A stretch of 64,000 bases of DNA from an uncultured cyanobacterium (GCA_963744145.1 CAVUSO010000001.1:2368001-2432000); one strand, 5' to 3'; positions 1-64,000 are shown, counted from the first letter of the stretch. The notes: generated by a model not told the origin, from the letters alone. Translations and numbers: made by a program.

Positions 1-348
1 TTATTTTTACTAGAAATAGCGAATCCTGTTCGAGAGAAGAATCGGGTAAATCCTGAGTTGATGAGAGATACTATTCTAAAACTTTGCTCAGAAAGATATT
101 TAACTGTAAAAAGATTAGCTGAACTATTGAATCGCAGTTCTGAAACAATTAGGAGTCATTACATTAATCCAATGTGGTCAGAAAAATTGCTTGAACTCAA
201 ATACCCTGACGAGCCAACTCATCCGCAGCAAGCATACAGAACCTTATTGTCTCAAGGAATTAGCAAGATTTCTGATACTCCATCATCTTCCCAAACTCCA
301 GAAAACACCGTTGACACCACCCATCCACCCACAACGCCGGAACCTTAA
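1..348 (+). CDS. C-terminal part of a protein with a winged-HTH tail (AlbA/HATPase_c_4- or Fic-associated type); 5' end outside window
   Basis: Frame is open from base 1. ILKLCSERYLTVKRLAELLNRS...YINP...LELKYPDEPTHPQQAYR matches the C-terminal HTH tail typical of these proteins. Confidence 0.6.
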   Translation, partial: LFLLEIANPVREKNRVNPELMRDTILKLCSERYLTVKRLAELLNRSSETIRSHYINPMWSEKLLELKYPDEPTHPQQAYRTLLSQGISKISDTPSSSQTPENTVDTTHPPTTPEP

Positions 349-350
349 AC

Positions 351-677
351 CTAGCCCCAGATGCAGATGATTTTCATTCATGGCGCGAACAGAACCCTAG
401 TCAGCCTTGTCCTCCAGGTTTAACAGAATGTCAAACTTGTGGTCTTTCTGTGTTTACTACAGAAGAAGGTGTCTGTACTGCTCTCCGGAGAAAACCTTTC
501 CTGCGGAAAAAGAAACCAGCATTAGGTACTTTAACGTCTGAGTTTGGAGTGATACTGAATACACCTTCCCAAGGAAAGAAAGGAACAGGTGAAAATCATC
601 ACACTTGGTGGGTTTCCCTGAATGCTGAACCCTGGAAAGTGTTTCATGTCATCACTATTACTTGCCCAGATCCCTGA
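351..677 (+). pseudogene. Probably 5'-truncated hypothetical protein (DFHSW...CGLSVF...HHTWW), partner of the downstream DUF6575-like gene
   Basis: Frame is open from 315 after a TGA at 312, with no start codon before GTG at 450. Conserved-looking sequence (DDFHSWREQ, CQTCGLSVF) lies upstream of that GTG. Confidence 0.5.
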
Positions 678-690
678 ATAAGGTATACCT

Positions 691-1068
691 ATGAAACTTC
701 TTCCACAATCCACTCAGTTAGGAAAGCTGGAATTAATCGAGGTGTATGAATATTATGATACACCCTGCCTTTTTTCTTGTCGGAACGCATCAGGACATCT
801 ATTTATAGCTATTTTGTTTGACCAAACAAAAAGATTAGAAAAATGGCTTTACGCCTCTATGTCTCAACGTAGATTTGAAAATATTCGCGCCGGCTTAATT
901 GATCTACGAAATACTTTTTTAAATTCAGAAGATGGATTTGTTTATGAAGTTATTATTAATTCAGATAATAGCCCTGATCGAGTTGAAATTATCTGGTGTG
1001 AAAATCTAATTGATGATTGGTTGCCAATGCCCAATGAGTTTATTGAGTTTGGGAACGCTCATTTTTAG
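691..1068 (+). CDS. DUF6575-like hypothetical protein
   Basis: LLP.T.LGKLE.IEVYEYYD.P.LFSCRN...WLY..S..RF..IR.G.IDLR..F...EDG pattern, recognised from memory. Confidence 0.6.
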   Translation: MKLLPQSTQLGKLELIEVYEYYDTPCLFSCRNASGHLFIAILFDQTKRLEKWLYASMSQRRFENIRAGLIDLRNTFLNSEDGFVYEVIINSDNSPDRVEIIWCENLIDDWLPMPNEFIEFGNAHF

Positions 1069-1196
1069 CCCTGTTTATAGCGAGTTGCACTGGCTGTTTG
1101 GCGATCGGCAAAAATTGCTTTCCAGTTAGAAGAAGATTTCCAAAAAAAGTCCAGGTATTATTAATTTAATATTAGATCCGAATCATGTTCAAATCA

Positions 1197-1221
1197 GTAG
1201 AGCGAATCATCCACGCTCTAC
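1197..1221. repeat. GTAG-type REP-like hairpin, possible terminator downstream of dnaN
   Basis: gtagagcg-N9-cgctctac perfect 8-bp inverted repeat just past the dnaN stop. Confidence 0.55.
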
Positions 1222-1232
1222 TAACTCGCACA

Positions 1233-2387
1233 TTAATTGCGTAACTGCACGGGCATAACTAGACAAATCATCTTTAACCCAGCTAAAGGTGTTAAAATTA
1301 CTGGACTAGTAGCATTATTCAATTGAATTTGAATCTCATAAGCAGGAAGAGCTTTTAAACCTTCCATCAGATAGCGCACATTAAAAGCAATATCCAATGA
1401 ATCTCCAGATATTTTAGCAGCACAGGAATCTTTGCCACTACCAACATCTTGAGCTTCTACGGAAAGATCCATCTGCTGATTTTCACTGTCAATGCTGAAC
1501 TTAACTACATTATTTTTTTGATCAGCTAAAACAGCAATCCGTTCCAAACTACTTACTAATTGTCGTCGATCGACTGTAATTTGACGTTCAAACTGTTTGG
1601 GGAGAAGTTGACGATAGTTGGGATATTGACCCTCAAGGGTACGACTGGTTAAACGTTGATCACCCCATTCAAATATTACTTGACCTTGATCAAAATGAAG
1701 CGCTATGGTTTCTGTCGCTTTAAGCGCACCTAACATTCTTTCTACTTCTCGTAAAGCTCGAGCGGGAACTGTCACCTCAAACTCTTCAACATCAACATCA
1801 TCATCTGATTCTGAATCATCAGCAGTTTCAATCGTGCTTTGGACAATTGCTAATCGGTGTCCATCGGTCGCGGCAAATTCTAAACTATCTTGACTGAGCT
1901 TCATGTGAACTCCTGTGAGTACCTGCTTAGTTTCATCCGCACTGGTAGCAAACAGAGAACCACGCAATCCATCAATGAGAGTTTCCGAGGGTAAATGAAT
2001 AATTTGACCATTTTCAATTAATGGTAATTCAGGGAACTCCTGTGCATCCATTCCCCTGACTTTATAGCGTCCAGATTTATAGCTCAAAGTAATAAATGCT
2101 TCTTCCGTTTCATCATCGAGGGTAATTTCACCATCTGGCAGACGGGCAACAATATCATTAAGTAGTTTAGCTGGTAAAGTAAAGGTGCCACCAGTTTCAA
2201 TTTGAGCACTAAAAGTAGTTTGAATCCCTAGACTGAGATCGAAAGCAGTGAGCTGTACTCGCTGATTGTCTGCATCTGCTTTTAATAATACATTAGCCAA
2301 GACTGGATGGGTCGGACGTGAAGGAACAGCCCGACTGACGAGGGACAAATTGGCACTAAGATCGTTTTGGGAGCAAACCAATTTCAT
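1233..2387 (-). CDS. dnaN: DNA polymerase III beta clamp
   Basis: AATDGHRL, LEGQYPNY, IAFNVRYL and LVMPVQ motifs; 384 aa; downstream of dnaA. Confidence 0.98.
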   Translation of the reverse strand: MKLVCSQNDLSANLSLVSRAVPSRPTHPVLANVLLKADADNQRVQLTAFDLSLGIQTTFSAQIETGGTFTLPAKLLNDIVARLPDGEITLDDETEEAFITLSYKSGRYKVRGMDAQEFPELPLIENGQIIHLPSETLIDGLRGSLFATSADETKQVLTGVHMKLSQDSLEFAATDGHRLAIVQSTIETADDSESDDDVDVEEFEVTVPARALREVERMLGALKATETIALHFDQGQVIFEWGDQRLTSRTLEGQYPNYRQLLPKQFERQITVDRRQLVSSLERIAVLADQKNNVVKFSIDSENQQMDLSVEAQDVGSGKDSCAAKISGDSLDIAFNVRYLMEGLKALPAYEIQIQLNNATSPVILTPLAGLKMICLVMPVQLRN

Positions 2388-2555
2388 GGGTGTTTCAGAC
2401 GAAGATGATGTTGAGGTGGGATATATTATTCCTACTGATCAATGACAAGCTGGTTAGACTAGGAGTTGAGATCAGTATTGTTAATTGTAAGCAAAAGCAG
2501 ATATTACCATGTTGAATTGCTGGGAGCTACCTCAATCGACGACTTCCTACTATAT

Positions 2556-2672
2556 TAGACAAGAAAGCAAAAGTCAAAAATATTTGTTTGTAGTAAGGGC
2601 TGTCTTCCCTCGATTATTGAGCATTAGGGGACTAAAGTCCCTACTACAAACGATACTTTTGCAAGAAGTCTA
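2556..2672. mobile_element. MITE/REP-like palindromic element in the dnaA-dnaN intergenic region
   Basis: Imperfect terminal inverted repeats tagac..gcaaaagt / acttttgc..gtcta with TA at both ends. Inner inverted repeat gtttgtagta (2586) / tactacaaac (2642). Confidence 0.6.
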
Positions 2673-2678
2673 TTTACT

Positions 2679-2779
2679 TGTGGAAAATGTGGAAAATTTG
2701 CACAAATGCTGATCTGACATAGATCAACTTGCTTCCGCTCCTGTGGAAAACTTGTGGAAAAAAGTCCAGTTTTTCCACA
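2679..2779. promoter_or_regulatory. oriC: oriC DnaA-box cluster
   Basis: TGTGGAAAA at 2679, 2688, 2742 and 2753, plus TTTTCCACA at 2771 (cyanobacterial DnaA-box consensus), between dnaA and dnaN. Confidence 0.9.
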
Positions 2780-2815
2780 GGGTATTTATACTAAAGAAGG
2801 TTCCAGTGAGCTTAA

Positions 2816-4204
2816 TTAAGATTTTTTGGGAAATTTACTGGCAAAATTAATCCGATCGCTAAGTTGACGCAAAGTTTGGGAGATGGTCGGGTCGGACTCT
2901 TTCAATTGAGCAACTTTCTCACAACTATACATCACGGTAGTATGGTCTTTACCTCCAAACTCTTCTCCAATCCTGGGTAAACTCAAATCGGTATGGTGAC
3001 GCATTAAATACATGGCAATTTGACGAGCTTGACTAATTTCTCTCCGACGGGAATTGCTTTTTAAATCCTCGATCGAAACATTAAACACCTCTGCAACTAC
3101 ATTTAATACTGATCCCGGTGTCGCTTCCACTTTCTCTGTGGGTGGATTTAAAATTGGTGCAATATTTTCTACCGTCATCGGTAACCCGGAAATAGAAATA
3201 TAAGCTACAGTGCGAATCAACGCACCTTCTAATTCCCGAATATTAGAAGTATAACTAGAAGCAATATACTCAATCACCTGTCGGGGTAAACGCATATTTT
3301 CATATTCTGCCTTTTTTTGTAAAATTGCCATGCGAGTTTCCAAATCAGGTGGTTGAATATCCGCAATTAATCCCATGGAAAACCGCGAACATAGACGTTC
3401 CTGTAACTGGGGAATATGATTAGGTGGGCGATCGCTAGCTAAAACCACCTGTTTTCCCGATTCATGTAAAGTATTAAAAGTATGAAAAAACTCTTCCTGA
3501 GTATATTCTTTACCTTCAATAAACTGAATATCATCCACCAACAACACATCTGCTGCTCGATAGTGTTCACGGAAACTCTGCATACTATCTTTGCGAATTG
3601 CCGCAATCAAATCATTAGTAAACTTTTCTGTAGAAACATAAAAAATATTCGCATCTGGGTCAATTTCCAAGCGATAATGACCTATTGCTTGCATCAAATG
3701 AGTTTTCCCTAAACCAACTCCTCCACATAAAAATAAAGGATTAAACTCTCGACCAGGGGATTCAGCTACTGCGAGGGAAGCAGCATGGGCCATTCGACTA
3801 TTAGAACCAACCACAAATCGGGAAAAAACATATTTAGGATTAAGTTCTGCTGGTCTGGGTCGATGATTTTGCTGATTTTCGGGAGCATCAGGACTAACAG
3901 TTGATGACCAAAAACTCTCCGCTTCCCCTGAATTAACAGTTTCTTGGTCTGAAGCTGTAGTAATGTAGATATCAACGGGATTACCAACAATATCTTGCAC
4001 CACATCAGCAATCGTTTTGATGTAATACTTCTGTAACCAATTACGAGCAAAGGGGTTAGGAGTAAGAATCACCAAACAATTATTTTCCAATTGCTGAGGA
4101 CTAGCAGTTTTGATCCAAGTTTCAAAGGTGGGTCGGCTTAGTTGGACATGAAGACGTTCAAGTACCTGACTCCAGAGACTGTTAAGGGAAATTTCGTTGG
4201 TCAT
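2816..4204 (-). CDS. dnaA: Chromosomal replication initiator DnaA
   Basis: [17 protein letters not shown]alker [18 protein letters not shown] and GGKDHTTV. Confidence 0.99.
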
Positions 4205-4319
4205 AGGTCATAGCTCAAAGTTAAACATAATGAACTTGTCCAAAATTGGCAAATATAAGATTGACATCCTCTCAAAGTACAGTTATCTCACCAAATTTTC
4301 TGAAAGGAACAGGGAAAAT

Positions 4320-5606
4320 ATGGATTTTGAAGCGACTTCTTCTCCTCATCTAGATCACCCTGAGAGTGGGTCAATAGCTGACCACCTAGCGCCCATCCAT
4401 TGTGAATTACCTGAAAAAAAACCAGCAATTTATCTGTTACTACTGCTAGCAGTCACAGGAATAACGGGTTTAAATGGTTGTCAGAGAAACCCCGATGTAC
4501 CTTCCTCCATCGCAATTGAACGCACTACATCGTCTCCTGTTGCCACATTACCCAAACAACCTAATCAAAACATTAATGTAGATTCTAATTTTATCGTTAC
4601 TGTGGTGGAAAAGGTAGGACCAGCCGTAGTGCGTATTGATTCTTCACGTACAATCAGTCAAAATCAAGGAAATGAATGGGATGAACCCTTGCTCCGTCGC
4701 TTTTCTGGTCGTAATCCTGCAAGCGATCGCGTTGAACGAGGTACCGGTTCTGGCTTTTTAATTAGTGCTGATGGACAAGTTCTCACTAATGCTCATGTCA
4801 TTAATGGTGCCGATCGGGTAAATGTCAAACTCAAGGATGGTCGCAGTTTTGCAGGTAAGGTCTTAGGAGAAGACCCCTTAACTGATGTTGCAGTGGTGAA
4901 AATTCAGTCCACTAATTTACCAACTGTAGCTTTAGGAAATTCTGATTATTTACGCTCTGGAGAATGGGCGATCGCAATTGGTAATCCTTTAGGTTTAGAT
5001 AATAGTGTTACGATCGGCATTGTTAGTGCTACTGAACGCTCTAGTAGTCAAATTGGTGTCCCCGATAAGCGGGTGGGTTTTATTCAAACTGATGCTGCGA
5101 TTAATCCGGGTAATTCTGGTGGACCCCTATTAAATGCTAGTGGTGAAGTAATTGGGATTAATACGGCAATTATTCAGGGTGCCCAAGGGTTAGGTTTTGC
5201 GATTCCGATTAACACAGCTCAACAAATTGCCCAACAGTTGATTACGAAAGGAAAAGTCCAACATGCTTATTTGGGGATAGTAATGGTCACATTAACACCA
5301 GAAATTAAGCAAAAAATTAATCATGATTCCCAAGGTCAGACCAAGATTCAAGAAGATGATGGTGTGTTAATTGTCCGTGTTGTGCCCAAATCACCTGCTG
5401 CGATCGCAGATCTTCGTCCTGGAGATATTATTAAAAAGCTGAATGAGCAATCGATTCAGAAGACCGAGCAAGTACAACAAATTATTGAAAATACCGGAAT
5501 TGGTGCTAATCTAAAAGTACAACTACGTCGGAATGGCAAGACTATGAATGTTACCGTGCAACCAGGTGATTTACCTGTGCGCTCAACTCGTCGTCAACCA
5601 CAGTAA
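4320..5606 (+). CDS. HtrA/DegP-family (Hho-type) serine protease with PDZ domain
   Basis: GTGSGF, TNAHV, DVAV and [17 protein letters not shown]-terminal PDZ. ATG 4320 preferred over 4197, which overlaps dnaA. Confidence 0.93.
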
Positions 5607-5613
5607 ATTAATT

Positions 5614-6147
5614 ATGTCGGAAATCTTGTCAGTCTCCCAATTAGGTAATCCGGTTCTTCGTCAACCAGCTCAACCGATCGCTAATGTTAATGATCTAGAT
5701 CTGCAAAAGCTGATTGATGATTTAATTACTACCGTTACTCATACTAATGGAGTCGGGATTGCTTCTCCTCAAGTTGCTCAACCCTATTGTTTGTTTATAG
5801 TCGCATCTCATCCTAATCCTCGTTATCCTGCTGCACCCATGATGGAACCTACCGCAATGATTAATCCCAAAATTATTGACCATAATGATGAAATTGTCAA
5901 AGATTGGGAGGGTTGTTTAAGTGTTCCGGGAATTAGAGGGTTAGTACCTAGATATAAAACAATTGAAGTTGAATATATTAATCGAGCTGGGGATTTACAC
6001 CGACAAGTATTAACTGATTTTGTAGCGAGAATTTTTCAGCATGAATATGATCATTTAGATGGGATTGTATTTTTAGATCGAGTGGAAAGTACCTTGGAGA
6101 TGATGACGGAGGTGGAATATCAGCAACGGATTGTTAATCGAACCTAG
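5614..6147 (+). CDS. def: Peptide deformylase
   Basis: GVGIASPQV, EGCLS and QHEYDHLDG motifs. Confidence 0.96.
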   Translation: MSEILSVSQLGNPVLRQPAQPIANVNDLDLQKLIDDLITTVTHTNGVGIASPQVAQPYCLFIVASHPNPRYPAAPMMEPTAMINPKIIDHNDEIVKDWEGCLSVPGIRGLVPRYKTIEVEYINRAGDLHRQVLTDFVARIFQHEYDHLDGIVFLDRVESTLEMMTEVEYQQRIVNRT

Positions 6148-6170
6148 ATTAGGATATCTCAGAAGAAGAA

Positions 6171-6240
6171 GGGCGAAGCATTCGGATATAATATTAACAG
6201 ACTTAAGCGATTAATTATCGCCCGAATGCTTCGCCCCTAC
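6171..6240. repeat. REP-like inverted repeat
   Basis: gggcgaagcattcgg (6171) / ccgaatgcttcgccc (6222), ending in cctac; related to copies at 21688-21976. Confidence 0.8.
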
Positions 6241-6280
6241 AGTTAACTGAACGGTATTGTTCTATAACTAAGAGGATAAA

Positions 6281-6871
6281 ATGACGATTAATCTCGAAAA
6301 AGGACAACGGATCTCCCTTTCTAAAGCAGCACGAGGATTAGCAAAAATTAAGTGTGGATTGGGTTGGGATGTCGGGAAGAAATCAGGAGCTTTTAGTAAT
6401 GTACCTGATTATGATTTAGATGCTTCAGTAATCTGTTTAAATGGAAATGGTAAACTGGATCATGAAAACAATATCATTTATTTTGGGAATTTGTCCCACA
6501 GTTCGGGAGGGATTACTCATTTAGGAGATAATATCACAGGTGCAGGAGAAGGAGATGATGAGCAGGTAATTGTTGATTTAACTAAAATTCCAACAGCGAT
6601 CGCCAGATTGGTTTTTACTGTTAATATTTATGATTGTATTGCTCGTCAACAAGAATTTGCCCAGGTGCAAAATGCTTTTGTCCGTCTGGTAAATGTTTCT
6701 AATAATCAAGAAATCGCTCGTTACAATTTATCTGGGGCTGAATATAAAGAAATGACGGGTATGATTATGGTAGAAATATATCGAGATCATCATCATGAGT
6801 GGAAAATGACAGCGATCGGCAATGGTGTTAAAGTTAATGGATTAGGAGATTTAGCTAAGACCTACACTTAG
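6281..6871 (+). CDS. terD: TerD/TerZ family stress protein
   Basis: INLEKGQRISL, GLGWD, DLDAS, GDNITGAGEGDDE and NAFVRL. Confidence 0.9.
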   Translation: MTINLEKGQRISLSKAARGLAKIKCGLGWDVGKKSGAFSNVPDYDLDASVICLNGNGKLDHENNIIYFGNLSHSSGGITHLGDNITGAGEGDDEQVIVDLTKIPTAIARLVFTVNIYDCIARQQEFAQVQNAFVRLVNVSNNQEIARYNLSGAEYKEMTGMIMVEIYRDHHHEWKMTAIGNGVKVNGLGDLAKTYT

Positions 6872-7021
6872 TCTCCCTAGATCAACCATAATTTACTTGT
6901 TTGCAGGAGTGAAAGTTATGACAATTAAAACCAGAAATCTTTTTTGAATTTGGTTGGTAGTAAGTGTTTGATGCTGACTACCAACTGCTAAGAGCATAAA
7001 ATTATAACCAGGACTTAACCG

Positions 7022-7594
7022 ATGTTTTCTACAGTAACAGATAAAATATGTTGGACAACTAGCGATTTAGAGCTATTTCCTGATAATGACAACCGTTATG
7101 AGATTATTGATGGAGATTTATTTGTGACGAGATCCCCTGATTGGAAACATCAAGAAGTCTGTGTAAAAGTTGCTACTAAACTTGAAATATGGTCAACTCA
7201 AACTAATCAGGGTAGAACTGCTTTTGCACCAGGATTAATTTTTACAGATGCTGATCATGTTATTCCTGATGTAGTTTGGGTTAGTAATGAACGTTTAGCA
7301 GAAATTATTGATCCAGCAGGACATTTAATTGGTGCTCCCGAATTAGTTGTTGAGGTTCTTTCTCCCGGAGAAGTACAACAAAAAAGAGATCGGGAGTTGA
7401 AACTCAAGTTGTATTCAGTTCAAGGAGTTAGGGAATATTGGATTTGCGATCGCTTCCAAATAAAAATTGAAGTTTATCGTCGCGACAATGGGATTTTAAA
7501 ATTAGCTGCTACTTTATTTACAGAAGATCATTTAACCAGTCCTCTTTTACCTGGATTTAGTTGTCCTGTTCATCAGTTATTTCCTGATCATTGA
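7022..7594 (+). CDS. Uma2 family (DUF820) putative endonuclease
   Basis: RYEIIDG, PDVVW, APELVVEVLSPG, K..LY...GVREYWI.D. Confidence 0.92.
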   Translation: MFSTVTDKICWTTSDLELFPDNDNRYEIIDGDLFVTRSPDWKHQEVCVKVATKLEIWSTQTNQGRTAFAPGLIFTDADHVIPDVVWVSNERLAEIIDPAGHLIGAPELVVEVLSPGEVQQKRDRELKLKLYSVQGVREYWICDRFQIKIEVYRRDNGILKLAATLFTEDHLTSPLLPGFSCPVHQLFPDH

Positions 7595-8274
7595 TAAAGT
7601 AAAGGGTCTTGTAATCCTAATTCTGCAAAAGCTGCTAATCTTAAACGACAAGCATCACATTGACCACAAGCTAACTCATCACCAGCATAACAAGACCAAG
7701 TTTCTTCCCAAGGTACACCCAATTGATTACCTAATTGGATGATTTCCGTTTTCTTTAATTCTAACAATGGACTCACGATCGCGATCGCTTGTCCTTCTCG
7801 ACCTTGTTTTGTCCCTAAGCGAAACACTTCTTGCATTGCTTGAATATAATCTGGACGACAATCAGGATAACCAGAATAATCTAAAGCATTGACACCTATA
7901 TACACAAAATTAGCACTAATAGTTTCCGCATAAGCAAGAGCAAAACTTAAAAAAATTGTATTGCGAGCGGGAACATAGGTAACAGGAATATGGCTAGACA
8001 TTTCTGCTAAAGTGCGATCGCGTGGTAATTCTATTTGTTCATCTGTTAAAGCTGAACCACCCCACCGACGTAAATCAAAACTCACGATCTGATGGTCAAC
8101 TATTCGAGCTGACTGAGCAACTAACTTAGCTGATCCTAATTCGCGTCGATGTCTTTGGTGATAATCAAACGAAAGAGCATAGCATTCACATCCATCTGCT
8201 TTCGCTTGGTATAGAACCGTAGATGAATCTAATCCACCTGATAATAAAACAACAGCTTTTTTTCTAGTAGTCAT
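7588..8274 (-). CDS. queC: 7-cyano-7-deazaguanine synthase
   Basis: LLSGGLDS, YVPARN, GYPDCRP and SCY...CGQCDAC. Confidence 0.97.
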   Translation of the reverse strand: MTTRKKAVVLLSGGLDSSTVLYQAKADGCECYALSFDYHQRHRRELGSAKLVAQSARIVDHQIVSFDLRRWGGSALTDEQIELPRDRTLAEMSSHIPVTYVPARNTIFLSFALAYAETISANFVYIGVNALDYSGYPDCRPDYIQAMQEVFRLGTKQGREGQAIAIVSPLLELKKTEIIQLGNQLGVPWEETWSCYAGDELACGQCDACRLRLAAFAELGLQDPLLYQ

Positions 8275-8302
8275 AATTGCTCAAAAATCTGATAATTTTT
8301 TA

Positions 8303-8860
8303 TCATCTAATGTGAAAATGTGGTTCATGATAAAACTGAAGTCTACCATAACCGAGAAATTGACCATAAGGATTTTCCCCCATCGGAAAAGCTGTTACTC
8401 CAAATAAATATATACCATCAAATTGAGGATTATGCACAGGATAAAGTCCAATTTTCACCTTTGTCCCTGGGGAAACAGGTGGATCAAATACTACTGATAC
8501 AGTACGGGTCTTCTCATCTCTACTCACCGAACCCAGTTTCAACTTTTGTTCCTTTTTTCCGGGTATTTGGACAAAAGCCTCGGTACTTTTCAGATAAAAT
8601 TCTATATTATCTCCACCTTGGTACTGATTAATCTTTACCTGTTCTAAAGGTTCCCCAGCATTTTCGGGTAAATTCAGGGTGAAATAATAAGTTGCACCCC
8701 AAACATAAGTATCGTTAAAGGTAGTCCTAACTGAGAGCAGAGCTGGAGGTTGAACAAAGTAAACCTTACCGTCTGATAGTTGGACTCCTTGAGCCCAGGG
8801 ACTGACACCTACCCAAATTCCTGTTCCGATCATTAATCTTAACCATCGGTAATTTCTCAT
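8303..8860 (-). CDS. DUF2808 domain secreted protein
   Basis: Signal peptide, YYFTL..P..AGEPL, FDPPV.PG, NP...G.YLFGVTAFP.G. Confidence 0.85.
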   Translation of the reverse strand: MRNYRWLRLMIGTGIWVGVSPWAQGVQLSDGKVYFVQPPALLSVRTTFNDTYVWGATYYFTLNLPENAGEPLEQVKINQYQGGDNIEFYLKSTEAFVQIPGKKEQKLKLGSVSRDEKTRTVSVVFDPPVSPGTKVKIGLYPVHNPQFDGIYLFGVTAFPMGENPYGQFLGYGRLQFYHEPHFHIR

Positions 8861-9091
8861 ATTTCTCCTCCTAACCTGACCCGCTCTTGACCAAAATCAC
8901 CCCAATCATTAAATTTGCCCTACTATATTTTGCTTAAATTCAGTAATTTCTTAATATTTCTTATCAAAATCTCATCAGTATCTGAGAAGTTGTCATGACT
9001 TAGATTGTAGCAATTTGAAACAATATTTCATATTTTTTGCCAACGGCATTCGCTAAGATCAAAAGTAAAGAAGGTAAGTAGAGGTGATCTG

Positions 9092-9637
9092 ATGACTGCG
9101 ATCGCGCCAATGCCATTAAAACGACCACTATGTCAAACAATAGCTATTTTTACTCTAGCCTTTTGGCTAAGTAGTAGCCTAGTGTTAGATTTGGTAATTA
9201 TGCCTAGTTTGTACGTGAGTGGGATGATGACTGAAGCTGGTTTTGCCCCAACTGCATATTTAATTTTCTGGCTATTTAATCGAATTGAATTAATTTGTGC
9301 AGCTTTGGTATTAACCGTATTATTAGTGCTTCGCAATTTACCCAATCCTGCGCTCCGGTTAGGAGGGAAAGCAATTTTATTATCTGTCATTTTGTTAGTA
9401 GTTGCTTTAGTTGATACCTACGGTTTAACTCCCCAGATGAGTGCTTTAGGGATGCAGTTAAATCTTTTTGAGGTGGCTACAACTACTCCAGCAGGAATGA
9501 ATCAATTGCATCAAAGTTATTGGATTTTAGAATTAATCAAAGTAACAATTGCGGGCATCATATTAGGTTGGTGCTATAATAACTATACCGCCAACAATTG
9601 GTCAAAAAAAGTTCAAACTGGTTCCCAAGCTTCCTAA
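9092..9637 (+). CDS. DUF4149 (TMEM205-like) membrane protein
   Basis: Four hydrophobic helices; MPSLY..GMM, FNRIE and LH..YW.LE..K. Confidence 0.8.
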   Translation: MTAIAPMPLKRPLCQTIAIFTLAFWLSSSLVLDLVIMPSLYVSGMMTEAGFAPTAYLIFWLFNRIELICAALVLTVLLVLRNLPNPALRLGGKAILLSVILLVVALVDTYGLTPQMSALGMQLNLFEVATTTPAGMNQLHQSYWILELIKVTIAGIILGWCYNNYTANNWSKKVQTGSQAS

Positions 9638-9649
9638 ATCAAGCGGTTC

Positions 9650-9682
9650 TGTTCATGGTTCTGGGAAAATGAACCATGAACA
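9650..9682. terminator. Hairpin between convergent genes
   Basis: tgttcatggttc-N9-gaaccatgaaca 12-bp stem between the DUF4149 and relA/spoT stop codons. Confidence 0.7.
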
Positions 9683-9685
9683 AAA

Positions 9686-11929
9686 TTAGACATCAACTTG
9701 AGTAATCCGGCGAATATTTAAAATATCACTCATCTTTTTAATTTGGCTAAAAGTGCGCTCTAATTGATCGCGATCGCGGATATCAATACATAAATCAATC
9801 AGAGCGGGGAATCCAGGATAGGTTTTAACTTGAGCGCTACTCACATTAATCGAGTCATCTTTCAACCGGGAAAGAATATCATTCAGAACACCGACCCGAT
9901 CAAGTGCTTCAATCTGAATATTAACTGGATAGGTTTGAGGACGAAAACTCGATTCGGTCTGAGAATTCCAACTAACGGGAACTAGACGATCACCCGGAAT
10001 ACTTTCCACATTATCACAACCTTGTCGATGAATAGAAATCCCACGATTAGAACGAGTAACAATCCCAATAATTGGTTCTCCTGGTAAAGGATTACAACAT
10101 TTAGCTAAGTGATAAAGTAACCCTTCCACACCAGTAATGGGTGATTTTGATTGGGGACTAAGTGCTAAAGACTGAGGTAACTGAGGTAACTGATAAGTTT
10201 TTTCCGGTTCAATCGTCGGTTGTTTCGCTTTAATTGCATCGCGAAGACGATTCACCACTAGATTCAGCGTCACCTCTCCATAACCCAAAGCAGCTAACAA
10301 ATCTTCCACACTATGGTAATTCAACCGTTCAGTCAACACTAACATTGGTTCCGATTTCAACAAAGCTTCAAAACCATTTTTTCCGAGTTCCTTTTCCAAC
10401 AGATCCCGACCGCGCATCACATTTTCTTCTCGATGCGATCGCTTATACCATTGACGAATCCGATTTCTGGCTCCCGTTGTCACGGTAAAATTCAACCAAT
10501 CTAAACTGGGGTGACCATTTTTTTGGGTAAGGATTTCCACAATATCCCCATTTTTCAAGGGTTTATCTAAAGTCACCATCCTTCCATTGACTTTAGCTCC
10601 AGTACAATGATTTCCGACTTCCGTATGAATCCGATAAGCAAAATCTACCGGTGTAGCACCTCGACTTAAGGAAATCACATCTCCTTTGGGAGTAAACACA
10701 TAAACATCATCATCAAATAAATTATCTTTAACGCTTTCGAGATATTCCTGAGCATCTTTCAAATCACTTTGCCATTCTAACAGTTGTCGTAACCAAGTAA
10801 ATTTCTCATCTGCTGCGGTAAGCTGGACATTACTTGAACCGGTTTCTTTATATTTCCAATGAGCAGCAATTCCATACTCAGCAACATGGTGCATTTCCAA
10901 AGTCCGTAACTGCACTTCAATGGGACGTCCCGTATTACCAATCACTACTGTATGGAGGGACTGATAGCGATTCGGTTTCGGTAACCCAATATAATCTTTA
11001 AAGCGACCAGGAATCGGAGTAAACGCATCATGAACTATCGCTAAAGACCGATAACATTCTTCATTAGTTTGTACAATTAACCTAATCGCAGCGATATCAT
11101 AGATTTCGTGAAATTCTTTTTGTTGTCGCTGCATCTTTTCATAAATTCCATAAAGATGCTTCGGACGTCCGTTAATATCAATACAATTAATTCCCGCTTG
11201 ATCTAGACGATAGCGGAGCAAACTAATTACTTTAGTTAACTTATCCTCTCGATCAGCTCGCTTTTGTCCTACGAGTTCTTGCATTTTCCGGTAAGCTTCC
11301 GGTTCTAGATATTTAAAGGATAAATCTTCTAATTCCCACTTAAATCTACCAATTCCCAATCGATTTGCTAAAGGTGCAAAAATTTCTCGGGTTTCCAGAG
11401 CAATCCGCTGACGTTTTTCATCACTTAAATGTTCTAGCGTTCTCATATTATGTAGTCGATCCGCTAGTTTAACCACAATCACCCGAATATCTTGAGCCAT
11501 TGCTAAAAACATCCGACGGAAACTTTCAGCTTGACGCTCAGTTTTGCTAGAAAACTGAAATTTAGATAACTTGGTGACACCTTCGACCAAATGACTTACT
11601 TCCGCACCAAATCTTTGCTCTAATTCTTCCAGGGTGACATCCGTATCTTCCACCACATCATGCAAAAATCCCGCAGCAATCATCGCACTGCTACCACCGA
11701 GATCTCGCAATAACCCAGAAACTGCGATCGGATGACAGATATATGGTTCTCCGGAAGCTCGACGTTGTCCCTCATGTAACTTGTAAGCAAATTCAAAAGC
11801 TCGACAGATTAAACAACTATCGGTTTTCGCGTTAGCTGCGGGATCACTATTTTGTTGTGATTCTAAACAATCCTGAAGCCAGTCAGGAATTAGGCATTCT
11901 TTAGAAAAGGTTGTTACAGTTGCGTTCAT
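9686..11929 (-). CDS. spoT: Bifunctional (p)ppGpp synthetase/hydrolase
   Basis: HDVVEDT hydrolase motif, KLADRLHNMRT, YQSLHT, EVQLRT, TGS (FAYRIHT) and ACT domains. Confidence 0.97.
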   Translation of the reverse strand: MNATVTTFSKECLIPDWLQDCLESQQNSDPAANAKTDSCLICRAFEFAYKLHEGQRRASGEPYICHPIAVSGLLRDLGGSSAMIAAGFLHDVVEDTDVTLEELEQRFGAEVSHLVEGVTKLSKFQFSSKTERQAESFRRMFLAMAQDIRVIVVKLADRLHNMRTLEHLSDEKRQRIALETREIFAPLANRLGIGRFKWELEDLSFKYLEPEAYRKMQELVGQKRADREDKLTKVISLLRYRLDQAGINCIDINGRPKHLYGIYEKMQRQQKEFHEIYDIAAIRLIVQTNEECYRSLAIVHDAFTPIPGRFKDYIGLPKPNRYQSLHTVVIGNTGRPIEVQLRTLEMHHVAEYGIAAHWKYKETGSSNVQLTAADEKFTWLRQLLEWQSDLKDAQEYLESVKDNLFDDDVYVFTPKGDVISLSRGATPVDFAYRIHTEVGNHCTGAKVNGRMVTLDKPLKNGDIVEILTQKNGHPSLDWLNFTVTTGARNRIRQWYKRSHREENVMRGRDLLEKELGKNGFEALLKSEPMLVLTERLNYHSVEDLLAALGYGEVTLNLVVNRLRDAIKAKQPTIEPEKTYQLPQLPQSLALSPQSKSPITGVEGLLYHLAKCCNPLPGEPIIGIVTRSNRGISIHRQGCDNVESIPGDRLVPVSWNSQTESSFRPQTYPVNIQIEALDRVGVLNDILSRLKDDSINVSSAQVKTYPGFPALIDLCIDIRDRDQLERTFSQIKKMSDILNIRRITQVDV

Positions 11930-12343
11930 AGTCTAGCACTTAAGATTTTTACATAGAAGGGTTACTGTTAAATCTCAACCGATCGGGAAGTCAGAGAGAG
12001 ATATCTGGTAATTTTGCCTAAGAATACTTGGGTTTATCCCTGCTGTCAAAGGAAATGACCCAGGGATTGGTGTAAACTATCTTCTCAAAGCCAGAGTAAA
12101 ATTGCCGAAATCCTTAAAATAATTTAAGGGATCGCCGTCATTTATCGTTATTTTTACAACCTAAATGTAGAGCTATCCTGAAAAAATCTTTATTCTTATT
12201 CTAGCTTAATCAGGTGGCAACGGGAAGGATTGTGGGGCAATTACCTCCAAATTAAAATCTGGTCAGATGCGGATGGGCGGGAAAATTCTCCCCAGTTATT
12301 GGCAAATCCTGATTAGAATCATAAAGCGATGATCTGATTAACC

Positions 12344-13993
12344 ATGAGTGAACCTTTACTTTGTGTAGAAAATTTGCGTGTCGGATATCCCCACCCAGGA
12401 CAGTCTACCTGGGCAATTAATGATGTTTCTTTGATACTCAAACCAGGTGAAAGATTAGGATTGGTGGGAGAATCTGGTTGTGGTAAGTCAACTTTGGGAC
12501 GTGCTGTGATGCGGTTACTACCACCATCGACCCGCATCGAAGGAAAAGTCACCTTTGAGGGTGAGTCGGTGTTTGATTTCTCTTCAACCCGGTTACGTCG
12601 TTTTCGTGGTGAAGCGATCGCTTTAATTTTTCAAGATCCAATGACTAGACTTGATCCCCTGATGACGATTGGGGATCATTGTTTGGAAACGCTCTATGCT
12701 CATCAATCCCATTTGTCTAAACGTGAAGCTAAAGAAAAAGCCATTGCTACTTTAGAAGCAGTGAAAATACCCGCAACCCGTTGGTCTCAGTATCCCCATG
12801 AATTTAGTGGTGGAATGCGACAAAGAGTAGCGATCGCTTTAGCTTTGTTACTCGATCCTAAGTTAATTGTGGCTGATGAACCGACAACGAGTTTAGATGT
12901 GACCATCTCGGCTCAGATTTTAAAAGAATTAACTCGGTTATGTCAAGAACGGGATCTGGCTTTGTTGATGATTTCCCATGATTTAGCGATGGTGGGTGAG
13001 TATTGCGATCGCTTGGCTGTAATGTATGGTGGGAAAATTGTCGAAGCTGGACTCACTCAAGAGATTTTTCAGTCTCCTCAACATGAATATACGCGATCGC
13101 TGCTCCAAGCGGCTTTACATATTCAAGTATTTGATCAACCATCTGTTCCGACTGCGGTAACTTTACCAAATCATCAATCACCAATTCTGCAAGTTAGTAA
13201 TTTAGATAAATATTATACGATTGAATCTAATTTTTTTGCCCAATTCTTTTCATCAAAAGTCAAAATGGTTAAAGCTGTTGATGACATTAATTTGACGCTT
13301 TACCAAGGGGAAATTTTGGGATTAGTGGGAGAATCTGGTTGTGGTAAAAGTACCTTATCTCGGACAATTTTGCAGCTCATCCCAGCAACTAGAGGTAAAA
13401 TTGAGTTGTTTGGACAAGATTTAACCAAATTATCACCTCGTTTAATTCGTCAACAACGAAGACAAATGCAAATGGTATTTCAAGATCCCCATGCTTGTCT
13501 TAATCCGATGATGACGGTGGGAGAAGGTATTGCTGATGCTTTATTTATTCATCACTTAGCAACTCCTATTCAAGCAAAAGAGCTAGTCAATAAAATGTTA
13601 GCTAGGGTGGGATTAACACCTCCGGAAGATTATTATTACCGTTATCCCGGTGATTTGTCGGGAGGACAACAGCAAAGAGTAGCGATCGCTCGAGCTTTGA
13701 TTACCCAACCCAAGCTATTAATCTGTGATGAACCAGTAAGTATGTTAGATGCGAGTGTCCAAAGTCAGGTGCTGGATTTAATGTTAGAATTAAAAGCCGA
13801 ATTTGATTTAACTTATTTATTTATTACTCACGATCTGTGGTTAGCTAGATTTTTATGCGATCGGATTGCGGTGATGAATGCTGGTAGAATTGTTGAAATT
13901 GGCACCACTCAAGAGATTTTTACTAATCCTCAACACCCTTACACTCAAACCCTGATCCAAGCTGCACCACTTTTAGCTCGGAGTTACTCATAG
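12344..13993 (+). CDS. Fused OppD/OppF-type peptide ABC transporter ATPase
   Basis: Two GESGCGKS Walker A motifs, FSGGMRQR and LSGGQQQR signatures, HPYT tail. Confidence 0.93.
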   Translation: MSEPLLCVENLRVGYPHPGQSTWAINDVSLILKPGERLGLVGESGCGKSTLGRAVMRLLPPSTRIEGKVTFEGESVFDFSSTRLRRFRGEAIALIFQDPMTRLDPLMTIGDHCLETLYAHQSHLSKREAKEKAIATLEAVKIPATRWSQYPHEFSGGMRQRVAIALALLLDPKLIVADEPTTSLDVTISAQILKELTRLCQERDLALLMISHDLAMVGEYCDRLAVMYGGKIVEAGLTQEIFQSPQHEYTRSLLQAALHIQVFDQPSVPTAVTLPNHQSPILQVSNLDKYYTIESNFFAQFFSSKVKMVKAVDDINLTLYQGEILGLVGESGCGKSTLSRTILQLIPATRGKIELFGQDLTKLSPRLIRQQRRQMQMVFQDPHACLNPMMTVGEGIADALFIHHLATPIQAKELVNKMLARVGLTPPEDYYYRYPGDLSGGQQQRVAIARALITQPKLLICDEPVSMLDASVQSQVLDLMLELKAEFDLTYLFITHDLWLARFLCDRIAVMNAGRIVEIGTTQEIFTNPQHPYTQTLIQAAPLLARSYS

Positions 13994-14133
13994 ATTAGAG
14001 ATCAGGATCAGGTTAATAATTGATTAGATAAAATCTGCAAATTTTCAGAAATAAATTTTTATTGTGCTGTGAAATAATTAGGGTAAGAGCTAAGATTAAA
14101 TCAGCCCGATCGCTAGAATTAATCTTAACCCTT

Positions 14134-16575
14134 ATGAAACCCCTAGTTGATTTATTTTGGCTTGGTAGTAGTTTATTGATCTACAATCTATTCGGGATCA
14201 ATTCTACTCTAGCCCAAATTGTCCCAGATGGGACTTTACCAGTTAACTCTCTGGTCAATTCTAATTACAATAATATTTTGATTAATGGTGGTACTAGAGT
14301 AGGTGGGAACTTATTTCATAGTTTTAAAGATTTTTCTATTCCCACAGGTAACACTACATTTTTTAATAATGCGATCGATATTCAAAATATTATCACTCGG
14401 ATTACCGGTTCATCAATTTCTAATATTGATGGTACAATTAAAGCTAATGGTACTGCTAACTTATTTTTCCTCAATCCAAATGGGATTATTTTTGGCTCTC
14501 AGACTAAATTAAACATTGGTGGTTCCTTTTTAGCTAGTACCGCAAGTAGTCTAATTTTTGCAGATCAAAGTCAATTTAACATTACCAATCCTCAATCATC
14601 ATTACTCACTATTAATCTACCAGTAGGTTTACAGTTTGGTCAAAATCCAGGAGCAATCAATCTAGTGGGATTGGGGCATAATTTAACTTATGCTGATTCT
14701 ATACTTCCTATATATACAAAATTTATCCGAGGTAATAATTCGACGAGTTTACAAGTATTACCTGGAAAATCTTTAGCTTTAATTGGAGGTGAAATTAATC
14801 TCCAAGGAGCTGTATTAATAGCACCAGGAGGACAGATTGATTTAGGTAGTGTGAACGGGGGAAAAGTTGGATTTAATCAGACGAGTAATGGGTGGATATT
14901 TGACTATCAATCTGTCCCTAGTTTTGCTGATATCAATCTATCTCAAAAATCCTTAGTCGATGCTAGTAGCGATTGGGGAGGTGGATTTATTTCTGTCCAA
15001 GGAAGAAACGTAATTTTGACTGGTAATTCAGTCATGTTAATTCAAAATGAAGGAATTAACCCAGTCGGAGATATTAGCATAAATGCTTCAGAATCTGTGC
15101 AATTAAGTGGTAGCTTTAATACCAACGTTTTAACAGGTTTGGAAAATCAGACGATCGGAGTAGGACAAGGAGGAGATATCAAGATAGTCACTAAAAAATT
15201 AGTAACGCAAGGAGCATCAGAAATAAATGAAACCAGTTTTGGTGCTGGTCAAACAGGTAATATTATCCTCCATGCTGATGACTCGATTGATGTCGGTCAA
15301 TTTAGTGGTATTCAAGTGATAAATTTTGCTTCAGGTAATGCTGGTAATGTTAACTTATGGACTAAAACATTAAATATCACTGGTGGTGCAGGGATTGACA
15401 ATCTAAGTTTAGGGAGCGGGTATGGTGGACAGATAAATGTTAATGTCAGTGATTCGGTCTTAGTAAGTGGATTCGACCCAAGTAGTCTGTTAGCTAGTTT
15501 TTTGGGAGCAACAACTGTTAGCACGGGAAATGCTAATAGTTTAACGATTAATACCTCAAAATTAATGGTAGAAAATGGAGGGAAAGTAGAGTCTTCTACT
15601 CTAGCAAGTGGTAATGCAGGACATCTCACAATTAATGCTTCGGAATCGGTGGAAGTGAGCGGGGAAATTCCCTTTAATCTTGAACCTAGTTTACTCACAT
15701 CAAGTGCTAGGGTTGTTAATAAAAATCAACAACAATTATTTATGTTACCAGCGATCCCAACGGGAATGTCTGGAGATGTCACAATTAATACTCCAAAATT
15801 AAGTGTGACTGATGGAGGTTTAGTAAATGTAAAAAACCAAGGATCAGGAAATGGGGGAACACTAGATATCAATGGAGATACAATTTTGCTGAACAATTCT
15901 GGAGGGATTTCTGCTACTACTATCAACGGTGAAGGTGGTAATATTTTCCTAGCAGAACATGATATTATCCTGAATCAAGGAAGTACAATTACTGCTACTG
16001 CTGGTGGTAGTGGTAATGGTGGTAATTTGCATCTTAATACCCAAACATTGACCGTTTTAGATCAGAGTAGTATTACAGCTAATGCGATTAAAGGTCGAGG
16101 TGGTAATATTACCATTGATACTCAAGGATTGTTTCTGGATCGCGATAGTCAAATTACCGCTGTTTCTCAACTGGGAATCAATGGGATAGTCCTGATCAAA
16201 ACTCCAGATATTGATCCTAGTAAAGGTTTGATTAAATTGTCTCAGTCCGTAGAGGATGCTTCTAATCTAATTAATAATGCTTGTGAAAAAAGTCGCGGAA
16301 GTAATTTTTATCTAACTGGTCGGGGGGGACTACCTCCGAGTCCTAGTCAATCATACATTACTAGTAGAGCAGTAGCAGATTTAGGAATTACTCATCCCCA
16401 GATCAGGAATATCAGTAAATCTCCTCTTAGTTCTGGTCAATCATCAATATCTGAGCCAATAGTTGAAGCTACTGGTTGGGCGATCGATCATAATGGTAAA
16501 GTAATCCTGATTGCTAGTACCTCGACTGTTTCGCTACATAGTTTATGGTTGAAATCTCCTCCTTGTCCCGGCTAA
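14134..16575 (+). CDS. Filamentous haemagglutinin N-terminal (TPS) domain exoprotein
   Basis: QIVPD, NLFHSF, NPNGIIFG, GNAGNI-type beta-helix repeats and a TGRGGLP...EATGW C-terminus. Confidence 0.9.
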   Translation: MKPLVDLFWLGSSLLIYNLFGINSTLAQIVPDGTLPVNSLVNSNYNNILINGGTRVGGNLFHSFKDFSIPTGNTTFFNNAIDIQNIITRITGSSISNIDGTIKANGTANLFFLNPNGIIFGSQTKLNIGGSFLASTASSLIFADQSQFNITNPQSSLLTINLPVGLQFGQNPGAINLVGLGHNLTYADSILPIYTKFIRGNNSTSLQVLPGKSLALIGGEINLQGAVLIAPGGQIDLGSVNGGKVGFNQTSNGWIFDYQSVPSFADINLSQKSLVDASSDWGGGFISVQGRNVILTGNSVMLIQNEGINPVGDISINASESVQLSGSFNTNVLTGLENQTIGVGQGGDIKIVTKKLVTQGASEINETSFGAGQTGNIILHADDSIDVGQFSGIQVINFASGNAGNVNLWTKTLNITGGAGIDNLSLGSGYGGQINVNVSDSVLVSGFDPSSLLASFLGATTVSTGNANSLTINTSKLMVENGGKVESSTLASGNAGHLTINASESVEVSGEIPFNLEPSLLTSSARVVNKNQQQLFMLPAIPTGMSGDVTINTPKLSVTDGGLVNVKNQGSGNGGTLDINGDTILLNNSGGISATTINGEGGNIFLAEHDIILNQGSTITATAGGSGNGGNLHLNTQTLTVLDQSSITANAIKGRGGNITIDTQGLFLDRDSQITAVSQLGINGIVLIKTPDIDPSKGLIKLSQSVEDASNLINNACEKSRGSNFYLTGRGGLPPSPSQSYITSRAVADLGITHPQIRNISKSPLSSGQSSISEPIVEATGWAIDHNGKVILIASTSTVSLHSLWLKSPPCPG

Positions 16576-16592
16576 ATTTGCTCCTCTGATTT

Positions 16593-18602
16593 CTACACAT
16601 CTAAATGAGCAATACCTGCTTCAGAACGTTGCACAGTACCAATGAAAGCATCTTCTAAAGAGAAAGGGACAGGACGATCGCTAAATAATTTGATTTGATT
16701 AGCTTCGAGGTGCGATCGAATTTCCAGAAGTTCGGTACTCGGATGATCGAGAACAACGTGCAAGCGATCGCCAAAAATAGAAACGCGCCAAGGTTCTAAA
16801 TAGTTTTTTAGTAAATTTGCTGCTTGCTGATTCCGATCAACCCGCAATTCAATTAATTGTCCGGGTTGAGCTGCTTTGATTTCACTCGGTGAACCCTCTA
16901 ATACTACTTCTCCTGCTACCATAAATCCCATCCGATTACATTGTTCTGCTTCTTCTAAATAGTGGGTGGTAACTAGAATTGCTGTTCCTTGACGAGCAAA
17001 ATCATTAATAATTCGCCAAAACTGTCTTCTCGCTAAAGGATCAACCCCTGATGTCGGTTCATCTAAAAACAGAATTTCTGGTTCGTGCATTACTGAAGCT
17101 CCAAAAGCTACTCGTTGTTTCCAACCTCCTGGTAATTTTCCAGTTAACATATTTTCTCTTCCCACTAAACCACAAGTTTCTAGTACCCAAGAGATTTTTT
17201 GCTGTTGTAATTGTCTAGGAACTTGATAAACTCCACAATAAAATTCTAAATTTTGCTGAATAGTTAGATCATCATAAAGAGTAAATTTTTGACTCATATA
17301 ACCGATCCGTTTGCGGAGAGCACCACTCCGCAGGTTATCACTTTCTCCCGCTAAAGTCATTTGACCGCTAGTAGCTGGTAGTAAACCACATAGCATTTTA
17401 ATGGTAGTAGTTTTTCCGGCACCATTAGCTCCCAGTAAACCATAAATTTCTCCATAATTAATTTTTAAATTAACTCCTTTGACCGCACGAAATTTACCGA
17501 AGGTTTTTTGTAAGTTGATCGCGCCGATCGCTACCTTAGCAGTGGTAGGATTAAAGGTTAAATTTGCAGATTTAGCCCGAGGAAAGGGAATAAATAATGG
17601 ATCAGAACCTTGTTGACGGAGACGAGTCACAAAGACATTTTCTAAGGTAGCATCACTAATTTGAATGCTCTGAATGGGAATATTGCTCTCATAAAAAGCT
17701 TGTCGCACCGCTTTTTCATCTTTTTCACCATGAGCAACTAATACATCTAAGCGATCGCCAAAGGTTTGAATATCTGCAATACTTGAACGATGATGAGCAA
17801 TTTCCTCAAGAACTTTTTCTGCACCAGCAAGATTGGGTGTCCGGACTTCTAATCTTTCTAATCCAAGATGAAGACGCAATTCTGGGAGAGTTGCAATTTC
17901 ATTAATTTGTCCTTCATACATTAAAGCAATTCGGTTACAGCGTTCTGCTTCATCTAAATAAGGAGTTGCTACAACTATCGTCATTCCTTCGGAAGCAAGT
18001 GCTGCTAATATATCCCAAAATTCTCTTCGTGATACTGGATCTACTCCAGTGGTTGGTTCATCTAATAATAAAATATCTGGTTGTGATACTAAAGCACAAC
18101 AAAGAGCTAATTTTTGTTTCATTCCTCCCGATAATTGTCCAGCTAAACGATTACCGATTCGTTCGATCCCCATTAATCTGAGATATTTATCCTTGCGTTG
18201 CTCGAATTGTTCGGGAGGTACTTGTCGCAATCCCCCACTATAACTTAAATTTTCATCAATACTTAAGTCTAAATATAGAGAGAATTGCTGGGTAAGATAG
18301 CCAATATTTAATCTTGCTAATCGGGGTAATTTTCCCAAAATTTGCACATCTCCCCCTGAAGATTCCATCACTCCACCTAAAATATGAAATGTGCTGGTTT
18401 TTCCCGCTCCATCTGGACCAATTAAACCAAATATTTCACCCTTATAAACTTCAAAATTAATCCCTTTCACCGCAGTGAAATTGCCATAGCGTTTAATGAG
18501 ATTTTGCACAGAGATAACTGGATTATTAGAGGTGATCTCGCGATCGGCTTCATCCAGTTTATTAGCAGTAATATTGGCAATTGGTTCAACTTCGTATGTC
18601 AT
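16593..18602 (-). CDS. Tandem ABC-2 exporter ATPase (YbhF/RbbA-like)
   Basis: GPDGAGKT and GANGAGKT Walker A motifs; DEPT.GVDP twice. Confidence 0.92.
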   Translation of the reverse strand: MTYEVEPIANITANKLDEADREITSNNPVISVQNLIKRYGNFTAVKGINFEVYKGEIFGLIGPDGAGKTSTFHILGGVMESSGGDVQILGKLPRLARLNIGYLTQQFSLYLDLSIDENLSYSGGLRQVPPEQFEQRKDKYLRLMGIERIGNRLAGQLSGGMKQKLALCCALVSQPDILLLDEPTTGVDPVSRREFWDILAALASEGMTIVVATPYLDEAERCNRIALMYEGQINEIATLPELRLHLGLERLEVRTPNLAGAEKVLEEIAHHRSSIADIQTFGDRLDVLVAHGEKDEKAVRQAFYESNIPIQSIQISDATLENVFVTRLRQQGSDPLFIPFPRAKSANLTFNPTTAKVAIGAINLQKTFGKFRAVKGVNLKINYGEIYGLLGANGAGKTTTIKMLCGLLPATSGQMTLAGESDNLRSGALRKRIGYMSQKFTLYDDLTIQQNLEFYCGVYQVPRQLQQQKISWVLETCGLVGRENMLTGKLPGGWKQRVAFGASVMHEPEILFLDEPTSGVDPLARRQFWRIINDFARQGTAILVTTHYLEEAEQCNRMGFMVAGEVVLEGSPSEIKAAQPGQLIELRVDRNQQAANLLKNYLEPWRVSIFGDRLHVVLDHPSTELLEIRSHLEANQIKLFSDRPVPFSLEDAFIGTVQRSEAGIAHLDV

Positions 18603-18642
18603 TACAACTAAGGATTATTAATCCCAAATACGGTTTACATTA

Positions 18643-18861
18643 TTACTGAAAATCTTCTAGTGGTTCATCAAAATCATCACTAATTGAAATAATATTTCGA
18701 TCACTGCCAAATAAAGGTGGACGCTTACGTGAGTTTTGCACTGAAACCAATTTTACCATTGGTCGATCATTTCTAGTAATAATTATCTCTTCTCCTTTTG
18801 CAGCAATCTCAAGTAGTTGAGTTATTTGAAGTAAGGCTTGATTGATATCTATACTTTGCAT
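18643..18861 (-). CDS. Phd/YefM-type antitoxin (orphan)
   Basis: GEEIIITR...P.VKLV plus SDDFDEPLEDF tail; no toxin gene follows. Confidence 0.8.
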   Translation of the reverse strand: MQSIDINQALLQITQLLEIAAKGEEIIITRNDRPMVKLVSVQNSRKRPPLFGSDRNIISISDDFDEPLEDFQ

Positions 18862-18924
18862 AGTTTATTTTCCTTGAATATCTGTTTAAGGTACAAAATC
18901 ATTAGTATTGCGTTCGGGAAAATT

Positions 18925-20241
18925 TCAGTTAGTTAAATCAATTTCTGCATCAACGGGCATCCCAGGTTTAGCAAATCCTTCTGGCTGATCGATCGCTAAT
19001 TTAATTCCAAATACCTGCTTCACTCGATCTTGCTTAAAGTAAATATTTTCTGGGGTAAAAGATGCTTTGGTATCAATTTGGGAGATATGAGCGTGATAAG
19101 GATGTTTGGAACTTGAATCTAAAAATACTCTTCCTGTTTGTCCGACTCTTATCTTACCCAGATCACCTTCAGGAATATAAGCTCTCATATAGACAGCATT
19201 AGGATCGAGAACTGTTAGCAAAGTTTTCCCAGTTGCTACTACTGCACCTGGTTCTAAAGGACGACTTTGAACTATTCCATCAATCGGACTTTTGACATCA
19301 AATGATTCTAATCGACGCTGAATTTGATCACGAGCAGCTTGAGCGTTTTTTACTTTTGATTGTGATGCTAATAACCTTGACTCTGCTTGGGTTTTCTGTT
19401 GATAATAAGCGTCAAGTTGAGCGTTCCGTATTTCTGGATTTAATCCGGTTGATTGCACTTGAATAGCATTTCCTTTAGCTGCTGTCAAACGCTCTTGAGC
19501 TGCTTTGACTGATGCTTGAGTTGCGATCACCTTTGCTACTGCACTCGCTAAACTGGTATTAGTAGTATCTAAGGTAGTTTGCTTTTCGTCAAATTGTTGT
19601 TGGGTTACAGCACCTTCACTCACTAACGAAGCATAGCGATCGCGTTCAAGTTGAGCTAATCTTAACTGAGACTTGTACTGCTCTACTTCTGCTTCTGCTT
19701 GTTTTACTTGTGCTTCTATCTGAGCCAAATCTGCTTCAGCCGCAGCAACATTTGATTGAGCTTGACTAACTCTACCAACTGTATCCTCTTGAGCTTGTTT
19801 TACATTCAAATTTGCTTCTTTGATCCGACTATCTGCAACTGCAATATCTTGTTTTGCTTGTAATTCTTCTTGACGTGCTGATTCTATTTGAGCATTTAAA
19901 CCACTCAGTTGGGCTGGAATTTCTTCATCTTCCATTTGCACTACTAATTGCCCTTTTTTCGTCTGATCCCCTTCCCGAACTAGAATCGCTGTGATTCTTC
20001 CTGCTGTTTTTGCCCCAATATCTACTTCGTCAACTTCTAATCTCCCACTGACACGCAAGATCGTCTCTGGTGGTTTTGGTAAGATTGTCCAAATTCCATA
20101 GCTGATCCCTCCGATCGCTAATCCGACTGGTATTAATAGTCTTGGGTTAAATTTTTTGGGCTTTTTTGACGGTGGCTCGGTGCTGGGTAGGTTGGACAGG
20201 GGTTGATTGTCCTTAATTTGATGAGATGCAGTTTGGGTCAT
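18925..20241 (-). CDS. HlyD family membrane fusion protein (YbhG-like)
   Basis: N-terminal TM, SGRLE, coiled coil, SPIDG, FTP and AKPGMP. Confidence 0.92.
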   Translation of the reverse strand: MTQTASHQIKDNQPLSNLPSTEPPSKKPKKFNPRLLIPVGLAIGGISYGIWTILPKPPETILRVSGRLEVDEVDIGAKTAGRITAILVREGDQTKKGQLVVQMEDEEIPAQLSGLNAQIESARQEELQAKQDIAVADSRIKEANLNVKQAQEDTVGRVSQAQSNVAAAEADLAQIEAQVKQAEAEVEQYKSQLRLAQLERDRYASLVSEGAVTQQQFDEKQTTLDTTNTSLASAVAKVIATQASVKAAQERLTAAKGNAIQVQSTGLNPEIRNAQLDAYYQQKTQAESRLLASQSKVKNAQAARDQIQRRLESFDVKSPIDGIVQSRPLEPGAVVATGKTLLTVLDPNAVYMRAYIPEGDLGKIRVGQTGRVFLDSSSKHPYHAHISQIDTKASFTPENIYFKQDRVKQVFGIKLAIDQPEGFAKPGMPVDAEIDLTN

Positions 20242-20277
20242 ATCTGCGATCCGTTAAATGGCTAGTATTTACATATC

Positions 20278-20296
20278 ATACTAGACGGTCTAGTAT
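20278..20296. promoter_or_regulatory. Probable TetR operator
   Basis: Perfect palindrome ATACTAGAC-G-GTCTAGTAT in the 87-bp gap between divergent hlyD and tetR. Confidence 0.8.
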
Positions 20297-20328
20297 AAGT
20301 AAACTACTCACGTAATTAAAATTAATCT

Positions 20329-20934
20329 ATGACTGTTGCTGTCACCAACTCACGTCAAGCCAATGTCAAACAGAAAAAAATCTTACAGGGCGCCATGCAG
20401 GTATTTTTTCACGATGGTTACTTAGGTGCGAGCATGGATAAAATAGCCAGGGAATCAGGGGTTTCTAAACAAACTATTTATAGTTATTTTCATGACAAAG
20501 AAAGCTTATTTAAAGCGATAATTGAGCAAATCACAACAGTACGATTTCAGACCTTATTTGAGTCAGATAAATTACATGGAGAACCAGAACAATTACTGCG
20601 AAAATTAGCTGAAACTTATTTACTCAAAGTTGGTGATGATCAGAATTATCTGAATTTACTCAAGGTAATTATTGCCGAATCCTCACGTTTTCCGGAAATC
20701 ACAAAACTCTACTACCGAATTGTCATCCAGCGTGGTCGTCAACTTTTAAGTGAATATTTTGATGCTCATCCCGAATTAGGAATTAAAGATCCTGAAGTTG
20801 TTGCTCATATTTTTTTTGGTTCTTTAGTATCCTTTGTGGTGGTGCAAGAAATTATTCACGGTAAAGAAATAGCCGCTCTTTCTGCTGCTAATTTAATTGA
20901 TGGTCTGATTGATCTGATCCTCCATAAAAGTTAA
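20329..20934 (+). CDS. TetR/AcrR family regulator
   Basis: ASMDKIARESGVSKQTIYSYFHDKESLF HTH; IAESSRFPE C-terminal domain. Confidence 0.95.
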   Translation: MTVAVTNSRQANVKQKKILQGAMQVFFHDGYLGASMDKIARESGVSKQTIYSYFHDKESLFKAIIEQITTVRFQTLFESDKLHGEPEQLLRKLAETYLLKVGDDQNYLNLLKVIIAESSRFPEITKLYYRIVIQRGRQLLSEYFDAHPELGIKDPEVVAHIFFGSLVSFVVVQEIIHGKEIAALSAANLIDGLIDLILHKS

Positions 20935-20985
20935 TTTAATCCTCTTGGTTTTGGGGCGATCGCTAGTATTGATAAATCCAGTTTC

Positions 20986-21615
20986 TTAAGGTTGGTGATC
21001 TTCCTCTTTAACGACAAAATTAATTCGTTGGTAAATATCTGTCAGGGGGATTTGCAATTCTAGGGATTCTAGGGTTAATATAGATTCCTGGGATTCATAT
21101 TCTGTTAATTCCCATTTCCCCTTTGAATTTTTGGCAAATTGTTCGATATGATAACTATATTGATCAATTAAAATGTATTCCTGCAATTCTGGGATTGAAC
21201 GATAAAATCGAAATTTATTACCGCGATCGTAGTTTTCGGTTGAATCAGATAAAATCTCTATAATCATAAGTGGATTTGTCACGTTCGTCTGCTTATTTCC
21301 TTGATAAATTGGTTGTCCTTGAATCACCATGATATCAGGATAGAAGTAACGACGAATTTCGGGTATCCACAGACGTACATCACTAATAAATATCTCATAA
21401 TCTTGATCATTCATACTCAAGAGAAATTGGCGGCAAAAATTTAGGGCAATTTTATTATGATTAGCAGTTCCACCTGTTATTTGAATAATCTCTCCATCAT
21501 GGTATTCACTTTTATCGATCGCAGTTTCTTCTAAAGCTAGATATTCTTCCGGTGTGTAGTAGCGTTTTTCAGGTTTTGGCTGATTAGCGATCGGGTTTAT
21601 TACCTGAGTTTCCAT
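20986..21615 (-). CDS. Uma2 family putative endonuclease
   Basis: YTPEEYL, YPDIMV, EILSDST..YDRG.KF..YR.I..LQEYILIDQ. Confidence 0.92.
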   Translation of the reverse strand: METQVINPIANQPKPEKRYYTPEEYLALEETAIDKSEYHDGEIIQITGGTANHNKIALNFCRQFLLSMNDQDYEIFISDVRLWIPEIRRYFYPDIMVIQGQPIYQGNKQTNVTNPLMIIEILSDSTENYDRGNKFRFYRSIPELQEYILIDQYSYHIEQFAKNSKGKWELTEYESQESILTLESLELQIPLTDIYQRINFVVKEEDHQP

Positions 21616-21687
21616 AGTTATTTCCTTCCCCATTTGCAGTCATTTTATGATTATACAATAAGTTGTTAATCCTGACAATTGGAGCTT

Positions 21688-21976
21688 GTAGGGGCAAAGC
21701 ATTTCGGCAGATCAGTAATGGCTTAAAACTAGAAAGATATGACCGAAATGCTTTGCCCTCGGCCATTTATGAATCAAAGAGATTGACTATATTCCCATGC
21801 TGTTTTAATTGAATTGGATTTTAATATATAGTTGATCTGTTGGTTTCATAAATGGTGAGGGCAAAGCATTTCGGTCATATTATACTTCCCTTCGACTACG
21901 CCCTTCGACTCCGCTCAGGGAACACTCAGGGTAAACGCTTAGGCCATTATCTATTCGCCGAAATGCTTTGCCCCTA
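21688..21976. repeat. Composite REPIN/MITE-like palindrome with a nested second repeat family
   Basis: Two REP hairpin units (21688-21760, 21857-21976) in inverted orientation, inner arms ccatttatgaa / ttcataaatgg, and a nested cccttcgact(a/c)cgc repeat at about 21888-21931. Confidence 0.8.
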
Positions 21977-22104
21977 CAATTAACTGAATAATTTGTATTC
22001 TTCGATCGCAATTTGTAAAGTTTTGTATCAGAATGGCAATTTTCTGAGCAAAAATCGATGATTTTTAGTATAATCTAGGCTAATTTGTCAAAACGCATCT
22101 ACCT

Positions 22105-25100
22105 ATGAAAATTATACATGGAACTTGGATTCCAGAATCAACAAATACTTTTATTCAAAAAGGTGGATTTTTTATTTGGGTGGAAACCCCGATTAAAATT
22201 AATCAGAAATATCCAGCAGGTTATCATCCTGGTCAGCTTAGTGGGACGGAATTAGAAGCATTTTTAATTAATGATTTAGGTGTACCCGCGATCGCGAATG
22301 GGAAATTGAGTCAAAAAATCTCTGCTAAATATTTTGCTCTCCCGACCGCGAATCATCAACCTTTACCTTCACCAGAATTAGAGAAATATTTAGAAACAGA
22401 AGTAGATCAGGAATATGAAAATTTAAATTTTGCCTATTGGGAAGTTAATGCTTATGAAGTTAGTTTAAAAATGGGAGATGCTATTTATAATCATAATATT
22501 ATTAAATTTCTGAACAATATTCATTTTTTATGTATTCACAACTCCTTAGAAATCTCATTTGGTTCAGATTTATTGTTTTGGTATCACTACACCCAAGCGT
22601 TTAAAGAAATTATTCTGAAAGATCAATATATTCCAGCTTTAATCTATCAGGAACCCCAGATTCCTATTACTAAAGGTAAACGGAAAAAGCCGGAGAATTC
22701 CTTTGAGATTTATGGAGGGTGGGAAATTATTCCTGATCAATCTACTAGATTAATTAACAATTATACAGCTTATATGCCCTTAGTTTGTACTGCGGGAGCA
22801 ATGAGTCCTAGGACAACAGTAGAATTTTATGAGCGAGATAGTTTACTAATTCATTTTTCTGAATATTTACTCCATGAAATTGTCACCAACACACCTTCAA
22901 CAGCTAAATTTGATCAATTAATCACAGATACTTTAATCTCGCGTTGCTTTAATTCCGATCCAAACAATCCGAGAACTAGTACATCAGCACTAGAAGAATA
23001 TAAACAGTGGTATGCTTGGAGAGAAAAATTAACTAGCAGTCATGCTCATGCTACTTTTAATCTTTGTTTCTTATTAGAAGAAGCAAGTCGGGAAACTGAT
23101 GATTGGAGAATTCATTTTCTCGCTAATGCTAAAGAAGATCCTTCCTTTCGATTACCTTTGAGTGAATATTGGGGCTTAAATCAGAGTCGAAAAAAGGAAT
23201 TGGGAATGTATTTTGGGAAAGATTTTGAAACCCAGCTCTTATTAAATTTAGGACAAGCTGCGAGAATTTATCCCAAAATTTGGGAAGGATTAGAAACAGA
23301 TCGTCCGGTGGGATTATTATTAAATGTGAACGAAGCATTTGAGTTTTTGAAAGAAAGTGCTTGGATCTTAGAAGATGCTGGTTATAAAGTAATTATTCCT
23401 GCTTGGTGGACACCAGAAGGTCGTCGTCGGGCAAAAATTCGTCTCAAGACTTCGACCAGAGCAAAAGCAGCAGCACTGAAACAAGGATATTTTAGTTTAG
23501 ATTCTCTGATTCAATATAGTTATCAATTATCAATGGGGGGTGAAGTTATCACCCAGAAAGAATGGGAACGATTAGTAGATACAAAAACTCCCCTGATCCA
23601 ATGGAGAGGACAGTGGATGGAGTTGGATATTGAAAAAATGCAGCAGTTGCTCGAATTTTGGCGATCGCAAGCTGAAGAACAACCAGAAATTGAGCTATTA
23701 GATTTATTGAAAATGACTGCTGATGTGGAAACCGATTTAGAAATTGAACATGATGAAGTTTTATCAGATTTGATGGCAAAATTACAAGATAAGAGTCGGA
23801 TTGAAATGATTGAAGATCCACCCCAATTACAAGGGAAATTGCGGGAATATCAAAAACGGGGAGTATCCTGGTTACAATATTTAGACGGATTGGGTTTAAA
23901 TGGATGTTTAGCTGACGATATGGGATTAGGAAAGTCAGTTCAAGTCATTGCTCGGTTAGTTAATGAAAAAGCTACAGCAGCAAAACCACTTCCTCCCACC
24001 TTATTAATAGCACCTACTTCAGTAGTAGGAAATTGGCAAAAAGAAATTGAAAAATTTGCTCCCCATTTACGGACTATGGTTCATCATGGGAGCGATCGCA
24101 TTCAAGTACCAGCGGATTTTAAAGCTGCTTGTTCGGAATATGATGTAGTCATTAGTTCCTTTACTTTAGCACGGAAGGATGAAAAACTATTTAGTAGTGT
24201 GAAATGGCAACGTTTAGTTTTAGATGAAGCTCAAAATATCAAAAATCCTAAAGCTGCTCAAACTAAAGCTATTTTAAAATTAAAAGCTAAACATAAATTA
24301 GCTTTAACTGGAACACCAGTAGAAAATCGTTTGCTTGATTTGTGGTCAATTTTCAATTTTCTGAATCCAGGTTATTTAGGAAAAGAAACCCAATTTCGTA
24401 AAGCATTTGAGCTTCCAATTCAAAAAGATAACAACCGAGTTAAGTCTACTACCCTAAAACAATTAGTAGAACCGTTTATTTTGCGACGGGTAAAGACCGA
24501 TAAATCAATTATTAATGATTTACCGGATAAAGTCGAGCAAAAGGTTTATTGTAATTTAACCAAAGAACAAGCTTCGCTCTATGAAGCTTTAGTTAAAGAT
24601 GTGAGTGAACAAATTAATAGTCTTGAAGGTATCCAAAGGAAAGGGTTAATTTTAGCAACTTTATTAAAATTAAAGCAAATTTGCAATCATCCTGCCCAAT
24701 TTTTACAAGATGGAAGTGAATTTTCAGTAGAGCGATCGCATAAACTTAGTCGTCTAACTGAAATGGTCGAGGAAGTAATGACAGAAGGAGAAAGTTTATT
24801 AATCTTCAGTCAATTTACCGAAATTTGTGCGGGATTAGAAAAATACTTCAAGCACACTTGTCATTATAACACCTATTATATACATGGAGGAACTAATCGA
24901 CATAAGCGGGAACAAATGATCAGTGAATTCCAACAAGAAGAAACGGAAGCATCAATATTTATTCTATCCCTAAAAGCAGGGGGAGTAGGGATTACACTCA
25001 CCAAAGCTAATCATGTATTTCATTTTGATCGTTGGTGGAATCCAGCAGTAGAAGATCAAGCAACAGATCGAGCTTTTCGGATTGGTCAAAGTAAAAACGT

Positions 25101-25278
25101 TTTTGTCCATAAATTTGTCGCGATCGGGACTTTAGAAGAACGGATCGATCAGATGATTACCGATAAGAAAAAATTAGCTGATGCAGTCATGAATGCAGAT
25201 GAATCTTGGTTAACTGAGTTAGACAATGAAGCGTTTAAGGAATTGATTAGCTTGAATAAAGCTGCTATTTTAGATTAA
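22105..25278 (+). CDS. SNF2/SWI2 family helicase-like ATPase (DUF3670 + SNF2 + Helicase_C)
   Basis: LADDMGLGK, LDEAQNIKN, LTGTPVEN, LRRVK and DRWWNPAVEDQATDRAFRIGQ. Confidence 0.96.
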   Translation: MKIIHGTWIPESTNTFIQKGGFFIWVETPIKINQKYPAGYHPGQLSGTELEAFLINDLGVPAIANGKLSQKISAKYFALPTANHQPLPSPELEKYLETEVDQEYENLNFAYWEVNAYEVSLKMGDAIYNHNIIKFLNNIHFLCIHNSLEISFGSDLLFWYHYTQAFKEIILKDQYIPALIYQEPQIPITKGKRKKPENSFEIYGGWEIIPDQSTRLINNYTAYMPLVCTAGAMSPRTTVEFYERDSLLIHFSEYLLHEIVTNTPSTAKFDQLITDTLISRCFNSDPNNPRTSTSALEEYKQWYAWREKLTSSHAHATFNLCFLLEEASRETDDWRIHFLANAKEDPSFRLPLSEYWGLNQSRKKELGMYFGKDFETQLLLNLGQAARIYPKIWEGLETDRPVGLLLNVNEAFEFLKESAWILEDAGYKVIIPAWWTPEGRRRAKIRLKTSTRAKAAALKQGYFSLDSLIQYSYQLSMGGEVITQKEWERLVDTKTPLIQWRGQWMELDIEKMQQLLEFWRSQAEEQPEIELLDLLKMTADVETDLEIEHDEVLSDLMAKLQDKSRIEMIEDPPQLQGKLREYQKRGVSWLQYLDGLGLNGCLADDMGLGKSVQVIARLVNEKATAAKPLPPTLLIAPTSVVGNWQKEIEKFAPHLRTMVHHGSDRIQVPADFKAACSEYDVVISSFTLARKDEKLFSSVKWQRLVLDEAQNIKNPKAAQTKAILKLKAKHKLALTGTPVENRLLDLWSIFNFLNPGYLGKETQFRKAFELPIQKDNNRVKSTTLKQLVEPFILRRVKTDKSIINDLPDKVEQKVYCNLTKEQASLYEALVKDVSEQINSLEGIQRKGLILATLLKLKQICNHPAQFLQDGSEFSVERSHKLSRLTEMVEEVMTEGESLLIFSQFTEICAGLEKYFKHTCHYNTYYIHGGTNRHKREQMISEFQQEETEASIFILSLKAGGVGITLTKANHVFHFDRWWNPAVEDQATDRAFRIGQSKNVFVHKFVAIGTLEERIDQMITDKKKLADAVMNADESWLTELDNEAFKELISLNKAAILD

Positions 25279-25304
25279 CTTTAACCTAACTAGGGAGAAA
25301 AATA

Positions 25305-26144
25305 ATGGCTCAATTTAGTAAGACTTGGTGGGGAAAACGTTTTATTCTAGCATTAGAAAGGTTTAGTAATCCCTCGCGATTATCAAGAGGACGTTCCTAT
25401 GCTAGCAATGGGAAAGTAATTAGTTGCGAAGTGAAAAATAACACAATTTCTGCGGTAGTGAGAGGTTCAATAAATCCCTATTTTGGAGTTTACAAAGAAC
25501 CCAAATATAAGACGACCATTAAAATTACTCCCATTAGTAGTGCTAATTGGTCGAAAGTGCTTAGTAAACTGTCCTCAAAAGCTAGTTTTGTTTCCAAATT
25601 ACTGTTAAATGAAGTTCCTGATAATATTGAAAATGCTTTTAGCGAGCTGGGATTACATCTTCTTCCTTATAGTGAAAAGGATTTTGATAATAATTGTTCT
25701 TGTCCCGATTACGAGAATCCATGTAAACATATTGCGGGAGTATATTATTTAGTAGCATCTCAGTTAGATCATGATCCATTTCTGTTATTTGAACTCAGAG
25801 GTTTATCGAGAAGTGAGTTACAAACTGAATTAGCTAAAACTCCTTTAGGGAAAATTTTATCAGCTGAATTAGGAACGAAAGAATATATCTTAAATTCCGC
25901 AGAGTCTTATTATTCTCCGCTAGAAAAAGTCACAATAAACGAGCCAATTAATCCAAGAGAGTTTTGGTTAGGAACTAAACGACTTCCCCAAACCATAGAA
26001 ACAGCTCAATCTGCATCATTATCTGCGATCGCGGTGAAAAAGCAAGGGGATTTTCCGGCTTTTTGGAAAAAAGATTATTCTTTTATTGCGGTAATGGAAG
26101 AGTTTTATGAACGGGTGAAGACTAAAAATAAAGATGTTTTATAA
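25305..26144 (+). CDS. SWIM zinc finger protein
   Basis: WWG, RL.RGR.YA, CSCPD...PCKH and DPFLLF.LRG. Confidence 0.93.
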   Translation: MAQFSKTWWGKRFILALERFSNPSRLSRGRSYASNGKVISCEVKNNTISAVVRGSINPYFGVYKEPKYKTTIKITPISSANWSKVLSKLSSKASFVSKLLLNEVPDNIENAFSELGLHLLPYSEKDFDNNCSCPDYENPCKHIAGVYYLVASQLDHDPFLLFELRGLSRSELQTELAKTPLGKILSAELGTKEYILNSAESYYSPLEKVTINEPINPREFWLGTKRLPQTIETAQSASLSAIAVKKQGDFPAFWKKDYSFIAVMEEFYERVKTKNKDVL

Positions 26145-26184
26145 TGGGAGGAAAATAGTTGGCGATCGTCAGCTAAATTTCCGA

Positions 26185-27078
26185 TTAGAACACAGATAAA
26201 TTTAACTGTTTAGCACCATCAAAAGAAGCATTATTAAGAATAGCTTTTCGGAAGTTTGTATTTTTCAGTGTGGCATTGGTAAAATTAACACCAGAGCAGT
26301 TAGCATTTTGGAAAGATGTACCACCTAGAGCTGAAATATTTACTGCAATTGTATGAAGCCATGTATTTTTATTGCTCACTTTAACAGAGTGCCAACCCCT
26401 ATAGACATAGAGCAACATTAATAAATATATACACACATCAATTGGAAAATAAATAGTCATCGACCAATCCAACGGAAAATCCATTATCCCAAGCACAGAA
26501 AGAGGCATCTGTGTTACAACATAGAAGATAAAGAGAAGAGCATCGGTATCTCCAGCTATTCTAGTAATTGCGATCGCAGTAGCAATAATAATATCGGCAA
26601 AGAAAATAATAGAGATAATTCTGGTATTTTTATCTATAAACATAAGAATAATCATAAAAACAAAACTAATTATGGCCAATTTCCTCAAATCTAATTTTTG
26701 ATAAAGGGGTAAAAAACTAAACCCTAAAACCATAAATAAATAGATATAACCATAGGCAGTAATATTATAGGTTTTTTGTCCATTAAATGACATTAATCCA
26801 AATGTAGCTAGATAGGTTTGAGAAAATGTTGCAATCACTAAAGCTGCAAAACAAATAGTCAAAAATGTAAATATCCATCGCTTCTGCAATCCAGCATTAG
26901 CTTGGACAAATTTACAACCAGTTAGATTAGCTCGACTAAAATCAGTTCCCCTGATATCACATTGAGAAAAATCAGCACCTGATAAGTCTTTACCTTGAAA
27001 CGATAAACCCCTAAGATTCTTATTGCGAAAGTCTCTTTTCCCTTTATTGTAGCAATTTAATATTTCTTTAGCCTTCAT
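26185..27078 (-). CDS. Pentapeptide repeat membrane protein (possibly C-terminally truncated)
   Basis: A(D/N)FS/L repeats flank several TM helices; GGTSF motif; ends abruptly after the second repeat block. Confidence 0.8.
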   Translation of the reverse strand: MKAKEILNCYNKGKRDFRNKNLRGLSFQGKDLSGADFSQCDIRGTDFSRANLTGCKFVQANAGLQKRWIFTFLTICFAALVIATFSQTYLATFGLMSFNGQKTYNITAYGYIYLFMVLGFSFLPLYQKLDLRKLAIISFVFMIILMFIDKNTRIISIIFFADIIIATAIAITRIAGDTDALLFIFYVVTQMPLSVLGIMDFPLDWSMTIYFPIDVCIYLLMLLYVYRGWHSVKVSNKNTWLHTIAVNISALGGTSFQNANCSGVNFTNATLKNTNFRKAILNNASFDGAKQLNLSVF

Positions 27079-27307
27079 AACAGCTTTTTCAAGAGAAGAA
27101 TAACGACCGCTCACATATTTATTTGATTATAAACCTCACCATCAAAAATTGCCTAGGACTATCATCTGATTAATCTGTGACGCGCTACATTGACAATCTG
27201 TAATAAATAGGGTAAATTTAGAAGTCGGGTTTAGATATTGCTGTATATTGATGGGAGCTTTTGACCTTCGACTTAAACCCCCTATTAATTCTTAAGAAAA
27301 CAGCCAG

Positions 27308-29521
27308 ATGTCCCAAATTAAACGCCGTCATTTTCTCCAATTTGCTGGCTCAACTCTAGCTGCTATGGGTCTGAGTCAGATTGACTTTTTCCGACAAGCA
27401 AATCAGTATGCTCAGGTTCTTGCTCAGAATACTACTCGTAAACTTGCCCTGTTGATTGGAATTAATAACTACCCTGCTCCTAATGGTTTATCCGGTTGTG
27501 ATACTGATGTCGATCTACAGCGGGAGTTACTAATTTATCGCTATGGCTTTAATCCGAAAGATATCTACGAAGTTCGAGATGAGAAAGCAACTCGTCAGGG
27601 TATTTTGGATGCGTTTGAAGAGCATTTAATTAATCAGGCACAACCTGGGGATGTGGTGATCTTTCACTATTCTGGTCATGGTTCGCGAGTTCAGGATGCT
27701 GATCCAAATCCTGGGATGGTTTTCAATAATCAGGGTTTTAACAGTACCCTCGTTCCTGTCGATCGGGAGATTCTGAATTCCCATCAAGTGCGCGATATTA
27801 TGGGACATACCCTGTTCCTGCTGACTTCTGCTTTAGCAACGGATCAGGTGACGATGGTGCTGGATAGCTGTTTTTCTGGTGGTGGTTTGCGGGGAAATAC
27901 CCGAATTCGGGCTTATCCTACTCGCGATCGCTATAGTATTGGTGAACTTCCCAGTCAAGCGGAATTTGACTATCAGAACCGTTGGTTAGCGGATAAACGG
28001 GTAAATTTGACTCCCCAAGCATTTGCCCAAAAACGGAAAGTTGGGATTGCCAAAGGAGTTGCCATCGGGGCGGCATTGACCACACAGGAAGCTCACGAAG
28101 CACCAGAGCAAACCTTTGGGGGCAATCTTCAGGCAGGAGTTTTTACTTATCTGTTGACTCGATATCTATGGCAACTTTCTATTCAACAGTCGATCGCCAC
28201 AACTTTTGATTATTTGGCACTTAGTACGGGTAAATTGACACTCGAACGACAAAAACCTTTATTAGAAACAAATAACTTAAGCAGTCCGATCCAAAAACAA
28301 CCTGTTTATTTCCTGAATTCAACAACCCCTGCGGCGGAGGCTGTAGTCAATAAAGAGCCAGAAAGTAATGAAAAAATTTCCTTTTGGTTGGGAGGAGTTT
28401 CCCCTACAACACTGATAACTTATGAACCAGGTGCAAAATTTGACATCATTGATAACCAAGGAAATGCGGTTGGAGTAATTGAGCTAACGGGTCGAGACCA
28501 TCTGCAAGCTGTGGGCAAATTGTTACCTGGTGGAAAAACTTCAGTTACAAAAGGAACTCTGCTACGAGAGCAAATTAAAGGTGTACCAGCCAATCTGACT
28601 CTCAAGGTGGGAATGGATGTATCTCTGGGCAATGATCTTGCTACTGTACAACAAGCACTTCAGTCTATGAACCGGATCGAAGTTTTACCCGTGACCCAGC
28701 AGCAAGAACTAGATTGTGTATTCGGGCGAATGTCTGACCAGATATTGGGTCAGTTGAAGTTACAGAATTTTGGCAAGCTTCCACCGGAAAATAGTTTCTG
28801 TTTATTTAACCCGGATCTAACTCCGATCGCCGACTCATCTGGTGCGGTTAGTGAATCAGTAACATCAGCGATCGCCCGATTACGTCCCCGATTGAAAGCT
28901 TTGTTAGCTAGAAAAGTATTGAAAGCTGTTTTGGGAGATAGCAACGGTTCTCCTCTCAGGGTTAGTGCTGACATCATCCAAGATGATCAAGGAAAAGAAA
29001 CAACCTTGACCACGCTGAATAGTCGGGGGAATCAAGAAGCAGGTGGAAGGTCTTTAACTATTAATATTCCATCAAAACCATTAAAACCTGATACCAATCT
29101 CTATGTGCAGGTGCAGAATAATGAATCTAAAACCTTGTATGTGGCGATTTTAGTAATTTCTGATAGTGGCGAATTTAATGTGTTATATCCCATTGGAAAC
29201 GCGATCGATTCTGCTTTAGTTGAAAAGGGTAAATCTTTGAAAACTCCCTATCCGATTATTACGCAGGGTCCAGCAGGATATTTTGAGTTATTGGTGATTG
29301 CAAGCAAGGATCAATTGAGAGATACACTTAAAGCAGTGACAGAAATTGCTAAAGGTCGTAGTAGAGGAAGTGAACCTGTGATACTACAAGAAGATGAACC
29401 GTTACAAGTTGTCAATGAGATATTGGGCGATATAGCCCGAGCAGGTGCAAAAGCTGGAATCCAAGGAATAGATACAAGGATATCAGCAACTTTATCTACT
29501 GTTATACAAGTTACTGATTGA
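27308..29521 (+). CDS. Caspase family (peptidase C14) protein with Tat-like signal and C-terminal DUF4384-like domain
   Basis: KRRHFLQ twin-arginine motif, ALLIGIN.Y, HYSGHG (catalytic His), LDSCFSGG (catalytic Cys). Confidence 0.9.
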   Translation: MSQIKRRHFLQFAGSTLAAMGLSQIDFFRQANQYAQVLAQNTTRKLALLIGINNYPAPNGLSGCDTDVDLQRELLIYRYGFNPKDIYEVRDEKATRQGILDAFEEHLINQAQPGDVVIFHYSGHGSRVQDADPNPGMVFNNQGFNSTLVPVDREILNSHQVRDIMGHTLFLLTSALATDQVTMVLDSCFSGGGLRGNTRIRAYPTRDRYSIGELPSQAEFDYQNRWLADKRVNLTPQAFAQKRKVGIAKGVAIGAALTTQEAHEAPEQTFGGNLQAGVFTYLLTRYLWQLSIQQSIATTFDYLALSTGKLTLERQKPLLETNNLSSPIQKQPVYFLNSTTPAAEAVVNKEPESNEKISFWLGGVSPTTLITYEPGAKFDIIDNQGNAVGVIELTGRDHLQAVGKLLPGGKTSVTKGTLLREQIKGVPANLTLKVGMDVSLGNDLATVQQALQSMNRIEVLPVTQQQELDCVFGRMSDQILGQLKLQNFGKLPPENSFCLFNPDLTPIADSSGAVSESVTSAIARLRPRLKALLARKVLKAVLGDSNGSPLRVSADIIQDDQGKETTLTTLNSRGNQEAGGRSLTINIPSKPLKPDTNLYVQVQNNESKTLYVAILVISDSGEFNVLYPIGNAIDSALVEKGKSLKTPYPIITQGPAGYFELLVIASKDQLRDTLKAVTEIAKGRSRGSEPVILQEDEPLQVVNEILGDIARAGAKAGIQGIDTRISATLSTVIQVTD

Positions 29522-29682
29522 TGAATCTAGAATTAGCAGTTTTAGAGCATCGCGGTTATTTTAGATCAGAAAGCCGTTATAATTCTATTGTAAATATGCG
29601 ATCGCCGCCTATTTTTTGTTAGTTGAGAATTTTTCAGTAATTTTTTGGTATTTTAATGAAAATATAATTTGAGTATAAAAAT

Positions 29683-32600
29683 ATGAAATTTCAAAAAATA
29701 AGATTGACGGCAATATTATCATTTTTAATAACGCTAAGTACGGGTGAATTTCCTACTATTATTAATTCTCAATTGAAAATATCTTCTTCATTGGCGATCG
29801 CCCAAATAAATATTGTCCAAACAAATGCTGATAAAAAAGCTGAGGCTGACAGGTTATTAAAACAAGGTATTGAGCAGTATCAAAATAGTCAATTTCAAGC
29901 GGCATTACAATCTTGGCAACAAGCACTAATCATTTGTCGCGAAATTAAAGACCGCTCTGGTGAGGGTAATGCTCTGGGCAATCTCGGACTTGCTTACTAT
30001 TCTCTCGGTAACTACACCAAAGCCATTGATTACCATCAACAACATTTGGTGATCGCCCGGGAAATCAAAGACTACAAAGCTGAAGGGTATGCTCTAGGTA
30101 ATCTGGGCAATGCTTATCATTATCTTGGCCAACACACTACCGCTATTGATTACTATAAACAGGCATTAACGATCGCCCGGAAAATTAAAGGCCGCGAAAT
30201 AGAAGGGAAAATTTTGCTAGGGCTGGGTCTTGCATACGATTCTCTTGGTAACTACACAAAAGCGATTGACTATTATCAGCAAAGCTTAGTAATTACCCGA
30301 GAAATTAAAGACATACAAACTGAGAATATAGCTCTAGAAAGGCTAAGACTTGCTCAAATAAATGTAGACCCAAAAACTAAAGCCCGGAAATCGGAAGCTG
30401 ACAGACTATGGCAACAAGGGAGACAGCAGGATAAAACCAGTCAATTTCAAGCGGCATTACAATCTTGGCAACAAGCACTAATCATTTATCAAGAAATCAA
30501 AGACCGCCAAAGTGAGGGTAATACTCTGAACTATCTGGGACTTGTTTACAGTCATCTTGATCAATACACCAAAGCGATAGAGTACGAACAGCAAAGTTTG
30601 GCGATCGCTCGCGAAATTAAAGACAGTCAAACTGAGGGGGTTGCTCTAGACAATTTGGGAAACGTTTACCATTCTCTTGGCGAATACACCATAGCAATCG
30701 ATTGCCATAAACTGGCATTACTGATCTATCACAAAATTAAAGACCGTCAAGGTGAGGATCATGTTCTGAACAATCTGGGACTCACTTACCATTCTCTTGG
30801 CGAATACACTATAGCAATTGATTACTTTAAACAGGCATTAGTGATCGCCCGTGAAAGTAAAGACCGTCAAAGTGAGGGTTATGCTCTGGGCAATCTGGGA
30901 AACGCTTACGATTCTCTTGGCAAACACCACACGGCAATTAATTACTATAAACAGACATTATTGATCGCCCGTGAAAGTAAAGACCGTCAAAGTGAGGAAA
31001 CGGCTCTGGGCAATCTGGGACTTGCTTACCAGAATCTCGGCCAATACCCCACAGCAATTAATTACCATAACCAGCAATTGGCGAGTTCCCGGGAAATTAA
31101 AGACCGTCAAGGTGAGGGTATAAGTCTGAACAATCTGGGACTTGATTACTATTTTCTCGGTCAATATCCTACAGCAATTGATTACCATAAACAGGGATTA
31201 GTGATCGCCCGCAAAATTAAATACCGTCAACTTGAGAATATCATTCTAGCTAACTTGGGATTAATTCTCTACAAACAAGGTAATTTCAATACTGCTGAAA
31301 AATCATTATTTGCTAGTATCAATATTTCAGAAACACTAAGAAGTAGATTAGATGATACTGACAAAATATCAATATTTGACACACAAAAGAGTCCATATAT
31401 TAATTTACAAAAAGTATTAGTTGCTGAGAATAAAACTAAAGAAGCCTTAGAAATTTCCGAACGTGGTAGGGCAAGAGCATTTGTTGAGTTATTAGCATCT
31501 CGTTTATCCTCATCAGTTCAAACTAATATTACTCCACTGAATATCCAACAAATACAACAAATCGCATCTGAACAAAACTCAACAGTTGTTGAATATTCAA
31601 TTATTTGGGATGAATCTATATATATTTGGGTAGTAAAGCCTACTGGTGAAATTGTGTTTCACCAACTAGATATCAAGTCTTTAAACCAGCAACAACATAC
31701 ATCCTTAAAAGATTTCGTTAACAAAAGTCGTAACTCTATTGGAGTAAGAGGATTACCCGTTCGTGCAGGTCTAACCATACCATCTAATATCCTAGCATTC
31801 CTAGAAAAAACCGATGAAGCTACTGCTAAAGATCATCTTCGACAACTCTATCAAATTCTCATCCAGCCGATCGCCGACATCCTACCAAAAGACCCCAACC
31901 AGCGAGTTATTTTCATTCCCCATGATGCTCTCTTTCTAGTCCCATTCCCCGCATTGTTAGATGCCAATGGTAAATACTTAATCGAACAACACACAATTTT
32001 AACAGCTCCTTCGATTCAGGTTTTAGACTTAACACAGAAACAAAAGAAGGAAATAGATACTCAATCAGGACTAGGGAAATCTCTAGTAGTAGGTAATCCA
32101 ACCATGCCTAGTGTGCCCTATGAACCAGGACAACAACCACAACCACTCCCACAATTACCTGGTGCTGAACAAGAAGCGATCGCGATCGCCCCTCTCCTCC
32201 AAACTCAACCTTTGACTGGAAATCAAGCTACTAAATCAGCGATCATCCAGAAAATGCAAGAATCACGAATCATTCACTTAGCTACACATGGATTATTGGA
32301 TGATCTGCGCGGATTAGGAAGTGCGATCGCCCTAGCTCCTGATCCTCGAAAACCAGCGGAAGATCAATATGGACGAGCTAACGGTTTACTCACTGCGGAA
32401 GAAATTTTGGACATGAAACTGAAAGCGGATTTAATTGTGTTGAGTGCCTGTAATACCGGACGGGGTAAAATTACTGGAGATGGAGTGATTGGATTGTCGC
32501 GATCGCTAATATCCGCAGGAATACCAAGTGTAATGGTTTCCCTGTGGTCAGTTCCCGATGCACCAACTGCGGAATTAATGACAGATTTTTACAATAACTG

Positions 32601-32718
32601 GCAAAAACAGCACATGGACAAAGCCCAAGCACTAAGACAAGCTATGCTTAATACTATGAAAACCCATCCTCATCCAATTGACTGGGCAGCGTTTACTTTG
32701 ATTGGTGAAGCTAATTGA
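29683..32718 (+). CDS. TPR repeat + CHAT domain protein
   Basis: 40-aa TPR units, ERGRAR, IIHLATHG, VLSACNTG, SLWSV and WAAFTLIG. Confidence 0.95.
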   Translation: MKFQKIRLTAILSFLITLSTGEFPTIINSQLKISSSLAIAQINIVQTNADKKAEADRLLKQGIEQYQNSQFQAALQSWQQALIICREIKDRSGEGNALGNLGLAYYSLGNYTKAIDYHQQHLVIAREIKDYKAEGYALGNLGNAYHYLGQHTTAIDYYKQALTIARKIKGREIEGKILLGLGLAYDSLGNYTKAIDYYQQSLVITREIKDIQTENIALERLRLAQINVDPKTKARKSEADRLWQQGRQQDKTSQFQAALQSWQQALIIYQEIKDRQSEGNTLNYLGLVYSHLDQYTKAIEYEQQSLAIAREIKDSQTEGVALDNLGNVYHSLGEYTIAIDCHKLALLIYHKIKDRQGEDHVLNNLGLTYHSLGEYTIAIDYFKQALVIARESKDRQSEGYALGNLGNAYDSLGKHHTAINYYKQTLLIARESKDRQSEETALGNLGLAYQNLGQYPTAINYHNQQLASSREIKDRQGEGISLNNLGLDYYFLGQYPTAIDYHKQGLVIARKIKYRQLENIILANLGLILYKQGNFNTAEKSLFASINISETLRSRLDDTDKISIFDTQKSPYINLQKVLVAENKTKEALEISERGRARAFVELLASRLSSSVQTNITPLNIQQIQQIASEQNSTVVEYSIIWDESIYIWVVKPTGEIVFHQLDIKSLNQQQHTSLKDFVNKSRNSIGVRGLPVRAGLTIPSNILAFLEKTDEATAKDHLRQLYQILIQPIADILPKDPNQRVIFIPHDALFLVPFPALLDANGKYLIEQHTILTAPSIQVLDLTQKQKKEIDTQSGLGKSLVVGNPTMPSVPYEPGQQPQPLPQLPGAEQEAIAIAPLLQTQPLTGNQATKSAIIQKMQESRIIHLATHGLLDDLRGLGSAIALAPDPRKPAEDQYGRANGLLTAEEILDMKLKADLIVLSACNTGRGKITGDGVIGLSRSLISAGIPSVMVSLWSVPDAPTAELMTDFYNNWQKQHMDKAQALRQAMLNTMKTHPHPIDWAAFTLIGEAN

Positions 32719-32847
32719 AGTTCAGGCTATTCTCTCTTTTGTTGGGCTTTCTTGGATGCGATCGCCAAGTTTAAAAGTTTTTTGTTTTAGATGTAAAGAA
32801 AACCACTAAAGACCTCGGCAAAATTAGCAAAAATTTAGGAGATACCC

Positions 32848-33060
32848 ATGACTAATCGCGAACAGTTAAAACTCGAAATTGACTCAATAGATGATGTCTA
32901 TATTGAAATTTTGTATCGCATCATTCTGGCGTTAAAGCAACCATTAATAAATTCTGTACCACTTCCAAATTTTAGTGAAGTCAATCCCTTAAAAGGTAGT
33001 ATCATATTTGAGCATGACTTAATTTCACCTATTGATGTCTCATGGGATGCTGAACAATGA
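32848..33060 (+). CDS. Putative VapB-type antitoxin
   Basis: 70 aa ending PLKGS...DLISPID..W; its stop overlaps (ATGA) a PIN-toxin start. Confidence 0.7.
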   Translation: MTNREQLKLEIDSIDDVYIEILYRIILALKQPLINSVPLPNFSEVNPLKGSIIFEHDLISPIDVSWDAEQ

Positions 33061-33140
33061 TTATTTTAGATACTCATACTTGGATCTGGTGGACAAATGA
33101 ATCTATCAATCTATCTGCAAAAGCACAGGTAATTTGGTAA
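33057..33140 (+). pseudogene. Truncated VapC/PIN toxin
   Basis: MIILDTHTWIWWTNESINLSAKAQVIW* is a PIN N-terminus cut after 27 codons by a CHAT fragment. Confidence 0.8.
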
Positions 33141-33142
33141 AT

Positions 33143-33262
33143 ATAGATGATTAGATGATTTGCGCGAATTAGGGAATGTGATCACTCTAATTCCTGAGTG
33201 CCTGCGATACTGGACTGGGCAAAATTACTGGGGATGGGGTGATTAGATTATCGCGATCACTA
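33143..33262 (+). pseudogene. Degenerate, internally deleted CHAT-domain fragment
   Basis: Similar to 32287-32340 joined to 32442-32510 of the upstream CHAT gene. Confidence 0.75.
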
Positions 33263-33323
33263 GCATTAACTAAACGTTTTAACTATAATAAAGGTCGGTC
33301 GATTCAACTTTGTCATTAAATTA

Positions 33324-34471
33324 TACCAATTCTTGCAACTTTGACTACAGATAGTGTAGAGTATAATTTGAGTAGAGTTGAAGGAAAAATATGGCAGGAG
33401 TTTATCACCTAGACATTAAGGAAAGTGAAGCCGAGCTGAAGAAATTGCTCGCAGTGGAAAAAACTGGTCCAGGAAAAGAACGATTACAAGCATTATATCT
33501 ACTCAAGATAAACAAAGCTAAAACAGTCACAGAAGTTGCTGAAATCTTGGGCAGAAATCGAGTTACCGTTCAAGATTGGTTAGCCAAATACCGTCAAGGA
33601 GGATTGGCCAAATATCTGGGGAAAAAAGTGGGTACAGGCCGACCGAGAAAAATTCCTGACTGGGCGGTAAAAAGTTTAGAAAAACGACTAAATGAAGAGG
33701 AAGGATTTAATAGTTATGGGGAAATTTGTCAATGGCTATCATCCACCCTTGGGATAGAAGCTAAATATAAAACCGTTCATCAATTAGTGCATTATAAACT
33801 AAAAGCCTCACCAAAAATCGCCAGGCCGAAAAGTACAGAACAGTCAAAAAAAAAGTTAGATAATTTTAGAAATCACTTGGCGGAGGACTTAGCTATGCTG
33901 AGTTGGTTTGCCATAACAGTAATGAGTTTAGGAGATAAAGTCAGATTTTTATGTCAAGATGAAACACGGATCGGCATGAAAACGATTAGTGGGAGAAAAA
34001 TTACCATTCGTGGGGTAAAACCAATTGGTAAAGTGCAATGGAAATTTCAAGCGACTTATATTTATGGCGTAGTAGAGCCAAAGACAGGGGAACATTTCTT
34101 TTACGAGTTTACTCATCTCAATAGTCAATGCTTTCAGATATTTTTAGACTTAGTAGCCGCGCATTTTTCGGATAGTATTTTGATCATTCAGTTAGACAAT
34201 GGTGGTTTTCATAAAGCTAAAAAGTTGGTAATTCCTAAAAACGTTATTTTAATGTTTCAACCATCCCATTGTCCTGAATCAAATCCAATCGAACAGGTAT
34301 GGCAGTATCTCAAAAAGGGATTGAGATGGGAATTACCAAGAAACTTAGATGAATTAAGACTTTTAATTAGTAAAGAACTAGAAAAGATGAATTCAAAAGT
34401 AATTGCCTCAATTACGGGACGAGCCTATATATTAGAGGCACTATCTGTAGTCGGCATTTAGAGAATTGGTA
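33324..34471 (+). mobile_element. IS630 family insertion sequence
   Basis: Terminal inverted repeats TACCAATTC...GACTACAGATAG / CTATCTGTAGTC...GAATTGGTA, flanked by TTA on both sides. Confidence 0.92.
33391..34461 (+). CDS. IS630 family transposase (single ORF, DDE intact)
   Basis: HTH N-terminus, QDETR, QLDNG.FH and P.SNPIEQVW. Confidence 0.95.
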   Translation: MAGVYHLDIKESEAELKKLLAVEKTGPGKERLQALYLLKINKAKTVTEVAEILGRNRVTVQDWLAKYRQGGLAKYLGKKVGTGRPRKIPDWAVKSLEKRLNEEEGFNSYGEICQWLSSTLGIEAKYKTVHQLVHYKLKASPKIARPKSTEQSKKKLDNFRNHLAEDLAMLSWFAITVMSLGDKVRFLCQDETRIGMKTISGRKITIRGVKPIGKVQWKFQATYIYGVVEPKTGEHFFYEFTHLNSQCFQIFLDLVAAHFSDSILIIQLDNGGFHKAKKLVIPKNVILMFQPSHCPESNPIEQVWQYLKKGLRWELPRNLDELRLLISKELEKMNSKVIASITGRAYILEALSVVGI

Positions 34472-34474
34472 TTA

Positions 34475-34522
34475 CTTGTATTTAACGCCAATAAACAGGA
34501 GATTATTTTATGCAAAGATTAA
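34475..34522 (+). pseudogene. xisH: XisH C-terminal remnant
   Basis: Removing the IS restores IKL-LVFNANKQEIILCKD*, overlapping the xisI start as in xisH-xisI pairs. Confidence 0.6.
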
Positions 34523-34839
34523 ATTATTGCGAACTGGTGCAAAAAATCCTTAAATTGCACTTGGCTAATCTTAAAGATGACGAGACTGAAGTGCAGTTAA
34601 TTATCGATCTAGAACGCAATCATTACTTATTAATGCTTGTAGGTTGGCATGAACAAAGACGAGAATATGGGAGCCTGATTCATATTGATATTAAAGATGA
34701 AAAAATTTGGATTCAAAGTGATGGAACAGAAGTAGGAGTAGCCAATGAATTGGTGGAAGCTGGAGTGCCACAGCAGGATATAGTTTTAGGTTTTAAGTCT
34801 CCCTTTAAGCGGCAATTTACCGAATATGCTGTTTGCTAA
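34510..34839 (+). CDS. xisI: XisI family protein
   Basis: HY.L..VGW, IHIDIKD.KIWIQ.DGTE.GVA.ELV.AGVP..DIVLGF. Confidence 0.95.
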   Translation: MQRLNYCELVQKILKLHLANLKDDETEVQLIIDLERNHYLLMLVGWHEQRREYGSLIHIDIKDEKIWIQSDGTEVGVANELVEAGVPQQDIVLGFKSPFKRQFTEYAVC

Positions 34840-34845
34840 CTGCAA

Positions 34846-35150
34846 TTGGATTGTTGCGATCGCTAATATCCGCAGAAATACCAAGTGTAGTTTAGGCTAT
34901 TCTCTCTTTGTTTGGGTTTTTTTGGAGGCGATGCGATCGCTTACTGATCACCGTTTTTTACATACAAAAGTGCATAGGCAAATACCATCGTATCAATCAC
35001 CATTAGGGTCTACCTTGCGATTTCCAAGTCTGCACCTAACTTTCTGATTCTATCGGTAACGCTTGGGCTTTGTACCTCCTTTGCTAGTGCTAGCCAAGTA
35101 GCGAATCATAAAAAACTCGGGTTTGTGGGAAATTGGATTGTCGCGATCGC
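34846..35150 (-). pseudogene. Deleted copy of the 43293-43970 FitA/VapC locus bracketed by CHAT fragments
   Basis: Blocks near-identical to 43246-43335, 43633-43772 and 43930-43966. The first deletion joins two HIP1 sites. Confidence 0.85.
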
Positions 35151-35245
35151 GCATCTGTCCAGAGGAAAACTATCAACCAGATATGATCATTGATATCTCC
35201 TCTGGTGAGAAACATTTGTTTTTTGGTAGATGAGAGATTCTTACC

Positions 35246-36229
35246 CTAGGATTGGTTTGGATTTTCTTCAGTTGGTGGTTGTGGTTGAAATCTGGCGATT
35301 AATTCCTCTCGATTGAGTTGCAATATGAGCCGCGTAAATTCGGCGGTGGGTAAGGCTAATAATTGGTCAATAATGGCTGTAAGTTCTGGCTCTAATTCAC
35401 CAAATCGGTAACGAAGTAAATCAGCAATGATGCGATAACCTCCTTGCTGAATCCCTTGCTGAATCCCTTGCTGAATCCCTTGCTGAATCCCTTGCTGAAT
35501 CCCTTGTTGAATCCCTTGTTGAATCCCTTCTTGTTTTACTTCAGCCAGTTTTTCCTGAAACAGTGGTTTTAAGCCCATAATTAACTCCCGGTCTTCTGGT
35601 TCTATTTCTTGGTTATTTTGCAGCCTTTCTTGCAATTGATAAAACAATTCTAGCGCAATTAAGCGCAAAGAATTATCTGGCGCTAGTTCGCGTAGTTCTG
35701 CCAGTGCTTGTGCTTGAACTTTGTCCCGACCTAAAATTCTTAACCACAAGGTTTCTGGGGTGCGGGGTAGTTGATGAATCACGATGATCCCTGTCCGCAG
35801 TTTTTTGGCTAAAAAATAAATCCCTGAAACCCAATCGGCTTTTAATTTACCGCCAAAACCCTCTAGAATTCGGGCTGATGCGGTGGGGGTGAGTATCCAC
35901 AGTTTGGGTAAATCCGACTCTTTTAGTTGGGAATTGTGGCGATTCGCTTCTCGTTGATATTCACCTCTGACTTCGAGGAGTTTAAGCAGACAGTCGCAAA
36001 TTTCACTAGATTTTACAGGATTACGATAGGGTTCGATGATGGCAGTGCTGTGGGTAATTCGAGCTAATAGTCCCTGTTGATTCCGATCCGGGGGTTGGTG
36101 CGGGACAAACCACACATCGATTTGACGCATTTCTCCTGCGACTCGACGTGGTGCTTGGATTTCACCATAAGGTGATAATAGTTCCTCTAGATATTCTTTG
36201 GCAAATTGATCGTGGATAAATCTCGTCAT
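35246..36229 (-). CDS. Rpn-like (PD-(D/E)XK) protein with GIQQ repeats and DUF4351-like C-terminus
   Basis: HDQFAK..L, IDVWF, EP.RN, LP.LWIL, T.WLR.LG, (GIQQ)7 and L..RFG.L. Confidence 0.8.
   Translation of the reverse strand: MTRFIHDQFAKEYLEELLSPYGEIQAPRRVAGEMRQIDVWFVPHQPPDRNQQGLLARITHSTAIIEPYRNPVKSSEICDCLLKLLEVRGEYQREANRHNSQLKESDLPKLWILTPTASARILEGFGGKLKADWVSGIYFLAKKLRTGIIVIHQLPRTPETLWLRILGRDKVQAQALAELRELAPDNSLRLIALELFYQLQERLQNNQEIEPEDRELIMGLKPLFQEKLAEVKQEGIQQGIQQGIQQGIQQGIQQGIQQGIQQGGYRIIADLLRYRFGELEPELTAIIDQLLALPTAEFTRLILQLNREELIARFQPQPPTEENPNQS
35442..35528. repeat. 12-bp coding tandem repeat x7
   Basis: (ccttgytgaatc)7 encoding GIQQ. Confidence 0.95.
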
Positions 36230-36339
36230 TATTGTGACATGAATCTGAACAAATTGAAAATGCCGAAGCTTTTTTTTAAATAGCTTTCATTGTGAGCTAG
36301 CTAAATTGCTTTGGCTTGCTCTGATTCTAGCATTATCAC

Positions 36340-36500
36340 GCGATCGCCAAACTTAGCCGCTAGTTTCCCATCATCTAATTACCCGGTTTTAATACAGCGA
36401 TCGCCACTGATCACCGTTCTCTAAGTGCAAAAGTTTTCTGCCAAGAGTTTAATGCGATTGAGTAACTTATGGAATATATTATGTATGGTAATTGTTGCCA
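36340..36500 (-). pseudogene. Third, more decayed remnant of the FitA/VapC locus
   Basis: Segments resemble 43328-43360, 43633-43670 and 43862-43925. Confidence 0.65.
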
Positions 36501-36575
36501 AGCTAACAGTTACCTCTCTAATAGTAATTTATTGGCATCAGATGCAGGTTGGATCTACAAGGAGCTTTCGAGATT

Positions 36576-39500
36576 ATGAGTCGCCATGATAAGCTGATTG
36601 CCCTGAGTTCTCTATTGCTGGCTATTGCGGGCGGCTTTATTATTGTTCTTTCTGATTATCCACTCCTCACTGTTGCTGTTCTGGCACAAACAACAGATGC
36701 TAAAAAAGTGGAAGCTGATCGTCTCTTGAAACAAGGAAACGAGCAGATCAAGGTTAACCAACTAGAAACTGCATTGAAAACATTGCAGCAAGCACTAGCA
36801 ATCTATCAGGAACTGAAAGACAGATCAGGGGAAGGGCAAACTCTGAAAAGCTTAGGAAATATTTTCTATGTTCAGAATAACTATGAGAAAGCGATCGCTT
36901 ATCAACAAGAAGCTTTAGCCATTGCTCAAGAGATTAAAGATCGTGATTTGGAAGGTAGAACACTGCTGAATTTGGGAAATATTAAAGTTGCCCAGAAAGA
37001 CTTCACTAAAGCGATTGAGTTTTATCAACAAAGCTTACGAATAGCACAAGAATTAAAGGTTAAAGACTTTGAATTGGAAAGCAAAGTATTATTCAGTTTA
37101 GGTAATGTTTTCTATGCCCAGAATAACTATGCTAAAGCGATTGAGTACGAACAGCAGTTGTTGGCGATCGCACGGGAAATAAAAGACCGTAAAATTGAGG
37201 CTAACACTTTGTTAAATCTGGGACTTGCTTACCATAATCTTAGTGACTATCCCAAAGCAATTGATTATGCACAACAAAGCTTGACAATCGCCAGCGAAAT
37301 AAAAGACCATCAAATTGAGGGTTGGGATCTTAACAATCTTGGATGGGCTTACCAATCTCTCGGTGACTATGCTAAAGCAATTAATTACTATCAACAAAGT
37401 TTGGCGATCGCACAGGAAATAAAAGACCATCAAATGGAGTTTAAAGTTCTAGCCAACCTCGGAAATTCTTACAAGGCTCTCGACCAATATACCAAAGTGA
37501 TTGATTACTATCAGCAGGTATTGGCGATCGCACGGGAAATAAAAGACCGCCAAGGCGAGGGTCAAGCTCTACTCGAGCTGAGGAAACGCTTATAATCATC
37601 TCGGTCAATACACCAAAGCGATAGAGTACACACAACAAAGTCTGACAATTGCACGCGAAATTAACGACCGTCACAGTTATGGTTGGGATCTTAACAATCT
37701 CGGAGTTGCTTACCAGTCTCTCGGGGACTCTGCTAAAGCAATTAATTACTATCAACAAAGTTTGGCGATCGCACAGGAAATAAAAGACCGTCAAATGGAG
37801 TTTAAAGTTCTAGCCAATCTGGGAAATACTTACAGCAATCTCGGTCAATACGCCAAGGAGATAGAGTACGAACAGCAGTTGTTGGCGATCGCCCGTGAAA
37901 TTAAAGACCGTCGAACTGAAGATATTGCTCTAGGCAATCTGGGATCTGCTTACTTTTCTCTCGATCAATATGACAAATCGATTGAGTATGAACAGCAAGA
38001 CTTAGCGATCGCAAAGGAAATTAAAGACCGTAATAGAGAAGGTATAGCTCTGGGCACGCTGGGTCTTGCTTACCTAGCTCTTGGCCAATATGACAAATCT
38101 ATTGACTATGAACAACAGTTGTTAGCGATCGCACGGGAAATCAAAAACCGCCAAACTGAGGGTATAGCTCTAGGTAATCTGGGACTTGCTTACCAGGATC
38201 TTGGCCAATACACAAAAGCGATAGAGTACCATCAGCAAGATTTAGCGATTGCCCGCGAAATTAAAAACCGTAATAGAGAAGGTTTAGCTCTGGGCAATCT
38301 GGGACTTGCTTACCAAAATCTCGGTCAATATACCAAAGCGATAGATTACTATCAGCAAGATCTTAGCGATCGTTCGCGAAATTAAAGATCATCAAACTGA
38401 GGGTAATGTTCTGAACAATCTGGGAATTGCTTACTATCATCTCGACCAATACACCACAGCAATTGATTACTATAAACAGGTATTAGCAATCTCCCGGGAA
38501 ATTAAAAACCGTCAAGGTGAGGGTAATGCTCTGAACAATCTGGGAAGTGCTTATAATTCTCTTGGCCAATACATCATGGCTATTGATTACGATAAACAGG
38601 CATTGGCGATCTCCCGGGAAATTAAAAATCGTGAAGGTGAGGGTAAAGTTTTGGGCAATCTGGGAAGTGCTTACGAGTCTCTTGGCCAATACACCACAGC
38701 TATTGATTACGATAAACAGGCATTAGCGATCGCCCGGGAAATTAAAGACCGTCAAACTGAGGGTAATGCTCTGAACAATATAGGAAATGCTTACAATTCT
38801 CTTGGCCAATATACCACGGCTATTGATTACCATCAACAGGCATTAGCGATCTTTCGCGAAATTAAAGACCGTCAAACTGAGGGTGGTGCTCTGAACAATC
38901 TGGGAAATGCTTACGAGTCTCTTGGCCAATACACCACAGCCATTGATTACCATAAACAGGCATTAGTGATCGCCCGGGAAATTAAAGACCGTCAAACTGA
39001 GGGTAAAGTTTTGGGCAATCTGGGAAATGCTTACGAGTCTCTTGGCCAATACATCACAGCCATTGATTATCATAAACAGGCATTAGTGATCGCCCGGGAA
39101 ATTAAAGACCGTCAAACTGAGGGTAAAGTTTTGGGTAATCTGGGCAATATTTATCATTCTCTTAGCCAATACACCACAGCCATTGATTACCATCAACAGG
39201 CATTGGTGATCGCTCGCGAAATTAAAAACCGTCAAACTGAGGGTGGTGATCTGAACAATCTGGGAAATGCTTACGAGTTTCTTGGCCAATACACTATAGC
39301 AATTGATTACCATAAACAGGCATTAGCGATCGCCCGCGAAATTAAAGACCGTCAAAGTGAGGGTAATGCTCTGGACAATCTAGGAACTTCTTACAATTCT
39401 CTTGGCCAATACACCACAGCAATTGATTACCATAAACAGGCATTGGCGATCTCTCAGGAAATTAAAGACCGTCATGGTGAGGGTCTTACTCTGAAAAATT

Positions 39501-42319
39501 TGGGAAGTGCTTACGAGTATCTTGGCCAATACACTACAGCAATTGATTACTATAAACAGGCATTAGTGCTCGCAAGGGAAATTAAAGACCGTCAAACTGA
39601 GGGTCATGCTCTAGGCAATCTAGGAATTGCTTACTTTTCTCTCGGCCAGTACACCACAGCAATTGATTACCATCAACAGGCGTTAGTGCTCGCAAGGGAA
39701 ATTAAAGACCGTTATGGTGAGGGTCTTGCTCTAGGCAATCTAGGAAGTGATTACAATGCTTTTGGCCAATACACCACAGCAATTGATTATCATAAACAGG
39801 CATTAGCGATCGCCCGTGAAATTAAAGACCGTAAAAATGAGGGTGCTGCTCTAGGCGATCTGGGACTTGCTTACCAGAATCTCGGTCAATATTACAAATC
39901 TATTGACTATGAACAGCAGTTATTAGTGATCGCCCGCGAAATTAAAGACCGTAAAAATGAGGGTGCTGCTCTGGGCAATCTGGGAATTGCTTACAGATAT
40001 CTCGGCCAATATGACAAATCTATTGACTATGAACAGCAGTTATTAGTGATTGCCCGGGAAATTAAAGACCGTCAAAGTGAGGGTAATGCTCTGGGTAATC
40101 TGGGAACTGCTTATGATGCTCTTGGCCAATGCACCACAGCCATTGATTACTACAAACAGGCATTAGCGATCACCCACGAAATTAAAGATTATCAAGGTGT
40201 AGGTAGTGTTCTGAGTAATCTGGGAACTGCTTACAGAACTCTTGGCCAATACACTACAGCTATTGATTACCATCAACAGGCATTAGCGATCGCCCGCGAA
40301 ATTAAAGACCGTAAAAATGAGGAAGTTGCTCTGGAGAATCTGGGAGATACTTACGAGGTTCTTGGCCAATACACTACAGCTATTGATTACCATCAACAGG
40401 CATTAGCGATCGCCCACGAAATTAAAGACCGTCGAGCTGAGGGTACTGCTCTGAACAGTCTAGGAAGTGATTATGGTTTTCTTGGCCAATACAGCACAGC
40501 AATTGATTACTATGAAAAGGGATTAGCGATCGCTCATGAAATTAAAAACCGTTACGGTGAGGGAATTTCTCTAGACAATCTGGGAGCTGTTTACGATGTT
40601 CTTGGGCAATACACCACAGCCATTGATTACCATAAACAGGCATTAGCGATCGCCCGCGAAATTAAAGACCGTCAATTTGTGGGTAATGCTCTGGACAATC
40701 TGGGAACTGTTTACGATGATCTTGGGCAATACACCACAGCCATTGATTACCATAAACAGGCATTAGCGATCGCCCGCGAAATTAAAGACCGTAAAAATGA
40801 GGGGACTGCTCTAGGCAATCTGGGATTTCCTCTCTACAAACAAGGTAATTTTACTGCTGCTGAAACACCATTATTTGCTAGTATCAATACTTTAGAAACA
40901 CTAAGAAATGGATTAAATGATAATAATAAAATATCAATATTTGAGACACAAACTGAGCCATATAGCACCTTACAAAAAGTTCTAATTGCCCAGAATAAAA
41001 CCGAATCGGCTCTGGAAATTGCCGAAAGAGGACGTGCTCGTGCCTTAGTAGAATTGTTAACTAAACGGCTATCTAACAACTCAAGTGTCGAATCTGTAAC
41101 TCCTCCACCCGCGATCGCGCAAATCAAACAAATTGCTCAAGCTGAAAATGCTACTTTAGTTCAGTATTCGTTAATTAAAGATGATGTCAAAACCGAAGGA
41201 AAATATCAATATTCAAATCTATATATCTGGGTAGTTCAACCCACAGGTGAAGTCATCTTTCGCCAAGCAGACCTCAAGTCTCTAGGACAGCAACAGCATC
41301 TTTCCTTAGAAGATTTCGTTACCAAAAGCCGTAACTCTATTGGAGTGAGAGGATTACCCGTTCGTGCAGGTCTAACCATCCCGTCTAATATCCTAGCATT
41401 CCTAGAAAAAACCGATGAAGCTACCGCTAAAGATCATCTTCGACAACTCTATCAAATTCTCATCCAGCCGATCGTGGACTTTCTACCAAAAGACCCTAAT
41501 CAGCGAGTTATCTTCATTCCCCAGGATGCCCTCTTTTTAGTCCCTTTCCCCGCATTACAAGATGCCAATGGTAAATACTTAATCGAACAACACACAATTT
41601 TAACAGCTCCTTCGATTCAGGTTTTAGACTTAACACAGAAACAAAAGAAAGAAATAGATACTCAATCAGAAATAGGAAAATCTCTGGTAGTTGGTAATCC
41701 CACCATGCCTAGTGTGCCCTACGAACCTGGAGAACAACCACAGCCACTCCCACAATTACCAGGTGCCGAACAAGAAGCGATCGCGATCGCCAATCTCCTG
41801 CAAACTCAAGCTCTGACGGTCAATCAAGCCACCAAATCAGCGATCGTCCAGAAAATGCAAGAATCACGAATCATTCACTTAGCTACACATGGATTATTGG
41901 ATGATTTGCGCGGATTAGGAAGTGCGATCGCTCTAGCTCCTGATCCTGGAAAACCAGCGGAAGATCAATATGGACGAGCTAACGGTTTACTCACTGCGGA
42001 AGAAATTTTGGACATGAAACTAAAAGCAGATCTAATTGTGTTGAGTGCCTGTAATACCGGACGGGGTAAAATTACTGGTGATGGAGTGATTGGATTATCG
42101 CGATCGCTAATATCCGCAGGAATACCAAGTGTAATGGTTTCCCTGTGGTCAGTTCCCGATGCACCAACTGCGGAATTAATGACGGATTTTTACAATAACT
42201 GGCAAAAACAACATCTGGACAAAGCCCAAGCACTAAGACAAGCTATGCTTAATACTATGAAAACCCATCCTCATCCAATTGACTGGGCTGCGTTTACTTT
42301 GATCGGTGAAGCTAATTGA
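36576..42319 (+). pseudogene. Giant TPR-CHAT protein (about 1913 aa if repaired) split by two +1 frameshifts, or assembly errors
   Basis: ORFs 36549-37595, 37762-38385 and 38576-42319 form one continuous 120-bp TPR array with single extra bases near 37581 and 38361. CHAT His (HLATHG) and Cys (LSAC) are intact. Confidence 0.88.
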
Positions 42320-42455
42320 AGTTCAGGCTATTCTCTCTTTTTTTGGGCTTTCTTGGATGCGATCGCCAAGTTTAAAGTTTTTTTGCTTTGGATGTGCAGA
42401 AAACCATTAATCACCTCGGTAAAATTAGATACAACTCATTAATTTTCCCACTAAT

Positions 42456-42704
42456 ATGCAAGCTATTGAATTTAAAACCACCATCCATAATGGCATTGTC
42501 ACCATTCCCCCCCAGTACAGTCCTGCATGGGAAGGCAAAATTATTCGTGTCATAGTCTTAGAAGAAGACAATACTGAAAATATACCTAGATTGCCACAAA
42601 ATAATGACTCTTTATTCTCACGCCTGAGAGAAATTAAAATTTCTGCCCCTGCTGATTTTTCTGAAAACATTGATGCTTACCTAAATGGGGAGAAAAATGT
42701 CTAA
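42456..42704 (+). CDS. Putative antitoxin
   Basis: MQAIEF.T.I.NG.V.IP swapped-hairpin-like N-terminus; P.DFSENID.YL tail; overlaps the PIN gene. Confidence 0.75.
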   Translation: MQAIEFKTTIHNGIVTIPPQYSPAWEGKIIRVIVLEEDNTENIPRLPQNNDSLFSRLREIKISAPADFSENIDAYLNGEKNV

Positions 42705-43098
42705 CGCCCTATTTGTTGATACGAGCTATATTATTGCGTTAATCAATTCAACTGATCAAAATCATCAGAAAGCACTGCAACTATCTAAACAATACGAAGG
42801 ATATCCAATTATTACCACCGATGCTATTCTTCTAGAAATTGGTAATGCACTCTCAAGGATTGCCCGTCAAGCAGCAGCTACCATTATTAACTATTTCCAG
42901 ACTGCCCAAGAAGCAACTGTCATATCCCTCACTCCAGAGCTGTTAAACGCCGCTATCCAAATGTATGAAATGCACCAAGATAAAACTTGGGGGCTAGTCG
43001 ATTGCCTTTCTTTTGTAGTCATGAAACAACAACAGATTTCAATAGCATTAGCTTTTGATCGCCATTTCATGCAAGCAGGATTTACTTTAGCCCAATAA
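42697..43098 (+). CDS. vapC: VapC/PIN domain toxin
   Basis: FVDTS, D.NH..A, EIGN, WGLVDC.SF and FDRHF.QAGF. Confidence 0.92.
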   Translation: MSNALFVDTSYIIALINSTDQNHQKALQLSKQYEGYPIITTDAILLEIGNALSRIARQAAATIINYFQTAQEATVISLTPELLNAAIQMYEMHQDKTWGLVDCLSFVVMKQQQISIALAFDRHFMQAGFTLAQ

Positions 43099-43176
43099 AA
43101 CAAATGCAACCAGATAAAACACCCCAAACCATTAAACTTGACGAACACAACCAGGTAAAAAAGCCATTGTCAGATC

Positions 43177-43290
43177 AAACTGAAAGCGGATCTAATTGTG
43201 TTGAGTATTTGCGATACTGGGCAGGGCAGAATTGGAGATGAGATGATTAGATTGTCGCGATCGCTAATATCCGCAGGAATACCAAGTGTA
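43177..43290 (+). pseudogene. Degenerate CHAT fragment (LKADLIVLS...GIPSV)
   Basis: Similar to 42017-42133; fused directly to a copy of the CHAT 3' flank (gtttaggctattctctc). Confidence 0.8.
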
Positions 43291-43292
43291 GT

Positions 43293-43703
43293 TTAGGCTA
43301 TTCTCTCTTTTGTTGGGTTTTCTTGGATGCGATCGCCAAACTTAGTTGCTAGTTTCCGATCAAAAGTTAGCACTTGAGTATCAGATTGAATTGCTGCTGC
43401 TACAAACAAGGTATCGTAGAAAGGATGACTGGCATCAACTGCTAGTTTTAGTGCAACATCCTGAATTTGAGAAGTAGGAACTATTACATCAACCAATGCT
43501 TCAGCGTCTTGTAGCACATCTAAACCTATTTGCAAGGGTAGTTGCCGAAATTGTATCCATTGCCAAATCACATTGCCTAACTCTGCAAACAATGAATCAG
43601 GCACCACAATCTGATCTACACTTTCTAACGCTGCGATCGCTTGCTGATAACCGTTTTCTACATGCAAAAGTGCATAGGCAAATACCATCGTATCAATCAC
43701 CAT
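43293..43703 (-). CDS. vapC: VapC/PIN domain toxin
   Basis: VIDT, E.GN, FYDTLFVA.A and LTFDRKL. Confidence 0.88.
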   Translation of the reverse strand: MVIDTMVFAYALLHVENGYQQAIAALESVDQIVVPDSLFAELGNVIWQWIQFRQLPLQIGLDVLQDAEALVDVIVPTSQIQDVALKLAVDASHPFYDTLFVAAAIQSDTQVLTFDRKLATKFGDRIQENPTKERIA

Positions 43704-43927
43704 TAGGGTCTACCTTGTGATTTCCAAGTCTGCACCTGACTTTCTGATTCTATCGGTAACGCTTGAGCCCTTTGACGAATCCGAGCAAGCACTTCATCAC
43801 GTTGTCCATATCGTTTTTGTAACAAATCGCCAACTTCTTGCTCCATAGAAATTCCCTTTCGTTCTGCCAAGCGTTTAATGCGATTTAGTAACTCATCGGA
43901 TATATTGCGTATAGTAATTGTAGCCAT
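43703..43927 (-). CDS. FitA-like ribbon-helix-helix antitoxin
   Basis: MATITIRNISDEL..RIK..A...G.SME.EV..LL; AAGGAGG ribosome-binding site upstream; 1-bp overlap with vapC. Confidence 0.88.
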   Translation of the reverse strand: MATITIRNISDELLNRIKRLAERKGISMEQEVGDLLQKRYGQRDEVLARIRQRAQALPIESESQVQTWKSQGRP

Positions 43928-44001
43928 CGTGCCTCCTTTGCTGGTGCTAGCCAAGTAGCGAATCATTAATTCTATGCTAGCCATCTACTGGCATTTTTGG
44001 T

Positions 44002-44256
44002 TACATGGATTATTGGATGATCTGCACAGATTAGGAAGTGTGATCGCTCTAGCTCCTGACCCTGGAAAACCAGCGGAAGACCAATTTGGACGGGCTAATG
44101 GCTTACTCACTGTGTCAGAAATTTTGGACATGAAGCTAAAAGCAGATTTGTGTTGAGTGCCTGCGATCCGAGACGGGGCAAGATTACTGGGGATGGGGTG
44201 ATTGGATTGTCGCGATCGCTAATATCGGCAGGAATACCAAGTGTAATGGTTTCCCT
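44002..44256 (+). pseudogene. Degenerate CHAT fragment (HGLLDD...VMVS)
   Basis: Close match to 41886-42144 with small deletions. Confidence 0.85.
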
Positions 44257-44432
44257 CTATTTAATCTGCAAATTTAATTTAATCAATTAAAAAACTATTT
44301 ATCTCATCAATAAATTTTTTAAGCTGTTTAACACTATTAATTAAATGTAGATACAAAAATTCCTAATCAATATAGGTGATAATCTCTTTCGATTTTTCTT
44401 CGCTTTTGTCAAGCGATTTTCTTTGGCATATT

Positions 44433-45614
44433 CTATTCTTCCTCGATCGCGAGTTTTTCTTGGACGACAAACTCGCTAGTGAAAAAATCAAAATTATTAA
44501 GTCCAATAAACTTAAACTGCTCAATTTTGTCTTTCGAGTTAAAAATATTGTGTAATTTGGCACTACCTGATTTTCGTTCAATAACTGACCAATATTCTAA
44601 GGGAACACCATTCATAATAAATTCATCATTGGTAGTCATAATCAATTGAACTAATCCCGTTGCAGCTTTTTCAATAAGTATTTTAATGATCGCAGCAGAT
44701 CTTTCATAATCTAAACCTTCCCCAATATCATCAATAACAATACAACTAGGTTTACTCGATAGTAAAGAGTAGTTAATTTGAATAAACAATGATAATGCTC
44801 GAAACATTCCTTGTGACATTTCTGATTGTTCTGTAAAAGACTTTAAATCTTCTTCTTGAACATATAGAAATTCTACGACTTTACCTGGATGATCAGGAAA
44901 AATAATATTCTCTTTTAGGAAAGATGGCACTTTGGTTCCAATTTCTGATATATTATAGCCGATTCTTTTCATATCGCTGATAATTGCTTGTGTAAACCTC
45001 TTATTCATCTCTTCTTTTCCAAGCACAAATATACCAACAACATAATTATAATCTTTAAAGTTAATATTGGTTCCTATTGATTCGCTCCTAGAAATACCAG
45101 CTATCTTATCCTTACCTAATTGAGAACCAAACTCATAAAATCTTAGTGAATTAGACCATTGATATAAATCTTCTAAAAAAGGATGTTGGATCTCATCTCT
45201 GTGCTTGACTACAGCAAGTTCTGCTTTAGGAATTTTAAACTGTATGGATCTCTTGATTTCTTGAGTAAAAATATCGGCTGTGCCCAATTCGTCTCGCTTC
45301 AAAAGTTCTTTATGACCGATACAGAGTTTTTCTTGAATTACCAGACCTTTTTCTATTTTTAATATATATTCTGTTTGTTTTTCTGGCTGTTCAATATCAA
45401 ATAATAAGCGCCATTCATTATTTCCTAGTTGCGGATTAATAGTACCACTGTTTGATAATAGTTCTGAGAGAATATTGATAGCTTTTATAGTTCTTGATTT
45501 ACCAGTAGCATTTTTACCTACAATTAAATTTATTGTCCTCAACCGACATTCTTGTAATTGCCATTCACTAGGTAGACCTTGATTATAACAATATTTAAAA
45601 CTGTCTAGCTTCAT
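44433..45614 (-). CDS. AAA_21/AbiEii-like ABC-type ATPase
   Basis: NLIVGKNATGKS Walker A, MSQGMFR signature, VIDDIGEGLD Walker B and MTTND. Confidence 0.88.
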   Translation of the reverse strand: MKLDSFKYCYNQGLPSEWQLQECRLRTINLIVGKNATGKSRTIKAINILSELLSNSGTINPQLGNNEWRLLFDIEQPEKQTEYILKIEKGLVIQEKLCIGHKELLKRDELGTADIFTQEIKRSIQFKIPKAELAVVKHRDEIQHPFLEDLYQWSNSLRFYEFGSQLGKDKIAGISRSESIGTNINFKDYNYVVGIFVLGKEEMNKRFTQAIISDMKRIGYNISEIGTKVPSFLKENIIFPDHPGKVVEFLYVQEEDLKSFTEQSEMSQGMFRALSLFIQINYSLLSSKPSCIVIDDIGEGLDYERSAAIIKILIEKAATGLVQLIMTTNDEFIMNGVPLEYWSVIERKSGSAKLHNIFNSKDKIEQFKFIGLNNFDFFTSEFVVQEKLAIEEE

Positions 45615-45747
45615 AATTTTTGATCTTTGATTATCAAACAACTCTTGATCCAGGGCAAATATGCAGACATTTTTATTATTACAGATTTTTACCTTGTATT
45701 ATAACACAATAGGGTTTAGTTAAGCGATCAGAAAGCAAAAATAACTA

Positions 45748-45863
45748 GGACAGTCAAGATGACTGTCCCACAAGAGGTTTTTTTTTCTAGTGGGACGGAC
45801 ATCTTGTCTGTCCCTCTGTTTGATCATCTGTCCCTCTGTTTGATCATCTGTCCCTCTGTTTGA
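45748..45863. repeat. REP-like inverted pair plus 20-bp tandem repeat (about 2.9 copies)
   Basis: ggacagtcaagatgactgtcccac / gtgggacggacatcttgtctgtcc, then tctgtccctctgtttgatca at 45807, 45827 and 45847 (partial). Confidence 0.85.
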
Positions 45864-45869
45864 CAACAG

Positions 45870-46205
45870 TTAATCTTGATTTTCTTGTAAATTAGCTGTT
45901 TTGGCAATAGCTGGAGGAATAAAATTTGTCAGAGTTGCTAAAATATTCTGACATTGAGCGCAGCGGTTTCCTTCTAAACACCAACATTCTTTCACCAATC
46001 GACGCAGAAATGTCTTCAGTTTCCGATTTTCATCTACAACTTTTTTAAACCTAGTCTGTACTTGTTCAAGCGATCGCGATACATAACTTAAATCTGCCGC
46101 AATTCCATCTAAATTCATCAAGGTATCTTCGCTAAAACTATCGATATTATCCAGATGATGATCTAGCAGCATTTCCCCTAATCGATGAGTGATATTTGTT
46201 TGCAT
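45870..46205 (-). CDS. Hypothetical coiled-coil protein with CxC-x5-CxxC motif
   Basis: Heptad pattern SLEQVQTRFKKVVDENRKLKTFL followed by ECWCLEGNRCAQC. Confidence 0.75.
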   Translation of the reverse strand: MQTNITHRLGEMLLDHHLDNIDSFSEDTLMNLDGIAADLSYVSRSLEQVQTRFKKVVDENRKLKTFLRRLVKECWCLEGNRCAQCQNILATLTNFIPPAIAKTANLQENQD

Positions 46206-46236
46206 TGCTTTTCCATTCCTAATTAACAAAATTAAA

Positions 46237-46268
46237 CCTGGATGATCAGATTTTAAAGATCATCCAGG
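46237..46268. other. Intra-operon stem-loop
   Basis: cctggatgatc-N10-gatcatccagg perfect 11-bp stem. Confidence 0.65.
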
Positions 46269-46278
46269 ATTCATCCAT

Positions 46279-46980
46279 CTATGCTACGGCACTAGGTTTT
46301 CTCAATTCACTCTCAATTTCCATCACTTCTGCTGGTAACAACATTTCATTATGACCATGATTAGAGTCTGTATGAGTTGCCATTAAACAGGCAATTTGAT
46401 GGGGTGGTAAATTATCTAAGCAGATCATCTGACTCGTCCCTTCTAAATCAATCATCCGGGACTGATTGTGAGCATCTGCTAATACTGCTGCTGCTTGTTC
46501 TACTAGACCCCAATTAGTGCGTTCCACCCAATCCCATTTAATGCTATAATAATTGATTGGTTTGATCACACCTTCATCATTTGGTTTTTGTCCGGAATGC
46601 TTAATAAATTCGGGCACAAAAATTCCTTCAGCTGGTTCGACTCCCCGGGATTGAACGGAAGCAACTAAACGATTAAAATCGCTCAAACTGCGTCCTTTAA
46701 TATAGGTCACCATCACCACACCGGTTGGTAATTCTCCAGCTTCAGCTACAAACCATAATTGTCCCCACAAGGTGTTTTGAGTTTGTCCTAAACTGCCAAA
46801 AAATTTGCTGAATTTCAAAATTGTCATGGAGACTTTAGAACCATATTCTGTATCCGAAATTCGCCATTTTCCACTTTGACAATCATTCCGAACCGCAATG
46901 GGAATTTCTGGAACTAATAGAGCATCTTGGGCTTTAGAACCAAATACATTTATCATTGGTTTTTCATTTAGCTTCTTCAT
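46279..46980 (-). CDS. Hypothetical beta-rich protein, possibly a phage-like ssDNA-binding protein
   Basis: 233-aa ORF with aromatic-rich beta-strand patterns (WGQLWFV, YYSIKWDW) and a fairly acidic tail. The ORF is well supported; the function is inference only. Confidence 0.7.
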   Translation of the reverse strand: MKKLNEKPMINVFGSKAQDALLVPEIPIAVRNDCQSGKWRISDTEYGSKVSMTILKFSKFFGSLGQTQNTLWGQLWFVAEAGELPTGVVMVTYIKGRSLSDFNRLVASVQSRGVEPAEGIFVPEFIKHSGQKPNDEGVIKPINYYSIKWDWVERTNWGLVEQAAAVLADAHNQSRMIDLEGTSQMICLDNLPPHQIACLMATHTDSNHGHNEMLLPAEVMEIESELRKPSAVA

Positions 46981-47031
46981 TTTTATTTCTTCCTAATTGG
47001 TGTAAATTGACTGAAATATTCCCGTTCTTTC

Positions 47032-47307
47032 CTACTTTTCTGATCCCACAGGATACTGAAGTAAACGTCCATTTGTAGATCCAGTTTGACGCTCTAAGTT
47101 GGGCTGAGTTTTGATTCCTCGTAATGCTTCCACCAAGCTTTCTAAAATTTCGATGTGTGCTGGTTGAAAATGAATACTGAATCCTTGTCCATCTCGAGCT
47201 GAACCAGGGCATATTAAAGAGCAAGAGCTATATTCTGAGTGGGTGGCAATATATAGCCAGTCTTTTTCAATTAGCTTATAATGGGTATCATTCCAGGTTC
47301 TTAGCAT
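47032..47307 (-). CDS. Small hypothetical protein
   Basis: ATG preceded by AGGAGAAGGAC ribosome-binding site; first gene of the leftward operon. Confidence 0.65.
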   Translation of the reverse strand: MLRTWNDTHYKLIEKDWLYIATHSEYSSCSLICPGSARDGQGFSIHFQPAHIEILESLVEALRGIKTQPNLERQTGSTNGRLLQYPVGSEK

Positions 47308-47418
47308 TGTCCTTCTCCTAGTTGCTGCTGTCACCAAGCAGATTAGACCAGTGCCCCAGCTTTGGCCCACTTGCTTTCTGCGGTAAAAGCTAGATGAGTT
47401 GGTGAAAGTGTTGCTGTA

Positions 47419-47498
47419 TTGACTTTTTCATCAACCTAAATACATCCTAACCTAGGTTGATTTTTTCGTCAAGTAGATTTGGTTGATTTTTTCATCAA
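47419..47498. promoter_or_regulatory. Three operator-like repeats TTGA-N8-TCAA
   Basis: ttgactttttcatcaa (47419), ttgattttttcgtcaa (47457) and ttgattttttcatcaa (47483). Confidence 0.85.
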
Positions 47499-47521
47499 AT
47501 TTAGCTAAGATACCTATATAG

Positions 47522-47887
47522 TTGGAGAAAAAAGTCGTGCCTCAAAGTTTTGGTAAGCTACTTTTACAAGCCCGCAAAGACAAGGGATACTCTCAGAGGG
47601 AACTAGCGGCTCTATTAAAGCTAGATTTCACCTATTTGTCTAAGCTGGAAAATGATCGGGCAGAGTATGCCCCGAAAGAAGAAGTTATTCGGTCATTGGC
47701 CCACCATTTGGATTTAGATGCAGAGGAATTAATTTTCCTGGCTGGAAGATTTCCCCAACAGGATGAGGATTTTCTGAAGCAGAATTATAAGAATATGCCC
47801 GTTTTATTTCGGCGAATGCGGGAAAATCCTGATTTTGCGACCAAAATCTTTCAAGCTGCTACGGCAATCCAGGAGAAGCAAAGTTGA
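47522..47887 (+). CDS. XRE family HTH repressor
   Basis: FG..L..AR...GYSQRELA......TYLSKLENDR...P; start could be GTG 47537. Confidence 0.92.
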   Translation: MEKKVVPQSFGKLLLQARKDKGYSQRELAALLKLDFTYLSKLENDRAEYAPKEEVIRSLAHHLDLDAEELIFLAGRFPQQDEDFLKQNYKNMPVLFRRMRENPDFATKIFQAATAIQEKQS

Positions 47888-48603
47888 GTATTTTCAAGCC
47901 CTATCGTTTTTATCCTAAAGAAGAAATAGAACAGAGGGCGAATGACATCCTGTGGCAAATGCAGCAGCGTGGCCAAGGATTCGCCCCTGATTGGCCATTT
48001 GAAGCGTCCCGAGTAGCGGATTTTTTGGATTTGGGGGTAGTCTGGGATCAGATTACCCCGGATGAAGAAGGGCCGATCGCGGCGAGAATTCTCCCGACCA
48101 GGCGGCAAATCGAGATTAATGAAGATATTCTGAATTTGCCCCAGGGGTTTCAGGAATCGACGATCGCCCATGAAATTGGTCATTGGATCTTACATATTGA
48201 TCAATATGAAGTGGATGAGGTGGTCAAGCAGTCGGCCATTAATATCGGTCCTTTTGTGTGTCGAGTGAATAGCACTCAGCCCCAAATTGCTTCCATGGAA
48301 TGGCAAGCTCAATATTTTGCTAGCTGTTTGCTGATGCCCAAGCACATTTTACAGGAAAAATGTCAGGGGCTTGATTTAAGGAAGTGGTCTGATCTCTATT
48401 TAATGCGTGAGCACTTAGGGGTGAGCATTTCTAATTTGGCTAATCGTTTGCAGGATCTGGGTTGGATTTACATTCCCAAGGGCAGCAGACGGATTTATGG
48501 TAGTAAGGAAGAAGCTAATCGGAGATCTCTGGATAGTTCTGAGGATTTTTTGACCCAGGCGATCGCCCGAGTTCCTGTTGGTAATTCCTTGAGCCGCTGT
48601 TGA
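47884..48603 (+). CDS. ImmA/IrrE family metallo-endopeptidase
   Basis: TIAHEIGH (HExxH), EWQA..FA.CLLMP and a C-terminal HTH (LGVS); 4-bp overlap with the XRE gene. Confidence 0.93.
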   Translation: MSIFKPYRFYPKEEIEQRANDILWQMQQRGQGFAPDWPFEASRVADFLDLGVVWDQITPDEEGPIAARILPTRRQIEINEDILNLPQGFQESTIAHEIGHWILHIDQYEVDEVVKQSAINIGPFVCRVNSTQPQIASMEWQAQYFASCLLMPKHILQEKCQGLDLRKWSDLYLMREHLGVSISNLANRLQDLGWIYIPKGSRRIYGSKEEANRRSLDSSEDFLTQAIARVPVGNSLSRC

Positions 48604-48623
48604 CAAATTAGAAAAATTTGATA

Positions 48624-51600
48624 TTACCAAGGATTACCGATGATGGTAAAAGCACTCCAATAATAGGGATGAGATAAGTTTTTGTTACGAATTTCATGTA
48701 ATTCTGGGGGTAAAGGTAAGGTCTGCTGGGGAGTAATTAATTGCCCGGATTCAATCCGTACTTTACCCCGAATCATGGCTAACTGAGCTTGTCGTAATGC
48801 TTCAGCTTTAATGGGAACTTTCCGAAGTTGCTGATAAAATTCAGTCATTAATCCCAGAGTGCCCTCATCAGAAATATACCAAAGAGATGCTAACGCTGAT
48901 TTGACTCCCACTTGGAAAGCTAATCCAGCAAAACCTAATTCGGCATTTTCATCACCGATCGCAGTTCGACAAGCACTTAAAACTAAGAGTTCGACTGGGG
49001 GTTTATTCCAGTCGATGGTTCTGAGATCGGGTAAAGGTAATTTGCGATCGACAAACTGAATATAGGAATTGCGAGGTTCTCCAGGAGTAAAGTCAGCATG
49101 GGTTGCTAGGTGAATGATTGCAAAAGGATGAGAAAGACGTTGAGATTTTAGGGTTTCGATCGTAAAGTCACGATTGAGAATTGATTTACCTCCCCAATTT
49201 TTGCGCCACTACTCTTGCTTCTGCTTCTGCTGCGGGTAAGGGGTTTTGGGAATCGATAAATTTAGCAGCTCCCATTGCTAAAACTTGGGAGTTACGCAGG
49301 TCAATCCGTTGTAAGTCTGTCAGGTTTAAACTGGGCATTAAACCCACACTATATTTTTCTATAATAAACTCTTTTCCGTTAGACATAGCCGCTAAGGGAA
49401 TGCTGCGTAAATTCACATCCATCACATAAACTAAGTTTTGAATGTTCTGTTTTTGCAATTCTGGCTCTAATGGTGCTAATAACCATTGATACATTTGTTG
49501 GGCTGGTACTAAATAACCATGGGTATTTCTAAGATCGCTGGTGTCGCGACGAAAATTATTAGCGATCGCGATAACTTCAGCTCTGGTAGCATTAGTTGAG
49601 CGACGAATTGGTTTAGTTTTGGCTGTGACTAAAATTAGCTCTAGCCGATCGCTATCTGTGGGAATTTGCGATCGCAATAAGGGAGGTATTTGTTTTAAGT
49701 TACTTGACTTTGGAGCCGCAGTAATAGTTTCTGGAACAAATACGGCATAAATAATTGCAGGTTTTATTCCGGTAGCTTTTTCTATACTACCAAGTAGATC
49801 CTGAGCCGCACTGAGAGAAATATTTTTTGACTCATTTAAGCCGAAATATTTGACAAAATCTTGGCTGAATATCTGATCAATTTCTAGAGTTTCTGGCGCT
49901 TGATTGGTAATTATTGGTAAAGCTTTGAGATGATTTTCTATACTACTTAAATCAACCGGATTAATTGCTAAATTTTGTTTAGGTGTAGGAGTTGGTGTGG
50001 GAGTTGGTGCGGGAGTTGGTGCGGGAGTTGGGGTAGGTGTGGGAGTTGGTGTGGGAGTTGGGGTAGGTGCGGGAGTTGGTGTGGGAGTTGGGGTAGGTGT
50101 GGGAGTTAGTGTGGGAGTTGGGGTAGGTGCGGGAGTTGGTGTGGGTGTAGGTGTGGGAGTTGGTGCGGGAGTTGGTGCAGGAACAGATATAATTTGAATG
50201 CGATTGTTATCTTGAGTATAAGTATATAAAAAAGAACCACTAGCAATAGTTGCTTGGGACATATTTCCTTCCGTCAGACTTCCTTTAGTACCATTAGTAG
50301 TAACATTTCCAACTATAAAAGGAATAATTCCATTTCCACCATGTTGAATAATAATATTTCCGCCGCGAAATGGGATGCTACTAGCAGCACAAATACTGGT
50401 ATTTATACAGTTTGAAAAAGTGAAAGTTCCGGGAATTGTCAAAAATTTGCTGGTGTTAATATTAACGTTACCACCAGCACTTTGTCCAAAAGTATTAATG
50501 GTATTTATTTGAACATCACTGCTAGAATTAATCTTAATATTGCCACCAATTCCATTATTAATAGCACTAGAATTAAGATCGGCAGTTTTAATAGTGTTGA
50601 GCGATTGAATAGTAATTGCTCCTCCATTACCTGAATTAGAACTAGAATTCAATGTACCTGTGGTAGTATCAATTATACCGTTAGTGCTATTAATATTAAT
50701 ACTTCCACCATTTCCGCTCCCAACATTTGCGACACCAGAGGAATTAGCGCGAATATCTCCTGCTAAATTAATATTTCCCGCAGCAGTTAGTGCAACTGCA
50801 CCCGCATTACCAAGATTTGATTTAGAAATTAAGGAACTAGAACTAATTGTGCTTGATGTACTTTTGAGCGTAATATTACCACCATTTTTAGTTCCAGAAC
50901 TTGCGCTAGCATCTAAAACAAGAGTATTAATTTTTCCCGCAGCAATGATACTGATATCACCCCCATTACTTAGCGTAGAACTAGATATAATTGAATCTGT
51001 ATTAATTGCACCATTACTGCTGCTAAGTGTAATCGTTCCCCCGCTTCCTATACTACTAGAATCAAGATTTGGGGTGCTAATATCTCCGGTAGCATTTAAG
51101 CTAATATTTCCACCATTACCTTGATGAGAATTAGCATTGATTGTATTAGTAGTAATTACACCACTTTGATTAGTGATAGTAATATTACCAGCATTTTTGA
51201 GACCACCAGAACTAGAATTAATAGTATTGGTAATAACTTTATCACCTCCAGCTTGGAGATTAATTTCTCCACCTTGACCAAAAGCAGAATTAGTAGTTAC
51301 ATTACCAGTAAAAATTGCCCCGGTACTGCTACTAAGGTTGACACTTCCACCTGTTCCAGCACCACTAACACTAGTATCAATATTACCAGTAGTTACCGGA
51401 GTAGTACCAGCAATTGCAATCGCACCTCCATTAGCAGAAATTGAATTAGAGTTAATATTTCCAGTAGTAATGAATCCAGTTTGATTTTTTACAGTAATAT
51501 TTCCCCCATTACCAGTACCTGTGGAACTAGAATTGAGTGTGGTTGTAGTAATTGACTGTGCTGATTGTAATGCAATATCACCACCATTACCTGAATTAGA

Positions 51601-54015
51601 ACTAGAGTTAATACTGCTAGTTGTAATCATCCCCATTTGACTGGTTAAATTAATATTGCCCCCAGTAGCATTAGTTGAACTAGAATTAACAGTAGTTAGA
51701 TTCAGATTGCTTCCTGCTGAAAAGGCGATCGCACCTCCATTTCCATTAGTAGAACTAGCATCAGTAGCATTACCATTAATAGTACCATTACTACTAGCAA
51801 TAGTTATATTTCCTCCTCCTAATTGTCCTGAAGAATTTGTCCCATTAGGAATATTTATATCACCAATACTCTTAATCTTTACTTCTCCACCAATTCCATT
51901 AACACTTGCATAAGAATTTATATTTTGCACAGTAAGAGAGCCACCATTTTGGATGGTAATATTACCACCACCCATCTGACCATTTGTCCCAATATTGCTA
52001 AGAATATTAATATTATTAGCAGCATTGAGGGTAATTGAACCACCGATTAGCCCTCCTGTACCAATATATGCAACATTAGTGATAATTGAACCGTTATTAC
52101 TGGTGAGATTAATATTGCCACCCTTTCCTGTAAAACTAGCACTACCAGCATCTATATAACTAGAAGTAACATTACCACCAGCAGTGACAGAAATATTACC
52201 ACCATTTCCACTAGCACCAAATGACACGATCGTCTGAATGTCTCTAGTAGTAACGTTATTTCCAGCATTAACAGTGATATTTCCACTATTACCAGTACCA
52301 CTACTTAAGATAGCTTGTAATGTGCGGGTACTAATATTATTTTTAGCAGTTAAATTCAATTCACCCGGTTTTGTAGCAAAACTGGTAGAAATATTTCCAG
52401 TAGTAATATTTGCGGCAGAAATTGTGATATCTCTACCATTAGTATTAATGTCATCGGTTGGAGTTTGCACCGTAAAAGACCCTACTCCAGTATTATTAGC
52501 ATCAGCAGTAAAGGTAATTGAACCTCCCCCAGATACAAAGTTAAGCCCAGCACCAGAAGTAATGGTAATATTATTAGTTGCTTCTAAGATTACATTTCCA
52601 GTTTGATTTTGCAGAGCTGTATTAGAAATAGTAAAAGTGGTGGGAGGACTAGCACTAGCAAAAATTGTTGGTAAAAAACTATCTTGTGGTTCACTTGGAC
52701 TAGCAACAATGTTAATATCGGTGGGATCTAATAATAAAGTACCTAATTTTCCTTTAGTCGCGTTCAGATTCACTAGACCATCAAAAGTTAGGTTTTCTTT
52801 CCCAGAAATTTCGACAAATCCCCCATTTCCAGAATTAATTCCACCTGGAGCGTTAATATTACCAAAAAAGTTAGTTACTCGATCGCTCCAAACAATCACG
52901 CTTCCACCATCTCCAGTTTTACCTCCATTAGCATTAATAATTGTATCTTTACTAACAAACGTTTCTAGTGCATTCGGGACATTTCCTTTTCCTTGAAAAT
53001 CTCCCCCGATTCGGACTATTCCTCCGGAACCTGAAGCATTAATATTCCCATTAATTAGTCCCACTTCTTGACCCAATATGTTGATATTTCCCCCAATTTT
53101 ATGATCAGGTTGAGAAACATCTAATTGACCTGATGCGATCGCCATTCCAGTTAAATTAGGAATCTTAATCTCGGAATTTTTTACAGTCAATGTTCCATCA
53201 GAATTAACATCAACTCCGGTTTCGATTCCAGCAGCATTTCCTGTCAATAAAGTTGGTAAATCTAGAGGTTTAATTGAGAGAATATTTCCTTCCTGATTCC
53301 GGGGTGGAGTAATTTCTAAACTCAGTAAGTGTCCTGGTTGACTAATTTTAATTACTTGGTCACCGGGAACAGCACTAATGGTCAGAGTTCCTCCTGGAAC
53401 TGTGAGCTGTCCTGTATTGATCACATTCCCACTCAGTAAAGTTAGACTTTGACCTGGTAATAGGGTTAAATTACCTGCATTAATAATATTTCCTGCTTGA
53501 ATATAGTCAAATGCAAATTGACTAGGATTACCGATTAAATTCTGATAATTGTTAACCCTAAAACTATTAAACCAATTATTGTTACCAAAACCGATCCCGG
53601 TTGCGGTAGTTGCGGTAAATGAAGCTGGTAGATTTAATTGAGCATGGGAGCCAAAGATAATTCCGGATGGATTGATTAAAAATAAGTTTGCGTTCCCTCC
53701 TGTTACCTGAATTAAGCCATTAATTAAAGAAGGATTACCCCCAACTACTCGACCTAATATATTATGGATCTGAGGAGTAATTTGAAAATTAGCAGTTTGA
53801 TTTGCTGATAAACCGAATTGCTCGAAACTATGGAACAAATTCGTGCGATCGCCCGATAATGTCCCACCGCGAATATCAAAACGATTACCGTTCTGGTTGA
53901 CTAAAGTATGGGTCCCATCAGATGCGGATGTAATTGGTTGAGCTGTGACTATCGAGTAAGTAGTGAACGGAAAAAGTAAAGGTAAAAGCACCCAAATTTG
54001 ACGAAGATTTAGCAT
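48624..54015 (-). pseudogene. Haemagglutinin(TPS)-CHAT protein, copy 3, with +1 frameshift near 49200
   Basis: [14 protein letters not shown], beta-helix and PT linker. One extra A in a run (caaaaattgg) shifts the frame; HLATH, LSAC and YYWSAF.IIGNPW continue in the next frame to 48624. Confidence 0.88.
49982..50180. repeat. Pro-Thr hexamer coding microsatellite
   Basis: ggtgtg/ggagtt-type repeats encoding (PT/PA)n. Confidence 0.9.
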
Positions 54016-54053
54016 AGTCTTAATTTCTGATAACTTTAATTTAAGGTGATTGG

Positions 54054-57000
54054 TTACCAAGGATTACCAATGATAGTGAAACCACTCCAATAATAAGGAT
54101 GAGATAAGTTTTTATTACTTACTTCATGTAACTCTTGGGGTAAAGGTAATTTGCTACCAGTGGTAATTAATTGTCCAGCTTCGAGTCGAACTTTTCCCGG
54201 ATCATTGCTAACTGAGCTTGTCGTAATGCTTCAGCTTTGATGGGAGTCTTCCGGAGTTGCTGATAAAATTCAGTCATTAATCCCAGAGTGCCTTCATCCG
54301 AAATAGACCAAAGCGATGCTAATGCTGATTTTACACCAACTTGTACAGCTAATCCAGCAAAACCTAACTCGGTATTTTCATCACCGATCGCAGTCCGACA
54401 AGCACTTAAAACTAAAAGTTCGACTGGAGGTTTATTCCATTCGATGGTTCTGAGATCTGGTAAATATAGTTTGCGATCGACAAACTGAATATAAGAATTT
54501 TCTGGCTTTTTTGATGAGAATTCAGCATGAGTCGCAAGATGAATGATCCCAAAATGGCCAGCAGCCCGTAGGGCTTTGAGGTTTTCGATGGTAAAATCTT
54601 GCTCAATAATTGATCTACCACCCCAATTTTTCGCGATCGCTAATACTTCTGATGTTGCTGCTGGTAAAGGGGTTAAATCATCAGTAAATTTTGAAGCACC
54701 CATGGCTAAAACTTGAAAGTTACGAATATTGACATGATGTAAATCTGTGAGATTTAAACTTGGCATTAATCCCACACTATATCGTTCGATGATAAACTCT
54801 TTACCATTAGACATAGCCGCTAAAGGAATACCACGTAAATTCACATCCATCACATAAACTAAATTTTGGATGCCCTGTTTTTGTAATTCGGATTCTAATG
54901 GTGCTACTAACCATTGATACATTTGCCGGGCTGGTACTAAATAACCACGAAAATTTCTGATATTGCTAGTATTGTTACGAAAATCGTTCGCGATCGCCAT
55001 TACTTGGGTTCTAGTTGCTTTCGTGGAGCGACGGATTGGCTTTCCTTGGGCTGTGACCAAAATTAGTTCCAGTCGATCACGATCTGCCGGAATCAGCGAT
55101 CGCAACAACAGAGGTACTTGTTTTAAGTTACTTGATTCGGTCGCTGGAGTGATAGATTCTGGCACAAATACAGCATAAATAATTGCAGGTTTTACTCCAG
55201 TATTTTCTTCTATATTATGGAGAATGTTGCGAGTTTCACTTAGGGAAATATTTCTGATATTTTCTAATCCAAAATAATTGATAAAATCTTGGCTAAATAA
55301 CTGATCAATTTCTAGAGTTTGAGGATCATTTGCAAGTAGTGGTAAAAAATTGATGTGCTGTTCTGTATTTGTTAAATCAATGGGATTAATTTTTAAATTC
55401 TGTTGATTAGATTTTGTAGGTGTAGGTGTAGGTGTAGGTATGGGTGTGGGTATGGGTGTGGGTGTAGGTATGGGTGTGGGTGTGGGTATGGGTGTAGGTA
55501 TAGGTGTAGGTGTGGGTGTAGGTATGGGTGTGGGTGTAGGTGTAGGTGTGGAAGTGAAAGATATAATTTGAATCTGATTTATGTTATTAGTAATACTATT
55601 TGTGGCAGTTAAAACCAGTTCACTCGGTGTAGTAGGAAAAGTTGTAGCAATATTTCCAGCATAAATATTTGTAGCTGAAACTTTGATATTTCTACCATTG
55701 GTAATAACCTGATCGGCTGGATTTTGCACTATAAAAGAACCAACACCAGAATTTGTAGCATCAGCAGTAAATGTAATTGAACCTCCACCAGGAACAAAAT
55801 TAAGCCCAGCACCGGAAGTAATGGTAATGTTATTAGTTGCTTGTAAGATTACATTACCAGTTTGACTTTGCAGTGCGTTTTGTGAGATTGTAAAGGTTGC
55901 AGGAGGACTGGTACTAGCAAAAATTGTTGGTAAAAAACTATCTTGAGGCGCACTTGTGCCAGGAATAATAATAATATCAGTTGGATCTAATAGTAAAGTT
56001 CCAAAACTACCTTTAGGAGCATTTAGATTAACTATTCCGTTGAAAGTTAGATTTTCTTTACCCGATATTTCTGTCAATCCACCATTCCCTGAATTAATTC
56101 CACCACGATCGCTAATATTACCAAAAAAATTTGTTACTTGATCACTCCAAACAACAATATTTCCGCCATTACCATAATTAATTGCATCAGCATTAATCGT
56201 CGAACCTTGACTAACAAAAGTTTGAGTTGCATTTGGTGCAGTTCCCTTACCTTGAAAATCACCACCAATTTTTATTGTTCCTCCACCATTACCACCAGCA
56301 GCATTAATATTGCCATTAATCACACCTACTTTACTACCAAAAATATTTATATTTCCCCCAGGTTGTGATAAATTAGATGTATCTAATTTGCCAGAAGCGA
56401 TCGCCATTCCTGGTAAATTAGGAATATTAATATCCGAATTTTTTAGTTGGAGAGTACCATTTGGATTGACAGTAACTCCAGTTTCCAAATTTCTAGCGTT
56501 TCCCGTAAGTAAAGTGGGCAAATCTATTAGTTTAATTGGTAGGATATTGCCATTATTATTGCGTGGTGGAGTGATTTCTAAACTCAGTAAATGTCCGGGT
56601 TGACTAATTTTGATTACTTCCTCACCAGGTACAGCCGTGATCGTAAGATTTCCCGCTGGTGCTATGAGTTTTCCTGTATTAATAACGTTACCGCTAAGTA
56701 AAGTTAAATTTTGTCCTGGTAACACAGTTAAATTACCAGCATTAATAACATTTCCAGTCTGAGAACTATCAAAAGCAAATTTACTCGGAGTTCCGGTGAG
56801 ATTCTGATAATTGTTAGCGCCAAAAATATTAAACCAATTATTACCACCAAATCCGATTCCAGTAGCAGTAGTAGCAGTAAATGAACCAGGAATATTTAAT
56901 TGAGCATTTGTGCCAAAGATAATCCCTGCTGGGTTAATTAAAAATAAGTTAGCATTCCCTCCTGTTACTTGAATTAAACCATTAATTAGAGAAGGATTTC

Positions 57001-57274
57001 CACTAACTACTCGACCTAAAATATTATGAATCTGGGGATTGATAATAAAATTAGCAGTTTGATTTTTAGATAGCCCAAATTGCTCAAAACTATGAAATAA
57101 ATTAGCGCGATCGCCCGATAATGTCCCACCGCGAATATCAAAACTATTACCATTCTGATTGACTAAAGTATGGGTTCGATCGGGTGCGGATGTAATTGGT
57201 TGAGCTATTACTGAACGAGTAGTGAACGGAAAAAGCAAAGATAAAAACAGCCAAATTCGTGGTAGATTTAGCAT
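54054..57274 (-). pseudogene. Haemagglutinin(TPS)-CHAT protein, copy 2, with -1 frameshift near 54197
   Basis: One G missing in cgg-gga-aaa. The alternative frame gives [10 protein letters not shown]...[15 protein letters not shown] ending at 54054. Confidence 0.88.
55415..55550. repeat. Pro-Thr/Pro-Ile hexamer coding microsatellite
   Basis: ggtgta/ggtatg/ggtgtg repeats. Confidence 0.9.
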
Positions 57275-57312
57275 TGTCTTAATTTCTGATAGCTGCCATT
57301 TAATGTGATTGG

Positions 57313-60300
57313 TTACCAAGGATTACCGATGATAGTAAAGGAACTCCAATAATAGGGATGAGATAAGTTTTTGTTGCCAATTTCATGTAATTCTAGAGGT
57401 AAAGGTGATGTACCACTAGTGGTAATCAATTGTCCAGCTTCAACGCGAACTTTCCCTTGAATCATAGCTAATTGAGCTTGTCGTAATGCTTCAACTTTGA
57501 TGGGAGCTTTGCGAAGTTGCTGGTAAAATTCGGTCATTAATCCCAAAGTACCCTCATCAGAAATATACCACAGGGATGCTAAAGCTGATTTAACTCCCAC
57601 TTGGAAAGCTAATCCAGCAAAACCTAACTCAGCATTTTCATCACCGATCGCAGTCCGACAAGCACTTAAAACTAAAAGTTCGACTGGGGGGTTACTCCAT
57701 TCGATCGTTCTGAGAGCTGATAAAGGTAATTTGCGATCGACAAACTGAATATAGGAATTGCTGGATTCTCCTGGAGCAAATTCAGCATGGGTCGCTAGGT
57801 GGATGATTCCAAACGGATGAGAAGCGCGTTCCGATTTCAGGTTTTCGATCGTAAAGTTGCGATTAAGGATTGATTTACCTCCCCAAATTTTCGCAATTAT
57901 CAATGCTTCTGCTTCAGCTGCGGGTAAGGGATTTTGGGGATCGGCAAATTTAGCAGCTCCCATAGTTAAGATTTGAGAGTTACGCAGATCAACATGACGT
58001 AAATCAGTCAGGTTTAGACTTGGCATTAAACCCACACTATACTTTTCCACAATAAATTCCTTTCCATTATACATGGCGGCTAAGGGAATACTGCGTAAAT
58101 TCACATCCATAATATAATCTAAATTTTGAATACCCTGTTTTTGCAATTCCGGTGCTAATGGTGCTACTAACAATTGATACATTTGTTGGGCTGGTACTAA
58201 ATAACCCCGAGGATTTCTGACATTACTGACCTTGCGACGAAAATCAGTGGCGATCGCGATAACTTCAGCTCTGGTAGCATTAGTTGAGCGACGAATTGGT
58301 TTGGTTTTTGCTGTGATTAAAATCAGTTCAAGCCGATCGCTATTGCTGGGTATTTGCGATCGCAATAAGGAAGGTATTTGTTTTAAGTTACCTGATTTTG
58401 GAGCCGCAGTAATAGTTTCTGGAACAAATACAGCATAAATAATTGCAGGTTTTATTCCGGTAGCTTTTTCTATACTACTAAGTAGATCCTGTGCTTCGAT
58501 CACAGAAGTATCTTTTGACTCATTTAAGTTGAAATAATTGATAAAATCTTGGCTGAATATTTGATCAATATTCAGAGTTTCTGATTCTGCACTTGGAACT
58601 AACGGTAAAGCTTTAATGGGATTTTCTGTCCTGGTTAAATCAACCGGATTAATTGCTAAATCTTTTTGAGGAGTTGGAATTAGGGTTGGAATTGGAATTG
58701 GAGTTGGAATTGGAGTTGGGATTAAAATTGGAGTTGGTGTTGGTGTTGGGATTGAAATTGGTGTTGGTGTTGGGATTGAAATTGGAGTTGGTGTTGGTGT
58801 TGGGATTGAAATTGGAGTTGGTGTTGGAATTGAAATTGGAGTTGGTGTTGGGATTGAAATTGGAGTTGGTGTTGGAATTGAAATTGGGGTTGGTGTTGGA
58901 ATTGAAATTGGGGTTGGTGTTGGAGTTGGGGTTGGAATTGGTGTTGGAGTTGGGGTTGGAATTGGAGTTGGGGTTGGAATTGGAGTTGGGGTTGGAGTTG
59001 GAGTTGGGGGTGGGGTTGGAGTTGGAGTTGGAGTTGGAGTTGGGGGTGGAGCGGGAACAGATATAATTTGAATGCGATCGCTATCTTGAGTATAATTATA
59101 TAAAAATGAACCGCTAGTAATCGTTGCTTGTGTTGTATTTCCTTCCGTCAAACTTCCACTAGTACCATTAGTAGTAGCATCTCCAACTATAAAAGGAATA
59201 GTCCCATTCCCCCCATGATTAATGGTAATATTTCCCCCGTTTAATGGGTTACCGCTAGCAGCACAAATACTCGTATTTATACAGGTTAATAAATTTAAAG
59301 TTCCGAGAATTTTCAAAAATTGGCTAGTGGTAATATTAACGTTACCACCAGTATTGTTTCCAAAAGTATTAATGCTATTAAGCTGAATATCACTACCCGA
59401 GTTAATCTTAATATTACCACCGATTCCATTATTAACAGCACTAGAGTTAAGATCAGCAGTTTTAATGGAATTGAGCGATTGAATGGTAATTGCTCCCCCA
59501 TTACTTGAACTCGAACTAGAATTCAGTATACCTGCGGTAGTATCAATGATCCCGTTAGTGCTACTAATCGTAATATTTCCACCATTTCCACTTCTAGAGT
59601 TTGCACCAGCTATCCCATCACCAGTAACGTTCGATGTGATATTACCTGTAGTCAGGTTAGTGCTAGTCGTAATCGCGATCGCACCTCCATTACCATTAGT
59701 AGAACTAGAATTAATCCCACCTTTATTAGTATTAAACGCACCATTACTACTCGTAATGGTTATATTTCCTCCTCCGAAAGTTCCCGAAGAATTAATTCCT
59801 AGGACTGCATTGGTAGTATTAATATCACCGATCGCTTTGAGGGAAATATCACCTCCTTTTCCACTAGTAATAGATGAAACGATCGTCTGGATATCTGTAG
59901 TAGTAAGGTTACCTCCAGCATTAATAGTAATATTTCCACCATTACCATTACCATTACCAGTGGTCGGGTTCGCTTGTAATGAGCGAGTAGTAATATTGTT
60001 TTTAGCAGTTAAAGTTAAATCCCCTGCTTTAGTAGTAAAACTGGTGGAAATATTCCCGGTAGTAATATTTCCAGCGGAAATTGTGAGATTTCTCCCATTG
60101 GTATTAATATTATTTGCTAGATTTTGCACCGTAAAAGAACCTACTCCACTATTACTAGCATCAGCAGTAAAAGTAATTGAACCTCCCCCAGATACAAAGT
60201 TAAGTGCAGCACCTGAAGTGACAGTGATATTATTAGTTGCTTGTAAGATCACATTTCCTATTTGACTTTGTAGTGCAGTATTGGAAATGGTAAAGGTGGT

Positions 60301-61674
60301 CGGAGGACTAGCATTAGCAAAAATTGTTGGTAAAAAACTATCTTGTGCTGCAACAGTAGCGGCAATGATGTTAATATTAGTTGGATCTAATAATAAATTA
60401 CCCAATTTTCCTTTAGTCGCGTTCAGATTAACTAGACCATCAAAAATTAGGTTTTCTTTCCCAGAAATTTCGACAAATCCCCCATTTCCACTATTGGTCC
60501 CACCTTGAGCGCTAATCTTTCCCAAAAAGTTGGTTATGTGATCACTCCAAACGATAATGCGTCCACCATCTCCAGTTTGATTTCCATCAGCATTAATAAT
60601 TGTATCTTTACTGACAAATGTTTCTAGTGCATTTGGGACATTTCCTTTCCCTTGAAAATCTCCCCCGATTCGGACTATTCCTCCGGAACCTGAAGCATTA
60701 ATATTCCCATTAATTAGTCCTACTTCTTGACCCAATATGTTGATATTTCCCCCAATTTTATGATCAGGTTGAGAAACATCTAATTGACCTGATGCGATCG
60801 CCATTCCAGTTAAATTAGGAATCTTAATCTCGGAATTTTTTACAGTCAATGTTCCATCAGAATTAACACTAACTCCGGTTTCGATCCCAGCAGCAGTTCC
60901 TGTCAATAAAGTTGGTAAATCCAGGGGTTTAATTGAGAGAATATTTCCTTCCTGATTCCGGGGTGGAGTAATTTCTAAACTCAGTAAGTGTCCTGGTTGA
61001 CTAATTTTAATTACTTGGTCACCGGGAACAGCACTAATGGTCAGAGTTCCTCCTGGAACTGTGAGTTGTCCTGTATTGATCACATTTCCACTCAATAAAG
61101 TTAGACTTTGACCTGGTGCTAGGGTTAAATTACCTGCATTAATAATATTTCCTGCTTGAATATAGTCAAATGCAAATTGACTAGGATTACCGATTAAATT
61201 CTGATAATTGTTAACACCAAAACTATTAAACCAATTATTGTTACCAAAACCGATCCCGGTTGCGGTAGTTGCGGTAAATGAAGCTGGTAGATTTAATTGA
61301 GCATGGGAACCAAAGATAATTCCCGCTGGATTTATTAAAAATAAGTTCGCATTCCCTCCAGTGACTTGAATTAAGCCATTAATTAAAGAAGGATTACCCC
61401 CAACTACTCGACCTAAGATATTATGGATCTGAGGAGTAATTTGAAAATTAGCAGTTTGGTTGGTCGATAATCCGAATTGGGTAAAACTGTGGAATAAATT
61501 AGTGCGATCGCCCGATAATGTCCCACCTCGAATATCGAAACGATTACCATTCTGATTGACTAAAGTATGAGTCCCATCAGGTGCGGATGTAATCGGTTGT
61601 GCTATAACTGTCAGGTGAACAGTTAAGGGGAAAAGTAAAGGAAAAAATAATCCAATTTGCCGAAAATTTAACAT
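57313..61674 (-). CDS. Haemagglutinin(TPS)-CHAT protein, copy 1 (intact)
   Basis: Signal peptide, [21 protein letters not shown] linker, HLATHA, LSAC and YYWS.F.IIGNPW. Confidence 0.94.
58670..59055. repeat. Pro-Thr / PTPISI coding microsatellite
   Basis: ggagtt/ggtgtt hexamers and repeated PTPTPISI units. Confidence 0.9.
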
Positions 61675-61865
61675 GGTTTTAATTTCTTGTTGATAAAATT
61701 GATTTTGATTACTACCTAAATCTTGCTAACTTTTACCTAATTTAATAGTTAGCAGCAAGGAAAAAGTTTTCGATCGCTTTAGGTAGCGAAAATCTTGCAC
61801 CATTATTGGTGAATTTAACTCATCCCAATTACTGACTTAATTACTGGAGGTTGATCTGTGCGGTC

Positions 61866-61986
61866 GAGCGGGTTTATGATCCTGATCTATTTGTTATTAA
61901 ATTGATTTGTGAACCCGTAGAATCGGGTTTATCTTATTGGTAGGTGAGGATTAAAAATCTAGCTGAAAGCTGAACTCGCTCCTACA
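61866..61986. repeat. Degenerate REP-like pair
   Basis: gagcgggttt...gaacccg and cgggttt...gaactcgctcctac arms. Confidence 0.45.
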
Positions 61987-62460
61987 CACATTTAATTATC
62001 TTTTTTGAGAGAAATTATTTCATCAAAAATACCATTTTGTCCAAGCAAGTTCACCGGGATATTTGCTAATTAAGCACCAATTATATAAACTTGCCCCAGC
62101 CTCATCAATTAAGTACAACTTCATACTTAAAGGATATTATTACTCTTAATTATAGCTAATTTTTTTTAGAATTGTGTAAAGATTTTTTTATGATACCTAA
62201 TTAATTTTGCACATGATCACAAAAAATTAAATAATAATTGTCGGAATAATAGCTGCTCAAGTTATTACTGCTAAATGTTGTGACCATAAAAACCTAAAAA
62301 GATGGTCGCTCTGAACAACAATGTAATATTCGAGTAACTTTCCTATAAAAATTTAAAATTTAAAGGCAAAATATTCTCTGGTATATTGCATCCCAGAGAA
62401 TAAAATAACCATCAGAGGTTTTTAATTTATAGCATTATTTTCGATTTTCTTAATTAATGC

Positions 62461-63363
62461 TTAAAGTTCTGCTGAATCAGATGGTCTGAGAAAAAGTTGG
62501 GCAATCCCTGTAATATTATCACTGCCATATCCTTGAGCGATCGCTTCCTGATAAATCTGATGGATAGCAGTAGATACTGGAGTTAAAGCATGAAAATCTT
62601 GAGCAGTTTGGATCACATAACGAATATCTTTCTCAACCAAATCAATGGGAAACAAAGGTGCATGATGATTGGCTACTATTAAATTTCCTGCATTTTTTGC
62701 AGCTAGACTAATCACAGGTAACTCATTAAGACATTCCATTGCTTTCTCTGGAGTGATTCCATCCTTGGTAAGTAACCCAATCATTTCTGCTAGAGCTGCA
62801 ACCTGAATTCCAAAAAGTGCATTGACTGCAAGTTTCATTACCATCCCCTGACCGACTAAACCAAGATGGTGGATCATGGAAGCACCTCCAGATAACAGGA
62901 TAGGTCGAACTTGTGCCAAAGTTTCAGCCTTACCTCCCACCAAATAAATTAGTTTTCCTGCTTCTGCTTGTGGACGAGACCCGACTATTGGAGCATCAAG
63001 AAAAGCTGCTCCACAGTTTTCAATTGCTGCGGCTAATTCTCTTGTCCAATTTACAGTCAAAGTGCTAGACTCAATCGCGATCGCATTCCGACGTAATCCT
63101 GCTATAGCACCAATATCTGGATCGAGCCAGATCAAGCGAGATACCTGATCATTAGTGACCATGCTGATCACTAAATCAGCTTGTGCTGCTGCTTGTTTCG
63201 GTGTGGTCGCATAAATTGCCCCTTGACTTAACAAAGGTTCTACCTTACTTTTTGTCCGGTTGTAAACAATGACCTGATATTTAGCCCTGAGCAGATTTTG
63301 AGCAATCCTCAACCCCATCGCTCCAACACCTAGTATTGCTACCTTGATTGTATTCATCTTCAA
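62461..63363 (-). CDS. NAD(P)-dependent 3-hydroxyisobutyrate/6PG dehydrogenase family oxidoreductase
   Basis: GVGAMG Rossmann motif, YNRT, LDAPIVG, catalytic K in MKLAVN, and KD. Confidence 0.92.
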   Translation of the reverse strand: MKMNTIKVAILGVGAMGLRIAQNLLRAKYQVIVYNRTKSKVEPLLSQGAIYATTPKQAAAQADLVISMVTNDQVSRLIWLDPDIGAIAGLRRNAIAIESSTLTVNWTRELAAAIENCGAAFLDAPIVGSRPQAEAGKLIYLVGGKAETLAQVRPILLSGGASMIHHLGLVGQGMVMKLAVNALFGIQVAALAEMIGLLTKDGITPEKAMECLNELPVISLAAKNAGNLIVANHHAPLFPIDLVEKDIRYVIQTAQDFHALTPVSTAIHQIYQEAIAQGYGSDNITGIAQLFLRPSDSAEL

Positions 63364-63443
63364 TCCTCTCCTAGAAATTGATTAACCTCACCACACTTTA
63401 GTTGATGTTAAAGAAGCAATAAATATAGATTTAGACAATTCTC

Positions 63444-63462
63444 TCATGCGTTTTTTACATGA
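63444..63462. promoter_or_regulatory. LysR-type T-N11-A box
   Basis: tcaTGCGTTTTTTACAtga dyad between the divergent dehydrogenase and lysR. Confidence 0.55.
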
Positions 63463-63501
63463 ATCGGGAGAGAATTGATGCAAAAAACTCTCCAAAAGTC
63501 T

Positions 63502-63663
63502 ATGGATATATCCGTGCTAAAAATCTTTGTGGAAGTGATCAGACAGGGTAGTTTTGCGGCTGTTGCTCGAGAACATAATCTAGACCCTTCTTCAATTTCA
63601 CGGGCGATCGCCAGTCTGGAAGCAGAACTGGGGGGTATTAACTGTTTACAAAAATTTGCCTAA
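63502..63663 (+). pseudogene. LysR regulator N-terminal HTH, interrupted by an IS
   Basis: L.IF..V...GSF.A.AR......SSISR.I..LE.ELG, then unrelated sequence and a stop. Confidence 0.88.
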
Positions 63664-63740
63664 ATCTTTCTATATCTACCTAAAAACTGTGCTAGAATAG
63701 CAAAATGATCACATAAATCTCAGGAATTGCGAGCGAAGAT

Positions 63741-64000
63741 ATGTACGCCATCAAATTAGAACTCAAACTGAATAACAAGGAACGGACCTTGATGGCGCGA
63801 CATTCTGGCTATGCTAGATTTTGCTACAACTACGCATTGAGTCTTTACCAAGAAGTAGGGGCGTATGGCAATACGCCCCTACCAGGTGGGAGTAGCAAAA
63901 AGGTAGCAGCAATCGAAAGAGTGTTTACCAATCACGTTAAGAAAAGGCCGGAATATCAATGGACTAATACCCTATCTTCTAGGGTTTACAAGATGACATT
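63741..64000 (+). CDS. tnpB: TnpB RNA-guided nuclease family protein, N-terminal part (runs off window)
   Basis: Own translation: MYAIKLELKLNNKERTLMARHSGYARFCYNYAL...KKRPEYQWTNTLSSRVY (HTH_OrfB_IS605 pattern). Confidence 0.88.
   Translation, partial: MYAIKLELKLNNKERTLMARHSGYARFCYNYALSLYQEVGAYGNTPLPGGSSKKVAAIERVFTNHVKKRPEYQWTNTLSSRVYKMT
63855..63882. repeat. GTAG-REP palindrome inside tnpB
   Basis: gtaggggcgtat-ggca-atacgcccctac perfect 12-bp stem. Confidence 0.9.

Follow-up and report, generated by a model that had tools for sequence, protein, structure and literature searches.

The 64-kb stretch of DNA analysed here (64,000 nt, hereafter the window) comes from an uncultured cyanobacterium and contains a gene encoding an XRE-type repressor whose stop codon overlaps by 4 nt the TTG start of a gene encoding an HExxH peptidase of the M78 family. 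This pair is divergent from three co-oriented genes, called A, B and C. An earlier note on this DNA had described the same arrangement, with products of 91, 233 and 111 aa for A, B and C, and all five genes were recovered at the positions it gave (Table 1). The start of the XRE gene at GTG 47537 was preferred on the basis of an alignment with 19 homologues beginning with M-x-x-(S/T)-F-G. The whole cassette is present once in the 7.7-Mb genome, and the A, B and C proteins had no family match in Pfam, PHROGs, PADLOC or NCBIfam.

Table 1. Features of the cassette and of its borders, numbered from the first letter of the window.
Feature	Position	Strand	Remarks
Terminator-like hairpin	45746..45770	-	Stem of 11 pairs followed by a T-rich stretch; ~100 nt past the end of C
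Three 20-nt tandem repeats	45807..45866		Where relatives hold CC1
Gene C	45870-46229	-	119 aa from TTG 46229, or 111 aa from ATG 46205 (45870..46205)
Gene B	46279-46980	-	233 aa
Gene A	47032-47370	-	112-aa ORF; 91 aa (47032..47307) from the MLRTW start
Box 1, TTGACTTTTTCATCAA	47419..47434		Exact match; shortly after the predicted start of A-B-C transcription
Box 2, TTGATTTTTTCGTCAA	47457..47472		Exact match; on the -35 of the A-B-C minus-strand promoter
A-B-C promoter	47472-47444	-	TTGACG, 17-nt spacer, TAGGAT
Box 3, TTGATTTTTTCATCAA	47483..47498		Exact match; overlaps the -35 hexamer proposed for xre
xre promoter, proposed	47483-47511	+	TTGATT 47483-47488, 17-nt spacer, TAAGAT 47506-47511
XRE gene	47522-47887	+	Longest ORF, TTG 47522, 121 aa; HTH_3 E 4.5e-11
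XRE gene, preferred start	47537..47887	+	GTG 47537, 116 aa; GGAG 47524-47527 upstream
M78 gene	47884-48603	+	TTG start, 239 aa; Peptidase_M78 E 3.8e-12

According to the same note, genes for integrases, phage structural proteins, conjugation and CD-NTases were absent from the vicinity. Nothing of the first three kinds adjoins the cassette, but a DDE_3 transposase gene lies 12 kb away (33391-34461); as for CD-NTases, no match was found with PADLOC among the six proteins scanned. The surroundings of the cassette in this genome hold an AbiLi/AriA-like ATPase, PIN/RHH pairs, and CHAT or caspase-like proteins.

Three boxes separate the divergent genes. Described beforehand as near-identical and operator-like, they proved to be exact copies of TTGAYTTTTTCRTCAA. 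When up to two mismatches were allowed, they were the sole matches in the window, for an expected number of 0.61, and three matches were reached in 5 of 100 shuffled sequences. The exact box occurs only four times in the 7.7-Mb genome, the fourth copy being located on a TTGACG-17-TAGAAT promoter, approximately 350 nt upstream of a relocated gene, CC1, which is considered below. The box thus sits on the -35 hexamer in the same layout at the A-B-C promoter and at that of the relocated CC1, and the operator form, TTGA-N8-TCAA, marks two loci only in this genome. The proposed xre promoter was read by eye, with 8 of 12 matches to the consensus, below the threshold of the promoter scan. Of the 67 related loci containing XRE, 66 had boxes in the gap between XRE and A (as read from the table of loci), with start-to-start spacings of about 37 and 24 nt, close to the 38 and 26 nt found here. 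Their overlap with promoter hexamers and their retention in relatives are consistent with an operator-like role.

The gene neighbourhood is strongly conserved among 80 related loci, in which A was found 71 times, XRE 67 times, M78 and C 66 times each, and a pair of paralogous coiled-coil genes, CC1 and CC2, 73 times. The latter come after C, so that an operon with five outputs, namely A, B, C, CC1 and CC2, is the usual state, and the earlier picture of a stand-alone system of five genes has to be revised. In this genome, CC1-CC2 lie 3.3 Mb from the cassette and have retained their own operator. The hairpin listed in Table 1 is the end of the operon here, whereas the operon of relatives runs on into CC1-CC2, and the tandem repeats next to it are possibly the scar of a rearrangement. 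A four-gene core comprising M78, XRE, the boxes and CC1-CC2, but lacking A-B-C, was found in other cyanobacterial families, with boxes in the XRE-CC1 gap of 8 of 9 such loci. The XRE/M78 pair, facing CC1-CC2 directly in those families, is thus older than A-B-C, which represent a lineage-specific insertion, and XRE/M78 with CC1-CC2 is the older core.

The distribution of these genes was analysed in 401 cyanobacterial genomes. M78 was present in 54 of them, 43 of which also contain the CC pair (read from the tables). The cassette is near-universal in one family of 25 genomes, where M78 was found in 25, B in 23 and the CC pair in 24, and all 25 sampled genomes with a close homologue of B also hold M78 and the CC pair, again as read from the tables. 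The CC pair itself was detected in 80 of the 401 genomes, nearly always in tandem and with two matches in 78 of the 80 (one in G238 and three in G314), and the linkage of XRE to this pair is broader than its linkage to A-B-C or to M78. Cassette proteins are 60-77% identical across genera. CC1 and CC2 had no Pfam match and matched only phrog_29668, of unknown function, which also has matches in D. radiodurans according to a control search. None of the 57 flanking ORFs inspected at 12 diverse loci was an integrase, transposase or phage structural gene, which places the cassette outside recognisable prophages or ICEs; the flanks of relatives are mostly housekeeping genes, together with a few defence-like ones (AAA_15 with DUF3226, NACHT, DNA methylases).

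The assignment of the pair to the XRE/M78 kind known from ImmR-ImmA, DdrO-IrrE and CapH-CapP was borne out, the best PADLOC models being capP (1.1e-16) and capH (6.4e-9). The XRE protein consists of an HTH domain and a C-terminal region of about 45 aa with a conserved LFRR motif, in which F91, R92 and R93 show little or no variation among homologues. In CapH, the corresponding region contains the cleavage site, F82|R83 (10.1101/2022.04.27.489752). However, three genomes that are 99-100% complete (G296, G008 and G178) contain XRE, the boxes and the CC pair, with no M78 found at E<=1e-3, and their XRE proteins retain LFRR. LFRR may thus serve a structural purpose, and the M78 protease is not indispensable for the switch.

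M78 proteins are 226-239 aa long, and the Peptidase_M78 domain of Pfam covers residues 72-189 of the protein studied here. HEIGH and a downstream MEWQAQYFASCLLMP stretch are invariant among 61 distinct homologues, and judging from the sequence this stretch would be the third-ligand motif of M78 enzymes, alongside an intact HExxH. The match to capP is confined to positions 34-153 of the 242 of the profile. As the protein is also short, it seems to be devoid of a GAF-like sensor domain such as that of CapP and IrrE. Sensing of ssDNA, described for CapP (10.1101/2022.04.27.489752) and for PprI/IrrE (PMC10904395), may thus not carry over to M78. A profile of the M78 family had a single match among PDB sequences, CapP 7t5t, and this match was weak (E 0.0096). 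IrrE was not found in PDB sequences with either the M78 protein (phmmer) or the profile, the two proteins having in common only the Pfam family 'IrrE N-terminal-like domain'. By analogy with the known pairs, M78 is proposed to be the protease that cuts the XRE repressor.

Among the output genes, A is the first of the operon; it is present with 54-75% identity in related loci, the MLRTW start at 47307 being kept in relatives, and its best score in the protein atlas (0.84) is to be taken as a lead only. Gene C is far less conserved (26-41% identity) and encodes a coiled coil and, after it, a C-x-C-x5-C-x2-C cysteine cluster, found in most but not all homologues, with the first or second cysteine sometimes replaced.

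Gene B gave more information. Its AlphaFold2 model, obtained with an alignment of 95 sequences, has a pLDDT of 92.0 and a pTM of 0.84. The best structural matches reported by VIA-align were 9teh_I (Z 6.9, 123 aligned residues), T4 gp32 8gme_B (Z 6.9, 122 aligned) and RB69 gp32 (Z 6.3, 118 aligned), all gp32-type matches of B being under the safe level of this tool (Z<8). They cover about 120 residues of the OB-fold core at 10-14% identity, and the 50 listed rows are mostly OB-fold binders of ssDNA or nucleic acids. Foldseek reported nothing in the PDB at E<=1e-3. BFVD gave 40 phage proteins at the same threshold, two of which are named ssDNA-binding. A gp32-like zinc site was not seen in B, and only one cysteine, C34, is nearly invariant in the alignment, none of whose 95 members has a Pfam match. 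B is thus predicted to be an OB-fold protein resembling gp32 and the ssDNA binders of the phiC31 gp3 type; the RDF of TG1, a relative of phiC31 gp3, was identified by experiment as a gp32-like SSB (PMC11795197).

Distant homologues of B (26-40% identity) are located on cyanobacterial plasmids and in phage-like regions, next to genes for PD-(D/E)XK nucleases, RecD2, Prim-Pol, AAA_25, ParA/ParB-like, HNH and DUF5131 proteins. HMMs built for A and C matched nothing beside these homologues, and a tblastn search with B among 50,697 GenBank phage records had no match.

The earlier note had not recognised the system as one described before. However, it probably has been described, since its architecture matches that of arhR/arhA-E, a locus induced by gamma radiation in Limnospira (Arthrospira) indica PCC 8005 (ARTHROv5_10466-10471; PMC8400943, PMC4398503). 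There, an XRE gene faces away from a set of five genes that share one orientation and have no known function, as in the relatives analysed here. The arhA-E genes were reported to be upregulated 8-30-fold under gamma rays and are probably co-transcribed, and the divergent arhR gene 'very likely' controls them (PMC8400943). The arh genes ranked at the top of the induced genes, and recA was not induced (PMC4550399). The last two, conserved across cyanobacteria, are SMC-like, with about 48% identity in Nostocaceae and homology to a D. radiodurans protein (PMC4398503), and occupy the same place as CC1-CC2 in 73 of 80 relatives; compared with the arh locus, the genome studied here has these two genes moved by 3.3 Mb and linked by the operator. 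By position, A, B and C correspond to arhA, arhB and arhC. In the available parts of PMC8400943 and PMC4398503, no peptidase, operator or SSB-like fold is mentioned, the words 'peptidase' and 'ImmA' each occurring 0 times in those of the former. Supplementary data give a 2.7-fold rise for ARTHROv5_10465, which adjoins arhR, as for arhR itself, and such a co-induction is expected for the M78 gene. There was no Arthrospira or Limnospira record among the 80 related loci kept or the 120 proteins listed; on the basis of gene order and the published descriptions, the cassette is probably the equivalent of the arh locus.

We thus consider it fairly likely that the cassette is this genome's version of a chromosomal regulon which filamentous cyanobacteria induce under stress, that of arhR/arhA-E by gene order, with a proposed proteolytic switch. 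It is a real chromosomal regulon, probably inducible by DNA damage, and among the options raised at the outset this one is favoured only by the literature on the probable orthologous locus. An oligomer of the XRE repressor would bind the three TTGA-N8-TCAA operators and, since these cover the -35 regions of the two divergent promoters, would shut off A-B-C and limit its own xre-M78 operon. The fourth operator, 3.3 Mb away, would hold the relocated CC1-CC2 in the same regulon. A damage signal, most likely single-stranded DNA, would activate the co-transcribed M78 metallopeptidase, which would cut the repressor in its C-terminal oligomerisation region, with the conserved LF|RR as the candidate site. 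The cut repressor would leave the operators, and every output gene would be induced. B could be a phage-derived gp32-like OB-fold protein that coats or handles ssDNA, CC1-CC2 the older output, a SMC-like coiled-coil pair probably of the ZicK/ZacK kind, and A and C small partners.

A broader proposal can be put forward only tentatively. Filamentous cyanobacteria may run a LexA- and RecA-independent damage response similar to that of IrrE/DdrO, in which a short single-domain M78 enzyme cleaves ArhR and releases an ancient SMC-like, filament-forming pair of the ZicK/ZacK family together with, in Microcoleaceae-type lineages, a gp32-like ssDNA-binding protein captured from phage and two small partners, which would jointly coat and scaffold damaged DNA. 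If this were true, the coiled-coil family, common to D. radiodurans, would point to a shared and so far unrecognised device of radiation resistance.

Other explanations were considered. The regulon may concern cell shape or the cytoskeleton, XRE chiefly regulating ZicK/ZacK-type filament proteins upon envelope or mechanical stress instead of DNA damage, with A-B-C as an unrelated passenger insertion. This would agree with the breadth of the XRE-CC linkage and with published data showing that ZicK and ZacK co-polymerise and keep the trichomes of Anabaena straight (10.1101/553073), and that Alr4505 and Alr4504 are upregulated 20-fold and 4.35-fold, respectively, under BMAA stress (PMC8147232). 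However, CC1/CC2 are likened to ZicK/ZacK by description, the sole direct induction data for the full architecture come from ionising radiation in Limnospira, and an M78 partner with an ssDNA-binder-like output would better suit DNA damage. We regard this explanation as unlikely, although it is compatible with the damage-inducible regulon because filaments could act on the nucleoid or envelope after damage. In surveys, XRE/COG2856 pairs are listed as toxin-antitoxin-like modules (PMC2701414, PMC10538038), and XRE could accordingly be a type II antitoxin whose COG2856 partner is the 'toxin', with no relation of the pair to its neighbours; this is highly improbable given a tie to the same cargo genes and operators that is kept across families, even where the cargo has moved, and the occurrence of XRE without M78 in three complete genomes.

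An anti-phage output, offered in the earlier note next to DNA repair, would imply that a regulator of the CapH/CapP type raises undescribed effectors (A, B, C, CC1 and CC2) upon detection of phage ssDNA. The PADLOC models point in this direction, as do the defence-like genes around the cassette and in a few flanks of relatives, the existence of phage relatives for the B and CC proteins, and the finding that CapH/CapP-like pairs adjoin diverse known or putative immune operons (10.1101/2022.04.27.489752). However, effector domains (nuclease, lipase, pore, NADase or other) are lacking in all five proteins, PADLOC has no match for A, B and C, flanks are mostly housekeeping genes, and near-universality in one family with 60-77% identity across genera differs from the patchy spread usual for defence islands; moreover, the matching Limnospira locus responded to gamma rays in phage-free cultures. 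Nothing was found in favour of such an output as such, and this weak reading has, in our opinion, little chance of being correct. Even less probable is an origin as what is left of a temperate phage or plasmid, or as a satellite of one, still selfish or mobile, in which XRE/M78 would be an immunity pair of the ImmR/ImmA type and A-B-C early replication genes. ImmA-type pairs typically govern mobile elements (10.1101/2022.04.27.489752), and the distant B homologues sit in plasmid and phage-like replication surroundings. However, A and C are missing from these surroundings according to their HMMs, B was not found in phage records, the 57 flanking ORFs include no capsid, tail or conjugation gene either, the cassette is single-copy with a gene order that is constant across many genera, and the XRE/M78 pair predates the A-B-C insertion.

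The damage-inducible regulon that we favour shares features with several known systems. The ImmR/ImmA pairs of ICEBs1 and phages likewise combine an adjacent repressor and a single-domain M78 anti-repressor protease with divergent promoters and several operators, but the cassette has no integrase, excisionase or transfer genes, is chromosomal and is vertically conserved. CapH/CapP likewise pairs an M78 peptidase with an HTH repressor that carries a C-terminal oligomerisation region, both being divergent from the operon they control, and the F-R dipeptide within LFRR of XRE falls in the C-terminal part, which in CapH is the site of cleavage. However, CapH/CapP regulates CBASS or immune operons, with no CD-NTase or known immune effector seen here, and CapP has a second domain for which M78, matching the M78 part only, seems too short; by sequence, M78 is only marginally related to the CapP of known structure (E 0.0096). 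For B, the best structural matches are the gp32-type SSBs and the RDFs TG1 gp25 and phiC31 gp3, at a below-safe Z and with no Pfam family for B.

The CC1/CC2 proteins, by description, are similar to ZicK/ZacK (Alr4504/Alr4505) of Anabaena sp. PCC 7120, coiled-coil paralogues that are likewise encoded side by side and annotated as SMC-like; pairs of this type, with homologues about 55% identical, occur in many cyanobacteria but not in picocyanobacteria. In Anabaena, they are described as a constitutively transcribed shape determinant, and the accessible part of that preprint yielded neither a repressor nor a protease, with no occurrence of 'DNA damage' (10.1101/553073). The closest analogue for the working of the cassette is DdrO/IrrE (PprI) of Deinococcus, a LexA-independent system in which an XRE repressor is cut by a COG2856/M78 peptidase after radiation, thereby inducing repair genes that include alternative ssDNA-binding proteins. 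The ddrO and irrE genes of Deinococcus are unlinked and control a regulon of about 20 genes through the RDRM operator, which is unlike the box found here, whereas in the cassette repressor and peptidase genes overlap within a single operon, and two loci make up the regulon.

The divergent layout described in the earlier note, an XRE gene and an M78 peptidase gene facing three genes (A, B, and C), was borne out by the ORF list and the sequence, with Pfam matches to HTH_3 for the XRE protein (4.5e-11) and to Peptidase_M78 for the peptidase (3.8e-12). The top PADLOC models were capH for XRE (6.4e-9) and capP for M78 (1.1e-16), the capP profile being aligned with M78 over positions 34-153 of 242 only. 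The HEIGH motif of the peptidase and the downstream MEWQAQYFASCLLMP stretch were unchanged in 61 distinct homologues. No family was found for A, B, or C in Pfam, PHROGs, PADLOC, or NCBIfam, and comparison of A with the protein atlas gave low scores only.

Features of the cassette, its surroundings, and related loci. Positions are those of the window unless a contig (C), locus (L), or genome (G000, the window's own) is indicated.
Feature	Position	Strand	Remarks
Gene A	47032-47307	-	91 aa; start MLRTW kept in relatives; longest ORF to 47370
Gene B	46279-46980	-	233 aa
Gene C	45870-46205	-	111 aa; 119 aa if TTG at 46229 is used
XRE gene (ORF)	47522-47887	+	likely start GTG 47537 behind GGAG (alignment, 19 homologues)
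M78 peptidase gene	47884-48603	+	TTG start overlaps XRE stop by 4 nt
Boxes 1, 2, and 3	47419, 47457, 47483		exact 16-mer TTGAYTTTTTCRTCAA
Predicted promoter	47472-47444	-	TTGACG, 17 nt, TAGGAT
Weaker promoter-like site	47483-47511	+	TTGATT, 17 nt, TAAGAT; by eye
Terminator-like hairpin	45770-45746	-	behind C
Repeats	45748-45866		three 20-nt tandem repeats TCTGTCCCTCTGTTTGATCA adjoining a 28-nt inverted repeat, directly downstream of C
AAA_21 ATPase gene	44433-45641	-	402 aa; PADLOC AbiLi 3.9e-20, AriA 5.6e-19
CHAT-like fragment	43974-44156	+	
TPS-CHAT gene, seemingly broken	48624-48911 and 49186-54060	-	
Own-genome coiled-coil pair	G000:C1:5692463-5694579		3.3 Mb from cassette
Fourth box	C1:5692109-5692124		over -35 of TTGACG-17-TAGAAT, ~350 nt upstream of CC1
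Two ~45-nt repeats	L088:1560-1740 (G000:C1, ~5692170-5692350)		ending ...CCCAACCCTTCTCCTCAAATGAGAGG...
TnpB-like gene of genome G029	L113:1935-3125		beside XRE-M78
Two ~143-aa proteins	L095:6681-7118 and L097:4354-4782		near distant B homologues

Homologues of B numbered 269, with 64-78% identity among the 120 listed; nearly all of the named ones came from filamentous cyanobacteria, and all were annotated as hypothetical. In 80 genome loci fetched around B homologues, A was present in 71, XRE in 67, M78 in 66, and C in 66, and the neighbourhood search called for in the earlier note recovered a conserved five-gene arrangement. The idea of a stand-alone five-gene module had to be abandoned, since a pair of paralogous coiled-coil genes, CC1 and CC2 (~325 and 360 aa), was present in 73 of the 80 loci, after C and on the same strand. 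Nine loci lacked A: B lay at the locus edge in four, two were contigs of 2.5-3.2 kb, and three had full flanks (L039, L072, and L080), two of these being second copies in genomes with a complete cassette.

The earlier note had also seen no integrase, phage structural, or conjugation gene nearby. In the flanks of 12 related loci, chosen from diverse genera, 57 ORFs were examined, and no integrase, transposase, phage structural, or transfer gene was among them. These flanks varied from genus to genus and contained mostly housekeeping genes (ArgRS, AdoHcy hydrolase, GUN4, HflX-like GTPase, LpxD) and a few defence-like ones. To judge from these neighbourhoods, the cassette is not a mobile element. 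Its neighbours in the window are a lone AAA_21 ATPase gene, PIN/RHH pairs, and CHAT and TPS-CHAT genes, none of which travels with the cassette in the 80 related loci. No partner gene was seen for the ATPase gene, which adjoins the cassette in 0 of the 80. The TPS-CHAT gene seems broken: its 1624-aa ORF covers the CHAT profile up to position 118 of 289, and positions 221-289 are found on another ORF, of 95 aa. Several further CHAT proteins, a caspase-like C14 protein, a DDE_3 transposase, and two PIN-domain genes, one adjoining an RHH antitoxin gene, were also observed in the window.

The three operator-like boxes that had been noticed between XRE and A proved to be exact copies of a single 16-mer matching TTGA-N8-TCAA, the putative XRE site, and no further copy occurred in the window even at two mismatches (expected 0.61; 5 of 100 shuffles reached three). 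Box 2 lies over the -35 element of the predicted minus-strand promoter, box 3 over the TTGATT of the weaker plus-strand site, and box 1 shortly after the predicted start of A-B-C. By our reading of the scan, boxes with at most two mismatches occupy the XRE-A gap in 66 of 67 XRE-bearing loci; the same scan detected none in the C-CC1 interval of related loci. The repeats behind C may be a rearrangement scar, as relatives carry CC1/CC2 at this place.

In the window's own genome, in which the cassette is single copy, the coiled-coil pair was found far from it on the chromosome. A scan of the whole 7.7 Mb genome returned only four exact boxes, three belonging to the cassette and the fourth overlapping the promoter upstream of CC1. 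Two repeats between this box-bearing promoter and CC1 were also observed, which lengthen the CC1 leader to ~350 nt. Genome G029 is a second, independent case of a split regulon: a TnpB-like gene takes the place of the output operon beside XRE-M78, and two box-like sites precede the coiled-coil pair, which is found at a distance of 3.6 Mb. The boxes at both split loci, in the window's own genome and in G029, constitute the strongest in silico evidence and suggest that XRE controls both parts of the regulon.

Among 401 cyanobacterial genomes, B was found in 31 (25 close, 6 at 34-40% identity; 23 of the 25 genomes of family f3), the M78 subfamily in 54 (all 25 of f3), and the coiled-coil pair, nearly always in tandem, in 80 (24 of 25 in f3 and 27 of 45 in family f6). 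As we read the tables, all 25 genomes with close B also hold M78 and the coiled-coil pair, and 43 of the 54 M78 genomes have the pair. In a biased sample of 12 loci, picked for adjacent M78 and coiled-coil coordinates, nine (L119-L127, from five families) carried M78, XRE, an intergenic region, CC1, and CC2 without A-B-C, with TTGA-N8-TCAA boxes in the XRE-CC1 gap of eight; the other three were at a contig edge or had the M78 gene on a different contig. M78 was absent from all 12 coiled-coil loci taken from genomes without close B. An XRE gene (61-66% identical, same boxes) adjoined the pair in three of these, whose genomes yielded no M78 at E<=1e-3, and neither XRE nor M78 was adjacent in the other nine. 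These four arrangements among the sampled genomes suggest an evolutionary series leading from the coiled-coil pair alone, through XRE with the pair and XRE/M78 with the pair, to the insertion of A-B-C behind the operator. The window cassette is the last form of this series, secondarily split.

Both CC1 and CC2 match phrog_29668, a family of unknown function, over the full length of its profile (E 5e-16 to 4e-20), and their source names are SMC-like ('SbcCD ATPase subunit', 'chromosome segregation ATPase', 'myosin heavy chain'). No solved relative came up among PDB sequences, whether single sequences or profiles served as queries, and the candidate identification as PprA-like proteins was dropped for this reason. 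The only match to CC2 among GenBank phages was gp268 of Bacillus phage G (26% identity). Anabaena has a pair of adjacent coiled-coil proteins, ZicK and ZacK (Alr4504 and Alr4505), which polymerise together (10.1101/553073), and BMAA stress was reported to raise Alr4505 20-fold and Alr4504 4.35-fold (PMC8147232). ZicK and ZacK may correspond to the coiled-coil pair, which they fit by description and distribution; source names, cluster look-ups, and the published descriptions gave no conclusive tie of CC1/CC2 to Alr4504/Alr4505.

The structural check proposed in the earlier note for the three ORFs was partly successful for B: a good model was obtained, but no PDB match by Foldseek. A first model from close homologues only was mediocre (pLDDT 65.5). 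From 1.84 billion representatives, a search by profile recovered 200 relatives, and a 95-sequence alignment led to a model with pLDDT 92.0 and pTM 0.84; with either model, Foldseek found nothing in the PDB at E<=1e-3. VIA-align over 48,161 chains ranked highest a phiC31 integrase-RDF fusion (9teh_I; Z 6.9, 123 aligned), T4 gp32 (8gme_B; Z 6.9, 122 aligned), and RB69 gp32 (Z 6.3, 118 aligned), all below the Z of 8 under which, the tool warns, a match may reflect a common arrangement. Lower matches were mostly OB-fold binders of ssDNA or nucleic acid. The RDF of TG1, a relative of phiC31 gp3, is a demonstrated gp32-like SSB (PMC11795197). In BFVD, 40 phage proteins matched B at E<=1e-3, most of them unnamed and two named ssDNA-binding, and a DUF5895 protein stood at rank 44, just above the cut-off. 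Two atlas leads, PF23977 Pam3_Gp34 and PF19247 DUF5895, were rejected after hmmscan of 18 and then 95 members did not reproduce them; no Pfam family was found on any of the 95. A PDB sequence search with two B profiles and a tblastn of B against GenBank phages returned nothing.

Distant B homologues adjoin genes for PD-(D/E)XK nucleases (two of five loci), RecD2, AAA_25, HNH, Prim-Pol/PriCT, and ParA/ParB-like proteins, and on four cyanobacterial plasmids their gene neighbourhood is of the kind typical for a leading region. This context agrees with the reading of B as ssDNA-binder-like. Model and context together suggest a gp32-like, ssDNA-binder-like fold and a phage ancestry for B. HMMs of A and C found no relatives near distant B homologues. 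Two proteins of ~143 aa, similar by eye, were seen near such homologues in two phage-like regions; they had no Pfam or PHROGs match and are a possible recurrent partner of B-family proteins on mobile elements.

The earlier note did not recognise the system as described, but the gene order in relatives of the cassette matches, gene for gene, that of the radiation-induced arhR/arhA-E locus of Limnospira, a probable identification by architecture. In L. indica PCC 8005, gamma rays raise the expression of arhA-E (ARTHROv5_10467-10471) 8-30-fold; co-transcription of the five genes was considered probable, and they were described as 'very likely' under the divergent XRE gene arhR (PMC8400943). They were the top-ranked induced set and still high during recovery, recA not being induced (PMC4550399). 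The product of _10468, at the position of B, rose 7-fold at the protein level, and two Arh proteins were described as SMC-like, ~48% identical to Nostocaceae proteins and with a D. radiodurans homologue (PMC4398503). Badri et al. 2015 report the same D. radiodurans homology for the two conserved Arh proteins. Supplement rows list the unnamed _10465 as up 2.7-fold, like arhR. Among 14 control genomes, the phrog_29668 family matches D. radiodurans only, an independent signal that fits the arh identification. The arh genes are presented as those that respond to radiation most strongly and most lastingly in Limnospira, their function and regulation being called unknown (PMC8400943). A literature search on arhR led to PMC8400943 only, in which the words 'peptidase' and 'ImmA' occur 0 times, as does the term 'XRE' in PMC4550399. 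These comparisons suggest that the cassette is best filed as a secondarily split, arh-type radiation-inducible locus.

By analogy with CapH/CapP, the M78 peptidase would cut the XRE repressor and thereby de-repress its targets, with the invariant LFRR of XRE as the candidate cleavage site. PprI/DdrO is the other analogue of such proteolytic de-repression. In CapH/CapP, ssDNA activates the peptidase, and the repressor is cut between F82 and R83, in the C-terminal helix (10.1101/2022.04.27.489752). Three observations argue against a simple transfer of this model: M78 is short and seemingly without the second domain that CapP and IrrE possess, IrrE was not detected in M78 searches of PDB sequences, and LFRR is retained in the XRE proteins of genomes without M78.

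Four elements seem to be new within the literature searched: the protease partner, the operator together with a regulon of two loci, the resemblance of the second gene's predicted fold to gp32 along with its likely phage origin, and the evolutionary series. They provide a testable model for arh in Limnospira, a cyanobacterium of space life-support research, with a defined putative operator, a peptidase that would act on the repressor at a candidate site, and a predicted ssDNA-binder-like fold for the second arh-type gene, the regulon apparently being kept together even when split across the chromosome. Three literatures seemingly without mutual citation, on arh, on ZicK/ZacK, and on CapH/CapP with IrrE/DdrO, may join here, and the arh-type locus would itself count among the variants of the XRE/M78 proteolytic switch.
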